Shown piece after piece: positions 1 through 64,000 of a stretch of 64,000 bases of DNA (the first letter of the stretch is position 1; each line of letters starts with the position of its first letter). The notes below the pieces were generated by a model. It saw only the letters and a program-made list of their open reading frames with translations. It did not search any database and had not been told where the DNA came from. Source of the stretch: a virus. The translations under genes were made by a program, and so were the position numbers. The stretch is from the IMG/VR virus record IMGVR_UViG_3300017727_001923, positions 33,406 through 97,405 of that record, one strand, 5' to 3'.

Positions 1-120
1 TATATCGAATGGAAACCCAATCGACTATGTGTCTTTGACGCACACACTCCCCATACTCCCCATATGGGTGGTATAGACCGTAAGGTTCTCACTTTCTTCT
101 CTTATAAGAAAAAGTTCTAA
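1..120 (+). CDS. C-terminal fragment of probable 2OG-Fe(II) oxygenase (5' end outside window)
   Basis: Own translation of frame 1: YIEWKPNRLCVFDAHTPHTPHMGGIDRKVLTFFSYKKKF*. NRLxxFD..H...R.xLTFF resembles the distal His/Arg strands of phage 2OG-Fe(II) oxygenases. Confidence 0.5.
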   Translation, partial: YIEWKPNRLCVFDAHTPHTPHMGGIDRKVLTFFSYKKKF

Positions 121-150
121 GAAACACCCCTCTTATTCCATTTTATTCTA

Positions 151-223
151 CTTATTTTCAAAATAAGTGTTGACGAAACCTGTTCAATAGACTATAATGT
201 ATATGTAAAGTCGAGTTGAGAGA
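151..223 (+). repeat. Promoter cassette repeat copy 1 (palindrome + sigma70 promoter + conserved leader)
   Basis: CTTATTTT-C-AAAATAAG inverted repeat (151-167), TTGACG (170-175), 17 nt, TATAAT (193-198); 193-223 is identical to 4761-4791. Confidence 0.85.
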
Positions 224-232
224 GAGAAAGTT

Positions 233-388
233 ATGAATGAAGTTTATGTTTACATAGTCCGAAACATGGTCAACGACAATGAGATGGCACGTTTTGAAAC
301 TATCCAAGAAGCATTCAAGTGGCGTATGGCACGTAACTTGATAAACGAATGTTGGATTGACCACGCATTAATCCGAGAGGTGAAATAA
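233..388 (+). CDS. small early hypothetical protein (51 aa, not in ORF track)
   Basis: ATG233 to TAA388 directly downstream of an early promoter with purine-rich leader: MNEVYVYIVRNMVNDNEMARFE... Confidence 0.65.
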   Translation: MNEVYVYIVRNMVNDNEMARFETIQEAFKWRMARNLINECWIDHALIREVK

Positions 389-390
389 TT

Positions 391-660
391 ATGGCTTATG
401 CCCCCGCTAGTGTTGAACCAGTTTTAGGTGAGTTTGTCGAGAAAGAAATCGGTAACTACTTTCACTGGACTAAGAATGGTGACTTCGGTCATGGCCCTTT
501 TACCCGATTCCCTCACTTGGTGTGGGTAGGTGGTCTGGGTCAACAATACCGTTATGCAGAGGTCTTAAAGACTGTTGCATATATCTGTGTTGATGAAGAC
601 GAGTGTGGTCTTCCTGTTGTCGAAAAGTGGGAAATCAAAAACCGAAAGGAGTATGTGTAA
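391..660 (+). CDS. hypothetical protein
   Basis: 89 aa ORF, SD GAGGTG upstream, fits operon tiling. Confidence 0.7.
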   Translation: MAYAPASVEPVLGEFVEKEIGNYFHWTKNGDFGHGPFTRFPHLVWVGGLGQQYRYAEVLKTVAYICVDEDECGLPVVEKWEIKNRKEYV

Positions 661-791
661 TGAAATTTTTACCCCATGAAATTCTTGCTATGTTAGAAGA
701 GAAGTTAAAGTACGAGGTTGACCCCATCCGTATCCGTCAACTTGAGGCAAAAATATTTAAGATGAAATATTTGAAGGGAGTGAAGAAATGA
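660..791 (+). CDS. small hypothetical protein (43 aa)
   Basis: TAATG coupling at 660: MKFLPHEILAMLEEKLKYE...; GGAG upstream. Confidence 0.6.
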   Translation: MKFLPHEILAMLEEKLKYEVDPIRIRQLEAKIFKMKYLKGVKK

Positions 792-1105
792 AAGTAGGAA
801 CAAAAGGTTGGAAACGTATCCGTAGACAATACTGGCAGAACAAGTATAAACTTGCTTGTGGTTGTGAACGATGTGGATACAGAAACAATGCTCGTGTACT
901 TACATTTGACCACATTGACCCATCTACCAAACACCCAATCGTAAAGAACGGTTCTGGGTTGACTGGTATGAAAGCGGGTGGTATGTTTCACTTGACTCAT
1001 CCCGATATTCCATTGAAAGTCATGGTTGATGAATGGCGTAAGTGTCGCATCCTATGTTTTAACTGTCATATGGAAGACAAGTATTACAAATATAATTTAA
1101 ATTAA
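788..1105 (+). CDS. HNH endonuclease
   Basis: CERCG...FDHIDP...CRILCFNCH motif pattern. Confidence 0.8.
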   Translation: MKVGTKGWKRIRRQYWQNKYKLACGCERCGYRNNARVLTFDHIDPSTKHPIVKNGSGLTGMKAGGMFHLTHPDIPLKVMVDEWRKCRILCFNCHMEDKYYKYNLN

Positions 1106-1118
1106 TTTGAAAAAAAGC

Positions 1119-1147
1119 TTGACAAAAGGTGTGCTTGTTGTTATAAT
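1119..1147 (+). promoter_or_regulatory. sigma70-type early promoter
   Basis: TTGACA-17-TATAAT with TG extension and A-tract UP element. Confidence 0.85.
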
Positions 1148-1178
1148 AAGTGTATAATCAAAAAAGAAAGGAGATTTT

Positions 1179-1424
1179 ATGGAAATGACAAACGGAATAA
1201 TCGGGACGCACCTTGCGACTGATACCCCTATTACACTCCCTTTGAACTACAAAGAGATGCAACTTGCATTGGGTTCAGGTGGAACTGAAGAAGTTCAAGG
1301 GAACGTTAATGAATTATGGGACTTAATGTGCAATGCAGTTCTTGAGAGAACTGGTATTGAAATCATTGGTCAAATTGAAATAGATTACATCGTGGTTAAC
1401 GGTGTAAAAAGAACTTTCCACTAG
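1179..1424 (+). CDS. early hypothetical protein
   Basis: 81 aa, AAGGAG SD. Confidence 0.7.
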   Translation: MEMTNGIIGTHLATDTPITLPLNYKEMQLALGSGGTEEVQGNVNELWDLMCNAVLERTGIEIIGQIEIDYIVVNGVKRTFH

Positions 1425-1433
1425 GAGGATATT

Positions 1434-1787
1434 ATGGGAATTCACGTAAATATTTACAAACAATCAAGGGACGAAGATTCGTTCTTTGGAGATAACGACT
1501 GCACCAACGGTGGTGAGTCTAGTTATTCGAAGGGTTTCACTGTGGTAAACGCAGAAGGGCCATTTGAACCGTGTGAGGACTATCCTGCCGCAGAACTTGT
1601 AATGGCAGAACCTATCGGTGGTAGAAAAATTCTGAGACTAATTCCAGTTTCCAAAAAAGGAAAGTGGACTATGTTCGGTGGGAACTATGCGGGTTGTTCA
1701 GACTCAAGGTTCTCAAGACTCTGTGACCAGTTACTTGATGGTTCGTTCTACGGTGCGGTTGCAGTTCACGATAGGGTGGAAGGATGA
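1434..1787 (+). CDS. early hypothetical protein
   Basis: 117 aa, AGGAGG SD. Confidence 0.75.
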   Translation: MGIHVNIYKQSRDEDSFFGDNDCTNGGESSYSKGFTVVNAEGPFEPCEDYPAAELVMAEPIGGRKILRLIPVSKKGKWTMFGGNYAGCSDSRFSRLCDQLLDGSFYGAVAVHDRVEG

Positions 1788-1906
1788 AGGGTTATAAAAA
1801 AGGTACTCTGTTACAGGAGTACTTCTTGAACCCGCACTTCAAACCTACGAAGAAGGAAAAGAAGGAATTAGAAACTTTTTTTCAAAATAAGGTAAATAAG
1901 TCTTGA
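1784..1906 (+). CDS. small hypothetical protein (40 aa, not in ORF track)
   Basis: ATGA overlap with upstream stop: MKGYKKGTLLQEYFLNPHFKPTKKEKKELETFFQNKVNKS*. Confidence 0.5.
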   Translation: MKGYKKGTLLQEYFLNPHFKPTKKEKKELETFFQNKVNKS

Positions 1907-1931
1907 CATTACTTGTCGGACTTGTTATAAT
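1903..1931 (+). promoter_or_regulatory. sigma70-type early promoter
   Basis: TTGACA-17-TATAAT with TG extension. Confidence 0.85.
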
Positions 1932-1965
1932 AACAACTTAATAATCAAACGAAAGGAAATATATT

Positions 1966-2220
1966 ATGATTAGTACAAAACTAAAACAGGAACTCCTCAA
2001 CCTGAACTCTGCACAAGAGTTGAATGAGGTAATCGCATTCGCTAGGGATGCAATCTCCATGAAGGCAAAAGCTTCAATTAACGTTGGAACTAAAGTCTAC
2101 GTGGTTCAAAAGACCAAGAAAACTCTTGGTGAAGTCGTTAAAGTGAACATCAAGAAGGCAATCGTTATGTTGCCTGAAGGAAGATACAGTGTTCCATTAT
2201 CTATGTTGGAGGTGGCGTAA
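1966..2220 (+). CDS. early hypothetical protein (KOW/SH3-like C-terminus)
   Basis: 84 aa; INVGTKVYV...GEVVKVNIKKAIV pattern; AAGGA SD. Confidence 0.65.
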   Translation: MISTKLKQELLNLNSAQELNEVIAFARDAISMKAKASINVGTKVYVVQKTKKTLGEVVKVNIKKAIVMLPEGRYSVPLSMLEVA

Positions 2221-3189
2221 ATGAGTCATGAAGTAGAAATTATAGACGGTCAAGCACAGATGGCGTATGCGGGTGAACTCCCGTGGCACGGTCTGGGTAC
2301 TAAAGTTGCGAGTGACCTTGCACCGTCTCAAATAATGCAACAGGCAGGACTTGATTGGTCTGTCGAAAAGGAGACTATGACCACTGCGTCTGGTGTCGAG
2401 ATAGAAGGAAAAAAAGCACTTGTAAGGTCTTCGGACAGTAAAGTGTTGGATGTAGTTGGTGACAACTGGAATCCAGTCCAAAACAGTGAGGCATTTGAGT
2501 TCTTCTCAGAGTATTGTCTTGCGGGTGATATGGAAATGCATACTGCGGGTTCACTGAAAGGTGGTCAAATGGTATGGGCATTGGCAAAAATCAAGGAGTC
2601 ATTTGACATCCTTGGTGGTGACCAAGTCGATTCATATCTCTTGTTCTCAAACCCACATAAGTATGGTAAAGCAATTGATGTTAGATTCACTCCAATCAGA
2701 GTAGTATGTAACAACACATTGTCATTATCACTTGGTCAAAACGTTGCAAACTCTGTGTCACTAAATCACAGAACTGCGTTTAATCCTGAGTCTGTTAAAC
2801 AGACAATGGGTATTGCACATGAGAAATTTGCGAAGTACAAAGAAACTTGCGAATTCCTTGCGTCCAAGAAGTTTAATATGGAATCATTGATTCAGTATTA
2901 CAACGAAGTCTTCCCAAGAACTTACCAAGGTAAGAACGAAGTGACTGTAAAAGGTTATGAAGACTTGACCAACAATGCACAGAAAGCGTTTTCATTCTTG
3001 GAAACACAACCTGGCGCTAACTTTGGGGAAGGTTCATGGTGGTCTGCACTTAACAGTGTGACTTACTTGACTGACCACAAAATGGGAAGGGAATCTGATT
3101 CAAGATTGACTTCTGCATGGTTTGGTGCGAATCAAACTAGGAAAGTGAAAGCAGTTGAGAAAGCAGTAGAGTTCGCACTCGCATCTTAA
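2221..3189 (+). CDS. DUF932-family phage/plasmid protein (TIGR03299-like)
   Basis: MAYAGELPWHGLG...QNSEAF...TAGSLKGG..VW...YLL..N.H.G.A....FTPIRVVCNNTL motifs. Confidence 0.85.
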   Translation: MSHEVEIIDGQAQMAYAGELPWHGLGTKVASDLAPSQIMQQAGLDWSVEKETMTTASGVEIEGKKALVRSSDSKVLDVVGDNWNPVQNSEAFEFFSEYCLAGDMEMHTAGSLKGGQMVWALAKIKESFDILGGDQVDSYLLFSNPHKYGKAIDVRFTPIRVVCNNTLSLSLGQNVANSVSLNHRTAFNPESVKQTMGIAHEKFAKYKETCEFLASKKFNMESLIQYYNEVFPRTYQGKNEVTVKGYEDLTNNAQKAFSFLETQPGANFGEGSWWSALNSVTYLTDHKMGRESDSRLTSAWFGANQTRKVKAVEKAVEFALAS

Positions 3190-3207
3190 TCAACTGATAT
3201 ATAATCG

Positions 3208-3236
3208 GGTAGGGGAGAAATCCCCTACCTATTTTT
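3208..3236 (+). terminator. Rho-independent terminator-like hairpin
   Basis: GGTAGGGGA-GAAA-TCCCCTACC followed by TATTTTT. Confidence 0.75.
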
Positions 3237-3250
3237 CATAGGAGAAAAAA

Positions 3251-3550
3251 ATGGGACAACCAGTAAACGGTTTTGATACAAATGATGTTGTTGCAGTTAT
3301 GTGTAACAGTGGTGAGTATGTTGGTAAGTATGCCGCAGTTCAACAGACTGCTGATACTGTTACCCTTGAAGACCCACGAATGGTAGTGAGTAACGAACAA
3401 GGTTTGGGATTTGCACATGGTATTTGTGTAACAGGTGAAGCAGATGTTAACTCTGTTAATATCTTTCATTCAAGTATTTGTTTTGTAACCAAAGTTAATG
3501 ATGACTTGCGTAAAGCATATATCAAAAATACGAGTGGACTTATAGTCTAA
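3251..3550 (+). CDS. hypothetical protein (possible Sm-like fold)
   Basis: 99 aa, AGGAG SD; GEYVGK..V.LEDPR beta-rich pattern. Confidence 0.6.
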   Translation: MGQPVNGFDTNDVVAVMCNSGEYVGKYAAVQQTADTVTLEDPRMVVSNEQGLGFAHGICVTGEADVNSVNIFHSSICFVTKVNDDLRKAYIKNTSGLIV

Positions 3551-4716
3551 TGAAACGTAGGATTTTATGCATAGATTACGGTCTATGCAATTTCCACAAT
3601 CTTAGAATTTTAGTTGAATCTGGACATAAGGTCTGGGTTACCAATACCTCAGATAAACCCCATCAAGCACCAATTAGATATTATGAGTCTTTAGGGATAA
3701 CACTTATACGTGACAAAAGTGTCACTGAACGTGAAAGTGTTGTACGTAAATTTGTAGAGGATAATAAGATTGATACTATTATCAACTCTTGGCCACATTA
3801 CCAAGTTCCTCGGAAGTGGATACGTGAACTAGATTATATTGGACATACCGATATTTCTAGAGACCTAGAAATACAAAAGAAAGCAACTCGACATAAGATT
3901 GAACAGCTTGGAGTTAAGTGTCCAAAGTTACTTTCGGACTTGACCATACCTTGTGTAGTAAAACCATGTCACGTTAATAGACCAAATCCAGACCATTCTG
4001 AAATTGTATTGAATCAAGAACATCTTGATTATGCAAGAAAAGAAACTGGTGACGTGTATATTGAAGAGTACATCCCTGATAACATTGAAACTAATGTAGA
4101 ATTTGTTATGTCTGAGGGTAAATGGTCTATTCAACATTGGCAAGAAGTAATTGGTGAAGACGAAGCAAAACTAGCGGGTAATTTTATCCACTGGACTAAG
4201 TTAGTCTCATTTAACTACTTGACCACCGAAGATAAAGAATTGACTCTGAAGAACTGTGAAAAGATTCTTGAATGGGCATCTACCTTGGGTGGTAGTTATA
4301 TTGGTCAGATTACGGGAGTCATTAAGGATGGTGTCTGGTATTTCATTGAGATAAATGTTAGACCTGAACAATCCAATAGTCTACCCTACTTTATTACTGG
4401 GGACGAATGGTTGGAAGCAATGCATGGAAAACCTGAGATAATCGGGGATTCCTATCCATGGGATATCAATAAGGTAGTATTACAACCTACAGAACCAAAT
4501 GCACCCTATCCATTCCATCTTCATGAGAAACATGGGGTCAGTATTCCCTGTGGATTAGACATTCTGAAGGATAAACACCGTGTTGCACGTCAATTTAGGA
4601 ATAGGTCAGATGACCAATGTATGGGAATCATCGTTGTAGACCGTGATATCCCCCAAGAATTTGTCGATGATGTGAAAAAAGATGGTAAATTTATTGTAAG
4701 TCATTGTTTTATATAG
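3550..4716 (+). CDS. ATP-grasp fold protein (distantly PurD-like)
   Basis: CVVKP, YIEEYI, ETNVEF, and WYFIEINVR motifs of ATP-grasp ligases. Confidence 0.65.
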   Translation: MKRRILCIDYGLCNFHNLRILVESGHKVWVTNTSDKPHQAPIRYYESLGITLIRDKSVTERESVVRKFVEDNKIDTIINSWPHYQVPRKWIRELDYIGHTDISRDLEIQKKATRHKIEQLGVKCPKLLSDLTIPCVVKPCHVNRPNPDHSEIVLNQEHLDYARKETGDVYIEEYIPDNIETNVEFVMSEGKWSIQHWQEVIGEDEAKLAGNFIHWTKLVSFNYLTTEDKELTLKNCEKILEWASTLGGSYIGQITGVIKDGVWYFIEINVRPEQSNSLPYFITGDEWLEAMHGKPEIIGDSYPWDINKVVLQPTEPNAPYPFHLHEKHGVSIPCGLDILKDKHRVARQFRNRSDDQCMGIIVVDRDIPQEFVDDVKKDGKFIVSHCFI

Positions 4717-4720
4717 GAAA

Positions 4721-4791
4721 CTTATTTTCAAAATAAGTTGACAAACCCTGCTCAGTTTGATATAATGTATATGTAAAGTCGAGTTGAGAGA
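4721..4791 (+). repeat. Promoter cassette repeat copy 2
   Basis: CTTATTTTCAAAATAAG (4721-4737), TTGACA (4738-4743), 17 nt, TATAAT (4761-4766); 31 nt identical to 193-223. Confidence 0.85.
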
Positions 4792-4798
4792 AAAATGT

Positions 4799-5263
4799 AT
4801 GATGGGAAACTATGTTCAACCAGAAGAAGTCTTCGTTGGAGTCGTAGGTGGTAACAAATACCAACGTGAGATAGTTCAAAAGGTTGCAGATTACTGTGTT
4901 GTTAAAATGATGCCAAGGATGCGTAAACTTGAAGTCCTGATTACTCTGAAGAGTTTGAAGTCTGAGGGTGTTGAAGGTTGGTGTATGCAACAAGATGACC
5001 GATTGTTTGACCTTGAGGTTGAAAAGAATCTGAGTCTCAAAAACTTAATCACTTGTGTTTGTCACGAGATGGTTCACGTCAAACAGTATGCACGTAAAGA
5101 GATGGTTGACTACTACGACAAGAAAGCACAGAGTCGTAAGATTCGTTGGAAAAAAACTGTGTATGGTTACGGTACTGCATATGCCCGTCAACCTTGGGAG
5201 AAGGAAGCATTCAAGATGCAAGAAACTCTCTGTGAAGAAATTTGGGAAAAAGGAATTATATAA
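4799..5263 (+). CDS. zinc metallopeptidase-like protein (HExxH)
   Basis: TCVCHEMVHVKQY and downstream PWEKEAF zincin pattern. Confidence 0.7.
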   Translation: MMGNYVQPEEVFVGVVGGNKYQREIVQKVADYCVVKMMPRMRKLEVLITLKSLKSEGVEGWCMQQDDRLFDLEVEKNLSLKNLITCVCHEMVHVKQYARKEMVDYYDKKAQSRKIRWKKTVYGYGTAYARQPWEKEAFKMQETLCEEIWEKGII

Positions 5264-5853
5264 TGGAACAATTGAAAATGCGTTATGAAACCTACTTGTT
5301 AAAACACAAGGCAAAACAGAATCGTGGTGCGAAGTATTCTCGTGATACTGAGAAGACTAAAACCTATCGTGCGGAATGGTCATTCCAATCTCGTGCGGAG
5401 ATACCTGATTTCAAAGATTTGAAGGAAGCACAAAAGTTCGCAAAGAAACTCTACAAGAGTAAAACGTGGATTAAATTGTGGCAGAAATCTGTCGAAGAAG
5501 ATGTTGGTAAAATCTTCAACGGTCAACCTCAAGTAGTTGGTATGGAACGTAGAAGTAAAACCATGTCTGGATACACTAACGGTAGTACCGTTACACTTTG
5601 TCCTGTTACTGGGATGAACAAGTATGTACTGTTACATGAACTTGCACACTGTCTAGGACATATGCACCACGGACGTTCGTTCCGTCAATGCGTCCTGAGT
5701 CTGGTTGGTGCATTCATGGGTGCAAAAGAAAAGAAAATTCTCAAGGAAGAATTTAAGAAAAAGAAACTGGCCTGCGGTGAACCTCGTAAACCAATGAGTT
5801 ACGAGAACTGGGTTGCGTCAGTAAGACGAATGGAGAAAGTACGTGGTGAATAA
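5263..5853 (+). CDS. HExxH metallohydrolase/peptidase-like protein
   Basis: YVLLHELAHCLGHMHHGRSF; TAATG-coupled to the upstream gene. Confidence 0.7.
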   Translation: MEQLKMRYETYLLKHKAKQNRGAKYSRDTEKTKTYRAEWSFQSRAEIPDFKDLKEAQKFAKKLYKSKTWIKLWQKSVEEDVGKIFNGQPQVVGMERRSKTMSGYTNGSTVTLCPVTGMNKYVLLHELAHCLGHMHHGRSFRQCVLSLVGAFMGAKEKKILKEEFKKKKLACGEPRKPMSYENWVASVRRMEKVRGE

Positions 5854-6229
5854 AGCAATAAAACGTGCAGATAAAATTGATAAGATGATGAAGGAGTCTG
5901 TAAAACTTTCAGAAAAATTAAGTAAAGCAGAACAAGAACTACCATCTATGGAAGAGATTGCAAACAGTAATCGATGGTTCAAATCTGCAACACCAAAACA
6001 AACATTAGACTGGTATGTCAAATGGGTTGCATCTTCGATGTTACTCATTGGTATGTCAATGCGTGGTATCGAAGGATTGCAGTTATATGACTTGACAATC
6101 AGTATCGGAGGTGTTATACTCTGGTTATGGGTTTCGATATTGTGGAAAGACCGTGCATTGATTGTTGTTAATTCAGTTGGTCTATTACTACTTACACGAA
6201 ACTTAATAACTATGTTAAACGGATTATAA
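5843..6229 (+). CDS. membrane protein
   Basis: Three hydrophobic segments after DWYVKW. Confidence 0.65.
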   Translation: MVNKAIKRADKIDKMMKESVKLSEKLSKAEQELPSMEEIANSNRWFKSATPKQTLDWYVKWVASSMLLIGMSMRGIEGLQLYDLTISIGGVILWLWVSILWKDRALIVVNSVGLLLLTRNLITMLNGL

Positions 6230-6231
6230 TT

Positions 6232-6909
6232 ATGAATTTTATACACGAACAAATTGAACTGACTGAAATGGATGCGGTCACTACCGATACGGGGAGACAA
6301 TACAAAACCCCTGACGGAATCAACCTACCATCTATTACTACAGTACTGTCGATACTGTCTCGTGATTCTATTGCAAAATGGCGTAAACGTGTGGGTGAGG
6401 AAGAGGCAAATCGTGTCTCTACTCGTGCATCTGGACGTGGTACACGTGTTCACGAAATCTGTGAGAAGTATGTAGACAATGACCCAAACTATAAAGAAGG
6501 TTATACACCTGATATCATTGAGTCATTCAATCAGTTGAAACCTATCCTAGATGAACGTCTGACTAAAGTTCATGCACAAGAAGCACCTCTCTACTCTACC
6601 CATCTGGGTGTTGCGGGTCGTGTTGACTGTGTAGGTATCTTTGATGGTAAACTATCCATCATTGATTACAAGACATCTATGAAACCTAAGAAACTAGAAT
6701 GGGTCAAAAATTACTTCATGCAAGAAGCTGGTTATGCTGTAATGTGGGAAGAACGTACAGGAATGCCGATTACACAACTCGTTACTATCATTTCTGTGGA
6801 CAACAATGAACCTCAAGTGTTTATTGAACACCGTGATAACTGGATAAACACATTAAAAAATACCATTAAACAGTACAATGAGGAAAATTCCACTTCCGTT
6901 TTATTATAA
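6232..6909 (+). CDS. PD-(D/E)xK exonuclease (Cas4-like phage exonuclease)
   Basis: PSITTVLS, RGTRVHEICE, GVAGRVDC, IIDYKTS, QEAGYA motifs. Confidence 0.85.
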   Translation: MNFIHEQIELTEMDAVTTDTGRQYKTPDGINLPSITTVLSILSRDSIAKWRKRVGEEEANRVSTRASGRGTRVHEICEKYVDNDPNYKEGYTPDIIESFNQLKPILDERLTKVHAQEAPLYSTHLGVAGRVDCVGIFDGKLSIIDYKTSMKPKKLEWVKNYFMQEAGYAVMWEERTGMPITQLVTIISVDNNEPQVFIEHRDNWINTLKNTIKQYNEENSTSVLL

Positions 6910-6912
6910 ATA
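6905..6912 (+). promoter_or_regulatory. T4-type late promoter
   Basis: TATAAATA at the head of the 6949-13840 cluster. Confidence 0.75.
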
Positions 6913-6948
6913 GATGTATAATTACAGTTTATAACTTATGGGATATCG

Positions 6949-8238
6949 ATGCTTCAGTTTAATCAACTTACAGAAACCTCACTAACCTTTGGGGAAATTG
7001 TGCGTCCTGATAGGGCGTATCGTGCTGACCTATTCATTACTAAGTACAAATCGGGTGAAGCATTCGAGACCACCAAGGGTGATTCGATTGTTCTACAGTA
7101 TGACCCCGCAATTGAAAAGGCAATACGTACAGGTAACAAGAAAGGTTTACCAAAACTAAAGTCACTTGATGGTACGGTCATCGCTTTTGGTCTACTCAAA
7201 AAGACTCTAGAGTTTGGTGGTGGTACATCTGGTTCTGGTGGTGGTTCAGATAATACTCGTGCAACCGAATCCGCACAATGTGTCTATGCACAATTGATGT
7301 GGGACAATCCCAAGACCCAATTCTCACCTGACGAACTCAAGTCTGCATTCCAGAAAACAAATACCGATGCCAAGTTAGACGAGATTCTACTGGGTGATGA
7401 CGAGTGGATTGCATCATCTATTAATGGTGCAAAGATTCTTCATAAAGTATTGAAGAAGAAACAGTATACGTGGCATCGTGGTTCACAGTGGGTGTCTAAA
7501 CTTGAAGAAGTATACAAGAAACTCAATCGTGAAGAGAAACTATTCAGTAACGTAAACAAATGGACTCCCGCAGATATATGGGCAGTTGCTCGTGGTGCAG
7601 AAAACAAATACAACATTCATGATGCACTAAGTTTCTCAGAACTTAACAATGAACTCTTGAAAGCATATGCCGCTCGTGATATAATGGGTATATCACTCAA
7701 GAAGATTGGGAAGAAACCTAAGTTGTCACAAGTAAATTTCCGTAAACCGTTTGTTCCACCTCAGTTTACCAAACAAACATTTGGTAAGAGAAACTTCTAT
7801 GGTGCAATGGACGGATACTTATATGGGTCTGGTGGATTCCAATTACAGTTCCGATTATTCCCAACCTTCCAATGTGAAATTATTGGTAAGAAAGCAAAAC
7901 ATGGTAAGGTGTCCTTTGGTGGTATCAGTGATGCAATGAAGGAAGCGACTGGTAGACCTCTGACACAGAAGAAAGTCGTTGAACAATTACTTCTGAAAAA
8001 CCCACAACAATTCTATGATAACTTCTGGAAGAACTATTCAATGACTACTGAGAAAGAAAGTAAAGATGAACTGTTTAAGAATCTACAGAAGAAAAAGTTT
8101 GAATGGCAAGTATCTAAATACATGGTAGTAGAACTATTTACTGCAATCAAAGGTCGGGAACAACAAGTACTTGACTATTTGGTTCGTATCGCAAAGTCAC
8201 AAACAAAGAACTCTGCTGTTCACTTGAAGGTGTCGTAA
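6949..8238 (+). CDS. restriction-endonuclease-like (PD-(D/E)xK variant) protein with CTS-like N-terminus
   Basis: ESAQC, KWTPADIW, MGISLKK pattern; N-terminus MLQFNQLTE. Confidence 0.5.
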   Translation: MLQFNQLTETSLTFGEIVRPDRAYRADLFITKYKSGEAFETTKGDSIVLQYDPAIEKAIRTGNKKGLPKLKSLDGTVIAFGLLKKTLEFGGGTSGSGGGSDNTRATESAQCVYAQLMWDNPKTQFSPDELKSAFQKTNTDAKLDEILLGDDEWIASSINGAKILHKVLKKKQYTWHRGSQWVSKLEEVYKKLNREEKLFSNVNKWTPADIWAVARGAENKYNIHDALSFSELNNELLKAYAARDIMGISLKKIGKKPKLSQVNFRKPFVPPQFTKQTFGKRNFYGAMDGYLYGSGGFQLQFRLFPTFQCEIIGKKAKHGKVSFGGISDAMKEATGRPLTQKKVVEQLLLKNPQQFYDNFWKNYSMTTEKESKDELFKNLQKKKFEWQVSKYMVVELFTAIKGREQQVLDYLVRIAKSQTKNSAVHLKVS

Positions 8239-9458
8239 TGAAGTTTAATGATTTTATAACAGAACAGAAAAACACTCACATGACCCACATTGAGGATAAG
8301 GTTCTCTATGGGGGTGTCAATGGTACACGTCAAGCAATCAATGCACTACGTGAACTCCGTGACATGTTATCTGGACAAACTGACTCTAAACTGTCCACAA
8401 AATGGGATGGCGCTCCCGCAATCTTCTGTGGTCAAGACCCTAGTGACGGAAACTTCTTTGTTGCGAAGAAAGGTATCTTTGCGAAGAATCCTAAAATCTA
8501 CAAGTCTGAAGCGGACATTAAAGCGGACATGAGTGGTGACCTTGCAGACAAGATGAGTCTTGCATTGAAACATCTACCAGAACTTGGTATTAAAGGTGTG
8601 ATTCAAGGAGACTTCTTGTTTTCAAAACCAGACGTTAGTACCGATACTATTGATGGTCAGAAGTATACAACCTTTCACCCGAATACAATCATCTATGCAA
8701 TACCCTATGACCAAGCGGATGCAGTCCGTAAAGCAAAGATTGGTATTGTATGGCATACCACATATACTGGTAAAGACTTTATGTCGATGAAAGCGACATA
8801 TGGTGTAAACGTGTCGAAATTTAAGAGTTCTGTAAACATATGGTCACAGGATGCAATGTTGCGTGATGTGTCTGGTGCGACTATGAATAAGAAAGAATCC
8901 GCAGAGGTAACCAAACATTTGTCCGATGCGGGTAAGATATTCAATAAGATATCTGGTTCTACTCTGCGTGAGTTAGAAAATAATAAAGACCTTGCAACCC
9001 TGATTGAACAGTACAATAACACTTTTGTGCGGAATCAAACTGTGATTGGCAACACTAATACGCACGTTCAAGGTCTAATCAAGTGGTTGAACGAAAAATT
9101 TAAGAAAGAAGCAGATAAACGTAGTACTGATAAAGGTAAGATGGTACAATTTAAGAAGTTAGAAGAGTTAATGAAGTTCTTCTCTCCAAGAAATAAAAAG
9201 AACTTAGTTGCAATGTTTGACTTACAAAAGAATATAGTTCTTGCAAAATTAAAACTTATAAATAAACTTAATAGCATAAGTTCATATGACACCTTTGTTC
9301 AGACCAAGAAAGGTTATAAGGTAAAGACTGGTGCAGAAGGATTTGTTGCTATTGACAAACTGGGTGGTGATGCGGTCAAGTTGGTTGACCGTCTTGAATT
9401 TTCATATAATAACTTCAGTCCAGATATACTGAAGGGATGGGATAAACCAAAGAGGTAA
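8238..9458 (+). CDS. RNA/DNA ligase-like nucleotidyltransferase (DUF6267-like)
   Basis: TKWDG (motif I), QGDFLF (III), EGFV (IV), VKLV (V); N-terminus MKFNDFITE. Confidence 0.65.
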   Translation: MKFNDFITEQKNTHMTHIEDKVLYGGVNGTRQAINALRELRDMLSGQTDSKLSTKWDGAPAIFCGQDPSDGNFFVAKKGIFAKNPKIYKSEADIKADMSGDLADKMSLALKHLPELGIKGVIQGDFLFSKPDVSTDTIDGQKYTTFHPNTIIYAIPYDQADAVRKAKIGIVWHTTYTGKDFMSMKATYGVNVSKFKSSVNIWSQDAMLRDVSGATMNKKESAEVTKHLSDAGKIFNKISGSTLRELENNKDLATLIEQYNNTFVRNQTVIGNTNTHVQGLIKWLNEKFKKEADKRSTDKGKMVQFKKLEELMKFFSPRNKKNLVAMFDLQKNIVLAKLKLINKLNSISSYDTFVQTKKGYKVKTGAEGFVAIDKLGGDAVKLVDRLEFSYNNFSPDILKGWDKPKR

Positions 9459-9461
9459 ACT

Positions 9462-9845
9462 ATGTCCAAACCAATAGGACTAAAAGAATTCTTAAAAATT
9501 CTAGAGCAACCAGACGAAGCGTTGAATATGCAACAACGTATGAAACTGGCACGTTCGCTCAAGAAGAATAAAGCAAAAATTGCAATGGGTCGCAAACGTG
9601 CGGCACGTAAAGTTGCATCTCCAGAGAAACTCAAAAAACGTGCAATGAAACAAGCACGTATGACTTTCCTCAAGAAAATCACTAAAGGTGCTGATAAGGG
9701 TGACCTATCTATGGGTCGTAGAGCATCAATTGAGAAACGCCTAGATAAGATGAAACCCAAAATACAGAAACTCGCAAAGAAATTACTTCCAAAAGTTCGT
9801 AAGGGTGAATTGGAACGTAAACGAGGTGGAAACAAAAGTGATTAA
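9462..9845 (+). CDS. highly basic hypothetical protein, probable internal head protein
   Basis: 127 aa, very K/R-rich; N-terminal LKEFLKILE. Confidence 0.65.
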   Translation: MSKPIGLKEFLKILEQPDEALNMQQRMKLARSLKKNKAKIAMGRKRAARKVASPEKLKKRAMKQARMTFLKKITKGADKGDLSMGRRASIEKRLDKMKPKIQKLAKKLLPKVRKGELERKRGGNKSD

Positions 9846-11226
9846 AGATTTTAAATCATATCTAGTCGAAGAGGCAAAAGAAGTTTATTTTACATTTGGT
9901 AGAATGAACCCGCCTACGATTGGACATGGAAAAGTATTAGATACTATAGCAAAAAAAGCAAAGGGTGCAGACTATAAAGTCTATGTATCCCAATCAACGG
10001 GCGCTAAAGACCCGTTGTCATATTCTGACAAAGTAAAACACCTACGTAAGATGTTACCAAAACATGGTCGTAATATCATGGTAGATAAAGGTGTAAGAAA
10101 TGTATTTGATATTGCTGCAAAATTGTATGACCAAGGATACAAAAAAATAACCATGGTAGTCGGTGAAGACCGTCTCCGTGAGTTTGAAGTATTGTTGAAC
10201 AAATACAACGGTAAGAAAGCACGTCATGGGTTCTATAACTTTGAATCAATCAATGTTGTATCTGCGGGAAGGAGAGACCCAGACGCAGAAGGTGTGGAAG
10301 GAATGTCTGCATCTAAACAACGTGCGAACGCAAAGGACAATGATTATCAAGCGTTTATTCAAGGTGTTCCATCTGGAATGTCTGACCGTGATACACGTAA
10401 GTTGTTCAATGATGTAAGGAAGGGGTTAGGTCTCAAGGAAGAGACATCTTTCAAACGTCATATTGAAATGGGTCATCTTTCAGAAACAAGAGAACAATTC
10501 GTCAAAGGTGAGTTGTTTGAACTTGGTGATACTGTTGTTATTAAAGAAAGCGAAGAGGTCGGTGTCATTACAGTCCTTGGTGCAAACTATGTCATTGTAG
10601 AATGTGGTGACAGAAAGATGCGTAAGTGGTTAGATGCAGTAGAATTAGTAGAGAAGAAAGCTGTACAAGACCCTGACATCAAAGACAAAGAAGGTACTCA
10701 ACCCGCCAAGTATCACAAGGGACTAAAGAAGTCTACTAAAAACAAACGTGACGCACACTTCAAGAAACATGGTAAGAAAGCAGACGATGATGAGTCTGCA
10801 TATAAGCCAGCGCCTGGCGATAAGACCGCAAAGACTAAACCATCCAAGTACACCAAAGCATTCAAAGACATGTATGACGAAGATTGTTGGGATGGGTACA
10901 AACAAGTTGGTATGAAGAAAAAAGGTAACAAGAGTGTTCCTAATTGCGTACCAGTAAATGAGTATGGCGGCCCTAAAATCTCCAAAGCAGATTACCTGAA
11001 GAAACAACGTAGTGGTATTACTATCTCTACATCCGAAAATGCGGGTGAAGAAGGAACAAATAAACTTCTCAAGAAGTACAAAAAAGATACTCCAATGGAA
11101 GATGCAGTCGCAAACGCAAAAGATAGAATCAAAGCAGAGAAGGAAAGGGACAAAAAGAAACATGATGGAATTCTTGACCGTGCCAGACTTGCTCGTGCAA
11201 AAGCAAAAAATAGGGAAACCAAGTGA
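9838..11226 (+). CDS. HxGH cytidylyltransferase/NMNAT-like nucleotidyltransferase with charged C-terminal extension
   Basis: FTFGRMNPPTIGH (HxGH-like), GMSASK (KMSKS-like); GTG start at 9838 with GAGGTGG SD; N-terminus MIKDFKSYLVEE. Confidence 0.8.
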   Translation: MIKDFKSYLVEEAKEVYFTFGRMNPPTIGHGKVLDTIAKKAKGADYKVYVSQSTGAKDPLSYSDKVKHLRKMLPKHGRNIMVDKGVRNVFDIAAKLYDQGYKKITMVVGEDRLREFEVLLNKYNGKKARHGFYNFESINVVSAGRRDPDAEGVEGMSASKQRANAKDNDYQAFIQGVPSGMSDRDTRKLFNDVRKGLGLKEETSFKRHIEMGHLSETREQFVKGELFELGDTVVIKESEEVGVITVLGANYVIVECGDRKMRKWLDAVELVEKKAVQDPDIKDKEGTQPAKYHKGLKKSTKNKRDAHFKKHGKKADDDESAYKPAPGDKTAKTKPSKYTKAFKDMYDEDCWDGYKQVGMKKKGNKSVPNCVPVNEYGGPKISKADYLKKQRSGITISTSENAGEEGTNKLLKKYKKDTPMEDAVANAKDRIKAEKERDKKKHDGILDRARLARAKAKNRETK

Positions 11227-11450
11227 ACAAATTTAATCAACATATCGAAGAAGGTGCGTTGGCAGACAAGTCCAAGAAGTCTGGTATCTCTGTAGACACT
11301 CTTCGCAAAGTTTATAATCGTGGTGTTGCCGCATGGAAGACTGGTCATAGGCCAGGCACTACCCCTCAACAATGGGGATATGCACGTGTGAACGCCTTCA
11401 TAGTAAAGAAGAAAAAAGGTGGGTTGAACCACGATAAGGATTTAGCGTAA
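11223..11450 (+). CDS. small conserved phage protein (DUF5824-like), CTS-like N-terminus
   Basis: MNKFNQHIEEG; LRKVYNRGVAAWKTGHRPG..PQQWGYARVNAF. Confidence 0.7.
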   Translation: MNKFNQHIEEGALADKSKKSGISVDTLRKVYNRGVAAWKTGHRPGTTPQQWGYARVNAFIVKKKKGGLNHDKDLA

Positions 11451-12637
11451 TGAAAACATTAGAACAAATACTCGAAGGTAAAGACTTCGAACCTCATATG
11501 ATGTATGACCCAAAGACTGGTAAAGGTTACAAGGCAGAAAAACCTGAAGACCATGAACGTATGAAGAAGATGGGATACTCTCACGAGAAACCAGAAGTCA
11601 AAGAAGACTTAAAAGAAGAGATGATTTCTTACAGAGTTAAGAAGATGCAGAAACCTGAAGAAGATAAGTTTCAAAAATCTGCTAAGATGATGGGTTTAAA
11701 GTATACTAGTAATAAAGGTAGAGACGATACAGTAATCGTTATAAGTGGCACTAAAAAGAAACTCAGAGACTTTGATTCAGTAGTTAGAGGCAAATCATCA
11801 TACGGTGACCCTTCAACAATCAAACATTTTGACGAAGGTTCGTTCTGGGGTCAAGACAAAATGGCAAAATCTATAGACAAAAAGATGTCAAAGACTCATG
11901 TCAGACTTACAAGAGACAGTAAGGGTGGATACGAAAGAGCGACAATACCTAAGAAAGACAAAAAGAAAATTGCACAAATGAAGAAAGACGGATACAAAAT
12001 AGACCCTACGTTTTCTAAAGAGTCTTTAGATGAACAACACCAAGAAGCATTAGATATGTTGCAAGAAAACTACAGAACTCTTGCACGTAAAGGTATGGGT
12101 ACTGAGACTAAGAAGGATGCACGAGTAGGTTTGGAGTTAGATTTCTATGAGACTGAACGTGGTGACAAAGTATTCGGTAAGATTATCAAAGTAACTGGTA
12201 CTGGATACACTGTACAAGCAATGGAACGTGGTAATAGTAAGAAGTATACCTTCAAGTTCCATGACCGTGCAAAAGCAAAGAAACTTCTTGAAGCAAGAGA
12301 CTTCATGGAAAACTACCGTGCAAAACGTGATGCAATGAGAGATATGCCTAAACGTGGAAAAGACTCTGCGGATGATGACATTGAAGCGAATGACGATGAC
12401 CGTAAAGCTGCATCTAAGAATGTTCTTATGCAAATCCGTAAAGCATCTGACCTACCTAAAGGTGGCCCGATTGAATTTGAAGGTGGTAAGAAAGGTAAGA
12501 TTTCACAAGACGATGCAAAGAAAATATCTAAACTATTTGATATATTAAAGAAACCATCTGACAAACAAAAGTTTCAGAAAGTAATATCAAAAGACTTGAG
12601 AAGTATTCAAGCACTATTAAAAAGGTTAGGTAAATGA
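11450..12637 (+). CDS. charged hypothetical protein, probable processed internal head protein
   Basis: MKTLEQILE; several internal (L/M)xE sites (DLKEE, MLQEN, KLLEA, FMEN). Confidence 0.65.
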   Translation: MKTLEQILEGKDFEPHMMYDPKTGKGYKAEKPEDHERMKKMGYSHEKPEVKEDLKEEMISYRVKKMQKPEEDKFQKSAKMMGLKYTSNKGRDDTVIVISGTKKKLRDFDSVVRGKSSYGDPSTIKHFDEGSFWGQDKMAKSIDKKMSKTHVRLTRDSKGGYERATIPKKDKKKIAQMKKDGYKIDPTFSKESLDEQHQEALDMLQENYRTLARKGMGTETKKDARVGLELDFYETERGDKVFGKIIKVTGTGYTVQAMERGNSKKYTFKFHDRAKAKKLLEARDFMENYRAKRDAMRDMPKRGKDSADDDIEANDDDRKAASKNVLMQIRKASDLPKGGPIEFEGGKKGKISQDDAKKISKLFDILKKPSDKQKFQKVISKDLRSIQALLKRLGK

Positions 12638-12843
12638 AAGATTTAAAGAATTTTATGGAAGCAAAAAAGATGAAAGGACTGAGTCTTTATGGTTCTGAAA
12701 TATCGAACATAAAAGGAAAAGACGGTAAACTATATAATGCAAAACCCGTACTTATGGGTGGTAAATTATCATATAGAGTTGAAGACCAATTTGGTAAATT
12801 TGAAACTCTTCCGTTAAAAAAATTCGCTGCTAAGTTCGGTTAG
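12634..12843 (+). CDS. small basic protein, CTS-like N-terminus
   Basis: MKDLKNFMEA; ATGA overlap. Confidence 0.7.
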   Translation: MKDLKNFMEAKKMKGLSLYGSEISNIKGKDGKLYNAKPVLMGGKLSYRVEDQFGKFETLPLKKFAAKFG

Positions 12844-13098
12844 ATGAAAAAGTTTAGTGCATTCTCTACAATCTATGAGGAAGAAAAACGTCTTCATAAA
12901 TTAAAAGAAAAAAGTATGTTAATTACTGGAGATGACCACGCCCTAGATATAGTTCTAGGAGACTTAAAAAAGAAAATGTTTAATAACATTCGACATAACA
13001 AAATGGGTTTTGTGAATGGTATTGCAAAGATGGTAAGATATAAGTTGGATAAGGCTAAGCAACAAAAAGGTAAAGTGGCACTAGTGCCGATTAAATAG
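12844..13098 (+). CDS. small basic protein, CTS-like N-terminus
   Basis: MKKFSAFSTIYEEE. Confidence 0.65.
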   Translation: MKKFSAFSTIYEEEKRLHKLKEKSMLITGDDHALDIVLGDLKKKMFNNIRHNKMGFVNGIAKMVRYKLDKAKQQKGKVALVPIK

Positions 13099-13099
13099 T

Positions 13100-13840
13100 A
13101 TGCCTAGAAATTATAAAAAAGAATATGAGAATTATCATTCTCGACCTGACCAAAAGAAAAGACGTGCAGCACGTAATGCCGCTCGTAAAATGCTAAAGGG
13201 AAGAAAAGAACTTACCGATGAGAAAGATGTTCATCATAAGGATAATGACCCATTAAACAACGATAAATCTAATCTCTCTATTGTATCACAAAAGTATAAC
13301 AGAAGAGAACCTAGATTGAGGACTGAAATGAAAACATTTAGTGACCACTGTAAATGTGGACACGAATCTGGACTAGTAGAGAGTAATCTTTACAGAGTAG
13401 GTTCAGAAGCGTATTTTAAATACTGGAGAGACATTCGAGAAGAGTGGGAAAAAGGTAACGTAATGATTGAACCATCTGAAGTGGAAATCATGGAAGGTGA
13501 CCTTGGTAAATTCGCACGTTTTAATAATGAGAATGTTGCACTAGATTGTATCTTCGAAGAGGAGAAACAACCAGAACTAAACAAACCAAAAGCGGGTGGG
13601 CCGAAGAAATACTATGTGTATGTCAAAGACCCCTCTTCTGGTAATATTAAAAAAGTATCTTGGGGTGACACCACTGGACTCAAAGTCAAGTTGAGTGACC
13701 CGAAGGCACGTAAGTCATTTGCTGCAAGACATGATTGTGCAAATAAGACAGACAAAACAAAAGCGGGATACTGGGCATGTAGATTGCCTAGATATGCTAA
13801 ACAATTAGGATTAAGTGGTGGAGGAAATTTCTTTTGGTAA
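13100..13840 (+). CDS. HNH-like N-terminal domain fused to DUF6321-like phage domain
   Basis: KDVHHKDNDPLNNDKSNL (HNH); GGPKKYYVYVKDP..KKVSWGD..ARHDC..YWAC C-terminus. Confidence 0.7.
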   Translation: MPRNYKKEYENYHSRPDQKKRRAARNAARKMLKGRKELTDEKDVHHKDNDPLNNDKSNLSIVSQKYNRREPRLRTEMKTFSDHCKCGHESGLVESNLYRVGSEAYFKYWRDIREEWEKGNVMIEPSEVEIMEGDLGKFARFNNENVALDCIFEEEKQPELNKPKAGGPKKYYVYVKDPSSGNIKKVSWGDTTGLKVKLSDPKARKSFAARHDCANKTDKTKAGYWACRLPRYAKQLGLSGGGNFFW

Positions 13841-14103
13841 AACCTTATACTGAGTTGAAGTGTAGTAATGGTAAGATAAGGGTTTTTAGGGAAAATGTCA
13901 AAGAAGAAGATTTAATCTGGCACAGAGATTTAAAAGATAGAAGTGTACATGTACTGGAAGGTCATGGATGGTGTTTACAGAAGGATAACGAAGTACCACT
14001 TGACCTGTTAGAAGGACATACTTACAGTATTAACAAGATGGAATATCATCGTGTTATTAAAGGTAAAGGTGATTTGGTTATTAGAATATATGAAGGTACT
14101 TAA
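13834..14103 (+). CDS. small cupin-like protein
   Basis: LIWHRD.KDR.VHVLEG.GW...YHRVIKG. Confidence 0.6.
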   Translation: MVKPYTELKCSNGKIRVFRENVKEEDLIWHRDLKDRSVHVLEGHGWCLQKDNEVPLDLLEGHTYSINKMEYHRVIKGKGDLVIRIYEGT

Positions 14104-14782
14104 TGTAATTTATCGTGGTGGGGCTGGTGGTGAATTTTTTGGTGGACTCTTACAAGAACTTGAAGAGATTGCAACCAAAGAAATCATAACTAATCCTGAG
14201 ACGGAAAGATGGTTTTTGAAGAGAGAAGATTACCAGTCACATGAAATAGAAGTGACCAGAGGGAATCCTAGAGAAGTTCAGAAACCAAAATGGGATAAAG
14301 ACTTGTGGAATGTTAGACTAGACCACGGGTATGGATTCCCAATTAATCAAGAGTTCTGGACAGAGTATTGTTGGAACGATTGGGATGAGACGAAGACTAT
14401 TGTGTTCCTCTCAAAAACTAGAGAAAGTTTGGATTATACTCAACAACTTGCAAAGTGTAAGTTAGTTAGAGATGAAGACAGAGAAGCTGGTATGAATATG
14501 ATTAAGGATGGTATTCTTGCTCATGACCAGTTTTGGAATAGACCGTGGGAATCACAGGCAGAGATGTTTGCGATGTGGATGGATACAATACCCACAGAAC
14601 ATTCCATGTTATTGGTTGACCCTTGTGAGTTGTTTTTTAATAACAAGGATGATACCAAGACAGAATTAAAGAGAGTCAGTGAATATTTGGGTATGAAAAT
14701 ACCAAGTAACTGGCAAAATAAGGTAGAAAGTTATAGAGTTAGAAATCAAACTCTTATAAATAACACTATAACTTACATTTGA
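14090..14782 (+). CDS. sulfotransferase-like (P-loop fold) hypothetical protein
   Basis: VIYRGGAGGEFF N-terminal loop; RLDH. Confidence 0.45.
   Translation: MKVLNVIYRGGAGGEFFGGLLQELEEIATKEIITNPETERWFLKREDYQSHEIEVTRGNPREVQKPKWDKDLWNVRLDHGYGFPINQEFWTEYCWNDWDETKTIVFLSKTRESLDYTQQLAKCKLVRDEDREAGMNMIKDGILAHDQFWNRPWESQAEMFAMWMDTIPTEHSMLLVDPCELFFNNKDDTKTELKRVSEYLGMKIPSNWQNKVESYRVRNQTLINNTITYI
14755..14762 (+). promoter_or_regulatory. T4-type late promoter
   Basis: TATAAATA upstream of 14795. Confidence 0.7.
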
Positions 14783-14794
14783 TGGGAACAAGTA

Positions 14795-15109
14795 ATGCCA
14801 CAAGAAACGCAATCAGCTAAACTTACTAGAATAGAAGTAGAATCTAGCAACAGGTTTGACCGAATTGAGAACAAAATCGACAAGCTTGCTGAGGCATTAG
14901 TAGCACTTGCTCGTGTCGAGGAAAAGATGATATCAGTGGAACAGAACAATAGTAATAACTTCGACAGAATGAATCGTTTCTCTCAGAAGTTAGATGAGAT
15001 AGAAAAAAAGGTTGATGCAAATGCAGCAACTGTTTCAATAATTAACAAAGTAGTTTATTTAATAAGTGCGGCAATAATTGCTAGTGCTGTAAAATTCTTT
15101 TGGATGTAG
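14795..15109 (+). CDS. coiled-coil protein with C-terminal transmembrane helix
   Basis: Heptad-like RFDRIENKIDKLAE; hydrophobic C-terminus. Confidence 0.7.
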   Translation: MPQETQSAKLTRIEVESSNRFDRIENKIDKLAEALVALARVEEKMISVEQNNSNNFDRMNRFSQKLDEIEKKVDANAATVSIINKVVYLISAAIIASAVKFFWM

Positions 15110-15120
15110 GAGAACATAAC

Positions 15121-16365
15121 ATGAGAACTAAAGATATGAAATCGCTAATGGATGCCTACAACCAAGTCATCCTCGGTGAATCAGTAGAAATTGACGAAGC
15201 ACGTCAAATGAAAGACCCTAAGAAAGACTCTATGGTCTCTAAGGGTGGTAAAACAATCGTAATCGATAAGTCAAAAGAGAAAGAATACCTCAAGAAAGGT
15301 TGGTCTCTCGCAGAGAAGAAGAAACTTGACCCTGTCGATGACAAAGCAAACGATAAGAAATTCAAAGACCGTAAAGACAAAGACATCGACAATGATGGTG
15401 ATGTAGATAGTTCTGACGAATATCTTCACAAAAGACGTAAAGCAACCGATGATGCAATCGATGGTGGTAAAAAACCTGCTAAGAACGAAGGTAAAAGAGG
15501 TTTTATCAAAGCTGCTAAAGACGCAAAAGCAAAAGGTGAAAAAGACTTTATGTTTGCGGGTAAGAAATACAATTGCGAAGATGCATTGAACGGAGACGAA
15601 GAAGAGTCCGAAGATAAACCTAAGAAGAAGAATCCTTTTCCACCTAAGAAAGACGGTGAAGAAAAAGATGAGAAAGATTCTGAAGATAAGGATGATGACA
15701 AAGAGTCCGATGACGAAGAAGAGAAAGAAGTACCTAAAGTAGCTGGTAAGAAAGATGACAAGAAGAAAGTTGCATCTAATGCCAAGACTGCCGAAATCTC
15801 TAAGATTGGTGAAAACTCTGCGGATGCAAAAGCGGCTGGTGTTGGAAGAACAGGTGAGACTTACAGAGACAGAATGAAAAGATTAGGTAAGACACAATCT
15901 GAATCATTAGACTTAGTTGATGCAATTAAAGACCTACATAAGATGTGGGAAAGTGCTGCAAAGAAGAGTGTTAAAGGTGCTACAGATAAGGGTGAAGAGA
16001 TTGATTCTAAACAGTCACCTAAGTCTAAAGAATTTGACAACGCTCATGATAAGTCTGATAAGAAAGTTGAAGACAATGTCGAAGATGCAAAAAAGAAAAA
16101 CAAAGTTGCTCAAGACGCAACTAAGGCAAAGTCTGGTAAACGTCCTGTAGACCACGAAGTTGGTGACAAGAATGTTGTTAAGTCTACCGAAGTTAAGGAA
16201 GACGCAGAACAAATAGTTAAACAAGCACAGGATATCATTCAAGGTAAGACTATGTCTGAGATTGCTGACTTAAACTCTGAGAAACCAAAGAATCCTCATG
16301 ATGCACGTACTAGAGAAGCAAAAGCATTCTTGAAACGTATGGCTAAGAAACAAGGTACAGTATAA
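15121..16365 (+). CDS. highly charged (K/D/E-rich) probable head core/internal protein
   Basis: AGGAG SD; low-complexity charged sequence; DIDNDGDVDSSD EF-hand/dockerin-like loop. Confidence 0.65.
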   Translation: MRTKDMKSLMDAYNQVILGESVEIDEARQMKDPKKDSMVSKGGKTIVIDKSKEKEYLKKGWSLAEKKKLDPVDDKANDKKFKDRKDKDIDNDGDVDSSDEYLHKRRKATDDAIDGGKKPAKNEGKRGFIKAAKDAKAKGEKDFMFAGKKYNCEDALNGDEEESEDKPKKKNPFPPKKDGEEKDEKDSEDKDDDKESDDEEEKEVPKVAGKKDDKKKVASNAKTAEISKIGENSADAKAAGVGRTGETYRDRMKRLGKTQSESLDLVDAIKDLHKMWESAAKKSVKGATDKGEEIDSKQSPKSKEFDNAHDKSDKKVEDNVEDAKKKNKVAQDATKAKSGKRPVDHEVGDKNVVKSTEVKEDAEQIVKQAQDIIQGKTMSEIADLNSEKPKNPHDARTREAKAFLKRMAKKQGTV

Positions 16366-16625
16366 TGATTGTATTACAAGGAACTCAAGCTGCATGTGGT
16401 ACAACCAGTGGTGCAGCATCAACTTTCGGTGACGCAAGTGCAGTAAGACTATTTAATAGTGGTACTACAATTCGTCTAATTACGTTAGAAAAGGCAGATG
16501 GTACTGATATAGGTACTATCTCCTTAAACGCAAAAGCGGAGATAACATTACGTAAATCTCCTACTGATAAAATATTCGCTGCAAATGCCGAAGTACTTGG
16601 TGTCGCAGTCGGATTTTCATACTAA
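16365..16625 (+). CDS. hypothetical (possibly structural) protein
   Basis: 86 aa, A/T/G-rich, TAATG-coupled. Confidence 0.65.
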   Translation: MIVLQGTQAACGTTSGAASTFGDASAVRLFNSGTTIRLITLEKADGTDIGTISLNAKAEITLRKSPTDKIFAANAEVLGVAVGFSY

Positions 16626-16641
16626 AAGAAGGTAAAATATT

Positions 16642-16986
16642 ATGACAATTAAAGCTCCCGCATGGTGCGAAAACGCAGTTCCTACTGCAAATGGATGGGA
16701 AGACCCTGATACAGGTGAATTATATGCATCTGGTGGATTCACTCCAGACCAAATTGCAGAGTTCCACGGAACTCCCCCTGCCCCTAAAGTCTTAAAAGAA
16801 GCACCTCCAGTGAATGATTTTGTAAAGACTCCAACAATGCTTCATGAAGCACCTGTTGGTGGTAAGTCTCTAGAAGAGATGACTAAACTTGAATTAGAAG
16901 CACTTGGACGTACTCACGGTATTGAATTAGACCGTAGAAAATCTAAAGCAGACCTAATAGACGAAGTGAATGCAGTCATAGATTAG
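16642..16986 (+). CDS. hypothetical protein with C-terminal Rho-N/HeH-like motif
   Basis: LEEMTKLELEALGRTHGIELDRRKSKADLI. Confidence 0.65.
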   Translation: MTIKAPAWCENAVPTANGWEDPDTGELYASGGFTPDQIAEFHGTPPAPKVLKEAPPVNDFVKTPTMLHEAPVGGKSLEEMTKLELEALGRTHGIELDRRKSKADLIDEVNAVID

Positions 16987-16996
16987 TAGATTTATT

Positions 16997-17737
16997 ATGA
17001 ATCTTCTGGCGAAGGCAAACGAATATATTGTAGGAAATAGTGGATACGGAATCATAGGTCTGTTCTACATAAGTCTTGTAGTTGTCGGATATGATTTAGC
17101 AATCAATCAGAACTGGTCATTATTATGGTGGTATCCAATAGGAACTGTCATAATGTTAATACTCAGTTCTGCATTCTATCACCGTGCAATCGCACACCCA
17201 ACATGGAAATGTCCAAACTGGTTGAGATATCCTTTAACGTTTATCTCTACTGGTCTTGGATTAGGTGCAGTAATCCCTTGGGTCGCAACCCATAGACAAC
17301 ACCATTATCATTCAGAAGAAGAAGGTGACCCACATGGGCCTCAGTATTCTCTTCTACACAATCTGAATATATATCTTACTAAACCAAACTTTATGTATGT
17401 CAGAGACATACTGAGAGACCCTCTATATGTTGCACAACTAAAATACTTTTGGTTATGGGCAGCAATTACTATTGGTCTCTTTAGTGCAATGTTTGGATTT
17501 GTTGAATGGGCATTCGTATATGTTACCATGATTGTACACCAAGTATTCTTGTTGTATGTTGGTCATATCAGATGGATTCCACAGAATGGATGGAAAGGAC
17601 ATTTCCTTGGACTCATTTATTCACCTGAAATCTATCATCTAAAGCATCATGATAAACCCATGAACGCTAGACTTGGTAAAGTTGATTTACCCTATTTGTT
17701 ATTAATTAAGTGGTTCAAACACAATGGTGTTAAATAG
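16997..17737 (+). CDS. membrane fatty acid desaturase (delta-9/DesC-like)
   Basis: Three His boxes HRAIAH, HRQHH, HLKHH; GDPHGP; transmembrane segments. Confidence 0.85.
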   Translation: MNLLAKANEYIVGNSGYGIIGLFYISLVVVGYDLAINQNWSLLWWYPIGTVIMLILSSAFYHRAIAHPTWKCPNWLRYPLTFISTGLGLGAVIPWVATHRQHHYHSEEEGDPHGPQYSLLHNLNIYLTKPNFMYVRDILRDPLYVAQLKYFWLWAAITIGLFSAMFGFVEWAFVYVTMIVHQVFLLYVGHIRWIPQNGWKGHFLGLIYSPEIYHLKHHDKPMNARLGKVDLPYLLLIKWFKHNGVK

Positions 17738-18704
17738 AAATCTAATTCATTCCGACTTTATATTATACCCACATAGAATAAAACGAGAAAAGTTCTTTGA
17801 GGAGATTGACCGTGCAAAGAACTATCTATCAACACGATTCTCTAAGGGTGACCATATAACGATTGGATATACCAGTAATGACATAAAAGGTCTTGCGTTT
17901 ATATTCGCATCTTTTGAACTGGGTATCGCAGTAAAAGTAATGAGTGAACCATTCTTCTGTGGCCCTGAGTTTGACCCAAAACGTTTTGAACATCTATTGA
18001 CATTGATGAAAGACTATGATACAATAGACGGACGTTGGATACTTGATGGTATGGTCAACGATAGAGATGACCCTATACTAGGTGGACGTGCTACAAAAAG
18101 AGATGTCTTTGGTAGTTCATTCCAAAAGTTAATAAATGAACTGGGTGTCCCAAACTATTATATGGGAGATTATAAGTCTTCTTCAACAAACGTGATTGAT
18201 GTTGATGTGAGACCAACAGATAACGCAACATCTTATTTTGAAGGTGGAGATTGGTTATCAGTTCCCCCAGTAAAATTTAAATCACATGAATATATATTAG
18301 ACCAAGTTAATAAACAACACATATGTTTTGAAAACAAGGTTGTTGGATTAACAAAAAACATACATCATGATAATGCATTGGAAAGATTAATACTACCCGC
18401 AATGATGCAGAGTGGTAACCTTGTTGACTTCCAGATTCCTGAACCAGACTTTGGTGGATTCTTTGTTACAAATGACAAGATAAGTGCTGAACAAATGTTT
18501 GAATATATTATGATATATGGAAATAAACTTATTGATGCATTTAAAATTGATATTATTATGTCACCAACAGACGATACATTATTTAAATTTCTTAATCACA
18601 GAGATAAAGACTTTGATAAAACACTAGAAGTTATACTTCATGATGAAATTACCGATGAACACAGAAAATGGGAATCTAAGATGGATATTAAATTTCTGAT
18701 ATAA
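17724..18704 (+). CDS. degenerate ANL/AMP-binding-family protein (paralog of 26250-27485)
   Basis: Shares KGD.ITIG, IFA..ELG, SH, N(I/L)HH, LPA(M/L)M with 26250; lacks the TSGTT loop. Confidence 0.55.
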   Translation: MVLNRNLIHSDFILYPHRIKREKFFEEIDRAKNYLSTRFSKGDHITIGYTSNDIKGLAFIFASFELGIAVKVMSEPFFCGPEFDPKRFEHLLTLMKDYDTIDGRWILDGMVNDRDDPILGGRATKRDVFGSSFQKLINELGVPNYYMGDYKSSSTNVIDVDVRPTDNATSYFEGGDWLSVPPVKFKSHEYILDQVNKQHICFENKVVGLTKNIHHDNALERLILPAMMQSGNLVDFQIPEPDFGGFFVTNDKISAEQMFEYIMIYGNKLIDAFKIDIIMSPTDDTLFKFLNHRDKDFDKTLEVILHDEITDEHRKWESKMDIKFLI

Positions 18705-18708
18705 CTTA

Positions 18709-18716
18709 TATACATA
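18709..18716 (+). promoter_or_regulatory. late promoter variant, 5 nt upstream of ATG
   Basis: TATACATA-CCTAT-ATG(18722). Confidence 0.55.
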
Positions 18717-18721
18717 CCTAT

Positions 18722-19090
18722 ATGATGAAACTTACAAAAGATAACCTTACGATATACGCTGCTCAGCATTATCATAATCCACGTTGTATTGACTCAGAAG
18801 AATTCTTCGAAGATTTAAAGAAATTCAAATACATTAAAAGGTTACTCAATAGGTATCGTGATACAGATATCCTGTCCGAACGACTTATACTAAATCATCT
18901 CATTGTAATATTCAATGTGTTTGGTTTTGAAGCGGGACTTAACATCTTAGAACTCAAGATAGAACTTGAACATTGGGGAGTTTTAAAACCCTTCCTAATA
19001 TTCCTCAAGGCAATCAAGAATACTGAATACACCAACATTGAAATGGATGCAAAAGTAGTTGAGGCACTAAGAAAAATAGCACGAGAATAA
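18722..19090 (+). CDS. conserved T4-like hypothetical protein
   Basis: YAAQHYHNP...EEFFEDLKKFKYIKRLL...ERLILNHLIV, recalled from large T4-like phages. Confidence 0.7.
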   Translation: MMKLTKDNLTIYAAQHYHNPRCIDSEEFFEDLKKFKYIKRLLNRYRDTDILSERLILNHLIVIFNVFGFEAGLNILELKIELEHWGVLKPFLIFLKAIKNTEYTNIEMDAKVVEALRKIARE

Positions 19091-19542
19091 TGGAACAACA
19101 AATTGACCGATGTGGTGATTGTCATTCCTGTTGTAAATCCTTTGGGGGGATTGATAATCAAATAAAATTAATTGAGTTAGACATTCAATACGAATGGGAC
19201 AGATGTAGTAAACTCTGTGATAACAATCGATGCACCATATATAATAAAAGACCACAAACATGCAGTGATTTCGAATGTCTCTATGTAGAGTCAGACTTAC
19301 CTGAAGAATATCTTCCTGATAAAATAGGGTTTGTTACCGAGATGCGAATAGATGCAGAAGGTCATTTTTTAAATATCGTTCCTAATCAATCTGCAAAATC
19401 TGGTGTAACTCCCGAAGAATTTTGGGAAAACAATTACAAAAATATCCATGTTATGATAACAACAGCGGAAGAAGTATGGTCGATACGAGTCCATACAATC
19501 AATATATCAACTGCATCTGGGTCACAGGATTTCAATGTCTAA
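19090..19542 (+). CDS. YkgJ-like cysteine-cluster protein
   Basis: CGDCHSCC...CSKL...CTIYNKRPQTC..FEC. Confidence 0.75.
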   Translation: MEQQIDRCGDCHSCCKSFGGIDNQIKLIELDIQYEWDRCSKLCDNNRCTIYNKRPQTCSDFECLYVESDLPEEYLPDKIGFVTEMRIDAEGHFLNIVPNQSAKSGVTPEEFWENNYKNIHVMITTAEEVWSIRVHTINISTASGSQDFNV

Positions 19543-19993
19543 TATAATTCCTACAGAATCTAAGTGTGGTGACTGTACTGTTTGTTGTGAAATCATGGGT
19601 TATACTGGTCTATGGAAGAGTGCAGACAGATATAATGAAGCAGAATTTTATGGTGTAGATTACGGTGCATGGAGTACTTGTAATAAACTATGCGATACAG
19701 GTTGTTCTATTCAAGCGGACAAACCAAAAATATGTGACGAATTCTTTTGTTCTTACGTAGAACATGACCTAGAAAGCATATATAGACCAAAGGACTTTGG
19801 TTTTGTTGCACATGTACAGAAGTGGGATGGTCGAGTTGGTATCCTATCCATGGATAAAACATTACCACCAGAGATTCAATACAACAACAATAAAAGAAGA
19901 CTAGATGACTTAATAGAAGAAATACTGGTAAGTGAAGGTAGACGCTTATCGGTGGATTTACATACCAAACAGGGAACAATACAACTACGATGA
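19535..19993 (+). CDS. YkgJ-like cysteine-cluster protein (paralog)
   Basis: CGDCTVCC...CNKL...CSIQADKPKIC..FFC. Confidence 0.75.
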   Translation: MSNIIPTESKCGDCTVCCEIMGYTGLWKSADRYNEAEFYGVDYGAWSTCNKLCDTGCSIQADKPKICDEFFCSYVEHDLESIYRPKDFGFVAHVQKWDGRVGILSMDKTLPPEIQYNNNKRRLDDLIEEILVSEGRRLSVDLHTKQGTIQLR

Positions 19994-21390
19994 AATATTT
20001 TATATGCAAAGACTCAAGTAAGTTTAAAAAACATGAGTACACACAGTTCGGTCAATGGTGTTATTACCATGACGAACTGGTGAATGTCTGGAAAGGGCCA
20101 GACTATATTGTCATATATTCTGGTTACCTTATTGAAGGTGACATCGAAGACGCATGTGAACGTTGGAGTTTCAATGAAGAGAATGGAAACTTCTTTGCAA
20201 TCAAATTGACCTCAGATAGATTTGAGATTGCGGTTGATTACTTCCAAAATCATAAAGTGTTTGTTGGACGTAGGTATGGAACAGAAATTAGTAATTACAT
20301 TCCGTTCATGACGATTGAGAAAGAAGACATTCGATATAGTTATCTTGAATATGGTCAAGCAGACCCACAGAAACGTGAGTTCAAACCTTTTGAAAACTCC
20401 ACCTTTTATAGACACATCAATTCATATATTCCAGATTATGATTATGTGGGTGATTGTAAGAAAGCACTTGAAGAAGAGAAGTGGACTGATACTAATGCAC
20501 TTGCAGATTATATCCATGAATGTATGGAACAACATTCAAATCTAATTAAGTCTCGTTATAAGAACAGGTTTATCTCTCTCAGTGAGGGAATAGATTCTGC
20601 ACTCCAATCACAATACTTCTATGATGACCCACAACACATCTATAATATGATGCCGTGTCATGCGGGAGATGAGGGACTCAAGTGGAAAATGATTGCCGCA
20701 AAGAATTTCCCCGATGTGACACATGACGTGTGGGACAGTAATTTATCGATACAACATACTAAAGATTATATGAAAGATAGTAGTACAAGATGGGGTTCTA
20801 TCTTACCTACGATGAAGATGGTTGCAGACTGTAAAGTAAAACCTGATATTGTTATGTATGGAGTTAACGGAGATGAAATGTTCTTCCGTGATTTGATTCC
20901 ACATCTACACATGTTAATGGTAGAACATAAGGATGAAAGATATCTAGAAGCTGCAATTCAAAATATTATTGATGAGAAGACGCATCATTATGGTGCATCC
21001 TATACACTGGGTACACATAAGACTACACAAACCTATCTAGACGAATGGTTCAAGGAGTGGATTGTTGAGGACATAGACTGGGAGAATGCAGAGTACAATA
21101 TGTTAAAACTTTTGACTCCAAAACTTTATAGTCGTAGTATCAGTGTAAATAATGATGTACTTACTGCATCTCTATATAATGACAGAAGGATATATCATGA
21201 AGTGTTTAAGACACCCAAGTCATTCCTTCTGGGTGATTCTATGGACTCACCTATACAAAGAGAGTTGTTAAAAAGATTTGATTATGACTTTCAGACACCA
21301 CATAAAGATGTATTATATGCGGTATATGAACCAATACTTTTAACCATTTTTGATGCAACTGTTGGACGAGATATATCACAACATATCTAA
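19990..21390 (+). CDS. asparagine synthetase-like PP-loop ATPase
   Basis: ISLSEGIDSAL (SGGxDS-like), GVNGDEMF; no N-terminal Cys. Confidence 0.65.
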   Translation: MKYFICKDSSKFKKHEYTQFGQWCYYHDELVNVWKGPDYIVIYSGYLIEGDIEDACERWSFNEENGNFFAIKLTSDRFEIAVDYFQNHKVFVGRRYGTEISNYIPFMTIEKEDIRYSYLEYGQADPQKREFKPFENSTFYRHINSYIPDYDYVGDCKKALEEEKWTDTNALADYIHECMEQHSNLIKSRYKNRFISLSEGIDSALQSQYFYDDPQHIYNMMPCHAGDEGLKWKMIAAKNFPDVTHDVWDSNLSIQHTKDYMKDSSTRWGSILPTMKMVADCKVKPDIVMYGVNGDEMFFRDLIPHLHMLMVEHKDERYLEAAIQNIIDEKTHHYGASYTLGTHKTTQTYLDEWFKEWIVEDIDWENAEYNMLKLLTPKLYSRSISVNNDVLTASLYNDRRIYHEVFKTPKSFLLGDSMDSPIQRELLKRFDYDFQTPHKDVLYAVYEPILLTIFDATVGRDISQHI

Positions 21391-21408
21391 TTTAAAAGTT
21401 TTTTAGAG

Positions 21409-21416
21409 TATAAATA
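21409..21416 (+). promoter_or_regulatory. T4-type late promoter, 5 nt upstream of ATG
   Basis: TATAAATA-GAACT-ATG(21422). Confidence 0.8.
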
Positions 21417-21421
21417 GAACT

Positions 21422-22015
21422 ATGGGATTATTAAAAACAGCAGCAGACTTAGTATACACGATTCGATTCTTGAAACTATTGGTTACTCCAATTGAGAAAA
21501 CCAAAGCATTCGAGGCGGGTATTATTGATGAGACTGGTAAGAAACGTAAGGACTTCAATACGAATAGTACTGATGACCGTGAAGCATATCGTTCTCATTA
21601 CACACCCTTCCATCGTCTTGTGTTCAATCTTAAAAAGATTATGGCAAAAGCGCCAGGCGGTACATCCATAGTCGCAAGATATGGTGCTGCTCTTGCCCTT
21701 ATTAAAGAACACGGTGAATTAAAAGATTCACATATTATGGACATACATGCAGAAACAGGGATTGATATCCTTGATGTTCTTGCAGAAAACTCGCAGTGGT
21801 TTGTCTTAAATGATAAACAATTGTCGCCTGGCATTTATCGTATCAAACATGATACCATGAATGGTCTATGTGAAGATGTCCATAAAAATGATAAAATACG
21901 AGTAGAAGAAGATGCATATCCATTTGAAGAGATTTTAGGTATCGACATCTATAAAGGAATACACCTTGCAACAATGAGTGAAGTGTATTTTACAACTGGG
22001 GAGTTAACCAGATGA
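21422..22015 (+). CDS. conserved T4-like late hypothetical protein
   Basis: 197 aa; DLVYTIRFLKLL.TP.EK..AF..GIIDE.GK. Confidence 0.7.
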   Translation: MGLLKTAADLVYTIRFLKLLVTPIEKTKAFEAGIIDETGKKRKDFNTNSTDDREAYRSHYTPFHRLVFNLKKIMAKAPGGTSIVARYGAALALIKEHGELKDSHIMDIHAETGIDILDVLAENSQWFVLNDKQLSPGIYRIKHDTMNGLCEDVHKNDKIRVEEDAYPFEEILGIDIYKGIHLATMSEVYFTTGELTR

Positions 22016-22173
22016 AGAAATTCAGAGATTTCGAAGAGGACATGACAACCAGTGCCGTTGCGGGTGCTGGCGATGATAGTACGACTGTCCCTGTCCATTT
22101 GAAAAAGAAGAAGAAGAAGAAACCAGAAGTACTTTCTAGGTTTAAAGAAATGAGAAAACGTTGGAGTAAATAA
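22012..22173 (+). CDS. small basic protein with CTS-like N-terminus (53 aa, not in ORF track)
   Basis: MKKFRDFEEDMTTSAVAG...LKKKKKKKP; ATGA and TAATG overlaps on both sides. Confidence 0.7.
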   Translation: MKKFRDFEEDMTTSAVAGAGDDSTTVPVHLKKKKKKKPEVLSRFKEMRKRWSK

Positions 22174-22634
22174 TGCTAAGTGGATTATTAGGTAGTGTGC
22201 TAGGTTTTGGGGGTTCAGTTGTACCCGCAATCACAGACCACTTTAAACAAAAGTCAAACAACAAATTTGAATTAGAAAAGATGGAAAAGATGGCAGAACT
22301 CCGTGCAAAGGGTTATGACCATGAAATCAAAATGTATGAACAGATGGGTGCTGATAAAGAGCATGACCGACTGATTCAACATGACATCTCAATCAACCAA
22401 GGTACTGGTATTATTGCGGGTCTACAGAAGTCTGTACGTCCTGTAATCACATACTGTTTCTTTGGATTATTTTGTGCAATCGAAGTCGCTCTTTTGAGGG
22501 AAGCACTTAACAGTGGATTACCTCTTGCAGAGTCTTTAGGTCTTCTTTGGGATGGTGACACCAAGGCAATTTTTGCTGCAATTATTTCGTTCTGGTTCGG
22601 TTCTAGAGCAATCGATAAAAGACTTCAGAAATAA
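22173..22634 (+). CDS. holin-like membrane protein (3TM holin family)
   Basis: VRPVITY; FAAIISFWFGSRAIDK C-terminus. Confidence 0.65.
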   Translation: MLSGLLGSVLGFGGSVVPAITDHFKQKSNNKFELEKMEKMAELRAKGYDHEIKMYEQMGADKEHDRLIQHDISINQGTGIIAGLQKSVRPVITYCFFGLFCAIEVALLREALNSGLPLAESLGLLWDGDTKAIFAAIISFWFGSRAIDKRLQK

Positions 22635-22635
22635 C

Positions 22636-22664
22636 TTGACATTTTACCCTTAATTGGGTATAAT
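22636..22664 (+). promoter_or_regulatory. sigma70-type early promoter for nrdAB
   Basis: TTGACA-17-TATAAT. Confidence 0.85.
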
Positions 22665-22737
22665 ACAATAACTGAAAAAACTCAGGGGTATATATAATAT
22701 TACCCCCTGAAAAACTATACTCTATGGAAAAGTAAAA

Positions 22738-24726
22738 ATGCCCGTCAAACTTGATAAAAAGAAAGATGCCCTACTGGAAGAATATGCAGTAGGAATGTTA
22801 AAAGATTTTTACTTACGTGATTATGAAAAGAGTCCTCAAGAAGGATTCAGACGAGCAGCAGAAGCTTGGTCTAAGTATAGAGAAGAAATGGACGATGAAC
22901 TCGCCCAACGTCTCTATGATTATGTAAGTAATAAATGGTTTATGTTCGCCTCCCCTGTGCTATCTAATGCACCCAATGGAGAAACTAAGAAAGATAAAGG
23001 GATGCCAATCTCTTGTTTCTTGACCTATGTACCAGATACCCTCGAAGGATTAATCGGTCACTCATCTGAGTTGAGATGGTTGTCTGTCTATGGTGGTGGT
23101 GTAGGTGGTCATTGGTCAGATGTAAGAACCGTATCAGACATAGCGCCTGGCCCGATTCCGTTCCTACATACTGTTGATGCAGATATGATTGCATACCGTC
23201 AAGGTAAAACTCGTAAGGGTTCTTATGCCGCATACATGGATATATCACATCCTGATATTGTAGAATTCATGAACATGCGTATACCTACAGGTGACGTACA
23301 ACGTAAAGCATTAAACTTACACAATGCAATCAATATCTCAGATGAGTTTATGAATGCGGTAATGTCTAATGATACGTTTGACCTACGTGACCCTAAAGAC
23401 GGAACAGTTAAAGAATCTATTGATGCACGTAAATTATGGGAACGTCTAATAGAGATTCGTTTCCGTACAGGTGAACCTTACCTAAACTTTATTGATAACG
23501 CAAATGCGGGTCTACCAGAACCTCTTAAAGAAAAGGGGTTAAAGATACATGGGTCTAACCTATGTAATGAAATACATTTACCGACATCCGAAGACAGGAC
23601 TGCGGTATGTTGTTTGTCCTCATTAAATTTGGAGTATTATGATGACTGGAAAGATACGACAATCGTTCGTGATATTACTAGGATGCTTGACAATGTCTTG
23701 CAGTACTTTATTGAAAACGCCCCCGATACAATATCAAGAGCAAAGTATTCCGCAGAAAGAGAGAGAAGTATTGGAATCGGAGCAATGGGATTCCATTCCC
23801 TCTTGCAACGACACGGAGTTGCATGGGAGTCTGAAGCTGCAAGAGATATTAACCGCACAGTGTTTGCTCACATTAAATCAGAAGCAGTACTGGAAACTGA
23901 ACTGCTCGCAGAAGAACGTGGTGCATATCCAGATGGGGAACTGTCTGGAAGAAGAAACTCCCATCTTCTTGCGATTGCTCCAAATGCCTCGTCTGGTGTA
24001 ATTTTAGCGACAAGTCCATCTATTGAACCATTGAAGGCAAATGCATATACACATCGTACACGTGCGGGTTCATTTCTTGTAAAGAATAAATACCTCGGCA
24101 GATTACTAGATGAAAAAGGTGAGAACAATGAATCTACTTGGACATCTATTATAACTAAAAAAGGTTCGGTACAACACTTACCATTCCTTAATGAAGGTGA
24201 AAAGGCAATCTATAGGACTGCGGATGAACTTGACCAGACATGGATTATTACCCATGCATCTGAACGTCAAGAATATATCTGTCAAGGTCAGTCAGTAAAT
24301 TTATTTTTCCCTACTGGTTGTGAAAAGTCTTATGTAAACAAGGTGCATCTAAAAGCATGGAGTGACGGACTCAAAGGTTTATATTACCTAAGAACTGAGT
24401 CTAAACAACGTGCAGAGAATGTATCTGAAAAAGTAGAACGTGTTGCACTTGCGGGTGATACCCGTAGTATAGTCTATAGTAAAGCAGATTGTCCTTTTTG
24501 TTCTATGGCAATGGAAGAACTAAAACTAAGAGGAATACCTTATGACAAGATTGACCTCAAGGATATTGGTAAGACTGCCGCAGAAGTAACAGGACGTAAA
24601 GTAAAAACAGTACCACAAATTTACATCGAAGGTGAATATGTCGGTGGGTACGAAGAATTGATGGAATATTTAAACAAACCAATAGAAACAAACGAAGACG
24701 ATGAATGTCGTGCTTGCGAGGGATAA
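22738..24726 (+). CDS. nrdA: class Ia ribonucleotide reductase alpha subunit with inserted glutaredoxin domain
   Basis: ASPVLSN, ISCF, SNLCNE, CCLSSLN, APNASS, GLYYLR; Grx CPFC...TVPQIYI..EYVGGY; terminal CRAC; no ATP cone. Confidence 0.95.
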   Translation: MPVKLDKKKDALLEEYAVGMLKDFYLRDYEKSPQEGFRRAAEAWSKYREEMDDELAQRLYDYVSNKWFMFASPVLSNAPNGETKKDKGMPISCFLTYVPDTLEGLIGHSSELRWLSVYGGGVGGHWSDVRTVSDIAPGPIPFLHTVDADMIAYRQGKTRKGSYAAYMDISHPDIVEFMNMRIPTGDVQRKALNLHNAINISDEFMNAVMSNDTFDLRDPKDGTVKESIDARKLWERLIEIRFRTGEPYLNFIDNANAGLPEPLKEKGLKIHGSNLCNEIHLPTSEDRTAVCCLSSLNLEYYDDWKDTTIVRDITRMLDNVLQYFIENAPDTISRAKYSAERERSIGIGAMGFHSLLQRHGVAWESEAARDINRTVFAHIKSEAVLETELLAEERGAYPDGELSGRRNSHLLAIAPNASSGVILATSPSIEPLKANAYTHRTRAGSFLVKNKYLGRLLDEKGENNESTWTSIITKKGSVQHLPFLNEGEKAIYRTADELDQTWIITHASERQEYICQGQSVNLFFPTGCEKSYVNKVHLKAWSDGLKGLYYLRTESKQRAENVSEKVERVALAGDTRSIVYSKADCPFCSMAMEELKLRGIPYDKIDLKDIGKTAAEVTGRKVKTVPQIYIEGEYVGGYEELMEYLNKPIETNEDDECRACEG

Positions 24727-24729
24727 CAA

Positions 24730-25731
24730 ATGGCATTATTAGAATTTAGCAAAACATATAAACCTTTCCTCTACCCTTGGGCGGTGGAATTAACAAAGAA
24801 ACATGAAGAAGTTCATTGGGTCGAAGATGAAGCGGAACTATCCGAAGACATCCAAGACTGGAGAACAAAACTGTCTGGTGAAGAGAAGGAATTTATTACT
24901 CAAGTATTGAGATTGTTTACTCAATCAGATGTACAGGTGGGTGAGAACTACCATGAACTGTTAATCCCTAAGTTCAAGAACAACGAGATTCGTAACATGT
25001 TGTCTTCATTTGCAAACCGTGAAGGTGTACACCAACGTGCATATGCATTATTAAATGATACACTAGGATTACCAGACGAAGAACATTCTGCATTTATGGA
25101 ATACAAAGAGATGGCAGACAAGATTGACTTCATGTCTCAAGGTGACATTAACACCCAAACAGGTCTTGCACTTGTACTTGCACAATCTGTATTCAACGAA
25201 GGTATGTCTCTGTTCGCATCATTTGTAATGTTGTTGAACTTCCAACGTTTCGGTAAGATGAAAGGTATGGGTACTATTGTAGAGTGGTCTATCAGAGATG
25301 AGACTATTCACGTACAGGGTAATGCAAAACTCTTCAGAGAGTTCTGTGAAGAACATCCACGTATCGTCAACGATGAGTTGAAGTCTAAAATCTATCAGAT
25401 GGCACGTAATGCTGTTAAGTTAGAAGACCGATTCATTACACTTGCATATAAGTCTGGTGATATCGAAGGTTTATCTGAGGCAGATGTTAAACAATACATC
25501 CGTCACATTGCAGACCGTAGATTACTACAACTTGGTATGAAACCTAAGTTTGGTGTAAAGGACAATCCACTACCGTGGTTGGACTGGGTACTGAATGGTG
25601 CATCTCATGATAACTTCTTTGAAAAACGTGTGACTGAATATTCAGTTAACGGTATGGAAGGTGACTGGGGTTGGGTCGAAGAAGGTGACCCTGAAAGTTG
25701 TGGATTGGATGGAACTGGTTGTGCCGCCTAG
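24730..25731 (+). CDS. nrdB: ribonucleotide reductase beta subunit
   Basis: EGVHQRAY (iron ligands + radical Tyr), EGMSLF.SF, IRDETIH, NFFEKRVTEY. Confidence 0.95.
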   Translation: MALLEFSKTYKPFLYPWAVELTKKHEEVHWVEDEAELSEDIQDWRTKLSGEEKEFITQVLRLFTQSDVQVGENYHELLIPKFKNNEIRNMLSSFANREGVHQRAYALLNDTLGLPDEEHSAFMEYKEMADKIDFMSQGDINTQTGLALVLAQSVFNEGMSLFASFVMLLNFQRFGKMKGMGTIVEWSIRDETIHVQGNAKLFREFCEEHPRIVNDELKSKIYQMARNAVKLEDRFITLAYKSGDIEGLSEADVKQYIRHIADRRLLQLGMKPKFGVKDNPLPWLDWVLNGASHDNFFEKRVTEYSVNGMEGDWGWVEEGDPESCGLDGTGCAA

Positions 25732-25853
25732 TGGAAGACGACATAACCTACAATTTGGAATGTCATCTTTGTGAAACAGAAACGGAAGTACTCGTAAAGA
25801 ATTGCGAGGAAGAACCCCAATATTGTCCCATGTGTGGGGTAGCAATAGACTAG
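25731..25853 (+). CDS. small zinc-ribbon protein (40 aa, not in ORF track)
   Basis: GTG start overlapping the nrdB stop; CHLC...CPMCG. Confidence 0.65.
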   Translation: MEDDITYNLECHLCETETEVLVKNCEEEPQYCPMCGVAID

Positions 25854-25854
25854 T

Positions 25855-25862
25855 TATATATA
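25855..25862 (+). promoter_or_regulatory. late promoter variant, 5 nt upstream of ATG
   Basis: TATATATA-CTCGT-ATG(25868). Confidence 0.6.
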
Positions 25863-25867
25863 CTCGT

Positions 25868-26272
25868 ATGTGGATATACGAGAATAAAGAGTTTAACCCT
25901 GAAGAAGAATTCTTGGAGGAATACCAAGGATTCGTCTATTGCGTTACAGAAGTATCAACAGGTAAGAAGTATATTGGTAAGAAATTCTTCTGGAAACCTA
26001 AGATACTTCCTGTTACAAAAACAAGAAAAAGACGCAAAAGAACAAGGGTTCAATCGGACTGGCGGAACTACTATGGTTCGTCAGAAACAGTAAAAACACT
26101 CGTAGAAGGGGGTCAGGACTTCCAGAGAACCGTTCTAAGACTATGTCGTACTAAAGGTGAGTGTTCATACTACGAAGCGAAACTACAATTTGAATATGAT
26201 GTTTTGTTGAGTGATGAATACTATAATGAGTTTATAGGTTGTAAGATTCATGCAAAACATATTAAATCGTGA
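25868..26272 (+). CDS. GIY-YIG family nuclease
   Basis: GFVYC...KKYIGKK, SDWRNYYGS, YYEAKLQF. Confidence 0.75.
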   Translation: MWIYENKEFNPEEEFLEEYQGFVYCVTEVSTGKKYIGKKFFWKPKILPVTKTRKRRKRTRVQSDWRNYYGSSETVKTLVEGGQDFQRTVLRLCRTKGECSYYEAKLQFEYDVLLSDEYYNEFIGCKIHAKHIKS

Positions 26273-27485
26273 TGCAATTTCCTCTGGACGAGGATTTGTA
26301 TATGATAAGGTCGGCAAAAACACCGTCTGTTTAGAAATAAACAAAATAAAGAATTTACTCTGGGATGCGGGTGCAAGAAAAGGTGACATAGTAACTATCG
26401 GTATTATGGTAGTTGATGTGAAACATATCGCTTCTATCTTTGCATGTGCGGAACTAGGATTGAAAGTCTTTATCCTCAATAGTCCAGCAACAAAAGAATC
26501 CCTACCATTTACTAAACTTGCACTCCATGGCCCGAGTGATTTCACTATCTACAGTTCTCAAGAAGATACCACACAAGTCTATAATGGTCTTCACGATGAG
26601 ATGATAAAACTATACGGTGGTATTCGTATTGATGTCATGGAAGATTCGTCTGATAGAAATATCCAAGGTGAGTTAGTATATCCAGAAGACACATTCTTAA
26701 TAAGTTCTACCAGTGGAACAACTAAAGCATCTAGACCAATATTGTTTTCACACCAAGAAACAATGGCAATCGCCAAACGTAATATAGATATATTTTGGTT
26801 TGGACATGATGCAAAGGTTATTCATTCTAGAAATCTACATCATGCATCCGCAATCATGACGCATCTGTTACCCGCACTTATGAATGCATACTCACATAGT
26901 TCTTTTGCACTGGGTCATGATGGGTCGCACGAAGAAGATTATGACTATTTAAAGGGTCTGAAAGATTTATCAGACAGTCCTCCATCAAACATTATGATGC
27001 CTAATAAGAATGTTCTCTTTGATTTTCTAGAGAGTTTTGGGGGTGCATTCAAAAGAACTGTCAATGTCAATATGTGTGGATTCTTAATGGATGCAGATTT
27101 CGTTGACCTTGCAAAAGAATACAATGTTTGTTTTCAGTCACATTACGGTAGTATTGATACCGCTATTCCCTTATTAATAAACCGTGTAGACAAAGATACG
27201 GTACATGTTCCTAATTCATTAGGGGTACTATGCGATGACTTTTATAAGACAACCCTTGAGGATGGTCGTATGAAGGTAGAATGCCCATTCTGGAACGAAC
27301 CAAGATACATGGATGATGAGATAGCTTTGTTTGATGGTGAATATATTTTAATGAGTAATCGTCCAGTATCCCTAAAAGATATGGGTGTACCAGAAGGATT
27401 TGATATAACTCCATTTTCCCATGATACTAAAATCGACTTTGAACAGTTGAGAGGATACTTAGATGTTACTAATAGCAGGGTGTAG
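26250..27485 (+). CDS. ANL/AMP-binding adenylating enzyme (acyl-CoA synthetase-like)
   Basis: SSTSGTTKASRP (A3 P-loop), SHYGSID (A5 YGxTE-like). Confidence 0.7.
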   Translation: MQNILNRDAISSGRGFVYDKVGKNTVCLEINKIKNLLWDAGARKGDIVTIGIMVVDVKHIASIFACAELGLKVFILNSPATKESLPFTKLALHGPSDFTIYSSQEDTTQVYNGLHDEMIKLYGGIRIDVMEDSSDRNIQGELVYPEDTFLISSTSGTTKASRPILFSHQETMAIAKRNIDIFWFGHDAKVIHSRNLHHASAIMTHLLPALMNAYSHSSFALGHDGSHEEDYDYLKGLKDLSDSPPSNIMMPNKNVLFDFLESFGGAFKRTVNVNMCGFLMDADFVDLAKEYNVCFQSHYGSIDTAIPLLINRVDKDTVHVPNSLGVLCDDFYKTTLEDGRMKVECPFWNEPRYMDDEIALFDGEYILMSNRPVSLKDMGVPEGFDITPFSHDTKIDFEQLRGYLDVTNSRV

Positions 27486-28284
27486 TTTTGCATGGGGAGA
27501 TGAGTTGGTTGGTTCAAGAAGCAAACCACCAACACATTATGATTTAGTATTCGGTAGTATTTTATCATTAAAGTTAGGGTTAGAGTACAATAATATATCT
27601 GCATGTGGTAATTCTAACTACAAGATATTCCGTGACGTTATGAATAATATGCATCTAAACCCTAGTCACATCTTTATCTTGTGGTCTGACCCTTTGAGAA
27701 AAGAGAATCTATTAGAAGTAGATAACCATCAAAGAGACCTGTTAAAGGTACATACTACTATGTCTATGACTCAGTGGCACGAGAATCGATGGGATGACTT
27801 GATGCTTTCTATGGAAGAAGGTGTTGCACACAAGTGGGCAAGACATCATCCATTTAATTATATGACCTCGTTTGGAAGAAGTGAAAAAGCAATCGATGCA
27901 TATGGTACAGGATTGTGTACTGGATTTACTCACCTATTACCTCAAATGATTGCAATGCAATATATGTGCGATGGTATGGGGATTAAGATTTCTCAAGGTG
28001 TATTCCATGGAGAAGTTTTCTCTGAAGTGCAAAGATACATGGCAAAGATTGAAAGATTCCCTTCAAGTAATCAACTCAAAAAATGGAACACATGGGTATT
28101 AGATTCACTTGACAAACTAAGACCAGAGAATAAACTGGGAATGAACCCCGACAAGTCATTCGATGAAAACGTCACCATAAAGTCTCTAATGGGGGACAGA
28201 CCCATGAAGAAATGGGGTCATCCCGATGAAACTGCACATGTAGACTATGCAGAATACCTCTATAAAATCATAAAAAATCTATAA
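27463..28284 (+). CDS. SGNH/GDSL-like hydrolase or acyltransferase
   Basis: AGCSFAWG (block I), CGNSN (II), GHPDETAH (V). Confidence 0.65.
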   Translation: MLLIAGCSFAWGDELVGSRSKPPTHYDLVFGSILSLKLGLEYNNISACGNSNYKIFRDVMNNMHLNPSHIFILWSDPLRKENLLEVDNHQRDLLKVHTTMSMTQWHENRWDDLMLSMEEGVAHKWARHHPFNYMTSFGRSEKAIDAYGTGLCTGFTHLLPQMIAMQYMCDGMGIKISQGVFHGEVFSEVQRYMAKIERFPSSNQLKKWNTWVLDSLDKLRPENKLGMNPDKSFDENVTIKSLMGDRPMKKWGHPDETAHVDYAEYLYKIIKNL

Positions 28285-28291
28285 AAAAAGC

Positions 28292-28320
28292 TTGACAAAC
28301 TCTGCTCTTGTTGTTATAAT
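28292..28320 (+). promoter_or_regulatory. sigma70-type early promoter
   Basis: TTGACA-17-TATAAT; shares 16-nt and 18-nt blocks with the 1119 promoter. Confidence 0.85.
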
Positions 28321-28349
28321 AAGTATATAAAATGAGAAAAGGAGAGAAA

Positions 28350-28643
28350 ATGTTAACGTTTAATCAAGAAGTGGGTTATCCTACCAACACCGAGAAAGGT
28401 CAATTCATTGAATACCTGATGTGTTTCTATGGTAAAGACCCTAAATGGGATGCGGTTTATCCCGAAATTGCAATGGGTACTATCGATGCAGTTGAGTGTA
28501 TGGAAGAATTCCTCAACGGTAAGTACGAGAGTGCAGTGGTTAAAGGTGAACATATCTGGGGTGGTGGAGACACTATCGACAGAGAAATAGTTAGGGATAT
28601 TTTCTTAAAAAAGTGTGAAAAAACCCTTGACAAACCTTGTTAA
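28350..28643 (+). CDS. early hypothetical protein
   Basis: AAGGAG SD before ATG28350. Confidence 0.7.
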   Translation: MLTFNQEVGYPTNTEKGQFIEYLMCFYGKDPKWDAVYPEIAMGTIDAVECMEEFLNGKYESAVVKGEHIWGGGDTIDREIVRDIFLKKCEKTLDKPC

Positions 28644-28655
28644 TCTTGTTATAAT
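28627..28655 (+). promoter_or_regulatory. sigma70-type early promoter
   Basis: TTGACA-17-TATAAT. Confidence 0.85.
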
Positions 28656-28686
28656 AATAACATAAACTGAAGAAAGGAGATAAATT

Positions 28687-29106
28687 ATGGCGTTTGTGAG
28701 TCAAGAAGATAAAAAGAAACTTGCGGTTGGAATCAAAGAAGTCTGCAAGAAATATGGATACAAAGTATCTTTGGGTGTTAATCACCACAGTACTTTGGTT
28801 GCAAAGGTCAAAGGTGCAGAAGACATCTTGACTGAATACTGTGAGGTTCAGATGCATCCTCAGAAGGTTTTGGAAAGAGAGAACAGACACTACACGTTTG
28901 ACCCTGTTGAAGTAATGGAAGATTCTAAGAAGTGGGGACATAGAGTCAACGAGTATTGGATTCCCGAAAACTATGGTGAGAAAGGTATTCCTTTCTTGAC
29001 TGAATTAAAAGGTGCAATGGAAGGTGAAGACTTCTTCAATGAAGATGACGCAATGACAGACTACTTCCACAGAAGTCACTATATTGAAATAAGTCTGTAC
29101 TCATAA
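28687..29106 (+). CDS. early hypothetical protein
   Basis: 139 aa, AAGGAG SD; NEDDAMTDYFH C-terminus. Confidence 0.75.
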   Translation: MAFVSQEDKKKLAVGIKEVCKKYGYKVSLGVNHHSTLVAKVKGAEDILTEYCEVQMHPQKVLERENRHYTFDPVEVMEDSKKWGHRVNEYWIPENYGEKGIPFLTELKGAMEGEDFFNEDDAMTDYFHRSHYIEISLYS

Positions 29107-29118
29107 GGAGATATTGTA

Positions 29119-29271
29119 ATGGAAATGTATTTTGAAATTTTAGATGACTTGAGAGAGTCTGGTGAAATCAACATGTTTGCTGCACCAAGGGTGTTACAAG
29201 AAATGTTTGATTTGAGTAAATTTGAGGCAAGGGACATCGTCTCTGCGTGGATGAAACAATTTAATGGTTGA
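29119..29271 (+). CDS. small conserved phage protein (50 aa, not in ORF track)
   Basis: MEMYFEILDDLRESGEINMFAAP...; AAGGAG SD. Confidence 0.7.
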   Translation: MEMYFEILDDLRESGEINMFAAPRVLQEMFDLSKFEARDIVSAWMKQFNG

Positions 29272-29296
29272 CAAACCATGTACTTAATGTTATGAT
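29268..29296 (+). promoter_or_regulatory. sigma70-type early promoter
   Basis: TTGACA-17-TATGAT. Confidence 0.7.
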
Positions 29297-29322
29297 ATAT
29301 AATTAAATAAGGAGTTACTTCA

Positions 29323-29508
29323 ATGTCTATAACTGTTGAAGAAATTGAAAAGAAAGTATCTGCAATCGAATCAATGATTGCGGGTGCGGAAAAGCTACTT
29401 GTGGCATCACAAGAAACTGGAAATGAAGAAGGTGTCGCATCTGCGACATATCTGGTCGTTGAATATGAACAAATGTTGAAAGAATTTTGTAAATATTATA
29501 ACGTTTAG
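29323..29508 (+). CDS. small hypothetical protein
   Basis: 61 aa, AAGGAG SD. Confidence 0.7.
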   Translation: MSITVEEIEKKVSAIESMIAGAEKLLVASQETGNEEGVASATYLVVEYEQMLKEFCKYYNV

Positions 29509-29545
29509 AGAATCTTTTTCGTATATATAATATTAAGAGGAAAAT

Positions 29546-29968
29546 ATGCAGAAAGAAGTATTTGAAATCTTCGAGGATTTCACTAAACTCAAAGCACGGA
29601 AAGATAAAATTACTTTCCTAAGAGAACAAGGGAATGAAGTCCCTGCCATTAAAGACATAGTCCGAGGTGCATTCGACACCCGACTAAAGTTTGTCTTACC
29701 CGTAGGTAAACCACCTTACTCCCCAAACAGACCTGAGTCTGTACCATCATCACTGAGAAAACTGCACAAACAGTTCGGTGACTATGTGGAAGGTGCAAGG
29801 TCATCCGCAATGGGTCAAATCAGACTAGAAACAAGATTCATCCAACTATTAGAAAGTATCCATGCAGAGGATGCTCTAATCGTTCTGGATATGGTGGCAA
29901 AGAAACCACCAGTAAAAGGATTGACAAAGAAAATAGTAGAGGAGGCTTTTCCAAACCTATTGACTTGA
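29546..29968 (+). CDS. conserved T4-like hypothetical protein
   Basis: LP.GKPPY...ETRFIQLLESIH.EDA pattern; GTATATATAATATT at 29521. Confidence 0.7.
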   Translation: MQKEVFEIFEDFTKLKARKDKITFLREQGNEVPAIKDIVRGAFDTRLKFVLPVGKPPYSPNRPESVPSSLRKLHKQFGDYVEGARSSAMGQIRLETRFIQLLESIHAEDALIVLDMVAKKPPVKGLTKKIVEEAFPNLLT

Positions 29969-30020
29969 TATTTTGTTATGTTGTTACGTAAACTCACAAC
30001 AGCAACCGTAAGGAGCAAAT

Positions 30021-30197
30021 ATGCCAAGAAACCAAATAGAACGATTAAAGAGTGACAGTCGAGAACTTGATAACTATATCCACCGTCTCAAGAAAAAAGG
30101 ACGAGACAACCTTGCTCATAAGTTATCGATTAAAAAATCATTCTTAAATCAGACTATTACCGAGTACGAAAATCTGGACACTCAAATTCTAGCATAA
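30021..30197 (+). CDS. small hypothetical protein (58 aa, not in ORF track)
   Basis: AAGGAG SD; MPRNQIERLKSDSRELDNYIHRLKKKG... Confidence 0.7.
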   Translation: MPRNQIERLKSDSRELDNYIHRLKKKGRDNLAHKLSIKKSFLNQTITEYENLDTQILA

Positions 30198-30222
30198 CTA
30201 AGGTAGGTGGTCAAAATCTCGT

Positions 30223-30245
30223 AGGGGGTGCTTAGGCACCCTCTT
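30223..30245 (+). terminator. hairpin, possible terminator
   Basis: AGGGGGTGC-TTAG-GCACCCTCT; short U tail. Confidence 0.55.
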
Positions 30246-30268
30246 CGTCAATTGGAATTATTATTATT

Positions 30269-30607
30269 ATGACAATAACAATGCTGAAATCTAAAATCCA
30301 TGGTGCAAAAGTGACTGAGTGTGATTTGCATTATGAAGGGTCAATCAAAATTGACCGTTTCTGGATGAAAAAAGTCGGAATCCTTCCCAACGAACAAGTA
30401 GATGTTGTTAACCTAAATACAGGTGGACGATGGACTACTTATGCTATCGAAGGAGAAACATGGCAAATTGGTGTCAATGGTGCGGGTGCAAGATTAGCTG
30501 TACCTGAAGATGAACTAATCATCATGGCATACTGTCAAGTTTCTACCCTGAGAGCAAGAACTCTATCCCCCAAAATATTAATAAACAAAGAGATGTATAA
30601 AATCTGA
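30269..30607 (+). CDS. panD: aspartate 1-decarboxylase (pyruvoyl-dependent)
   Basis: MLKSKIH.A.VT..DLHYEGSI.ID (Gly-Ser autocleavage site), N..TG.R.TTYAI, NGAGAR, IIMAY. Confidence 0.93.
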   Translation: MTITMLKSKIHGAKVTECDLHYEGSIKIDRFWMKKVGILPNEQVDVVNLNTGGRWTTYAIEGETWQIGVNGAGARLAVPEDELIIMAYCQVSTLRARTLSPKILINKEMYKI

Positions 30608-30852
30608 TGCCCCTATATACAGTAGTAAATGAAAAAACTGGAGAAACAGAGGACTGTTTTTGTTCTTATGTACGTCTCCAAAAAAGATTAAAAGAACTAG
30701 GTTCTGATTGGAAACAACAGATTGGCGCTCCCGCATTAATAAGTGGTACTGGTAATGTTGTTAACAAAACAAGTAGTGATTGGAAAGACCACTTGAAGAA
30801 TATCGAGAAAGGTGCTGGCGGTAAACGACAAGGGGTAGATTTTAAAAGATGA
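30607..30852 (+). CDS. small FmdB-like phage protein
   Basis: MPLYTVVNEKTGE...QQIGAPALISG..WKDHLK.I. Confidence 0.65.
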   Translation: MPLYTVVNEKTGETEDCFCSYVRLQKRLKELGSDWKQQIGAPALISGTGNVVNKTSSDWKDHLKNIEKGAGGKRQGVDFKR

Positions 30853-31535
30853 CAATGAAGCGTCTCAAGATAGACCATTTGATGACATACGATGCAATAA
30901 CATCCAATCAACAAATTGCATATGAATCTTGGAAAGACGGAGACCATTTAGTTCTCTGCGGTTCTGCGGGTACTGGTAAGACCTTTGTTGGTATGTATCT
31001 TGCACTACAGGATGTCCTTGATAAATCTTATGAACAGGATAAACTTGTTATTGTAAGAAGTGTTGTTCCTACCAGAGAAATGGGTTATTTGCCTGGCAGT
31101 GTTGAAGAAAAGATTGATGCCTATGTTGCACCCTATAAATCAATTGCAACTGAACTCTTCAATGAGAAGATGGCATATGAGAATTTAGAACAACAAGGAA
31201 TTATTGAGTTTGTATCAACATCGTTTATACGTGGTACAACTCTAGATAACTGTGTGGTATTGGTTGATGAGATGCAGAATCTTACCTTCCACGAACTAGA
31301 CAGTATCATTACAAGGGTGGGTAAGAATAGTCGTATTATCTTCTCTGGTGATTATTATCAGTCTGACCTGAAGTCCAGTTCAGATAAAAAGGGTATTCTT
31401 GACTTCATGAATATTATGGAAGTCATGAATAATTTTACAACTATAGAATATGGATGGGCAGACATCGTCCGTTCAGACTTTGTTAGAGACTATATAATGA
31501 CAAAGGAGATGGTTGAAAGAGGAAACATAAAATGA
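30849..31535 (+). CDS. phoH: PhoH-like ATPase
   Basis: GSAGTGKT, IVRSVV, GYLPG, FIRGTT, VDEMQN, TRVG, GDYYQSD. Confidence 0.93.
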   Translation: MTMKRLKIDHLMTYDAITSNQQIAYESWKDGDHLVLCGSAGTGKTFVGMYLALQDVLDKSYEQDKLVIVRSVVPTREMGYLPGSVEEKIDAYVAPYKSIATELFNEKMAYENLEQQGIIEFVSTSFIRGTTLDNCVVLVDEMQNLTFHELDSIITRVGKNSRIIFSGDYYQSDLKSSSDKKGILDFMNIMEVMNNFTTIEYGWADIVRSDFVRDYIMTKEMVERGNIK

Positions 31536-31996
31536 AATTAAGTAAAAATTTTACACTCAATGAGTTTACTAAGTCTATGACTGCAACTCGTTTGGGTATC
31601 GATAACACTCCCCAAGACGAACATCTAGAAGCTGCAAAGGAATTGTTTGAGAACTGTGTACAGAAAGTTCGGGAACACTGGGGTATCACACGTATTAGTT
31701 CGGGATATAGAAGTCCCGCATTAAATAAAGCAATTGGTGGTTCTACTAGGTCACAACACAGTAAAGGTCAAGCAGTTGACTTTGAATGTGATGGAACAGA
31801 CAATCTAGAAGTCGCAAAATGGATTAGAGATAATCTAGACTTTGACCAAGTTATCTCTGAGTTCTATGTAGAAGGTGACCCAACGTCTGGTTGGATTCAT
31901 CTATCTTACGTAAATCCTGAAGAGAATCGTAACAGGTGTTTGACTGCAAAACGTGTAGATGGTAAAGTCCAATATAGTGTTGGATTACCTGAGTGA
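31532..31996 (+). CDS. peptidase M15A (candidate endolysin)
   Basis: SSGYRS..LNKAIGG...SQH.KGQAVD...WIHLS. Confidence 0.85.
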   Translation: MKLSKNFTLNEFTKSMTATRLGIDNTPQDEHLEAAKELFENCVQKVREHWGITRISSGYRSPALNKAIGGSTRSQHSKGQAVDFECDGTDNLEVAKWIRDNLDFDQVISEFYVEGDPTSGWIHLSYVNPEENRNRCLTAKRVDGKVQYSVGLPE

Positions 31997-32823
31997 ATTT
32001 AATATTCCAGTACATGATAACAAACGAGGAGACGGAAAAACGAGCTCCTGTCCCACAATATCCTCAAGGTACTAGGTCTGAATTATATCGTGTAACTGGT
32101 GATTTATCTGCAAAGTCGTTTCAAATCTATGCAGATAAGATTGGATGCAAACACCAATATTCTACTAAACAAGTGTACACCAAACACTTTGAAGGGTCAA
32201 CCGTTCTTTTATTTGAATGTCTAAGAATCATCTTTGACCCTATTTACGACCAATTTGAGAAGATTGCGTTTATTGATACCGACATAATCTGTAATACTGA
32301 AGAGAACATCTTTGACCAATGCGGTGAGTATGAGGTAACAGGTGTCTTAGAATCAGAGATTAAAACATCTAAAGGTGGTGGATATAATACTTGGGATTAC
32401 AATGATAAAACAAAAAACTCCTTGATAACTAAGTATGAACGCAATGGTATCCCTATTGTCCCTACAAAACCCCCACATCGTGCTTCTTGCGTTACAACAT
32501 TCAATACTGGTGTGTTGGTGTGGACTAAACAAGCACGTCTCAAAGCACGTAGGGAGTTTGACCCTTGGTGGAGTTATATGCAAGATGGAGACCAACACGG
32601 AGACCCATTTTGGTTGAATAATGACCAACCTTGGATATCTGGTCAAATAATGAAACACGGGTTAACATGGCAAAGTATCGACCAGAAATGGAATGATACC
32701 CCTACACACTGGGAAGATGACCGTGGATATGACATGAATTTCCTTCATTATACAGGTGGTGGTAATAAGGTTGTCATGTTAGATGACTATAAACAAGGTA
32801 AATTTAAATATTTAAAGCCTTGA
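31993..32823 (+). CDS. GT-A glycosyltransferase (GT8-like)
   Basis: FIDTDII, FNTGVLV, NDQ, WND, FLHYTG. Confidence 0.75.
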   Translation: MNLIFQYMITNEETEKRAPVPQYPQGTRSELYRVTGDLSAKSFQIYADKIGCKHQYSTKQVYTKHFEGSTVLLFECLRIIFDPIYDQFEKIAFIDTDIICNTEENIFDQCGEYEVTGVLESEIKTSKGGGYNTWDYNDKTKNSLITKYERNGIPIVPTKPPHRASCVTTFNTGVLVWTKQARLKARREFDPWWSYMQDGDQHGDPFWLNNDQPWISGQIMKHGLTWQSIDQKWNDTPTHWEDDRGYDMNFLHYTGGGNKVVMLDDYKQGKFKYLKP

Positions 32824-32848
32824 CATTTCACGCATTTCTTGTTATAAT
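32820..32848 (+). promoter_or_regulatory. sigma70 promoter, 6 nt upstream of ATG (leaderless)
   Basis: TTGACA-17-TATAAT-AGTAAC-ATG(32855). Confidence 0.8.
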
Positions 32849-32854
32849 AGTAAC

Positions 32855-33469
32855 ATGAATGAAAAGACTAACAATATAGGAAAAAAAGTGCTAAGTCAGT
32901 ACCATAAGGTAATACTTACAGACGCAGATGGTGTTCTCCTGAATTGGGGATACGCATTTGACGTATGGATGACCGAGAAAGGTTATACCGCAGAAAACAA
33001 ATTAGAATACAATGTCGGTACGATATATGGTATTACTAAAGAAGAATCAAGAAAACTAGTCAGAGAGTTCAACGAATCTGCCCATATGGGTTTTGTGCCT
33101 CCACTAAGAGACGCAATCCAGTATGTCAGAAAGTTGCACGAAGAACACGGATATGTGTTCCACCTGATTACGTCAATGAGTAAAGACGAGAATGCACAGA
33201 AACTAAGAACAATGAATATCAAGAAGTTGTTCGGTGAGACTGCATTCGTCAAGTTCATTTACCTAGATACTGGTGCAGACAAAGACGAAGTTCTAAGTAA
33301 GTACGAAGGTACAGGTTATACTTGGGTTGAAGACAAAGTTGAAAACGCAGTTGCGGGTGACAAGTTTGGTCTAGATTCTATCGTTATGGAACATGGATAT
33401 AACATGAATAACGAAGAGTTCCCCCTCATGAAGGGTTGGAAGGACGTATACGAATACCTAGTTGGGTAA
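32855..33469 (+). CDS. HAD-family 5'-nucleotidase-like protein (T4 30.2-like)
   Basis: LTDADGVLLNW, ITS, DK, WVEDK. Confidence 0.8.
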   Translation: MNEKTNNIGKKVLSQYHKVILTDADGVLLNWGYAFDVWMTEKGYTAENKLEYNVGTIYGITKEESRKLVREFNESAHMGFVPPLRDAIQYVRKLHEEHGYVFHLITSMSKDENAQKLRTMNIKKLFGETAFVKFIYLDTGADKDEVLSKYEGTGYTWVEDKVENAVAGDKFGLDSIVMEHGYNMNNEEFPLMKGWKDVYEYLVG

Positions 33470-33475
33470 ATAACT

Positions 33476-33483
33476 TATATATA
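33476..33483 (+). promoter_or_regulatory. late promoter variant, 5 nt upstream of ATG
   Basis: TATATATA-CCTAC-ATG(33489). Confidence 0.6.
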
Positions 33484-33488
33484 CCTAC

Positions 33489-35015
33489 ATGAGATATGTA
33501 GGTTATTCAGAATTCTACCATGATGCCGCACTTGCCATTGTTGAAAACGATGGTACAGTTGCTTTCGCATCCCAATCAGAAAGATACAGTGGTGTTAAGA
33601 TGGATGGTCTAATCCATCCACCTATGTGGAATATGGTTAATGACGATGACCATGTTACTTTCTATGAAGATATGGAAGAACGTGTTAGAGTCATGGGAGG
33701 TCTAAGAACCTTCGGTGCTAGGGGCAACCTTGCTAACAAAAATACTGTTGCTAACCCAGAAATAACTGAATTAAAACGACCAATCCACTCGATGGCAATA
33801 TATGATGATTTCAATAAACATCATGAAAGTCATGCCGCATTAGGATTCTTTACCCGTCCATGGGAATCAAAAGAAGATACTGTAATTGTATCTGTCGATG
33901 GTTCGGGAGAAGTAGAATCTACCGTAATCTATGACCACAATTTTAAACCCTTAAAAGTAGTTAAATGGCCTCAATCCTTGGGGACTCTCTATGGTATGGG
34001 ATGTACTGCAATAAAACTAAAACCTCTGAGAGATGAATATATTCTTATGGGTCTTTCTGCATATGGTGAATCTAAGGATGAACTATATCAAATCTTAGAA
34101 GATTCCTATTACTGGCATGAAACTAAAAAAGGGAAAGAAGTGTGGGATATAGTTCAGTTCAGAATGGAATGTATTGCAGATAGTGAACTTGCGTATAGAG
34201 ACTTTCAGTTTGAAAAACAATTTAAGAAACTAGCAAGGAGACATAGGGAAGAAGACGTAGCTGCAACAGTTCAGAAGTTCTTTGAGACAGAGATTATAAA
34301 ACTTATGACCGAAGCACGACAATACGGTTCTAAGTTAATCTTTGCTGGCGGTTGCGCTCAAAACGTTGTTGCAAATTCTTTAATTCGTCCTATGTTTGAT
34401 GAGATGCATATTCCAATCGCACCCAATGATGCGGGTAATGCTCTTGGTTGTGCTGCTTATACATGGCATAAAGAGACAGGCGGAACACATCTGAAGTGGT
34501 CTCCATACCTTGGACATAACATAGAACGTGACATAGACCCTAAAGAAGTTGCACAATACCTTGCAGACAATAAGGTGTGTGGAGTTGCAAATGGACGTGC
34601 AGAATACGGGCCTCGTGCATTAGGTAATCGTTCACTACTTGCAGATGTAAGATATGATGTAAAGGATACAGTTAATGATATCAAACAGAGACATAGATTT
34701 AGACCATTCGCACCTGCTATACTATCAGAACATGCGAAAGATTACTTCGAAGGGCCAATGAATCAATACATGCAATTTACATCAATTGCAAAACACGATT
34801 ATTCTTCGGTAACTCATGTAGATGGAACTGCAAGGGTTCAGTTAGTTGAACCTGATTGTGAGTCCGTCCTACGTCAGATACTAGAAGAGTATTACAAATT
34901 AACGGGTGTACCGATGCTACTAAATACATCATTGAACATTCGAAATAAACCTATGGTCAATACCATAGAAGATGCTATAGAATGGGAAAAAAAATATAAA
35001 GTAAAAGTATTTTAG
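33489..35015 (+). CDS. carbamoyltransferase (NodU/CmcH family)
   Basis: HDAALA, ERYS, HHESHAA, VDGSGE, AGGCAQN, NDAG, EYGPRALGNRS, RFRPFAP, LLNTSLN. Confidence 0.93.
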   Translation: MRYVGYSEFYHDAALAIVENDGTVAFASQSERYSGVKMDGLIHPPMWNMVNDDDHVTFYEDMEERVRVMGGLRTFGARGNLANKNTVANPEITELKRPIHSMAIYDDFNKHHESHAALGFFTRPWESKEDTVIVSVDGSGEVESTVIYDHNFKPLKVVKWPQSLGTLYGMGCTAIKLKPLRDEYILMGLSAYGESKDELYQILEDSYYWHETKKGKEVWDIVQFRMECIADSELAYRDFQFEKQFKKLARRHREEDVAATVQKFFETEIIKLMTEARQYGSKLIFAGGCAQNVVANSLIRPMFDEMHIPIAPNDAGNALGCAAYTWHKETGGTHLKWSPYLGHNIERDIDPKEVAQYLADNKVCGVANGRAEYGPRALGNRSLLADVRYDVKDTVNDIKQRHRFRPFAPAILSEHAKDYFEGPMNQYMQFTSIAKHDYSSVTHVDGTARVQLVEPDCESVLRQILEEYYKLTGVPMLLNTSLNIRNKPMVNTIEDAIEWEKKYKVKVF

Positions 35016-35025
35016 GAGAAGTACA

Positions 35026-35415
35026 ATGGCAAAAGAAATCGCAGACACTCCTGTAGGACAAGCAACAGTTGACTTGGAAAAGTATACTGAATTAGTTCTC
35101 AAGGTAGATGAAGCACAAGATAAAATTAAAGAGATGGAAAAACTCTCTAAAGAACTGCAAGTTGTAACAGCGGCAGCAAAACCAGTACCGAAAGGTTTTT
35201 GGTCTTTGTTTAGAGACGAGAACGACATCAACGAAAAATCAATTATTGGATTTGCATCATTTATAATGATGGTCATATTTGGTATTTTTGATTTGATTAC
35301 CGCAATGGACGGTACACCACTAGAGATATCTGATACAATCTATACGTCTTTTGTTGTTGTAACACTAGGTTCGTTTGGTATTGCAGAAGCAGGAAAAGCG
35401 TTCTCAGGTAAATAA
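35026..35415 (+). CDS. membrane protein
   Basis: Coiled-coil N-terminus, two C-terminal hydrophobic helices; AGGAG SD. Confidence 0.7.
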   Translation: MAKEIADTPVGQATVDLEKYTELVLKVDEAQDKIKEMEKLSKELQVVTAAAKPVPKGFWSLFRDENDINEKSIIGFASFIMMVIFGIFDLITAMDGTPLEISDTIYTSFVVVTLGSFGIAEAGKAFSGK

Positions 35416-35416
35416 A

Positions 35417-36214
35417 ATGGAAAAAGTTAGGTGGAGAGGAACTTGGGGCGTAGGAGATTTTCAACACGCCCTAAACTGTTGTCATAACTATTGTTTCGAG
35501 AACAAGACGAAAGTCAATCTAGAAATGCATTGGTCTCACGATGAAGACTATTTACATCATCCAGATGACCCAGAAACAATCGTAGAACGAATGAACTGGT
35601 TACATAAGAAGTATCATCGACAAGATGACGTAACAGTTACTCATATATTTAATTCAGATTTGTTTCTTACTGGTAATGTCAATCCTGATAAAAAGAAAGA
35701 CCGTTTCTACTTTGCAGACTATGACCCTAATGGAGCGCCACCTAATGATTGGTTATTTAAGAAAGAAGAGTATATACCTAAGAAAAATAAGATAGTTATA
35801 TGGACACCCGCATACAATAGTGAACCACCAAGAAATTGGAAAAGGTTCTTGACAATTGATGATTGGTCTGATATAATAAGCTTGCTGCGTTGGGAGGGTT
35901 GGATACTAGTTGAATTGACTTATAGAACACCTATCAAAGATGCATATAAACAGATACAAGAAGCAGACTTTATTGTATCATACGATGGTATGTGGCATTA
36001 CATTGCAAGAAACTTTGGTAAACCAATGTTCATTCCATCATGGGAAGGAATAACAGATTATAATACTCCTCAGTGTATAAGAAAACCTAATAGAGACCAG
36101 ACTATGGAATTCTTCGGTGACGGTGGTGAAGGATTTGAACCTAATATGTCCCTAATGAAAGACAAAGCATATGCATATATAAATATGTTAAAACAAAAGT
36201 ACCATGAAAAGTAA
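35417..36214 (+). CDS. GT9-like glycosyltransferase
   Basis: WGVGD, RNWKR, I.EADFIVSYDGMWHYIA...KP. Confidence 0.6.
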   Translation: MEKVRWRGTWGVGDFQHALNCCHNYCFENKTKVNLEMHWSHDEDYLHHPDDPETIVERMNWLHKKYHRQDDVTVTHIFNSDLFLTGNVNPDKKKDRFYFADYDPNGAPPNDWLFKKEEYIPKKNKIVIWTPAYNSEPPRNWKRFLTIDDWSDIISLLRWEGWILVELTYRTPIKDAYKQIQEADFIVSYDGMWHYIARNFGKPMFIPSWEGITDYNTPQCIRKPNRDQTMEFFGDGGEGFEPNMSLMKDKAYAYINMLKQKYHEK

Positions 36215-36380
36215 AAAGATATTACAAGTAGTAAACCTATCACCCGATGAATCAAGAATTGAAAGATTAACGGAAATGCATCCGATGAGACAAGTTGCGT
36301 ATGCATCTGTGATACAGGTACTTGTATTTGGATTTATGTTATTATCATTCTGGATGATAAATCTAGTAGTAGGTCATTAG
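36204..36380 (+). CDS. small membrane protein (58 aa, not in ORF track)
   Basis: MKSKKILQVV...VLVFGFMLLSFWMINLVVGH*; fills the gap between two genes. Confidence 0.6.
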   Translation: MKSKKILQVVNLSPDESRIERLTEMHPMRQVAYASVIQVLVFGFMLLSFWMINLVVGH

Positions 36381-37342
36381 TGAAAATAGATAGAGCAGTA
36401 ATTGAAATTAACGGTGGGTGTAACTACTCATGTACTATGTGTCCACAGGATATGCGTACTGGTGGAAGACACAAAGACTTTCTCAAGAAGATGGGACTAG
36501 AAGAGTTTGAGAAGAATGTCGCAGATTGCGCCCAACACGGACTAAGAGTAGTCAATCTAGAAGGTAGTGGAGAACCCACACTGAATAGAAATCTACCTGA
36601 ATACATTAAGATTGTAAAGAAGTATGGAGCGAAGTGTTTCATGTTCTCTAATGGATTCCGTATGCACGGTAAGTTCATGGAAGATTGTGTTGATGCGGGA
36701 CTAGACTTCTATCGATTCTCTTTTATTGGATATAGTCCTGAGAAGTATGATGAATGGATGAACAATATTATTGGAGGAAACTTTAATCATATTGTAAAAA
36801 ACATACGTGAAATGAAAGCATATGTAGATAAGACTGGTTCAGATTGTTCTGTTGCAACCTATCATCTTATTACTGATAATGACAATTTAGACTTTGAACT
36901 GAATGCATATAAGAAGTTAGTGAATGACCTTGGGGTAAAGACTGAGATATGGAAGATGCATAACTGGTCTGGTGTCTATGACCCTAAACAGAATACACGT
37001 AGTGGTGAAGAAAAAACATGTGGTAGACCGTTTAGTCCTGACGTTGTTATACGTGCTGGCGGTTCTGGTGGGAAAAGAGGTGGTGTCGCACCTTGTTGTC
37101 AAGTATTAGGACAAGATGAGAAAGCAGTCCTTGGACATACAAGTGAGAATACTATTGAAGAGATATGGAACGGGCCAGAGTATACCAAGTTACGTGAAGA
37201 CCACACAAATAAAACATATCCTGACTATTGTAAAACATGCGACTTCCTATTAGATGACCCTGAAGTATTAGTTTATACTAATCATGAACGTGACTTGATG
37301 AAGATGCATGGAACTGAGTTTGACTTAAATGATTTCAGATAA
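36380..37342 (+). CDS. radical SAM protein with SPASM/twitch domain
   Basis: CNYSCTMC, GSGEPTL, CGRPF...PCC...IEEIWNG...CKTC. Confidence 0.9.
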   Translation: MKIDRAVIEINGGCNYSCTMCPQDMRTGGRHKDFLKKMGLEEFEKNVADCAQHGLRVVNLEGSGEPTLNRNLPEYIKIVKKYGAKCFMFSNGFRMHGKFMEDCVDAGLDFYRFSFIGYSPEKYDEWMNNIIGGNFNHIVKNIREMKAYVDKTGSDCSVATYHLITDNDNLDFELNAYKKLVNDLGVKTEIWKMHNWSGVYDPKQNTRSGEEKTCGRPFSPDVVIRAGGSGGKRGGVAPCCQVLGQDEKAVLGHTSENTIEEIWNGPEYTKLREDHTNKTYPDYCKTCDFLLDDPEVLVYTNHERDLMKMHGTEFDLNDFR

Positions 37343-37925
37343 TTTATGGATGATACAGATACCTGACCATAGGGTATCTCAACATTACGCAAATTTGTGT
37401 ATCCCAACTTGGGACTGTAATGTTAATCTATTTAATGCATATACTCCAAATCATATGCCAGACTATCTTGACTTCAATTTGATGTGGGGAGATAGACCTT
37501 TTAGTGAGAGTGAGAAAGCAGGATTCTATAGTCACCTAGAACTATGGAAAAAATGTTTTGAAGAAGACAAACCTATCGCAATCATCGAACACGATGTTGC
37601 ACAACGTAAAAAGGATATGCCAATTATAGGTGATTTCTTTGCGTTTGCAGACTTTATTGATGAGGATGACTGGAAAAATTATTCTACCCGATTCAAGGGT
37701 CACCCTTACTGGGGAACAGAAGAACCATTGTGTCCTGTAACTCATGCATACTATATGACACCCGATGTTGCGGAGTCTATGTTCTATACAATATCAGAAC
37801 AACAAATCAATAAGTTTGTGGACGATTACATGTGGGAGTTTATGGGTAAAGATAAAAGTAAAATAATGCGATACTCTAGACCTATATACACTGACTACAT
37901 TGGAGGAACAATGGTTCATGAATAG
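37329..37925 (+). CDS. GT25-like glycosyltransferase
   Basis: YSHLELWKKC, IIEHD, THAYYMTP, VDDY. Confidence 0.7.
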   Translation: MISDNLWMIQIPDHRVSQHYANLCIPTWDCNVNLFNAYTPNHMPDYLDFNLMWGDRPFSESEKAGFYSHLELWKKCFEEDKPIAIIEHDVAQRKKDMPIIGDFFAFADFIDEDDWKNYSTRFKGHPYWGTEEPLCPVTHAYYMTPDVAESMFYTISEQQINKFVDDYMWEFMGKDKSKIMRYSRPIYTDYIGGTMVHE

Positions 37926-38709
37926 ATTGATATATCAAGTATCAGTTGGTAAACCATCCAAACTATATCAACACTGTATCCGAAGTGTACATGATTACTG
38001 TGAACGACATGGTATCAAACACATTGTATTAACTCAACCTAAACTAAGAATCAAACCTGATATCTTTACCAGTGGACGTAGTGAAGAATCTTACATGAAA
38101 TATGGGGGATATCTTCCTATATTTGAAAAGGAGAACGCATTTGACTATCTCGATAGATTTGACCAAGTTGCGATTGTGGATGCCGATATATACATCCGAG
38201 ATGATGCACCCAATATATTTGATGATTTTGGTACTGACCACGCATTTGGGGCAGTAGCAGAACGTGAGATGGATATCCAACAATGGTATGGTGGTAAGAT
38301 TCAAAACTATTCCGCCATGCAGTATCGACACCTACACGGTAGTGGACAGGGCGATTTCAAACCAAACGAATTAGGTTATGAGTTCTTTAACATGGGAATG
38401 ATTCTCTTGAACTCCGAACTATTCAAACCATACCTTAAAGGACAAGACCCACACACCTTTTTGAATCGTATGGAATTTAAAGACTTTGTAGATGGTCTTG
38501 GTGCATACAAGTGGAGTACTGACCAGACCTTACTAAACTATTTCCTGAAGAAGTATAAGATACCTACCAAACATATGGATGGTAAGTGGAATGGACTATT
38601 TGGTGCAATCAATAATATAGAAGATTGTAACTTTGTACATTTCTTTCTAAAGGATAAACTCCCCGATGGTGGAGAAAATGTTGACCAGTTAATGAATCAA
38701 ATCGTATAA
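37918..38709 (+). CDS. GT8-like glycosyltransferase
   Basis: IVDADIY, FFNMGMIL, TDQTLLNY, WN, FVHF. Confidence 0.8.
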   Translation: MNRLIYQVSVGKPSKLYQHCIRSVHDYCERHGIKHIVLTQPKLRIKPDIFTSGRSEESYMKYGGYLPIFEKENAFDYLDRFDQVAIVDADIYIRDDAPNIFDDFGTDHAFGAVAEREMDIQQWYGGKIQNYSAMQYRHLHGSGQGDFKPNELGYEFFNMGMILLNSELFKPYLKGQDPHTFLNRMEFKDFVDGLGAYKWSTDQTLLNYFLKKYKIPTKHMDGKWNGLFGAINNIEDCNFVHFFLKDKLPDGGENVDQLMNQIV

Positions 38710-38712
38710 ATA
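38705..38712 (+). promoter_or_regulatory. T4-type late promoter
   Basis: TATAAATA upstream of 38765. Confidence 0.75.
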
Positions 38713-38764
38713 CTATAGACAATACCGTCAAAACTTATATTAATAGAGTGATAGGAGAAACAAT

Positions 38765-39463
38765 ATGTTAACCCCACAAGAATTTGTGAAGAAAATTCGC
38801 AACGAAAACCAACCACTATTTGAAGCATCCAAGATGAATACTAAGGCGTATTTTGAAGGTGACCTTCCTGAAGAGGAAATGGTTAATCATTTCATTGGTC
38901 GTATGGTCAATGAACGTATGAACATGTCTGAGATTTGTGATGCAATCGCAAGGTCACCCGATGACGCAGACCCTAGAGAGTTAGAACTTCTAACTAAACA
39001 AGCAGCAGATGAAGCAAAACATTACCGTATGGTTCGAGAAGTAATTGAACACATCAAAGGTGAAGAGATTGATGTAGTCCATGCACTTGAATCAGAAAGA
39101 AAGGCAAACACCGCAAAAGGTGCTGCACTTCTAGAAAAATATGATGCACAAGAAGATGAGGCAGTCCTTGCCGCATACCAACTTGTTGCAGAAGGACGTG
39201 CGGAAGCAGTCTGGAATCAGATGGCAGACACTATCGAAGATGACTTTATCTCTTCTCGTTATCGTGAGATTGCGAAAGACGAAGGTTTCCACAGTGCAAT
39301 CGGTGGATACTCGTTACGTAAACTTGCTACAGACGAAAAGACTCAAAGTCGTGTCCAACGTGTTGTTGACGCAATGCGTAAAGACCTATTTGAAATCTCT
39401 TGTAGAAACCAAGTTGAAGCACAAGGTTCGAGAGAACTTGTGAATGCAGCTTACGGTTGGTAG
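38765..39463 (+). CDS. ferritin-like di-iron protein
   Basis: Paired ExxH motifs (DEAKH, DEGFH) with intervening Glu (NER, AEG). Confidence 0.75.
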   Translation: MLTPQEFVKKIRNENQPLFEASKMNTKAYFEGDLPEEEMVNHFIGRMVNERMNMSEICDAIARSPDDADPRELELLTKQAADEAKHYRMVREVIEHIKGEEIDVVHALESERKANTAKGAALLEKYDAQEDEAVLAAYQLVAEGRAEAVWNQMADTIEDDFISSRYREIAKDEGFHSAIGGYSLRKLATDEKTQSRVQRVVDAMRKDLFEISCRNQVEAQGSRELVNAAYGW

Positions 39464-40015
39464 ATGAAAATAGGACTCACGCAAAGAGTCCTCACGCACA
39501 ATAAACAAGTACATGATTCCTTAGACCGTTGTTGGTATACATTTCTAAGGGGTCATGAACTTGTTCCTATCCCAAATCGTGAAGACTTGGATTACGAATC
39601 CCTTGCAGAATCTCTAGACCTTCTCATAATTACAGGAGGAGGAAACGAGCGTCTTCGAATTACCACAGAAGTAAACATGGCAACAGAGATGTCAACTCTG
39701 AGATTACCCATACTTGGTATATGTCATGGTGCATTTTTACTCACAGAGATTCTTGGTGGTAAAACAAGAACAGGTAAAGAGAATCACTATGATGTAGAAC
39801 ATATTGTACACAGTAAGTATGAACCTCATTTAGTTAATAGTTTTCACAATATTGCTATTGACAAATGCCCCCCAAATAGTGTACAATTATGTACAGATGC
39901 AGAAGGTGATTGTGAATCTTGGATAAAGGATAACATCTGTGCAATCGTGTGGCATCCTGAACGGATGATAATACCCTATATACCTACAGAGATTATGAAG
40001 GCAACAGGACTATGA
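39464..40015 (+). CDS. class I glutamine amidotransferase / peptidase C26 (gamma-glutamyl hydrolase-like)
   Basis: IGLTQR, TGGG, PILGICHG (catalytic Cys), NSFH, WHPE (His/Glu). Confidence 0.85.
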   Translation: MKIGLTQRVLTHNKQVHDSLDRCWYTFLRGHELVPIPNREDLDYESLAESLDLLIITGGGNERLRITTEVNMATEMSTLRLPILGICHGAFLLTEILGGKTRTGKENHYDVEHIVHSKYEPHLVNSFHNIAIDKCPPNSVQLCTDAEGDCESWIKDNICAIVWHPERMIIPYIPTEIMKATGL

Positions 40016-40695
40016 TTAAAATTATAAAAGAAGGTCAGACCCACCAAGTTCGTGATATATGGAGTTATGATATCACGTTTATTAAAGGTAGGTACACAAG
40101 TGACGATGGTTTTTCGGAATTCGTAGGAATGACTCACGGAACGAGTTACTTGATGGGTAAGAACGCTAGTATCAGTATAACTGATGGATTGTCAGTCAAT
40201 GGTAAAGATTTTGCGGGACAAACAAGTAATAAGTTTACCGTATATGATGACTCCACATTTGCCCATATAAAATTCTATGGTCTGTCCATGAATGATGAAC
40301 GTATGTTTATACCTCATGGGAATTCAAAAGGTAATCTATCGTACATGGATGGTGGTACAAATACTACCGCAGTAAATCCAGGCAGACTAGGATTACCTGT
40401 TATCAACTATGTCCATTTCCCCGCAGGGATGAAACAAACCCTACACACCCATCCAAGTCAACGTATTGCTCTTATCCTTTCTGGTAAAGGTGAGATTGAA
40501 CTTGACGATGGTGTAATGTTTCCTATCAAAGAAGGTGACTGTTGGGTGATGGAAAGAAATGTATTACACAACTTTATGTGTAATCAAGGTGAAGATGTCA
40601 CCCTATTCGTGTTCAGTCCTGACTCTGGTACAGGGCCGACAGATGAAATTAATCCATTGAAGGTGAGAACTTATGTCGGACAAACAAGAGTCTAA
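40012..40695 (+). CDS. cupin-domain protein
   Basis: QTLHTHPSQR.ALILSGKG...RNVLHNF. Confidence 0.75.
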   Translation: MIKIIKEGQTHQVRDIWSYDITFIKGRYTSDDGFSEFVGMTHGTSYLMGKNASISITDGLSVNGKDFAGQTSNKFTVYDDSTFAHIKFYGLSMNDERMFIPHGNSKGNLSYMDGGTNTTAVNPGRLGLPVINYVHFPAGMKQTLHTHPSQRIALILSGKGEIELDDGVMFPIKEGDCWVMERNVLHNFMCNQGEDVTLFVFSPDSGTGPTDEINPLKVRTYVGQTRV

Positions 40696-41311
40696 GAAAC
40701 TAATCATAATTACAGGGCCGCAAGGTTCTGGAAATCATCTATTCAGTAAAGTTTTTGGTTTCCATCCCGCAGTAGAGGGTTGGAACTTTGGAGATAAGTA
40801 CTGGATACCATCTGACGAAGAACCCTTCGCAGAGTGTTGGGTTGACCCATCTAGAACAAAGAGTATGTTGACTCAACAATACATGGTTGCGAATGTCAGT
40901 GTACCGTTTGTCTTTGATGGTGTCAAACAAGTCCCTCAAATACAAGAAGTTGTTTATGAAGCAGAAGAAGCGGGATATGAAGTAAGCGTCTGTATTGTGG
41001 TACGAGATGAGAACATTAATAGAATGCAACAATTTAGAGTCCGTAAGGAAATAACTTTACAGACTGCACTACAATACTATTATAATCTAGATGCAGAGAC
41101 AGAGTTTCTCTCCGTTGAATCTCTATATCTATACAAAGCAAAATACTTGAAGTGGTTATCTAAGGTTCTTGACTTTCCTATTGCATGGTTTGATGAACGA
41201 ATAGAAGATACTCTAAAAGACAATCAGAACGAGAAGTACGTGAAACGTGTAAAGAAACACTGGTTAGATGAACAGGTATGGAACGGAATAAAACCAAAAA
41301 ATGAAAGATAA
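40673..41311 (+). CDS. P-loop/sulfotransferase-like protein
   Basis: IITGPQGSGNHLF; IVVRD. Confidence 0.55.
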   Translation: MSDKQESKKLIIITGPQGSGNHLFSKVFGFHPAVEGWNFGDKYWIPSDEEPFAECWVDPSRTKSMLTQQYMVANVSVPFVFDGVKQVPQIQEVVYEAEEAGYEVSVCIVVRDENINRMQQFRVRKEITLQTALQYYYNLDAETEFLSVESLYLYKAKYLKWLSKVLDFPIAWFDERIEDTLKDNQNEKYVKRVKKHWLDEQVWNGIKPKNER

Positions 41312-41879
41312 TTATTTATTAATGACAGGAGCGCCAGGCAGTAGATGGTCTGGAGTTGCAAATAACATTCACTCATCTAGTAGTTTTGACCAGACTGATA
41401 ACACAGAAGAGAGGTCATTCTCTCATCATAATGGATTAGTACATGGGGGTGCATACTTTGACCCTATGATGGAATTTGGATTACATAGAGGTGAATGGGA
41501 CAAACCTTTTTCTGGTAAAGGTATTAGACTAATAAAGTCACATACCTTATCTACATGTTTACATTACTTTGATAAGTTTCCTATTGTTATGGTAATAAGA
41601 AATGATTATGAGTGTTGGACGTGGTGGAACGAGTGTGGTGGTTTTGATATTCCATATCCTAGTTATGAATGGTACAAGAATCAAGATAACATGTTCACAC
41701 AGATACAATTACAAAATACTGCTATAATGTCATTCATATATAATAAGAAGGACAAAGTAATTAAATGTAAAGATAACTTTGAAGTACTTGATACTCTAGG
41801 ATTAAATGCACACCCTAAAGATGTGCAGAGAGATGAATATAATAAAAAGGATGTGAGTGTATATGTCTACCAACCTTAA
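41301..41879 (+). CDS. P-loop/sulfotransferase-like protein
   Basis: MTGAPGSRWS; LIKSH; MVIRN. Confidence 0.55.
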   Translation: MKDNYLLMTGAPGSRWSGVANNIHSSSSFDQTDNTEERSFSHHNGLVHGGAYFDPMMEFGLHRGEWDKPFSGKGIRLIKSHTLSTCLHYFDKFPIVMVIRNDYECWTWWNECGGFDIPYPSYEWYKNQDNMFTQIQLQNTAIMSFIYNKKDKVIKCKDNFEVLDTLGLNAHPKDVQRDEYNKKDVSVYVYQP

Positions 41880-42408
41880 TCCACATATGGATTTTTTAAA
41901 AGATTATTTCACTTACGATTGGCCAAGTTCACGCACTGCGGGACTTGATAGGTATTACTGGACGGGATTTAGATTAATTGAAGAAATCAAAGAAGAAGAA
42001 TCAGTTCTGGATGTTGGTTGTGGTCTCAATCCTCTTAAGCGTCACATTACCAATCTTCATGGAATCGATATTACAAACATAGGTTCTGACGAACAGGTTG
42101 CAATAGAAGACTACCACACAGATAAGAAGTTTGATGTTGCATTTGCATTGGGTAGTATTAATTTTGGTGATTGGGAACTAATTCAACAACAGACTAAGTC
42201 AATGTGTAATGCATTGAAACAGAAGTCTCGTATCTATTGGAGATGTAATCCCGCACACCGTGACCATGGTAATGATAAGGTACAGGATGTACCTTTTTGG
42301 CACTGGTCACTAGATGACCACCTCTTGTTATCAAAACAAAACGGATTCCAAATAACAGAATTTATGCAAGACTTGAATCGTTATTATGTCAAGTGGGAAA
42401 GAGAATGA
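41863..42408 (+). CDS. class I SAM-dependent methyltransferase
   Basis: VLDVGCG, GIDI, FDVA.ALGS. Confidence 0.8.
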   Translation: MSTNLNPHMDFLKDYFTYDWPSSRTAGLDRYYWTGFRLIEEIKEEESVLDVGCGLNPLKRHITNLHGIDITNIGSDEQVAIEDYHTDKKFDVAFALGSINFGDWELIQQQTKSMCNALKQKSRIYWRCNPAHRDHGNDKVQDVPFWHWSLDDHLLLSKQNGFQITEFMQDLNRYYVKWERE

Positions 42409-43115
42409 AGATGTTTGTACACATCCCTAAAAATGGTGGGATGACAATAAGAAAGAATCATAAGATTCGTCAACAAGTGTTATTAGCAACACCTGACAAT
42501 CATAAGAACAGAGCATATACTCAAGGTCTTGAGGAAAAGATGTCACAAACAAAAGACCACCAAGGATATGAACATGCACGTTGGAGAGACTGGAAACAAG
42601 ATTTAAAAGACACACATAAAGCAGTTGCAATCGTTCGTAATCCGTGGGACAGAGTATGTTCTCGTTATATGTTCGCAAAGAAGGTAATGGAATACGAAGG
42701 AACTCAACCAGAAAAATATGCAGACACTTCATCATTTGAGGCATTCCTAGAGGAACGTCACATATGGGGTGGACAAGAATACTTATGGCATCGTGCGATA
42801 CGTGGATGGTATCCCGCATATGACCATGTATCAGATGAAGAGGGGAAAAACCGTTGTGACATCCTACGGTTTGAAAACTATAACGAAGATGTCAAACTAT
42901 ATTTTGGATTGTTAGAGAATCCAGAAGCAAGAAATATTACTCGTGTACCTAATGACAAAGGTAAGACAGGATACGGTACTTCTTATAGGGATATATACAC
43001 TAAAGATACTATTCAGATAATTGCTGACTGGTATAAGAAAGACATTGACTATTGGGGATTCGATTTCGATAGTGGTGCAACGAGGAATTATTGGAATGTT
43101 AAAACAACTATTTGA
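42405..43115 (+). CDS. sulfotransferase family 2 protein
   Basis: FVHIPKNGG (5'-PSB), IVRNPWDR.CS.Y (3'-PB), LRFEN, WYKKD. Confidence 0.85.
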   Translation: MKMFVHIPKNGGMTIRKNHKIRQQVLLATPDNHKNRAYTQGLEEKMSQTKDHQGYEHARWRDWKQDLKDTHKAVAIVRNPWDRVCSRYMFAKKVMEYEGTQPEKYADTSSFEAFLEERHIWGGQEYLWHRAIRGWYPAYDHVSDEEGKNRCDILRFENYNEDVKLYFGLLENPEARNITRVPNDKGKTGYGTSYRDIYTKDTIQIIADWYKKDIDYWGFDFDSGATRNYWNVKTTI

Positions 43116-43713
43116 CAAATACGATTGTGATAAGGGTACAGAGAAACACCATTATTATAAAGAATACGAACCCTACATGGAGTCTGTAAGAGAAGACCCC
43201 ATCAATCTATTGGAGATTGGAACATTTAAAGCAGCGTCTACTCGTGCATTTCATGAATATTTTCCTAATGGAACAATCTATACGATTGATATATTTGCAA
43301 GGACAAACCCAAAAGACCTAGACATCCTACACAAAGATAGAGTTGAATGGTTAAAGTGGGATTCTACTGACGCAGCACTTGGAAAGAAAATACGAGAAAC
43401 TTGGGGTGATGTAAAGTTTGATTTTATTATTGACGATGGCGCTCATTGGCCAGAAGCAAATAGATTAACTTTTGAGAACTGTGTTTCTTTTATGAAAGAA
43501 GATGGAACATACTTTGTCGAAGATGTCTGGCCTATGGATAAAATGAGTCGTAGTGAATTAGACAACCCATGGTTATTAAGACAGTCTGAAAGATATGATA
43601 TGTTAAAACACATTAGGTTTATGAATCATTTAGATAGTTATAACACAACTCACTATGACCGCAGAAAAGAAACTAAATGCGGTGATACATATATAATTGC
43701 AATAAAAAACTAG
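43096..43713 (+). CDS. class I SAM-dependent methyltransferase (sugar O-methyltransferase-like)
   Basis: CDKG..HHY, LLEIG, TIDI, DFIIDDGAH, YFVED. Confidence 0.8.
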   Translation: MLKQLFDKYDCDKGTEKHHYYKEYEPYMESVREDPINLLEIGTFKAASTRAFHEYFPNGTIYTIDIFARTNPKDLDILHKDRVEWLKWDSTDAALGKKIRETWGDVKFDFIIDDGAHWPEANRLTFENCVSFMKEDGTYFVEDVWPMDKMSRSELDNPWLLRQSERYDMLKHIRFMNHLDSYNTTHYDRRKETKCGDTYIIAIKN

Positions 43714-43725
43714 GATAGCAAGTGC

Positions 43726-45063
43726 ATGATAAAATTAGTTTTATTTGATTTAGACGGTGTTCTTGTAGACACCAAACAAATGCATTTTGATGCATTGAAT
43801 CAAGCATTGGAAAAGAATGATTACCTTCCAATAACTCTAAATGAACATCTTTTAAGATTCGATGGATTGACAACTGACCAGAAGTTGGATATTTTAGAAA
43901 TCCCTGATAAAGATAAAAGAAAAATTCATACTCGTAAACAGGCATATACGTATATGACTCTGAATACGATTAAACCAAACCATGATATTATAGAGTTATT
44001 CGAACAACTTAGAGGTGAAGGATATAAGATTGGTGTATGTTCCAATGCAATTGAAAAGACCGTAGAGAATTGTTTAGAACAACTCATGTTAACTCCATGG
44101 TGTGACATTGTATTAAGTAGTTGGGATGTTGAAAACAACAAACCTCATCCAGAAATTTATTGGAAAGCAATGTCCAAGATGGGAGTCTATCCTGATGAAA
44201 CCGTGATAGTAGAAGATTCTCCGACAGGATTAACTTCTGCATATGGTTCTGGTGCAAATGTAATAAGAGTTGGTTCTCCCGCAGACACCAACGTTAAGTT
44301 ACTTGATAGAATAAAAGAACCCCAAAATACAATACCTAAATGGGAAGATAAAGAACTCAATGTTCTTATTCCTATGGCGGGTGCGGGTAGTCGTTTTCAG
44401 AAGGCAGGATATACTTTTCCAAAACCATTGATTGATGTTAATGGTAAACCTATGATTCAACATGTAGTTGAAAATCTAGGTCTTGATGCAAACTATATCT
44501 TTATTGTACAGAAGGAACACAGAGAAAAGTATAACTTAGATTCTATGTTAAATCTAATTGCACCTGACTGTACTATTGTAGAAGTAGATGGTATCACTGA
44601 AGGTGCTGCATGTACAACACTACTTGCAAAACAGTATATTGATAATGACCAACAATTGTTTATTGCAAACTCAGACCAGTACGTAGAATGGAACTCTCTA
44701 GATTTCATGTATAAAATGCAATCAACCTCAGTAGATGGTGGTATTGTTACTTTCAAATCAACACACCCTAAGTGGAGTTATGCAAAGACAGATAATTCTG
44801 GAAGAGTTTATAGAGTTGCAGAGAAAAATCCAATCAGTGATAACGCAACCGTAGGATTTTATTACTGGAAAAAGGGTAGTGATTATTGCGAATACGCAGA
44901 GAAAATGATTGAAGATGATATTAGAGTTAACAACGAATTCTATGTTTGTCCTGTATTTAATGAAGCAATTAAAGATGGAAAACATATTGCAACATTCACC
45001 GCATCACAAATGTGGGGTCTGGGAACACCAGAAGACCTAGAAAGATATCTATTGAGTTGGTAA
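43726..45063 (+). CDS. fused HAD phosphatase + sugar-phosphate nucleotidyltransferase
   Basis: FDLDGVLVD, KPHP, VED; IPMAGAGSRF..PKPLIDV, ANSDQ, EK, GLGTPEDL. Confidence 0.9.
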   Translation: MIKLVLFDLDGVLVDTKQMHFDALNQALEKNDYLPITLNEHLLRFDGLTTDQKLDILEIPDKDKRKIHTRKQAYTYMTLNTIKPNHDIIELFEQLRGEGYKIGVCSNAIEKTVENCLEQLMLTPWCDIVLSSWDVENNKPHPEIYWKAMSKMGVYPDETVIVEDSPTGLTSAYGSGANVIRVGSPADTNVKLLDRIKEPQNTIPKWEDKELNVLIPMAGAGSRFQKAGYTFPKPLIDVNGKPMIQHVVENLGLDANYIFIVQKEHREKYNLDSMLNLIAPDCTIVEVDGITEGAACTTLLAKQYIDNDQQLFIANSDQYVEWNSLDFMYKMQSTSVDGGIVTFKSTHPKWSYAKTDNSGRVYRVAEKNPISDNATVGFYYWKKGSDYCEYAEKMIEDDIRVNNEFYVCPVFNEAIKDGKHIATFTASQMWGLGTPEDLERYLLSW

Positions 45064-45816
45064 ATGAAGACTGCATTATGTTTGTCTGGTAGATGGAATG
45101 AATACTGTCACCAGAAATGGATGGATAGAACACAAGAGATAATTCCTCACGACAAGATGTTCACGGGTACATGGAAGGGTCAAGACTATGATGCTGACTA
45201 CTACTTTGATGACCCTGAGAATCTGTACCATCCAGTATTCGACACCGAACCCTATCCCGATGACGCAAGTACACTAAGGAGAGATATCTTTCCTCATTAC
45301 TTGGAGAGACATAAAGAAGACCCTACCTATCACAACAGTCAGTTAAGACACGCATACGCAAGTGCTAACTGGCACAAACAACTTCTCATACACAATGAGA
45401 TGATGAAGTCGATACCTAAAGAATATGATATGATTATTCGAACAAGGTTTGACGTAATCGTGTCTGACCAACTCCCTTGGAAAGATATGATTAAGGATTC
45501 ATATGACAGGTTAATTCCGAAGGGATTCAACTGTATGAATTACTATGGTACACATGACTTCAATAAGATTAAAGGTATGGGAAAAGAGACTACCTACTAC
45601 ATCAATGATGCATTGATAATCCATCCCAGAGAATGTTGGGATACCGATTTAGTGGACTCACTATATAAAGATAAGAAGTTAAAAAGTGCAGAAGAGGGAT
45701 GGTATCAAATACTATCTGAACCGTTTGGATTTTATCATGAAAGTTATCATGGTGGATGTTACCTATCAGAGAGATGGGAGTATGTAAGAGATGTTGATGA
45801 AAGCCTTCATAATTAG
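45064..45816 (+). CDS. glycosyltransferase-like protein
   Basis: KTALCLSG, YDMIIRTRFD, IND. Confidence 0.55.
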   Translation: MKTALCLSGRWNEYCHQKWMDRTQEIIPHDKMFTGTWKGQDYDADYYFDDPENLYHPVFDTEPYPDDASTLRRDIFPHYLERHKEDPTYHNSQLRHAYASANWHKQLLIHNEMMKSIPKEYDMIIRTRFDVIVSDQLPWKDMIKDSYDRLIPKGFNCMNYYGTHDFNKIKGMGKETTYYINDALIIHPRECWDTDLVDSLYKDKKLKSAEEGWYQILSEPFGFYHESYHGGCYLSERWEYVRDVDESLHN

Positions 45817-46510
45817 TATGATAAACAATCACGAGTCCACAGTTGCGACTCGACATGTTATTGAATCAATAAAGAAAACTGGAACAAAACTAGAACCTAT
45901 CATTCTACCCGCTACCACACCAAAGACTATTGGTGAAGGGATAGACCAGTTGGATATGAATGGTGTTGCATGGACGTATCCTCTAGATGAACACCAAGAC
46001 GGTCTTGATATGAAAACAGGACTACGTCTTACTCACTACAAAACTGCGAATCATAGTAATCGTGTTGCATGTCTAATATCTCATATGAGATGTTGGCAGA
46101 AGTCGATTGACCTTGATGAGACTATTGTTGTACTGGAACACGATGCATTATTTACAGATTCTCTTTTACCAGAGGACTTGACTTCTGAGTGGAAGGGTGG
46201 TATAATAGGCTTAAATAATCCAATAGGTGCGACACGTAGAGCGCACGTATTTGATGCACAAGTGAAAAAAATACATGGACTACAGGGTGTTCCTTCAGTA
46301 GATGATTGGGATGTACCCCAAGGTCTTGCGGGTAACTCTGCATATATGATATCACCTAAGGCAGCTAAGAAACTGATAAATAAGGTGAAAGAAATCGGAA
46401 TGTGGCCAAACGATGCACTAATGTGTAAACAATTGTTTCCTTGGTTACAAGTCGTATATCCATATTACACCACAATACAGAAAGGGTTGAAGTCAACTAC
46501 AACACAATAA
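45797..46510 (+). CDS. GT25-like glycosyltransferase
   Basis: ACLISH...W, VLEHDA, NSAYMISP.AAKKL, ND. Confidence 0.8.
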   Translation: MKAFIISMINNHESTVATRHVIESIKKTGTKLEPIILPATTPKTIGEGIDQLDMNGVAWTYPLDEHQDGLDMKTGLRLTHYKTANHSNRVACLISHMRCWQKSIDLDETIVVLEHDALFTDSLLPEDLTSEWKGGIIGLNNPIGATRRAHVFDAQVKKIHGLQGVPSVDDWDVPQGLAGNSAYMISPKAAKKLINKVKEIGMWPNDALMCKQLFPWLQVVYPYYTTIQKGLKSTTTQ

Positions 46511-46695
46511 TGGAAATACCACCCGTATCATCAATACCCAAGGTAACAGACCGTTCGTATACTGTTGAACGAGTCAATAAAGTTGCAGGCGGAGATTATA
46601 AAGTTGAAAGTACAACTTATTATGTTACTACATATGATAATAAAGGGAGAATAACGACTACAACTAATACTAGTCAATTGAGTTTTTTAATATGA
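46510..46695 (+). CDS. small T/S-rich hypothetical protein
   Basis: TAATG-coupled, 61 aa. Confidence 0.55.
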   Translation: MEIPPVSSIPKVTDRSYTVERVNKVAGGDYKVESTTYYVTTYDNKGRITTTTNTSQLSFLI

Positions 46696-47339
46696 AAGCA
46701 TTTGTAATTACAATAAAAGATAATCCATCGTCTGTTCAAGTTGCTGATAGGTGTATTGAATCGGGTAAACGTCATGGACTAACGATTGAAAAGTTTGATG
46801 CAATCACCCCCGCAGATAATCCTGTAGAACTATTACAGACAAGAGGTATTGACCCAATACAATTTGATGAGAAATATTCTCGTAATTTAAATTGTATTTC
46901 TGCATTCTTATCACACTACGCATTGTGGGAAGCTTGTTCTAAGGGTAACGAAGACTTTATTATCTTTGAACATGATGCAGTTATGGTTACACCTTTACCA
47001 ATGTTGTTTCCTAACTATGTAATGAACATAGGTCATCCATCTTACGGTAAATGGAACAAACCAAACTTTCTGGGACTTAATCCTTTAACCACCAAAAGAT
47101 ATTTTCCTGGCGCTCATGCGTATTGGGTTACTCCCAAAGGTGGTAAACTATTAGTAGAGAATGCACCATTGTATGCAAAACCTACCGATGTATATTTAAA
47201 TTTAGATACCTTCCCTTGGTTACAAGAATGTCATCCATTTGTTGCAGAAGCACGGGACACATTTACTACCATTCAAGTAGAAGAAGGATGTCTTGCAAAA
47301 CACAATTGGAAAGAAGGATATGACATTATCGATGCTTAA
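46692..47339 (+). CDS. GT25-like glycosyltransferase
   Basis: AFLSHY.LW, IFEHDA, GAHAYWVTP.GGK.L, PTD. Confidence 0.8.
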   Translation: MKAFVITIKDNPSSVQVADRCIESGKRHGLTIEKFDAITPADNPVELLQTRGIDPIQFDEKYSRNLNCISAFLSHYALWEACSKGNEDFIIFEHDAVMVTPLPMLFPNYVMNIGHPSYGKWNKPNFLGLNPLTTKRYFPGAHAYWVTPKGGKLLVENAPLYAKPTDVYLNLDTFPWLQECHPFVAEARDTFTTIQVEEGCLAKHNWKEGYDIIDA

Positions 47340-47997
47340 AGTTTTTTTGACAGGATGTGATAATAACACAGAATGGCAATTACCATGGTTTTTAGAAAAC
47401 TATAAAAAACACAATACTATACCTATTGTTCTTGCAGATTTTGGTATGTCTAAAGAGGCACGTGCAAAAGCAGAAGAAGACTTTGATTTAGTAATAACAG
47501 TTAAGAGTGAAGCACAGGGATGGTTTAAGAAACCTCGTGCGATTCTAGATGCAACTAAGTTAGATGGTGTAAAGAAAGTTTGTTGGTTGGATACTGATTG
47601 TGAAGTAACCGATGACATATCACCAATATTCAATCTATCAGAATATGGTAAGTTGGGTATGGTAAAAGACCGACCTTGGAGTACACGTAGAAGTGAACTT
47701 GGAAGTTGGTATAACTCTGGAGTTGTTCTGGTGGAAAACACTCCAAATATCCTGAAGAGTTGGGCAGACGAATGTATTCGAAACCCTGTTCAAGGAGACC
47801 AAGAGGTTCTTTATATAATGATGGGAGGGGATGAGATTACGAAGATGTCGTATATTAAACCTATACCTCATGTGTACAACACTTTACGGTTGGACTATAT
47901 AGATAACATACAAGTAAAGAACCCTAAAATAATCCATCACACTGGAAAAAAAGGGAACGAAGTAATAAGGAGACAGATAAATGAATTATCTACTTGA
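47332..47997 (+). CDS. GT-A glycosyltransferase (GT8-like)
   Basis: WLDTDCE, YNSGVV, GDQEVL, YN, IIHHTG. Confidence 0.75.
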   Translation: MLKVFLTGCDNNTEWQLPWFLENYKKHNTIPIVLADFGMSKEARAKAEEDFDLVITVKSEAQGWFKKPRAILDATKLDGVKKVCWLDTDCEVTDDISPIFNLSEYGKLGMVKDRPWSTRRSELGSWYNSGVVLVENTPNILKSWADECIRNPVQGDQEVLYIMMGGDEITKMSYIKPIPHVYNTLRLDYIDNIQVKNPKIIHHTGKKGNEVIRRQINELST

Positions 47998-48202
47998 AGC
48001 ATTAGTAAGAAAATTAGACGGTGATATTGCCGTTGCAAAAGCAAATGTTGACGTGTACATGAAAAACGCTGCTGGTATAGGAGAACATCCTGATATCGTA
48101 GAATCTATTGAAACACAGATTAGTAAAATCGCAGAAGCCGAAGATAAGATGAATATAATTCATACTCATTTCGGATGGAATAAAGGAAAGAAGAATGTAT
48201 GA
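47981..48202 (+). CDS. conserved small phage protein
   Basis: GDIAVAKANVDVYM....GIGEHPDIVESIE. Confidence 0.7.
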   Translation: MNYLLEALVRKLDGDIAVAKANVDVYMKNAAGIGEHPDIVESIETQISKIAEAEDKMNIIHTHFGWNKGKKNV

Positions 48203-48602
48203 ATATAGAACAAAAGTTGTACGTGTTGTTGACGGTGATACCGTTGACGTTGACATCGATTTGGGTTTTGGTGTTTGGCTTCGAAAGTCAAGAATCAGAC
48301 TTCTTGGCGTGGACACCCCAGAATCACGAACACGTGACCTCGTAGAAAAGAAATATGGATTAGCTGCAAAAGCATTTCTAAAGAAGAGTTTAGGTACTTC
48401 TCCTATTCTTAAAACAACAAAGGATGGTAAAGGTAAGTTCGGACGTATTCTTGGTGAATTCCTTGTTGATTTTGATGACGGTAGTCGTATTAATATTAAT
48501 CAATATTTGGTTGACAATTACCACGCAGTGGAGTATAATGGACAGTCTAAAGATATTATTGCAGACCAACATTTGGCAAATAGAGAATTAGTACAACTGT
48601 AG
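48195..48602 (+). CDS. thermonuclease (SNase-like)
   Basis: RVVDGDT.DV, RIRLLGVDTPES, GKFGRILG. Confidence 0.9.
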   Translation: MYEYRTKVVRVVDGDTVDVDIDLGFGVWLRKSRIRLLGVDTPESRTRDLVEKKYGLAAKAFLKKSLGTSPILKTTKDGKGKFGRILGEFLVDFDDGSRININQYLVDNYHAVEYNGQSKDIIADQHLANRELVQL

Positions 48603-48610
48603 AGTAAATT

Positions 48611-49240
48611 ATGAGAGTTAATGTATTGGGTAACGGTGACAATGCGGGATTGTTCGAAAGGGGAACGCCTGGCAAACTGTTAGTTTGTAATATGCCACCA
48701 TTTGAAATCCCACGCAAAGAAGTTCACGCAACCTGTATGGTGGACTTCAAGATGATGAAGGCACTACAAGAAGGTCATGTTAAGTTAGACATGTATGACT
48801 GGATTCTTGGAACTAGACCTAAAATCTGGATGGAGAATTCTGGTACTTTCTATATGAAATACTCTCACCTTATCAAGGGATTCTATTCACATATCCCTAA
48901 GTATGCGGGAGACCCAAAGTATGCCGCAACTAACTTTAACTGTGGTCACATGGCAGTTCACTATGCATGTGCAAAGATGAGAGCAACCGAAGTTCACATC
49001 TATGGATTCGATAGTATCTTTGATATGAATCTGGGTAGTTTCACTGACCTAATTTTAGAAAGTGACCGTTCTACAAACAATACAGTAAGACTTGCGGGAA
49101 ACTGGAGACCTATATGGACAGAGATGTTCAAAGAATTTAAAGAGGTCAAGTTTCATTTATATCATAGTCACAAAAACATTAAAATCCCTGTATCAAAAAA
49201 TGTAGAGATTCACACAAAATCCATGCATGATAATACTTGA
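48611..49240 (+). CDS. glycosyltransferase-like protein (GT29/DUF115-like)
   Basis: VLGNG, NCGHMAV, IHIYGFD-like (VHIYGFDS). Confidence 0.45.
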   Translation: MRVNVLGNGDNAGLFERGTPGKLLVCNMPPFEIPRKEVHATCMVDFKMMKALQEGHVKLDMYDWILGTRPKIWMENSGTFYMKYSHLIKGFYSHIPKYAGDPKYAATNFNCGHMAVHYACAKMRATEVHIYGFDSIFDMNLGSFTDLILESDRSTNNTVRLAGNWRPIWTEMFKEFKEVKFHLYHSHKNIKIPVSKNVEIHTKSMHDNT

Positions 49241-49265
49241 CATTTAATATCAATAGTGATATAAT
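49237..49265 (+). promoter_or_regulatory. sigma70 promoter for tRNA pair
   Basis: TTGACA-17-TATAAT. Confidence 0.85.
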
Positions 49266-49283
49266 ATCTTATTGATTGGAAAA

Positions 49284-49359
49284 CGTCTCATGGTGAAACT
49301 GGATATCATCCGAGTCTTCTAAACTTGTGTTCAAGGTTCGAGTCCTTGTGGGACGGCCA
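49284..49359 (+). tRNA. tRNA-Arg(UCU)
   Basis: Acceptor CGTCTCA/TGGGACG, anticodon arm CGAGT-CTTCTAA-ACTTG, T-loop TTCGAGT, encoded CCA. Confidence 0.92.
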
Positions 49360-49369
49360 ATCAACGATT

Positions 49370-49444
49370 GCCTCCGTAGTTTAACGGATAAAACAGTCCG
49401 CTACGAACGGACAACTCGTGGTTCGATTCCATGCGGGGGCACCA
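49370..49444 (+). tRNA. tRNA-Arg(ACG)
   Basis: Acceptor GCCTCCG/CGGGGGC, anticodon arm GTCCG-CTACGAA-CGGAC, T-loop TTCGATT, encoded CCA. Confidence 0.93.
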
Positions 49445-49470
49445 GTTTAAGAGCTAAAAAGGTATAAATA

Positions 49471-49665
49471 ATGCTACAGACTATGAAAATTAATCTAGAA
49501 GATGAAGAATCTTCGGATTATAGAATATTTAAAATGAATGATGGATATGATTTCGGAGATTTATCTGATTCAGACCTATCATTTTTTAGTAAGACTGAGT
49601 TAGACGAGGGTCAAAAAATGGCAGTAGTCAATAACAAAAGTCTTTTCATATACATAGAGGAGTAA
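49471..49665 (+). CDS. small acidic hypothetical protein
   Basis: 64 aa ORF, AAAAGGT upstream. Confidence 0.55.
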   Translation: MLQTMKINLEDEESSDYRIFKMNDGYDFGDLSDSDLSFFSKTELDEGQKMAVVNNKSLFIYIEE

Positions 49666-49669
49666 CTCA

Positions 49670-49882
49670 ATGGATAAAGTAACAGAAATAATTAACAACC
49701 TTAGAGGAATATTGGTAGACCCAATAGTAGACCTATGGGAAGAGTACAAGGGCGAAGTCGGTCTTGTTATCGGAACATTAAGTTTAGTTGTAGGAATATT
49801 CCAAGGAGCATCATTACTGATTGTCTCTGGTTTGGTTCTAGTCGCAATGACTTGTGTCGATATTTATGATAAGTATGTTTAA
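49670..49882 (+). CDS. small membrane protein
   Basis: GAGGAG SD; two hydrophobic segments. Confidence 0.65.
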   Translation: MDKVTEIINNLRGILVDPIVDLWEEYKGEVGLVIGTLSLVVGIFQGASLLIVSGLVLVAMTCVDIYDKYV

Positions 49883-49906
49883 TTAATTGCTTAATTGATT
49901 ACGAAC

Positions 49907-49929
49907 AAAGAGGACTTTATGTCCTCTTT
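49907..49929. terminator. bidirectional terminator between convergent units
   Basis: AAAGAGGAC-TTTAT-GTCCTCTTT with T-runs on both strands. Confidence 0.65.
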
Positions 49930-50597
49930 TTCTTTTCTCTCTCTTGTTTAATCCACTTCTTCGCTTTACTATTATCTACTGGACTACGTAAGAACTTCTG
50001 AATATCTCTATATGCACGTAGAGTTTCTGCCTTGTAGTCTTTACCGTCTGAGTTATCGACAATCAACATATCCTTCTTACCAAACATCTGTTGAAATGCA
50101 CCGATGTTCTTTTGAACAGTCTTCCAGTATGAAGTTACTTCTTTCTCACCAATAGTACGGTCACGTTCGGAGTCTCGTTTGATTGCAGTTTCTAGGTCAG
50201 TGTTTACAAATATCATTGCAGTATCATAACCTAACGCTTCCATTGACTGTACTTGTTTCTTAACCTTTGGAAAATCTTTACCAGTACCATCAATAACTAC
50301 ACCAAGTCTACCCATAAGGTATCTTGCTTGTTTCTTACCTGTTAATGCCTTTGCACGTCCACGAATATCTTGACCTTGAACTGAGAAGATGTTTTCAGGA
50401 GACATTTCAAGTCCTGCTTTTTTCATTGCAGATTCATATGCGTCATCCGAATTAACTACCTTCAGACCGAGGGCGGGGAGACCCGTTTTCCCGACAATGA
50501 AGGACTTACCACTGCCTGGCCCGCCTGCTAGGAAAACTGCTTTAAAGATTGCGGGGTCATCCACACCCTCTGTCATAAACTTTTTAAACTTAATCAT
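49917..50597 (-). CDS. P-loop kinase (zeta-toxin/AAA_33-like) with CTS-like N-terminus
   Basis: AVFLAGGPGSGKS, VVNSDD, VIDGTG, R...R; N-terminus MIKFKKFMTE. Confidence 0.8.
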   Translation of the reverse strand: MIKFKKFMTEGVDDPAIFKAVFLAGGPGSGKSFIVGKTGLPALGLKVVNSDDAYESAMKKAGLEMSPENIFSVQGQDIRGRAKALTGKKQARYLMGRLGVVIDGTGKDFPKVKKQVQSMEALGYDTAMIFVNTDLETAIKRDSERDRTIGEKEVTSYWKTVQKNIGAFQQMFGKKDMLIVDNSDGKDYKAETLRAYRDIQKFLRSPVDNSKAKKWIKQEREKKKRT

Positions 50598-51427
50598 TAG
50601 TATACCTTAATTACTTTTTGCAAAATAGAAGTCATCTGTGTTGCAATATTTGTTTTAAAATTATCGTCTCCGTAGTTTTCGTGTACGGTATTACTACCCA
50701 AATAATGTAACACGTCATTTACATCCTTTGGTGTTCCCGTTAAACGAGTCGGGCGTTCTGGTATAGGATTTCCCCTACGTATTTCCATTCTTATATTATG
50801 GTCTTGAAAATCATCTATTAAATCAAAATCTTCGGTGCAATATGATGCAAAGTCATCTTTGATATCTTGTGCATTATATGTAGTACCTTCTGGAATACTA
50901 AATCCCGCAAGAAAGACTGCATCAAATTTGACATCTTCTGGTGGTACAACGTTGTAGTTATCCGCACCCATCTCATACATTCCATTAGAAGATATAATGT
51001 TTACACCAAAGTCTAGATGAAGGTCTTGATATAAACTTGTATGTCCGTCTGGATATGGAACATATATGTTAGGAGAACAATTAAAATGTTTATTAATAAT
51101 AGGAGTCATATGTTGACTCGCATTACTTTGCATTGTCTCGTAGTTGGCATCCATTAGTTTTGGAAACCTACCGTTTCTAAAAGAAGGAACAAACAAGACG
51201 TTTTGATACTTCATTGATGTTAAAAAATTACTGTATGTTATGCCAGCAACGACATGTCTTTCTGTTCCAATAATTTTATCGGTCAAACTATCAGTTGTAT
51301 ATCCTTTTATAATACCACGAATCTTTGTCTTTAATGCAGTATCAGCTTCATCCGAAACAAATAATGTGTTTAGGTTTCCGTTCGCAGATATTACTACATT
51401 ATTGGATGACTCGTAATGAGTAGACAT
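50597..51427 (-). CDS. late hypothetical protein (paralog of 51427-52224)
   Basis: Shares NIYV, DVKFD, DIK..FA.YC, DLID, KVY* with its neighbour. Confidence 0.75.
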   Translation of the reverse strand: MSTHYESSNNVVISANGNLNTLFVSDEADTALKTKIRGIIKGYTTDSLTDKIIGTERHVVAGITYSNFLTSMKYQNVLFVPSFRNGRFPKLMDANYETMQSNASQHMTPIINKHFNCSPNIYVPYPDGHTSLYQDLHLDFGVNIISSNGMYEMGADNYNVVPPEDVKFDAVFLAGFSIPEGTTYNAQDIKDDFASYCTEDFDLIDDFQDHNIRMEIRRGNPIPERPTRLTGTPKDVNDVLHYLGSNTVHENYGDDNFKTNIATQMTSILQKVIKVY

Positions 51428-52224
51428 TAGTATACCTTGTAATAATCGTTTATTTCTTCAATATTTAATGCAACTCTGTAATAATTCAGTTTTTGTTTTA
51501 AACTTAACATGTAAGGTTCAGAGTCTACAACACGTTTTTCTAGGTCAATAAGTTTCTTAGGAGTATTAACACAAGTATACATTCTATCTTTATAAAGTTC
51601 TATGTCTCTAGTACTACCATTAATATTAGTCTCTGATAATCTACGAATATCAATCAAGTCAACATTAGGTGAAATACAGTATGGTGCAAATTTCTTCTTG
51701 ATATCATCAATCTGGTAAGTACCTTTCTTATCCGCTTCAACACCTAATAGAACAATACAATCAAATTTTACGTCAGTTTGAATTTTAAAATCGTGGTCAA
51801 GTCTGAAATATGAATCACACTCTATTTGATTTACTTCGTAATGGTCATATAAATCTTTCATGTAATTATCACCATTCTTTGGCATAGTTACATATATGTT
51901 ACCTTCAGATTCATTTACTGCATGAACGATAGGAAGTAGATGGTCACCCGCACTATTGATTGGACGATAGTTTCTATCTCTTAGTCGTTCATAGTTAGAA
52001 TCTTCGAATGAAGTTACTACAAGAATATTTGAATATCCACCAGACACAATCATTCCATCTATAATAGATGCATCTGTTATCAATGGTACAAAATCTTTTC
52101 TTGTGACATTCTTGTTATTAAAAACAGATATCTTTCCGAGAGATTCCATCAACTTAGTCTTTGTATCAAGGTTGATGAGATTGTTCGTATCTATCCCTTT
52201 AGGTTGTGTCTTGTATAATAACAT
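51427..52224 (-). CDS. late hypothetical protein (paralog of 50597-51427)
   Basis: As above; TAATG coupling on both sides. Confidence 0.75.
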   Translation of the reverse strand: MLLYKTQPKGIDTNNLINLDTKTKLMESLGKISVFNNKNVTRKDFVPLITDASIIDGMIVSGGYSNILVVTSFEDSNYERLRDRNYRPINSAGDHLLPIVHAVNESEGNIYVTMPKNGDNYMKDLYDHYEVNQIECDSYFRLDHDFKIQTDVKFDCIVLLGVEADKKGTYQIDDIKKKFAPYCISPNVDLIDIRRLSETNINGSTRDIELYKDRMYTCVNTPKKLIDLEKRVVDSEPYMLSLKQKLNYYRVALNIEEINDYYKVY

Positions 52225-52496
52225 TATGTCCCCTTATAAATCTTTTGAATGTGGTCTTCGAATTGTTCTATCTTTTCGAGACGATTTGGCCAGAGAATGT
52301 ATTCTTTCTCTGGATTCTGTTTTAGATTGTTCAATAGGGGTTGAACCGCATTAAACAACGTGTCTAGTTTTTCTTGAGTTTCGGACACAGATGCAGTAGT
52401 AGAAGCAACTGACGCTTGTGCTTGTTGCACAACCTCTAGTTCATTCTCATCTACAAGGGTGAATCCGAAATCAAATAGTTCGTTTGAATTACTCAT
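52224..52496 (-). CDS. conserved small T4-like protein
   Basis: FDFGFT.VDE.EL...PLL.NL..NPEKEYILWPNR. Confidence 0.75.
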   Translation of the reverse strand: MSNSNELFDFGFTLVDENELEVVQQAQASVASTTASVSETQEKLDTLFNAVQPLLNNLKQNPEKEYILWPNRLEKIEQFEDHIQKIYKGT

Positions 52497-52501
52497 AGTT
52501 C

Positions 52502-52509
52502 TATTTATA
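52502..52509 (-). promoter_or_regulatory. T4-type late promoter, 5 nt upstream of ATG
   Basis: Minus strand TATAAATA-GAACT-ATG; a second TATAAATA lies at 52564-52571. Confidence 0.8.
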
Positions 52510-52533
52510 CCTTTAAATAATTGTAAAAAACAC

Positions 52534-52562
52534 TTGACAAAGTGTGTTTTATCCTGTATAGT
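52534..52562 (+). promoter_or_regulatory. sigma70-type early promoter
   Basis: TTGACA-17-TATAGT; ACACTT-GACA-AAGTGT inverted repeat over the -35 box. Confidence 0.75.
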
Positions 52563-52587
52563 GTATTTATATAGTCTGGAGATATAG

Positions 52588-52884
52588 ATGCAAACATTTC
52601 ACGGTTCAATGAAATACGACATGCATGGTCGTAAACGTAAGACGAATGCATGGAAGAAGACCCCCAAACGCAAACCTGAGTTCAAACCTCTTGAAAACTA
52701 CTCTATAGGTAATGGTGAAGACCATCGTAAGAAATACCCGTCCGCTAGTGACATGGGTTATGTCCCTCAAAAAGACAACTCTTATAAATTAGAAGAGTCC
52801 AAGAAGTTTACTGTCGCACCCGCATACAATAAAGGTGCATACCAAGTCATCCCCCGTGGTGACGTTAAACATATAGGAAAATAA
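52588..52884 (+). CDS. conserved small phage protein
   Basis: KFTVAPAYNKGAYQVI. Confidence 0.75.
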   Translation: MQTFHGSMKYDMHGRKRKTNAWKKTPKRKPEFKPLENYSIGNGEDHRKKYPSASDMGYVPQKDNSYKLEESKKFTVAPAYNKGAYQVIPRGDVKHIGK

Positions 52885-52886
52885 CT

Positions 52887-53045
52887 ATGTTACCCAAAGA
52901 TGAACGTGATGAATTCGAGATATTTGCTCGTGAGATGTATCAAGAAAACTGTCGTGAAAGAGACATTTATAACGAACCTCTACTTACCTTTGACGAGTAC
53001 GTTGAAAAAAATAATCAATTTTTGCTTGACAACTTGCGTAAATAG
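52887..53045 (+). CDS. small hypothetical protein (52 aa, not in ORF track)
   Basis: MLPKDERDEFEIFAREMYQENCRER...; AGGA SD. Confidence 0.65.
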   Translation: MLPKDERDEFEIFAREMYQENCRERDIYNEPLLTFDEYVEKNNQFLLDNLRK

Positions 53046-53054
53046 TGTTATAAT
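53026..53054 (+). promoter_or_regulatory. sigma70-type early promoter
   Basis: TTGACA-17-TATAAT. Confidence 0.85.
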
Positions 53055-53089
53055 ACTTGTATTGATAATGAGAACTATGAGAGGAAATT

Positions 53090-53569
53090 ATGAAATTAGT
53101 TATTCAAACCCAATATAAAGAGAACTATGCCGCACATAATGAGGATTATGTCCACGGTGTCTCCGAATCCTATTGGAAGAACAAGGGTGGTAGCACCTAC
53201 ATTGTGGACTATGTGTCCATAGAACAAGCTCAATCTGAAGGATACTACGAAGAGTTGTATTCTAAAATTGAGTTCAGTAATGAGGCATGTGAAGAATATG
53301 TCATTAGTGCAGAAGTAATAGATGATATTGATTTCGATATCACCAACCACGTTGAGAAGTGGGAGACTCCTATTATGTTAAGGAATTTTTCTGGTACTAA
53401 GTTCCATGCGACTAGAACCACCATAAATGGTGAGTATGGTTACATGAAATCCGATATCGCAAAGACCGAAAGAACTTGGGTCTTGGGTGATGACGAGTCT
53501 GGTGAGTATCACCTACATCTAACCGATGGTAGAGTTATGACCAGTGACCAGTATAGGGAGGCGGCATAA
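53090..53569 (+). CDS. early hypothetical protein
   Basis: MKLVIQTQYKENY...YWKNKGGSTY; GAGG SD. Confidence 0.75.
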   Translation: MKLVIQTQYKENYAAHNEDYVHGVSESYWKNKGGSTYIVDYVSIEQAQSEGYYEELYSKIEFSNEACEEYVISAEVIDDIDFDITNHVEKWETPIMLRNFSGTKFHATRTTINGEYGYMKSDIAKTERTWVLGDDESGEYHLHLTDGRVMTSDQYREAA

Positions 53570-53844
53570 TGGCAGATAGACTTATGAATGGTGGGTGTAT
53601 GGTCGAGAAATTCGAGATGCCTGAAGTAGATGGGTATCAACTCGTCTACAAATTTGATAATGGTTATGGTGCATCTGTAGTCAAACATGACTTCTCTTAC
53701 GGTGGTAAGAAAGGTCTATATGAACTTGCAGTACTTGACAATGAAGGTGCATTGTGTTATAATACTGGTATAACTGAAGATGTTGTCGGTCACCTAACAA
53801 TGGGTGAAGTCGATAAATTACTTGTGGAGATATCACATCTATGA
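53569..53844 (+). CDS. conserved small phage protein
   Basis: YKFDNGYGASVV..FSYGG..GLYELAVL. Confidence 0.75.
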   Translation: MADRLMNGGCMVEKFEMPEVDGYQLVYKFDNGYGASVVKHDFSYGGKKGLYELAVLDNEGALCYNTGITEDVVGHLTMGEVDKLLVEISHL

Positions 53845-54398
53845 ACATATTCCATTTAGACCAAGACCCTACAATTGCCGCACAGATGATGTGTGACAAA
53901 CACGTGGTCAAGATGGTTGTCGAATACGGACAGCTACTGTCTACTGCACATCGTGTACTAGATGGTGAATTGTATTTGGACAAGACCAAGAATGGTCGTA
54001 ACATCAAACGATGGAGACTAAAACCAACTGCACAAGAAGAACTCTTGTACAAAGCATCTCATGTCAATCACCCATCTAATATTTGGGTACGTGATAATGA
54101 CAAGAACTATCGATGGTTGTATAAACACTTCAAAGCGTTGTGTAAAGAGTACACCCATCGTTACGGTAAGATACATATGACCGATGACAAACTTAGTGGT
54201 CAGTTATGGTTTGCACCACGCAATATCAAACAGACAGTAACCACAACCAAATTCGCACAAGCAATGCCTGAGTATTGCAAACGTGAAGACCCTGTAGAAG
54301 CATATCGCTACTACTATATCAATGAAAAGAAAGACTTTGCGAAGTGGACTAACCGTGCAATGCCATGGTGGTATCAACAAGCAGTCGGTGGATTTTAA
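53841..54398 (+). CDS. pyrimidine-dimer DNA glycosylase / endonuclease V-like protein
   Basis: MNIFHLD, DKHVVKM..EY.QLLSTAH, H.NHP.NIW, EYTHRYGK.H, AMP, AYRYYY. Confidence 0.75.
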   Translation: MNIFHLDQDPTIAAQMMCDKHVVKMVVEYGQLLSTAHRVLDGELYLDKTKNGRNIKRWRLKPTAQEELLYKASHVNHPSNIWVRDNDKNYRWLYKHFKALCKEYTHRYGKIHMTDDKLSGQLWFAPRNIKQTVTTTKFAQAMPEYCKREDPVEAYRYYYINEKKDFAKWTNRAMPWWYQQAVGGF

Positions 54399-54399
54399 A

Positions 54400-54666
54400 A
54401 TGGAGAAAGAAATGAAATACCAAGAAATCGTTGACACCTTACGGGAAGGTGTAGTGAACTTATCGTTTACGAAAGTAAAGGATGGAGAAGTTCGTAATAT
54501 GAGAGCAACACTGGTATCCGAACAGATACCACAGGATAAAATGCCTAAGACAGATGCAAACGCAAATACTGAAAAGAACCAACTTGCGGTTCGTGTATTT
54601 GATTTGGATTTACAGGACTGGCGTTCATTCCGTGTAGATTCGCTCTTGACTTTTAACGCAGTATAA
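54400..54666 (+). CDS. SH3/WYL-like small protein (DUF2693-like)
   Basis: SFTKVKDGEVRNMRATL...VFDLD..DWRSFR. Confidence 0.75.
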   Translation: MEKEMKYQEIVDTLREGVVNLSFTKVKDGEVRNMRATLVSEQIPQDKMPKTDANANTEKNQLAVRVFDLDLQDWRSFRVDSLLTFNAV

Positions 54667-54683
54667 GTTATACTATATAAGAT

Positions 54684-55334
54684 ATGGTTAAGAAACTAAC
54701 AGCAGCACAAAAAGCGAAGAAGACTAGGGAAGCGAATAAGAAACGTGCCTTAGAGGAACTCGGTTACGAACGTAAGAAAGTCAAACGCACACGCAAACCT
54801 ATGACTGAAGAACAAAGGGAAGCAGCGATTGAACGTCTTGCAAAAGCACGTGCAGCTAGAGGTGCAGATGGTAGTAAGTCTGTCCACAAGGACATTCGAG
54901 ATTTACCTGAAGACCATTTCTTGCATTGGAAGAAAGTCAAAGAGTGGTTGAAGTGTAATCAAGACCAACTAAAGGGAATGAGAAGTTATAAGAATTCTAA
55001 GAATGCGAAAGAACGTTCTGAATATATAGACTTAAACACTTACATAACCAACATGAAGAGATATCTGTCTCAAGGTGTTTGGTTAGATTTTCGTTATGGT
55101 GAACAACGTGAGGGACGTATCCAGAAGGTGTGTGTCGCAATGGCATACTATCCTGATGGTACTCCCAAACGTCAATACAATTGTTGGTATCCTGATATCG
55201 CACAAGTCTGGACTCGTGAACTTGAAGAAGAGTTCGCAAAGGATTCAGACTATGCTAATCAATTTAAATTGGAAAAACCTCCAGTTCCAGAAGTTATAAA
55301 TAATGAGGAAGAGGATATAGAAGATGAAAGTTGA
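54684..55334 (+). CDS. hypothetical protein
   Basis: 216 aa, basic N-terminus, upstream of gene 33. Confidence 0.75.
   Translation: MVKKLTAAQKAKKTREANKKRALEELGYERKKVKRTRKPMTEEQREAAIERLAKARAARGADGSKSVHKDIRDLPEDHFLHWKKVKEWLKCNQDQLKGMRSYKNSKNAKERSEYIDLNTYITNMKRYLSQGVWLDFRYGEQREGRIQKVCVAMAYYPDGTPKRQYNCWYPDIAQVWTRELEEEFAKDSDYANQFKLEKPPVPEVINNEEEDIEDES
55295..55302 (+). promoter_or_regulatory. T4-type late promoter upstream of gene 33
   Basis: TATAAATA 22 nt before ATG55324. Confidence 0.6.
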
Positions 55335-55599
55335 TATGATTATGGGTGGAGTAGATTCCTCGGAAGAAGAATCTAACTTCATGAACAAGAAGAAATTTAC
55401 ACGTATGGTTGAAGACTGTGTGAGAACAAAGTCTATGTCATACATGGATACGGTTGTTTATCTGTGTGAACAGAACAACTTAGAGATTGAGGATGTCAAG
55501 AAATATATTTCGACATCTGTCAAAGAGAAGATTGAGTTTGAAGCAATGAAGCTTAACTTTCTCGAAAAGGGTGGTGACCTTTCCCTAAATAAAGGTTGA
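55324..55599 (+). CDS. gp33: late transcription co-activator gp33
   Basis: F...VE.......SYMD.V..LCE...I.IE.VKKYIS..VKEKIE.EA..LNFL; adjacent to gene 32. Confidence 0.88.
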   Translation: MKVDMIMGGVDSSEEESNFMNKKKFTRMVEDCVRTKSMSYMDTVVYLCEQNNLEIEDVKKYISTSVKEKIEFEAMKLNFLEKGGDLSLNKG

Positions 55600-55624
55600 C
55601 ATTACTTGATTGTAGTGTTATAAT
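55596..55624 (+). promoter_or_regulatory. sigma70 promoter for gene 32
   Basis: TTGACA-17-TATAAT. Confidence 0.85.
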
Positions 55625-55687
55625 ACGAAACTATATTATGAATAAAGTGGATAAACTAAAATACGCAAATATACGGAGAATATAAAT

Positions 55688-56605
55688 ATGTCTTTTGCAA
55701 ACTTAAAAACCAATCGTACCGATGTGTCCAAACTGGCATCTGCCGCACAGGAAATGTCTGGTACAAAACAAACTAACAAATACGAAGATACTCGTTTCTG
55801 GAAACCAACTGTTGATGACAGTGGTAACGGATATGCAGTTGTTCGTTTTCTTCCTGCCGCAGAAGGGTCAGAATTACCATGGGTAAGATACTTTGACCAT
55901 TTCTTTAAAGGGCCAACAGGTCAATGGTACGTTGAGAAGTCTCTGACTACTCTAGGTAACAATGACCCAGTGAGTGAATATAACTCACGTCTTTGGAACA
56001 CAGGTATCGATGAAGACAAAGAAACTGCACGTAGACAGAAGCGTAGACTTCACTATGTTGCAAACATCTTAGTTGTTAGTGACCCATCTAATCCTACTAA
56101 CGAAGGTAAAGTATTCCTTTATGACTTCGGTAAGAAAATCTTTGATAAGGTTATGGATAAGATGCAACCTGAATTTCCTGGCGAAGAACCAATCAATCCA
56201 TTTGACTTTTGGACTGGTGCGGATTTTCAACTGAAGATTCGTAATGTTGCGGGTTACAGAAACTATGATAAATCGGAGTTCAAAGTCGCTTCTGCATTGT
56301 TTGAAGGTGACGAAACTAAACTCGAAGCAACATACAATCAGTTACATGATTCAAGTGAGTTTGCTGATACTGGTTCATACAAATCTTATGACGAACTGAA
56401 AAGTCGTTTAGAGGTTGTACTGGGTCAATCAACTGGGTCGGGTTCAACGGTAAAGAATGATTCTTTAACACAGACTGCGGAAGTAGTTGCTGCTAAAGAA
56501 AAAGAACCACAAGTTCTTGCATCTGCACCAGAACCTAATATCACAGCATCGACTGACGAAGATGATACTTTATCATACTTCGCAAAGTTAGCTGCTGAAG
56601 ACTAA
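55688..56605 (+). CDS. gp32: single-stranded DNA-binding protein gp32
   Basis: MSFANLK, DTRFWKP..D..GNGYAVVRFLP, KIFDK, PFDFW.GADF.LK, acidic DDTLSYFAKLA tail. Confidence 0.96.
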   Translation: MSFANLKTNRTDVSKLASAAQEMSGTKQTNKYEDTRFWKPTVDDSGNGYAVVRFLPAAEGSELPWVRYFDHFFKGPTGQWYVEKSLTTLGNNDPVSEYNSRLWNTGIDEDKETARRQKRRLHYVANILVVSDPSNPTNEGKVFLYDFGKKIFDKVMDKMQPEFPGEEPINPFDFWTGADFQLKIRNVAGYRNYDKSEFKVASALFEGDETKLEATYNQLHDSSEFADTGSYKSYDELKSRLEVVLGQSTGSGSTVKNDSLTQTAEVVAAKEKEPQVLASAPEPNITASTDEDDTLSYFAKLAAED

Positions 56606-56628
56606 ACGTTTACTAGTAACGTTGGAAG

Positions 56629-56654
56629 GGGAGACTTCGGTCTCCCTTTTTTTT
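56629..56654 (+). terminator. Rho-independent terminator after gene 32
   Basis: GGGAGAC-TTCG-GTCTCCC followed by T8 (cUUCGg loop). Confidence 0.9.
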
Positions 56655-56666
56655 ACAGGAAAAATA

Positions 56667-58142
56667 ATGAAAAAAATAATATTAATATTAGCGTTGATGT
56701 CATTTAACGTTAATGCAAATGAAATCGAAGAAGTTGTTGTAGTAGGTGCAAAAATATACCAAGGTGTTGCAGACCCTACCTCAGACAACATATTAACAAC
56801 AATCGAACCTACCAAACCATTCGTCCTTGGGGCATTTAATGGTCTTCAATTGTCTGGAACAGATACAAAACATACTGGTGTTTTTAAGAACGGTATCCCA
56901 GTAAATGACCCTAGTTCTGGATGGTATGACTTTGGTCAAGACCTATCAACTAATCAAAGGGTTACAATTATATCTGGTGCAAACAGTGTTAGATATGGTA
57001 GTGGTTCAATGGCAGGAGTTGTTCTATTAGAGGATGACTTTGGAAAAGGATTCTATACCACAGTATCGACAGATAAAACTAAGATGATGGTAGAGCATGA
57101 ATTCTTTCAAATCGCAACTTATCGTGGAACATCTGGTTCAGTTAAGACAGACAACGATGAAGTCGATTGGTATGAAAACAAGACATTTAAATTAGGACAT
57201 GATATCTACAATCTAGAAGTTGTAGACTACTCGTATGATTATGACGGTTGTTATAATGAATACTTTGTATTGACTGACGATTGTAATGTTGAAGGTCAGA
57301 AGATTAATGTTTCAATTGACCATGATAGATTTACTCTAGGTCATACTACAAATGAATCAATCTATAATACTGGAACTGTAATTGAGTCCGATAGAACTTA
57401 TGGTGATATCCTTTTATATGATGACAATGGTCATGAACTAGGTGTCACTGCACAGAAAGAAACTTACGGTGAGAGAAAAAGATATACAAACGCTGCTTAC
57501 TATATTTGGTCTAATGACAATGTAAGTCTTGGATATAGGTATGAAGAAGGTGAACGTATTGTAAGACTAGGATTAGAAAACAATGGATATAGATTCTCTA
57601 TGGGTAATAGTTATCGACTACCTAATCTATACGAACAGTTTGGTGATTCTTGGGTATCAGCAAATCCTAACTTGTTACCAGAACAAGGACGTGGAACTGA
57701 ATTAGGATACAAAGGATTATCTCTGTATTACTATAAGTTTGATGAAGGAATAGATTTTGATATGAATGCTTATTCTTATATCAACACTGGTGAATATAGG
57801 TCTAGAGGTATTAGATTAGAAAAGAACATTGGTAAGGTATTTGTATATGGTGAGATTACAGATTCAGATAAACTAAGAGTTCCAAACTATAGAACAAAGA
57901 TTGCATATACAGACTATGGATTTACTATTGAGTATCTAGGAGAGTTTGATAAAGGTGTTGACTTTGATGGTAGACTAATTGACGATGTCAGTACATTTAA
58001 TATCAGTTATAGTTTCACTAATGGTGCAATAGGTACTTACAAACTTGAGATAGAAGACGCATTAGATAACTCGTATGAGTATATTCCAGACTATGCGGCT
58101 GGTGGACGTATCTTTAGACTTAGTTGGAATCTTTTATGGTAA
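56667..58142 (+). CDS. TonB-dependent outer-membrane receptor (BtuB-like)
   Basis: Signal peptide MKKIILILALMSFNVNA; TonB-box-like EEVVVVG; plug NGIPVND...SGANSVRYGSGSMAGVV; GNSYRLPNL..NPNLLPE; C-terminal GRIFRLSWNLLW. Confidence 0.88.
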   Translation: MKKIILILALMSFNVNANEIEEVVVVGAKIYQGVADPTSDNILTTIEPTKPFVLGAFNGLQLSGTDTKHTGVFKNGIPVNDPSSGWYDFGQDLSTNQRVTIISGANSVRYGSGSMAGVVLLEDDFGKGFYTTVSTDKTKMMVEHEFFQIATYRGTSGSVKTDNDEVDWYENKTFKLGHDIYNLEVVDYSYDYDGCYNEYFVLTDDCNVEGQKINVSIDHDRFTLGHTTNESIYNTGTVIESDRTYGDILLYDDNGHELGVTAQKETYGERKRYTNAAYYIWSNDNVSLGYRYEEGERIVRLGLENNGYRFSMGNSYRLPNLYEQFGDSWVSANPNLLPEQGRGTELGYKGLSLYYYKFDEGIDFDMNAYSYINTGEYRSRGIRLEKNIGKVFVYGEITDSDKLRVPNYRTKIAYTDYGFTIEYLGEFDKGVDFDGRLIDDVSTFNISYSFTNGAIGTYKLEIEDALDNSYEYIPDYAAGGRIFRLSWNLLW

Positions 58143-58463
58143 AGGGTCAAATCCTATAGAAGTCCCACATCCACAGGATGATACTTCTCTAGGGTTTGTT
58201 ATCTTGAAATACTCGTTAAGACCTTGCTTAGTCCAATCTAAAGTAGATTCTTCTAAGTAAGGTAATGACATCTCATCAATAACTATAGTAAACTTACCAT
58301 AGTCAAAAGCAATATCATCGTCTTTAGACTCATCCGCATACTCAATAACATATTCAAAACCAACACATCCCCCTGAAGTAACACCAAGACGTATCATCTT
58401 CATATGTCTGTCTTCAGTTCTCTGAATACATTTCTGTACAGCAGCGTCAGTCAATTCAATCAC
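58134..58463 (-). CDS. iscA: A-type Fe-S carrier (IscA/HesB)
   Basis: IRLGVTSGGCVGFEY, LDW..QGL...F..NP....CGCGTS. Confidence 0.92.
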   Translation of the reverse strand: MIELTDAAVQKCIQRTEDRHMKMIRLGVTSGGCVGFEYVIEYADESKDDDIAFDYGKFTIVIDEMSLPYLEESTLDWTKQGLNEYFKITNPREVSSCGCGTSIGFDPLP

Positions 58464-58882
58464 GGAAACATTGCCCGTTCGAATTTATTATTTTTCTGTT
58501 CCCAATCTTCTACTGCTTTTTTTATAGAGTCTTCTGCGAGGACTGAACAGTGGAGTTTGATTGGAGGTAAGTCAAGAGCATCTGCAATTTCTTTATCTTT
58601 AATCTGTTTTGCTTCGTCAATTGTTTTGCCTTTAAGTAAGTCAACGAACATTGAACTTGATGCAATCGCACTTCCGCATCCATAGGTTTTGAATTTGACA
58701 TCTACTATCATCTCGTTTTCGTCTAGTTTCAATTGCAGTTTCATAACGTCTCCACATGCGGGAGCGCCTGCCATTCCTGTTGCAATGTCTGGGTCATTAG
58801 GGTCAAATCTACCAACACTAAATTGTTCTGGTGCATTTAATACACCCTCGAATCTGTCTATTACTTTTTGTGAGTATGCCAT
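58460..58882 (-). CDS. iscU: Fe-S cluster scaffold IscU
   Basis: GAPACGDVMKLQL, KFKTYGCGSAIASSS, LPPIKLHCSVLAED. Confidence 0.96.
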   Translation of the reverse strand: MAYSQKVIDRFEGVLNAPEQFSVGRFDPNDPDIATGMAGAPACGDVMKLQLKLDENEMIVDVKFKTYGCGSAIASSSMFVDLLKGKTIDEAKQIKDKEIADALDLPPIKLHCSVLAEDSIKKAVEDWEQKNNKFERAMFP

Positions 58883-60564
58883 TATGCAACCCTGTCTAAG
58901 TCATCTGTAGCGGGTGAAGCGTCACCATATACTGCTTGACTACTTGAGTTGGTTGTGTTAGTTGTTGTTGATGGTGCAATCACTGTATTACCCGCAGATT
59001 GTTTTGCCTGTAATTCATCTAGTTTTGCTTGCAATTTCATTATACGTTCTTCCGTATACATTGCACCTTTACTACCACCCTTACCTTGTTCATTATACTT
59101 AACCATACGTTCTTGATTAAGTTTTAGGTGTCTCTTGTAACGTTCTTCTTCTGCCGCCATCATATCTTGTTCAGACTTAGGGGCTCTTTTTGTTTCTGTA
59201 TAATTGAATCCGTCTTCGTCTGTACCTCGAACTTCATGGAAATCATCGTCTTGTGGTGGTGTAACAACTTGTTTTTCTACTTTAGGAACTACTTTACCTT
59301 CTTTAATTTCTTTTACTTCTGGTTCTTCGTCACCACCAAATCCAAAGAATCCTGCTATTGAACTACCAATAGCTTTAAACTTCTGTTTGACAAATCCAGT
59401 AATACCACTAAAGATACTTTTGATACCCTCTATCAAATCTGACGCTAGGGTTGAGAACATGTTACCGTCTTTACCATCAAACAGAGACATGACTGCTCTG
59501 AATGGGAACATCAATCCATCAAAAATCATATCTTGGAATGAAAACTCAGCAAGTTTTTCTTTGAAGGAGTCGAATCCAAATAGACCCGCAACAAAACCAA
59601 TTACCATTTTACCAAGGTCAAGTAAACCACCAATAAAACCAGATGTAATTCCCGCAAAGAAACCACTAATAGCGGCACTAATTTTTGCAAAGATTCCACC
59701 CTCAGTATCAGTGAACGCTTTGAATGAACCAATAAACCCATCAATGATACTAATGATTGCAACTGTAATCGGCCCACCTAAGAACTTACCTATTCTTTTG
59801 AACACATTAAAGAATGGTTTAACGACTTCACCAAGTCGAGCAAAGATACTTCCCCCTTCAGATGCACCTTTTGTAATTGTTTTAAATGTCTCTCCCAGTT
59901 TAGAAAAATTCTTGAGTTGATTCCTTATGACATCTGAACTTAGAAAAAACGCTTTTATATTTCTACCGATAGATTTAAAAAAGTCACCTATCTTACCAAA
60001 GAACTCAAAGAACTTAGTTGAACCAGAACGAACACTAGCAATAACACTCTTAAACCTTTTTGCAATACTTTCTAGAGTTGTGGTAAATCTACCAAACACT
60101 TTAAAGGTATCACCTTTTAAGATTTGTCCTGTTCCAGCTTTACGGAAGATATCTCCTAGTGCATCAAATAACATTGTAATTGGTTTGATTACTCTGTTAC
60201 TAAAGGCAGTTTTTATAAACTTTGGAGTTATTAATTTGAAAGAGTCTTTGATACCATCAAGAAAACCAACAACAAGTCCCGTAAGTGCCGCACCAATAGC
60301 ACCAATTACTCCAAGGAAACCCATCCCCTTTGCATCACCTACCATCTGTCCAAATCTAGGTTGGTCGCCACCACTCTTTTCTTTCTTCTTTTCACGTTCC
60401 TTTTCAAGATTGTCGCCTGCCTGATTTGCCATAGATTTAAAGTATTGTGCAAAAGATTTATTCAGACTAGCAAGTTCGCTAATCTGTTTCTCGTCTCTTT
60501 TTTCACTTTTAATACCTTCAATCTGAACTGCTTCAGTGAGGTGTGATATGGTTAATTCTGCCAT
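58882..60564 (-). CDS. gp29: baseplate hub / tape-measure-like protein (gp29-like)
   Basis: 560 aa helical G/F/A/I-rich amphipathic repeats, T/S/N-rich C-terminus; position after gp26/gp51. Confidence 0.7.
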   Translation of the reverse strand: MAELTISHLTEAVQIEGIKSEKRDEKQISELASLNKSFAQYFKSMANQAGDNLEKEREKKKEKSGGDQPRFGQMVGDAKGMGFLGVIGAIGAALTGLVVGFLDGIKDSFKLITPKFIKTAFSNRVIKPITMLFDALGDIFRKAGTGQILKGDTFKVFGRFTTTLESIAKRFKSVIASVRSGSTKFFEFFGKIGDFFKSIGRNIKAFFLSSDVIRNQLKNFSKLGETFKTITKGASEGGSIFARLGEVVKPFFNVFKRIGKFLGGPITVAIISIIDGFIGSFKAFTDTEGGIFAKISAAISGFFAGITSGFIGGLLDLGKMVIGFVAGLFGFDSFKEKLAEFSFQDMIFDGLMFPFRAVMSLFDGKDGNMFSTLASDLIEGIKSIFSGITGFVKQKFKAIGSSIAGFFGFGGDEEPEVKEIKEGKVVPKVEKQVVTPPQDDDFHEVRGTDEDGFNYTETKRAPKSEQDMMAAEEERYKRHLKLNQERMVKYNEQGKGGSKGAMYTEERIMKLQAKLDELQAKQSAGNTVIAPSTTTNTTNSSSQAVYGDASPATDDLDRVA

Positions 60565-60568
60565 TGTC

Positions 60569-60760
60569 TTATCCGTTTTGGTTTTTCATTCGTTCTTCTT
60601 GTTCTTTAAGATATTCCTCTAGTAATACTAGGTAAATCTCCCTCTCCCATGGCATCATATGTTCTATGTCATACAATGAATAATTAAAGTGTTGCATTAA
60701 CGCAAAGTTGGTCTTAAAATGATTGACCAAATTATCATGCGAGAGGCATATTAAAAAAAA
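60569..60760 (-). CDS. gp51: gp51-like baseplate hub/tail assembly chaperone; no good own start, probable -1 frameshift extension of gp26 (not in ORF track)
   Basis: Own translation: FFLICLSHDNLVNHFKTNFALMQHFNYSLYDIEHMMPWEREIYLVLLEEYLKEQEERMKNQNG*. Confidence 0.85.
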   Translation of the reverse strand, partial: FFLICLSHDNLVNHFKTNFALMQHFNYSLYDIEHMMPWEREIYLVLLEEYLKEQEERMKNQNG

Positions 60761-61470
60761 TCTTGAAGACCCTCCAGAGTCACTTTATTCTCGTGACCAC
60801 ATGTACATTTAAACTCTACTTCTTTTTTCATGACTGGTACAGTTTTTAGGTATTCACCAACCTTTGTAAACTGTATGTTTGTCATTGAATCTATAAATTC
60901 ATTCAGTTCTTTTTTACTTACGTCTGATACAAGATGATGTTCGTCTTCTGTCATGATTGCAACCATACAGTCTTCTAACATCATGAATCCAAACTCCGCT
61001 TCAGAAACACCTTCACGGAAGTTCTTTACGAATCCATCATAAGTAGGATATCTTAGTTCAATAGAGATATCATCTGTAATCTCAACCACATTGTTTGCAT
61101 CTGATTTTGTAACTTCAAGAGACGATAAGTCAATATCAACCTCTGTCCTTAACTCACATTCTTCAGCCTCACATTTAAAGTGTAAGGTTGATGTCTCACC
61201 AACCGACTTACTACGAATCTGAGTGAACATGTATTCAACATCGAACGTTGCAAGGTCACTTGTTTTAATATCTTCATTCACACATGCGACAACGGTATCG
61301 ACCATTGCCCTCATTGCCTGTTTCTGGTCTTGCGACTCAAAAGCAGAGAGAAGAAGTTTCTCTTCTTTGACCAAATATGGTCTATATGTGACAACCTTTT
61401 CAGATGATGGGATTACCATCTCATACTTTAGATTATCATTTAACTTAGGTAGTGCCATTATATTCTCCAA
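60751..61470 (-). CDS. gp26: baseplate hub assembly chaperone gp26
   Basis: MALPKL, YRPYLVKEEKLLL, FDVEYMF..IRSKSVGE, LRYP, C..C/CTCG, LEGLQDFF. Confidence 0.9.
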   Translation of the reverse strand: MENIMALPKLNDNLKYEMVIPSSEKVVTYRPYLVKEEKLLLSAFESQDQKQAMRAMVDTVVACVNEDIKTSDLATFDVEYMFTQIRSKSVGETSTLHFKCEAEECELRTEVDIDLSSLEVTKSDANNVVEITDDISIELRYPTYDGFVKNFREGVSEAEFGFMMLEDCMVAIMTEDEHHLVSDVSKKELNEFIDSMTNIQFTKVGEYLKTVPVMKKEVEFKCTCGHENKVTLEGLQDFF

Positions 61471-61473
61471 ATA

Positions 61474-62175
61474 TTATAAAAATTTCCTAATCAGTTCACC
61501 CGCAAGTCCTTCGACAAAATCGTTTCCTACACGGTCACCCTTTTTTGACTTCCAATTCTTATATGACAGTTGTACCGTCACTTCAAGTAATTGTCCGTCA
61601 TCACTCAACTCAATTGCATTCAATGTTGTTGGGTATGCTTTATCTAGGAGTAACGTATATGTGATATCGTCACCGAACACCGCATTTAAATCAAACTCAC
61701 CTTGTGCGAGGTCTAACGGGCCTAGTCTTGGTAATCTTCCTCTAATTGCAGAAGGAATTTTACCAGAGTCAAATAGTTTCTTTTTCTTTATAGGGAAAGA
61801 AATACCCTTTTTAATATGTTGAATAATAACAGGATGTGTGTAATCGTTGTAATATCCAACTTCTTTTGTTTCTGCATTTACTGCTTGTTCTTGCCACAGT
61901 TCAAAGTATTCTCTGATACCCATATCATTCAAACAATGGAACGTGAGTGTTACGTCATCTACTGCATAACCATATGCAACTTTAGTAACATCAATACCCA
62001 TTGGTCTTTCTGTAGAAAGAATTTGTCTGCCAGGCAATGACGCTGCTTTACATAACAAGTTTAAGTTACGTGCGTCACCTTTGATAGGTGGTAAGAAAAT
62101 CTTATATAGACTTCCTAATGCGATTCCCCCGCCAGCACCTACAGATGATTTAAAATCGTCAATACGAATACTCAT
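61474..62175 (-). CDS. gp54: baseplate-tail tube initiator (gp54-like, tail-tube fold)
   Basis: LLCKAASLPGRQI, YGYAVDDVTLTF, YFELWQE, AYPTTL..IEL. Confidence 0.75.
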   Translation of the reverse strand: MSIRIDDFKSSVGAGGGIALGSLYKIFLPPIKGDARNLNLLCKAASLPGRQILSTERPMGIDVTKVAYGYAVDDVTLTFHCLNDMGIREYFELWQEQAVNAETKEVGYYNDYTHPVIIQHIKKGISFPIKKKKLFDSGKIPSAIRGRLPRLGPLDLAQGEFDLNAVFGDDITYTLLLDKAYPTTLNAIELSDDGQLLEVTVQLSYKNWKSKKGDRVGNDFVEGLAGELIRKFL

Positions 62176-62768
62176 TAGTCTTTACCTATTGCCTGTCTTG
62201 AATCATAGAATACTTTCTGTGAGTTCGATTTACGGAACTGTGCAGTCGGTAAGAATGTTGCAATCTCCCACTCTGGAGCAGGAACTTCTGCAAACTTACT
62301 CTTGACATGTGAATTCAAGTAGTGTTTAAAACATGGTTTGTAGTATCGCAACTTTGCAATACCCTGTAATCTCTTGTAAGTAATATTAAACTTTGCATCG
62401 TCAGAGTTCTTACTGGACGCAACTTCCATCAATGCATCCAACATTTTTGCACGAAGGATAGGTGGAAGATAATGAAGGTTGATTCCATAGAATCCACCCT
62501 CTGCTGGCCCGACTACAATAATCAATGGGAATGCATCATAGTATGGAAGTTTATCTTTAGTCTTTGGGTCATAGAAAAACATCTGCATAGAACCAATAAT
62601 ACCACGATTCGCTCTTTGTTTTATCTGGTCTTCTTTCATCAATGCTTCACGATTGATAGACCGCATGTTAGATGCTTTCTTTCTGAACCATTCACGGGAT
62701 TCTTTGGTACGGGGAGTAACTCCCGCACGGAATGCCTGTAATTCTAGTCTGTTGAATATATTACTCAT
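62175..62768 (-). CDS. gp2: DNA end protector protein gp2
   Basis: FFYDPK.K.KLPYYD.FPL, GINLHYLPP, CFKHYL.SHVKS. Confidence 0.9.
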   Translation of the reverse strand: MSNIFNRLELQAFRAGVTPRTKESREWFRKKASNMRSINREALMKEDQIKQRANRGIIGSMQMFFYDPKTKDKLPYYDAFPLIIVVGPAEGGFYGINLHYLPPILRAKMLDALMEVASSKNSDDAKFNITYKRLQGIAKLRYYKPCFKHYLNSHVKSKFAEVPAPEWEIATFLPTAQFRKSNSQKVFYDSRQAIGKD

Positions 62769-62772
62769 AGTT

Positions 62773-63999
62773 CTATTTATACCAATTTAACTTATCTTTC
62801 TTATATCTTTCGAGGTTTTTGAAATATTTCTTTACGTCTTTTCTTGTTATATCGGGTAGTTTTTCTTCGTAAGTCTCTCTCAAGTCATATCCTAGTTGTT
62901 TGTACCAACCCATATGCCATCCAGATAGACTTTCTGGTCTTCCTAGTTTGATTATTCTGTCTGATTGATACTTAGTAGTCCATTCTAACATGTCAATTTG
63001 GTCGTAATTTCCACTTGGATGTACCCATACTTGTTGAAATGTTTTTTCTGCACGGTTTTTTAACTCTTCCTTTAGAGCAGCATCTTTTGGAAAATTATCT
63101 ACCATTTGTCGTAAAGAGGGGTTTGGGTTTATTACTCTCTTTACTTCCCAGTGTTGATAATAGTAATTTTCTATAGCTTTATCTAAAAGAGTTTTATCTC
63201 TCCACGTGTATCCATATTTGGACGGGTCTTTTTCTATATCTGAAACTGCATCAACACCATCTGAGACATGTTGTGATATATACAATGGATGTATTGTGAC
63301 TTGATTCCACCAATACTTATTCAACCATTCTCCAGATTTATCTAAAGTTTCAAATGTTTCGTGAGGTAATCCCGCAATCATTGTCAATGTTTGATTGTAA
63401 TGATTACCAGTATGTCTATTCTTCTTAAAATACTCTGCGGATGCAAGTAATCCCTCTTGCATCTGTAATGGAGAAAAACCTTTGTTAATAGATTTACCAG
63501 ATGCATGGTTAAATGTTTCAATACCCATAGACTGACTGGTGAATCCCATATCAATCATATTGTCCCAGTCTTGTTTTGCTCGTCTTATTAACAAGTCACC
63601 ACGAATAAATCCATGGAACTGAGGTTGAAAGGGAAGTTTTCTTACAACGTCTGCAAACTTTGATATGTACTCAGAACTTGCATTAGCGGTCTCATCTGCA
63701 AGACAGTAATGTGTTACACCCCATTTCTCATAGTTCTCTCTTAGTTCTTCTTCAAAGTTTTCTGCATGTCTACTATGGTCACCCTTAACACCTAACGGGG
63801 AGTAGTCACAGAATGTACATTTGAATATACATCCTCTAGACAACTCCATGGTCAATACTTCATCCTTTTGTATAAAATCTCTTTCTTCGTATGATGTGTG
63901 TGGATTCTTATGAGGAAATGCGGGATAGTCATTAAAACAATCCATAATAACAAATTCCTTTCCTACCATGTCTATTTGATTGAAAGGATTAATTTTGAC
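62773..63999 (-). CDS. radical SAM enzyme of the B12-dependent (class B)-like type, 5' end outside window
   Basis: ELSRGCIFKCTFC, ADET, GIETF, MIAGLPHET; frame stays open to the window edge upstream of ATG63969. Confidence 0.8.
   Translation of the reverse strand, partial: VKINPFNQIDMVGKEFVIMDCFNDYPAFPHKNPHTSYEERDFIQKDEVLTMELSRGCIFKCTFCDYSPLGVKGDHSRHAENFEEELRENYEKWGVTHYCLADETANASSEYISKFADVVRKLPFQPQFHGFIRGDLLIRRAKQDWDNMIDMGFTSQSMGIETFNHASGKSINKGFSPLQMQEGLLASAEYFKKNRHTGNHYNQTLTMIAGLPHETFETLDKSGEWLNKYWWNQVTIHPLYISQHVSDGVDAVSDIEKDPSKYGYTWRDKTLLDKAIENYYYQHWEVKRVINPNPSLRQMVDNFPKDAALKEELKNRAEKTFQQVWVHPSGNYDQIDMLEWTTKYQSDRIIKLGRPESLSGWHMGWYKQLGYDLRETYEEKLPDITRKDVKKYFKNLERYKKDKLNWYK
62774..62781 (-). 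promoter_or_regulatory. T4-type late promoter, 5 nt upstream of ATG
   Basis: Minus strand GGTATAAATAGAACTATGAGT, identical 21-mer to the 52491-52511 site. Confidence 0.85.
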
Positions 64000-64000
64000 T

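Follow-up and report, generated by a model that had tools for sequence, protein, structure and literature searches.

Putative T4-type capsid-targeting leaders on a set of basic proteins of a marine T4-like phage

Short N-terminal leaders are carried by about 11 basic proteins of a marine T4-like phage with a 149-kb genome, and these proteins are probably packed into the virion, judging from their sequences. The shared N-terminus of 9 to 15 residues is read here as a capsid targeting sequence (CTS) of the T4 type, a reading to which we assign a probability of roughly 0.7. All positions refer to the window, i.e. the whole 64,000-nt stretch of the genome that was analysed, and the genes are named by their first coordinate in Table 1.

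Table 1 Tagged genes and late-promoter-like motifs in the window
Feature	Coordinates	Strand	Leader or remark
TATAAATA late-promoter-like motif	6905..6912	+	First tagged gene begins 37 nt downstream
429-aa basic protein, fold unassigned	6949..8238	+	Leader MLQFNQLTE
DUF6267, RNA-ligase-like covalent nucleotidyltransferase (predicted)	8238..9458	+	Leader MKFNDFITE; Pfam E=3e-103
Very basic protein of 127 aa; pI 11.4 once the leader is removed	9462..9845	+	15-residue leader MSKPIGLKEFLKILE
HIGH-motif nucleotidyltransferase	9838..11226	+	GTG start; leader MIKDFKSYLVE; enzyme class predicted
75-aa DUF5824 C-terminal module, own gene	11223..11450	+	GTG start; leader MNKFNQHIEE
395-aa basic, mostly low-confidence protein	11450..12637	+	Leader MKTLEQILE
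69-aa basic protein	12634..12843	+	Leader MKDLKNFME
84-aa basic protein	12844..13098	+	12-residue leader MKKFSAFSTIYE
Cargo module with a small HNH endonuclease ORF (residues 1-76) joined in frame upstream	13100..13840	+	Internal ATG 13328
TATAAATA motif	14755..14762	+	Upstream of genes 14795 and 15121
414-aa Lys/Asp/Glu-rich protein, weakest member	15121..16365	+	Longer, different N-terminal segment ending LGE
TATAAATA motif	21409..21416	+	Upstream of genes 21422 and 22012
53-aa basic protein	22012..22173	+	Leader MKKFRDFEE
226-aa P-loop kinase (Zeta_toxin/AAA_33-like)	49917..50597	-	Leader MIKFKKFMTE
Two TATAAATA motifs	52502..52571	-	Head minus-strand operon ending in the kinase gene

The leaders and their likeness to the T4 capsid targeting sequence

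The original prediction had listed 12 N-termini, each of which was located at its coordinate, and had described the rest of each protein as unrelated to the others, which was borne out by BLASTP among the mature parts (every E > 0.6). Eight of the 12 leaders are canonical, that is, positions 4 and 7 are hydrophobic and PHI-x-E follows (6949, 8238, 9838, 11223, 11450, 12634, 22012 and 49917), three are longer variants (9462, 12844 and 13328), and the N-terminus of 15121, with 20 residues, is of another type. The departure of these last four in form or length is a point against the CTS reading, as is the low information content of the motif.

The T4 CTS is MKTYQEFIAE, where positions 4 and 7 are responsible for targeting and positions 8 and 10 for processing (Mullaney and Black 1996, as summarized in PMC9026906 and PMC8442874). 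The proposed likeness to this sequence falls on the residues that matter in T4, as a hydrophobic or aromatic residue occupies both targeting positions in the eight window leaders, provided that a shift of one residue is allowed, and the leaders end in (L/I/M/F)-x-E, the predicted cleavage motif of the prohead protease, in the same way as the T4 leader ends in I/L-x-E for gp21. A short N-terminal propeptide common to proteins with unrelated bodies, as found here, is also the arrangement looked for in a CTS of 10-19 residues, and the internal proteins of T4 (IPI, IPII and IPIII) likewise bear a tag, about 10 residues long, on basic proteins that are unrelated. After the predicted cut the pI exceeds 9.5 in 10 of the 11 tagged proteins, whereas the genome-wide median is 5.7 and only 23% of the proteins are above 9 (P=3e-6).

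Enrichment and conservation of the leader

Of 195 N-termini, 9 satisfy a strict rule derived from T4 (a hydrophobic residue at both 4 and 7 and Glu at either 9 or 10), where 2 would be expected (P=2e-4); UvsY matches by chance and is a false positive. The original prediction had proposed a scan of the whole genome for the leader. A position matrix for which DUF6267 leaders of other phages were the sole training set selected, at a score threshold of >= 10, 5 N-termini against 0.06 expected (P=7e-9); a 73-aa gene adjoining the protease gene is also selected by it. Among the eight consecutive genes from 6949 to 12844, three to five match depending on the rule, with P from 6e-5 to 3e-8. It is very improbable that the likeness arose by chance in a Lys/Glu/Phe-rich proteome: the motif is short and its loose versions have a background frequency of 1-4%, but the independently trained matrix exceeds its expectation by far, the matches cluster in neighbouring genes, and the leader has been kept in hundreds of diverged homologs from three families.

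The residues under constraint were examined in 36 canonical 10-mer leaders of DUF6267 proteins, each taken from a different 50%-identity cluster so as to sample diverged sequences; F4 is found in 31 leaders, F or Y7 in 31 and L or I8 in 33, with positions 2, 3, 5, 6 and 9 variable and E10 fixed by the selection of the sample. Among relatives more than 80% identical, the changes are confined to positions 2, 4 and 5 of the 9-mer and the mature N-terminus is invariant. The presence or absence of the leader among orthologs is modular: cyanophage DUF6267 proteins begin exactly at the predicted mature start of the DUF6267 protein of this phage, and in long fusions PHI-x-E often stands directly before the DUF6267 domain. 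In two high-confidence AlphaFold models, those of 6949 (pLDDT 89.6 overall) and 8238 (pLDDT 93.4), pLDDT drops below 50 at the N-terminus solely within residues 1-8 and 1-9, respectively. Close homologs were found in metagenomes by the thousand.

These observations bear on another explanation, namely that the N-terminus is unconnected with the capsid and reflects either a generic preference, for instance for A/T-rich codons aiding translation initiation, or a common amphipathic helix with another role. MK- starts and AAA/TTT codons are frequent in this 37% G+C genome and a loose regular expression is enriched only 2-4 fold, the UvsY match again being in its favour, yet we consider it quite unlikely, as the hydrophobic and Glu positions are conserved while the codons are not, the leader is gained or lost as a unit exactly at the domain boundary and accompanies basic charge and putatively late operons, and the abundant late structural proteins of the phage have no such leader.

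The tagged proteins

A megablast search of the region against phage records gave zero matches and the NCBIfam search no useful match; PDB sequence searches with the proteins of 6949, 8238 and 9838 returned none that was significant. Enzyme-type folds or motifs were recognized in three tagged proteins, namely the DUF6267 protein, the putative HIGH-motif nucleotidyltransferase and the P-loop kinase.

The DUF6267 protein has invariant residues K55/D57/G58, G124/D125, E367/G368 and K381, which correspond to motifs I (KxDG), III (GD), IV (EG) and V (K) of the ligase superfamily at their positions on an adenylyltransferase fold. The alignments of its model with the ATP-dependent RNA ligases T4 Rnl2 (2hvq), NgrRnl (5cot), Trl1 (6n0t) and T. 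brucei REL1 (1xdn) span about 180-200 residues and have Z scores of 8.0-8.2, which are of borderline significance; the model differs from these ligases by a large helical insert, and the activity of the protein is only predicted. Foldseek against the PDB gave weak DNA-ligase rows only, with E about 0.1.

HIGH-motif nucleotidyltransferases are marked by an N-terminal motif of the GxFxPxHxGH type on a Rossmann-like fold. The 9838 protein contains the motif FGRMNPPTIGH and matches PHROG "cytidyltransferase" families with E=8e-70, while Pfam CTP_transf_like stays below its cut-off (19.6 vs 21 bits); its relatives are annotated as "cytidylyltransferase" or NMNAT-like. The GTG starts of 9838 and 11223 have good Shine-Dalgarno sequences and agree with the gene calls in relatives, and that of 9838 is further supported by the β-strand needed ahead of the HIGH motif. 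The counterpart of 11223 in Melnitz and HTVC008M sits within one long protein, and in HTVC008M the kinase ortholog is located within the tagged-gene cluster.

No fold match was obtained for the model of the 6949 protein, as Foldseek against the PDB found nothing and the best VIA-align score was Z 4.0. Its family shows leaders like MKTFKSFLSE followed by a conserved mature start, SLTFGEI, with E9 invariant. The invariant D209 and S249-L-K251, a similarity to MspI at Z 2.9 and a weak Atlas neighbour hint at a PD-(D/E)xK nuclease, which is a lead only, as Foldseek gave no match and VIA-align none above Z 4.

Several of the remaining genes are informative through their orthologs. The longer leader of 9462 is replaced in relative C48C1 by a canonical one, MLSFKQFVSE, and the ortholog of 22012 in the same relative starts with MKTFQEFMKQFEE, almost identical to the T4 CTS; relatives of 11450, whose protein found nothing in the Atlas, have the leaders MKKLTQITE and MKTFKELTE. 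Inside the HNH fusion, the sequence MKTFSDH...LVE at 13328 is provided with a separate ribosome site, GAGGA, and in a relative (L011 15467) the corresponding ATG is the start of a separate orthologous gene, MKRFDEH. By this gene arrangement, the 13328 ATG is the ancestral start of the cargo module, upstream of which the HNH ORF has been fused.

Head-assembly genes and late-promoter-like motifs

The genome codes for both partners that a T4-type leader would need: a gp21-type protease (Peptidase_S77, E=2e-39) and a gp22-type scaffold (T4_CASP, E=2e-65) were found by Pfam, as were Gp23 and Portal_T4, so that homologs of gp21, gp22 and gp23 are present as in T4. The leaders end in PHI-x-E, the motif of a gp21-type protease such as the S77 protease encoded here. 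The predicted maturation site of gp23, GFMTE|N, shares FMTE with the end of the kinase leader, FMTE|G.

Nearly all tagged genes had been said to lie behind late promoters, and late-promoter-like TATAAATA motifs stand upstream of all four tagged operons, the same motif being found elsewhere in the genome ahead of tail sheath, baseplate and head-core genes. As a point against the CTS reading, the tagged genes may also be transcribed from promoters further upstream. A scan for sigma-70 promoters and terminators gave nothing informative. As to the timing of 9838 expression, a "cytidylyltransferase" from a field metatranscriptome was rejected, being a different gene of the heptose pathway, and the supplements on P-HM2 do not mention a cytidylyltransferase.

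Virion proteins of cyanophage relatives

The T4 core proteins gp22, gp67 and gp68 mostly leave the head after cleavage at PHI-x-E. The leader might accordingly be a propeptide removed by the protease, or a handle for core assembly, on proteins that enter the prohead or are processed in it but are then degraded or serve assembly, and are not retained and delivered as functional cargo; the tagged proteins are rich in internal PHI-x-E triplets, and a small head-core gene adjoining the gp21 gene has the same leader. We regard this as unlikely in view of the proteomes of cyanophages S-SZBM1 and S-CREM2, in which leader-bearing cytidylyltransferase orthologs of 9838, S-SZBM1_140 (MRFRQFIIE) and S-CREM2 gp154 (MKNFSSFLTE), are represented by peptides in mature CsCl-purified virions. 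In addition, folded enzymes with conserved catalytic residues and a uniformly basic charge compatible with DNA favour retained cargo over a disposable scaffold.

Cytidylyltransferase/NMNAT-like proteins have been repeatedly detected in purified virions of S-SZBM1, S-CREM2, S-SCSM1 and S-CBWM1, and in cyanophages the orthologs of 9838 occupy the same conserved gene block, between helicase and nrdA/gp61 genes. The leaderless S-SZBM1_141 and _142 are absent from the virion proteome. Against the CTS reading, two small proteins with canonical leaders, S-SZBM1_191 and _192, are also missing from the list of 30 virion proteins, from which 8 of the 32 predicted structural proteins are lacking as well, and the authors of the proteomes cautioned that abundant proteins may be contaminants. 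Neither a loading mechanism nor a CTS is mentioned in the papers on these virion proteomes, and no paper tying virion cytidylyltransferases to a CTS was found in the open-access literature.

Comparison with known packaged proteins

The tagged cargo of T4 consists of four proteins, IPI-III and Alt. The original prediction spoke of an unusually large, enzyme-rich cargo; the second part is supported by the three enzyme-like members, while the size is relative, with about 11 tagged proteins here against these four in T4 and only about three in S-SZBM1, whose DUF6267 is leaderless. Compared with the three T4 IPs alone, several tagged proteins of this phage are enzyme-like and of 24-51 kDa, the leaders range in length from 9 to 15 residues, and no tagged body is homologous to the IPs.

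A T4 parallel for enzymes is Alt, an ADP-ribosyltransferase that is carried in the head with its N-terminus processed by gp21, and that is injected and acts before phage transcription. It is of a different enzyme class, with no ART domain found in the tagged set, and is itself additionally cut at the C-terminus. SPN3US and phiKZ-like giant phages have many head-internal proteins, enzymes included, with propeptides removed by a prohead protease; these ejection proteins differ from the present set in protease family, cleavage logo and virion architecture.

Proposed route of the cargo and its significance

By analogy with T4, the tagged proteins would be synthesised late in infection together with the head proteins, and the hydrophobic residues at leader positions 4 and 7 would dock them on the gp22-type scaffolding core during prohead assembly. 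The S77 prohead protease would then cut behind the Glu of PHI-x-E, just as presumably in gp23, and the basic mature proteins would remain inside the head alongside the DNA. Such a cargo would comprise the RNA-ligase-like enzyme, the HIGH-motif nucleotidyltransferase and the P-loop kinase, together with two large proteins and a number of small, very basic ones, and, as with IPI and Alt, may exit along with the DNA to act in the cell that has just been infected.

Speculatively, the RNA-ligase-like enzyme, the kinase and the NMNAT-like nucleotidyltransferase could form a pre-packaged repair kit, injected with the DNA and undoing damage from host abortive infection (for example cleaved tRNA or depleted NAD) before phage gene expression, its modules being either a polyprotein cut by the head protease, as in Melnitz and HTVC008M, or separately tagged, as in this phage; such a function is possible, though rather doubtful. 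If ligase-like, kinase and nucleotidyltransferase cargo were delivered with the DNA, it would constitute counter-defence acting before transcription.

A T4-type leader would provide a concrete loading mechanism for the virion cytidylyltransferase/NMNAT-like enzyme of marine T4-like cyanophages, for which the authors of the proteomes were left with speculation on its entry route or its status as a contaminant. The leader would also be a simple sequence rule predicting packaged proteins across an abundant group of marine phages, and could be used to load foreign proteins into these phages, in the way already practised with T4.

Phage, relatives and head genes

The window belongs to a single contig of 149,135 bp (bases 33406-97405) with genes for a T4-type portal, an S77 prohead protease, a gp22-type scaffold, gp23, gp32, UvsY and baseplate proteins. 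The closest deposited genome is that of Phage C48C1 (Kyanoviridae), and farther relatives are Pelagibacter phage HTVC008M, Methylophilales phage Melnitz, Stenotrophomonas phage DLP_6 and T4-like cyanophages. Homologs are found in thousands in marine metagenomes, many of them from contigs some 145 kb long, which indicates an abundant lineage. Genes are named below by their start coordinates in the window.

From the T4 precedent and from the position where the Pfam Gp23 domain begins (residue 68), gp23 is predicted to be matured at GFMTE/N, and the leader of kinase 49917 ends in FMTE/G. The protease begins with MKLITE, comparable to the LIE near the N-terminus of T4 gp21. Directly upstream of its gene, with the portal gene on the other side and a TATAAATA motif in front, there is a gene coding for a 73-residue basic protein with the N-terminus MKSYKEILQELSE, probably equivalent to the small head-core proteins of T4.

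A 606-residue protein with CHASE2 and guanylate/adenylate-cyclase domains is encoded immediately before the window, where its neighbours are a FecR-like gene and several genes for signal-peptide proteins, a content unusual for a T4-like phage. The gp32 gene is directly followed by one that codes for a 491-residue protein with an evident signal peptide.

Coordinates of the features discussed
Feature	Coordinates
Gene of the 6949 family	window 6949-8238
Region of the 9838, 11223 and 13328 genes	window 9838-13840
HNH endonuclease ORF	window 13100-13327
TATAAATA at operon heads	window 6905; 14755; 21409; 52509/52571 (minus strand)
TATAAATA 0-6 nt from a start codon	window 55681-55688; 49463-49470; 21409-21416; genome 141289
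491-residue signal-peptide protein	window 56667-58142
CHASE2/cyclase protein	genome 31212-33032 (locus L009, 1189-3015)
73-residue basic protein	genome 141302-141523 (locus L008, 4303-4524)
C48C1 cytidyltransferase, start region	locus L001, 10640-10684
HTVC008M long protein	locus L002, 10401-12191
Melnitz long protein	locus L005, 10631-12583
SSZBM1_191 and _192	S-SZBM1 record 122311-123125 (locus L016)

Tagged genes and their promoter-like motifs

All twelve N-termini resembling the T4 capsid targeting sequence (CTS) in the original prediction were found in place. The 9838 and 11223 genes have GTG start codons with good ribosome-binding sites upstream, the same choice being made in the gene calls of metagenomic relatives, and in 9838 a start at the next ATG would cost the strand preceding the FGRMNPPTIGH motif. 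The deposited start of the C48C1 cytidyltransferase CDS is an internal Met; this CDS is annotated too short, since reading from an in-frame GTG farther upstream extends it by (M)IKNFSQYLLE and the conserved strand. MKTFSDH at 13328, described as internal, has its own GAGGA site and starts a separate gene in a relative, where it reads MKRFDEH...SLIE. It is fused in frame, with no intervening stop, to a preceding 76-residue HNH endonuclease ORF (HNH_3, phrog_4590) which is absent from relatives and appears to be a mobile endonuclease that has inserted between genes of the cargo.

The late-promoter-like TATAAATA motifs are found almost exclusively upstream of genes and on their coding strand, among them the genes for tail sheath, baseplate and head-core proteins, and such motifs head all four operons with tagged genes. 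At several sites, e.g. the gp32 gene, the gap between motif and start codon is only 0-6 nt, which leaves too little room for an ordinary leader containing a ribosome site, therefore the late mRNAs of such genes may be leaderless, or a second role may exist for the motif.

Leader statistics and conservation

A loose leader pattern was enriched merely 2-4 fold, so the motif alone carries little information. A strict T4-based rule, which asks for hydrophobic residues at positions 4 and 7 and for Glu at 9 or 10, was matched by 9 of the 195 N-termini where 2 were expected (P=2e-4). In the run of eight consecutive genes from 6949 to 12844, three to five match, depending on the rule. The cleanest test was judged to be a scan of the genome's N-termini with a position matrix trained on 41 ten-residue DUF6267 leaders solely from other phage lineages: five N-termini scored >=10 against 0.06 expected (P=7e-9), namely 9838, 49917, 11223, 8238 and the 73-residue protein, which is encoded outside the window. 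The fixed spacing of the matrix lowers the scores of nine-residue leaders such as MKTLEQILE. UvsY (MINLESILAE) was classed as a false positive.

The twelve proteins are indeed unrelated in their mature parts (every pairwise E-value >0.6). After the predicted cut the pI exceeds 9.5 in 10 of 11 proteins and is 8.5 in the eleventh, against a genome median of 5.7 with 23% of proteins above 9 (P=3e-6); the internal proteins of T4 are strongly basic as well.

In the T4 CTS, MKTYQEFIAE, targeting is set by residues 4 and 7 and processing by 8 and 10 (PMC9026906). A set of 150 DUF6267 proteins, each standing for one 50%-identity cluster, was examined; the domain start was locatable in 137, with an N-terminal extension that was short in about 91, long in 22 and lacking in 24. 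The 36 canonical ten-mers have the consensus MKSFKQFLTE, with F4 in 31, F/Y7 in 31, L/I8 in 33 and the remaining positions free. In relatives more than 80% identical, changes in the nine-mer are confined to positions 2, 4 and 5, and QKNTHMTHIEDK after the leader is invariant. The 6949 family has leaders like MKTFKSFLSE with E9 invariant, followed by conserved SLTFGEI, and the kinase (49917) family repeats the DUF6267 pattern. Codons differ between leaders, therefore selection acts on the peptide, not the DNA.

The leader also behaves as a module. DUF6267 leaders are present in C48C1, DLP_6, Melnitz and HTVC008M, cyanophage DUF6267 starts with MAKNTHLEHLED, exactly the predicted mature start of this phage's protein, and in long DUF6267 fusions PHI-x-E often immediately precedes the domain. 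The 9838 and 11223 genes and the 13328 module, each with its own leader, correspond to one protein in Melnitz (650 residues, junction FQLDE/K) and likewise in HTVC008M (600-650 residues in the two phages); in the window, three unrelated tagged genes sit between these counterparts. Two AlphaFold models (pLDDT 93.4 and 89.6) have no N-terminal segment below 50 other than the leader.

Putative cargo proteins

Gene 8238 codes for DUF6267, whose model resembles RNA ligases (REL1, NgrRnl, T4 Rnl2, Trl1; Z 8.0-8.2 over about 180-200 residues, with weak Foldseek support), and its invariants map to ligase motifs I, III, IV and V. Gene 9838 encodes a HIGH-motif nucleotidyltransferase with DUF5824-related modules at the C-terminus, and 49917 a P-loop kinase of Zeta_toxin/AAA_33 type. 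The 6949 family, confidently modelled (pLDDT 89.6), had no PDB match above Z 4; its invariant PADIW and SLKK segments are reminiscent of PD-(D/E)xK nucleases, and the family may represent a new fold or else a nuclease that has diverged very far. The small, very basic proteins of 9462, 11223, 12634, 12844 and 22012 are the closest analogues of T4 IPs.

Virion proteomes of relatives

In CsCl-purified virions of cyanophage S-SZBM1, the cytidylyltransferase S-SZBM1_140 (N-terminus MRFRQFIIE) was detected with two neighbours; the adjacent leaderless DUF6267 protein S-SZBM1_141 and _142 are absent from the virion list. Gp154 (MKNFSSFLTE) was detected in S-CREM2 virions, and NMNAT-like proteins in those of S-SCSM1 and S-CBWM1. 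The authors suggested that the enzymes are perhaps virion-carried and also considered contamination; none of these papers mentions a targeting sequence, and our literature search found no paper tying the CTS to cyanophages. The small SSZBM1_191 and _192 from the structural region carry canonical leaders (MKSFKSFLSE and MKTFKQYITE), undiscussed in the S-SZBM1 paper. Both are missing from the 30-protein virion list, which counts against the cargo reading; one in four of the structural proteins predicted for S-SZBM1 is absent from the list as well.

We consider it likely (probability about 0.7) that the leader is a T4-type signal for capsid targeting and processing, carried by an enlarged cargo that is partly enzyme-like, and we infer that the tagged proteins would be cleaved, retained in the head, ejected and active early. 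The main value of this reading is that it explains the published virion proteomes and is testable directly in existing mass-spectrometry data.
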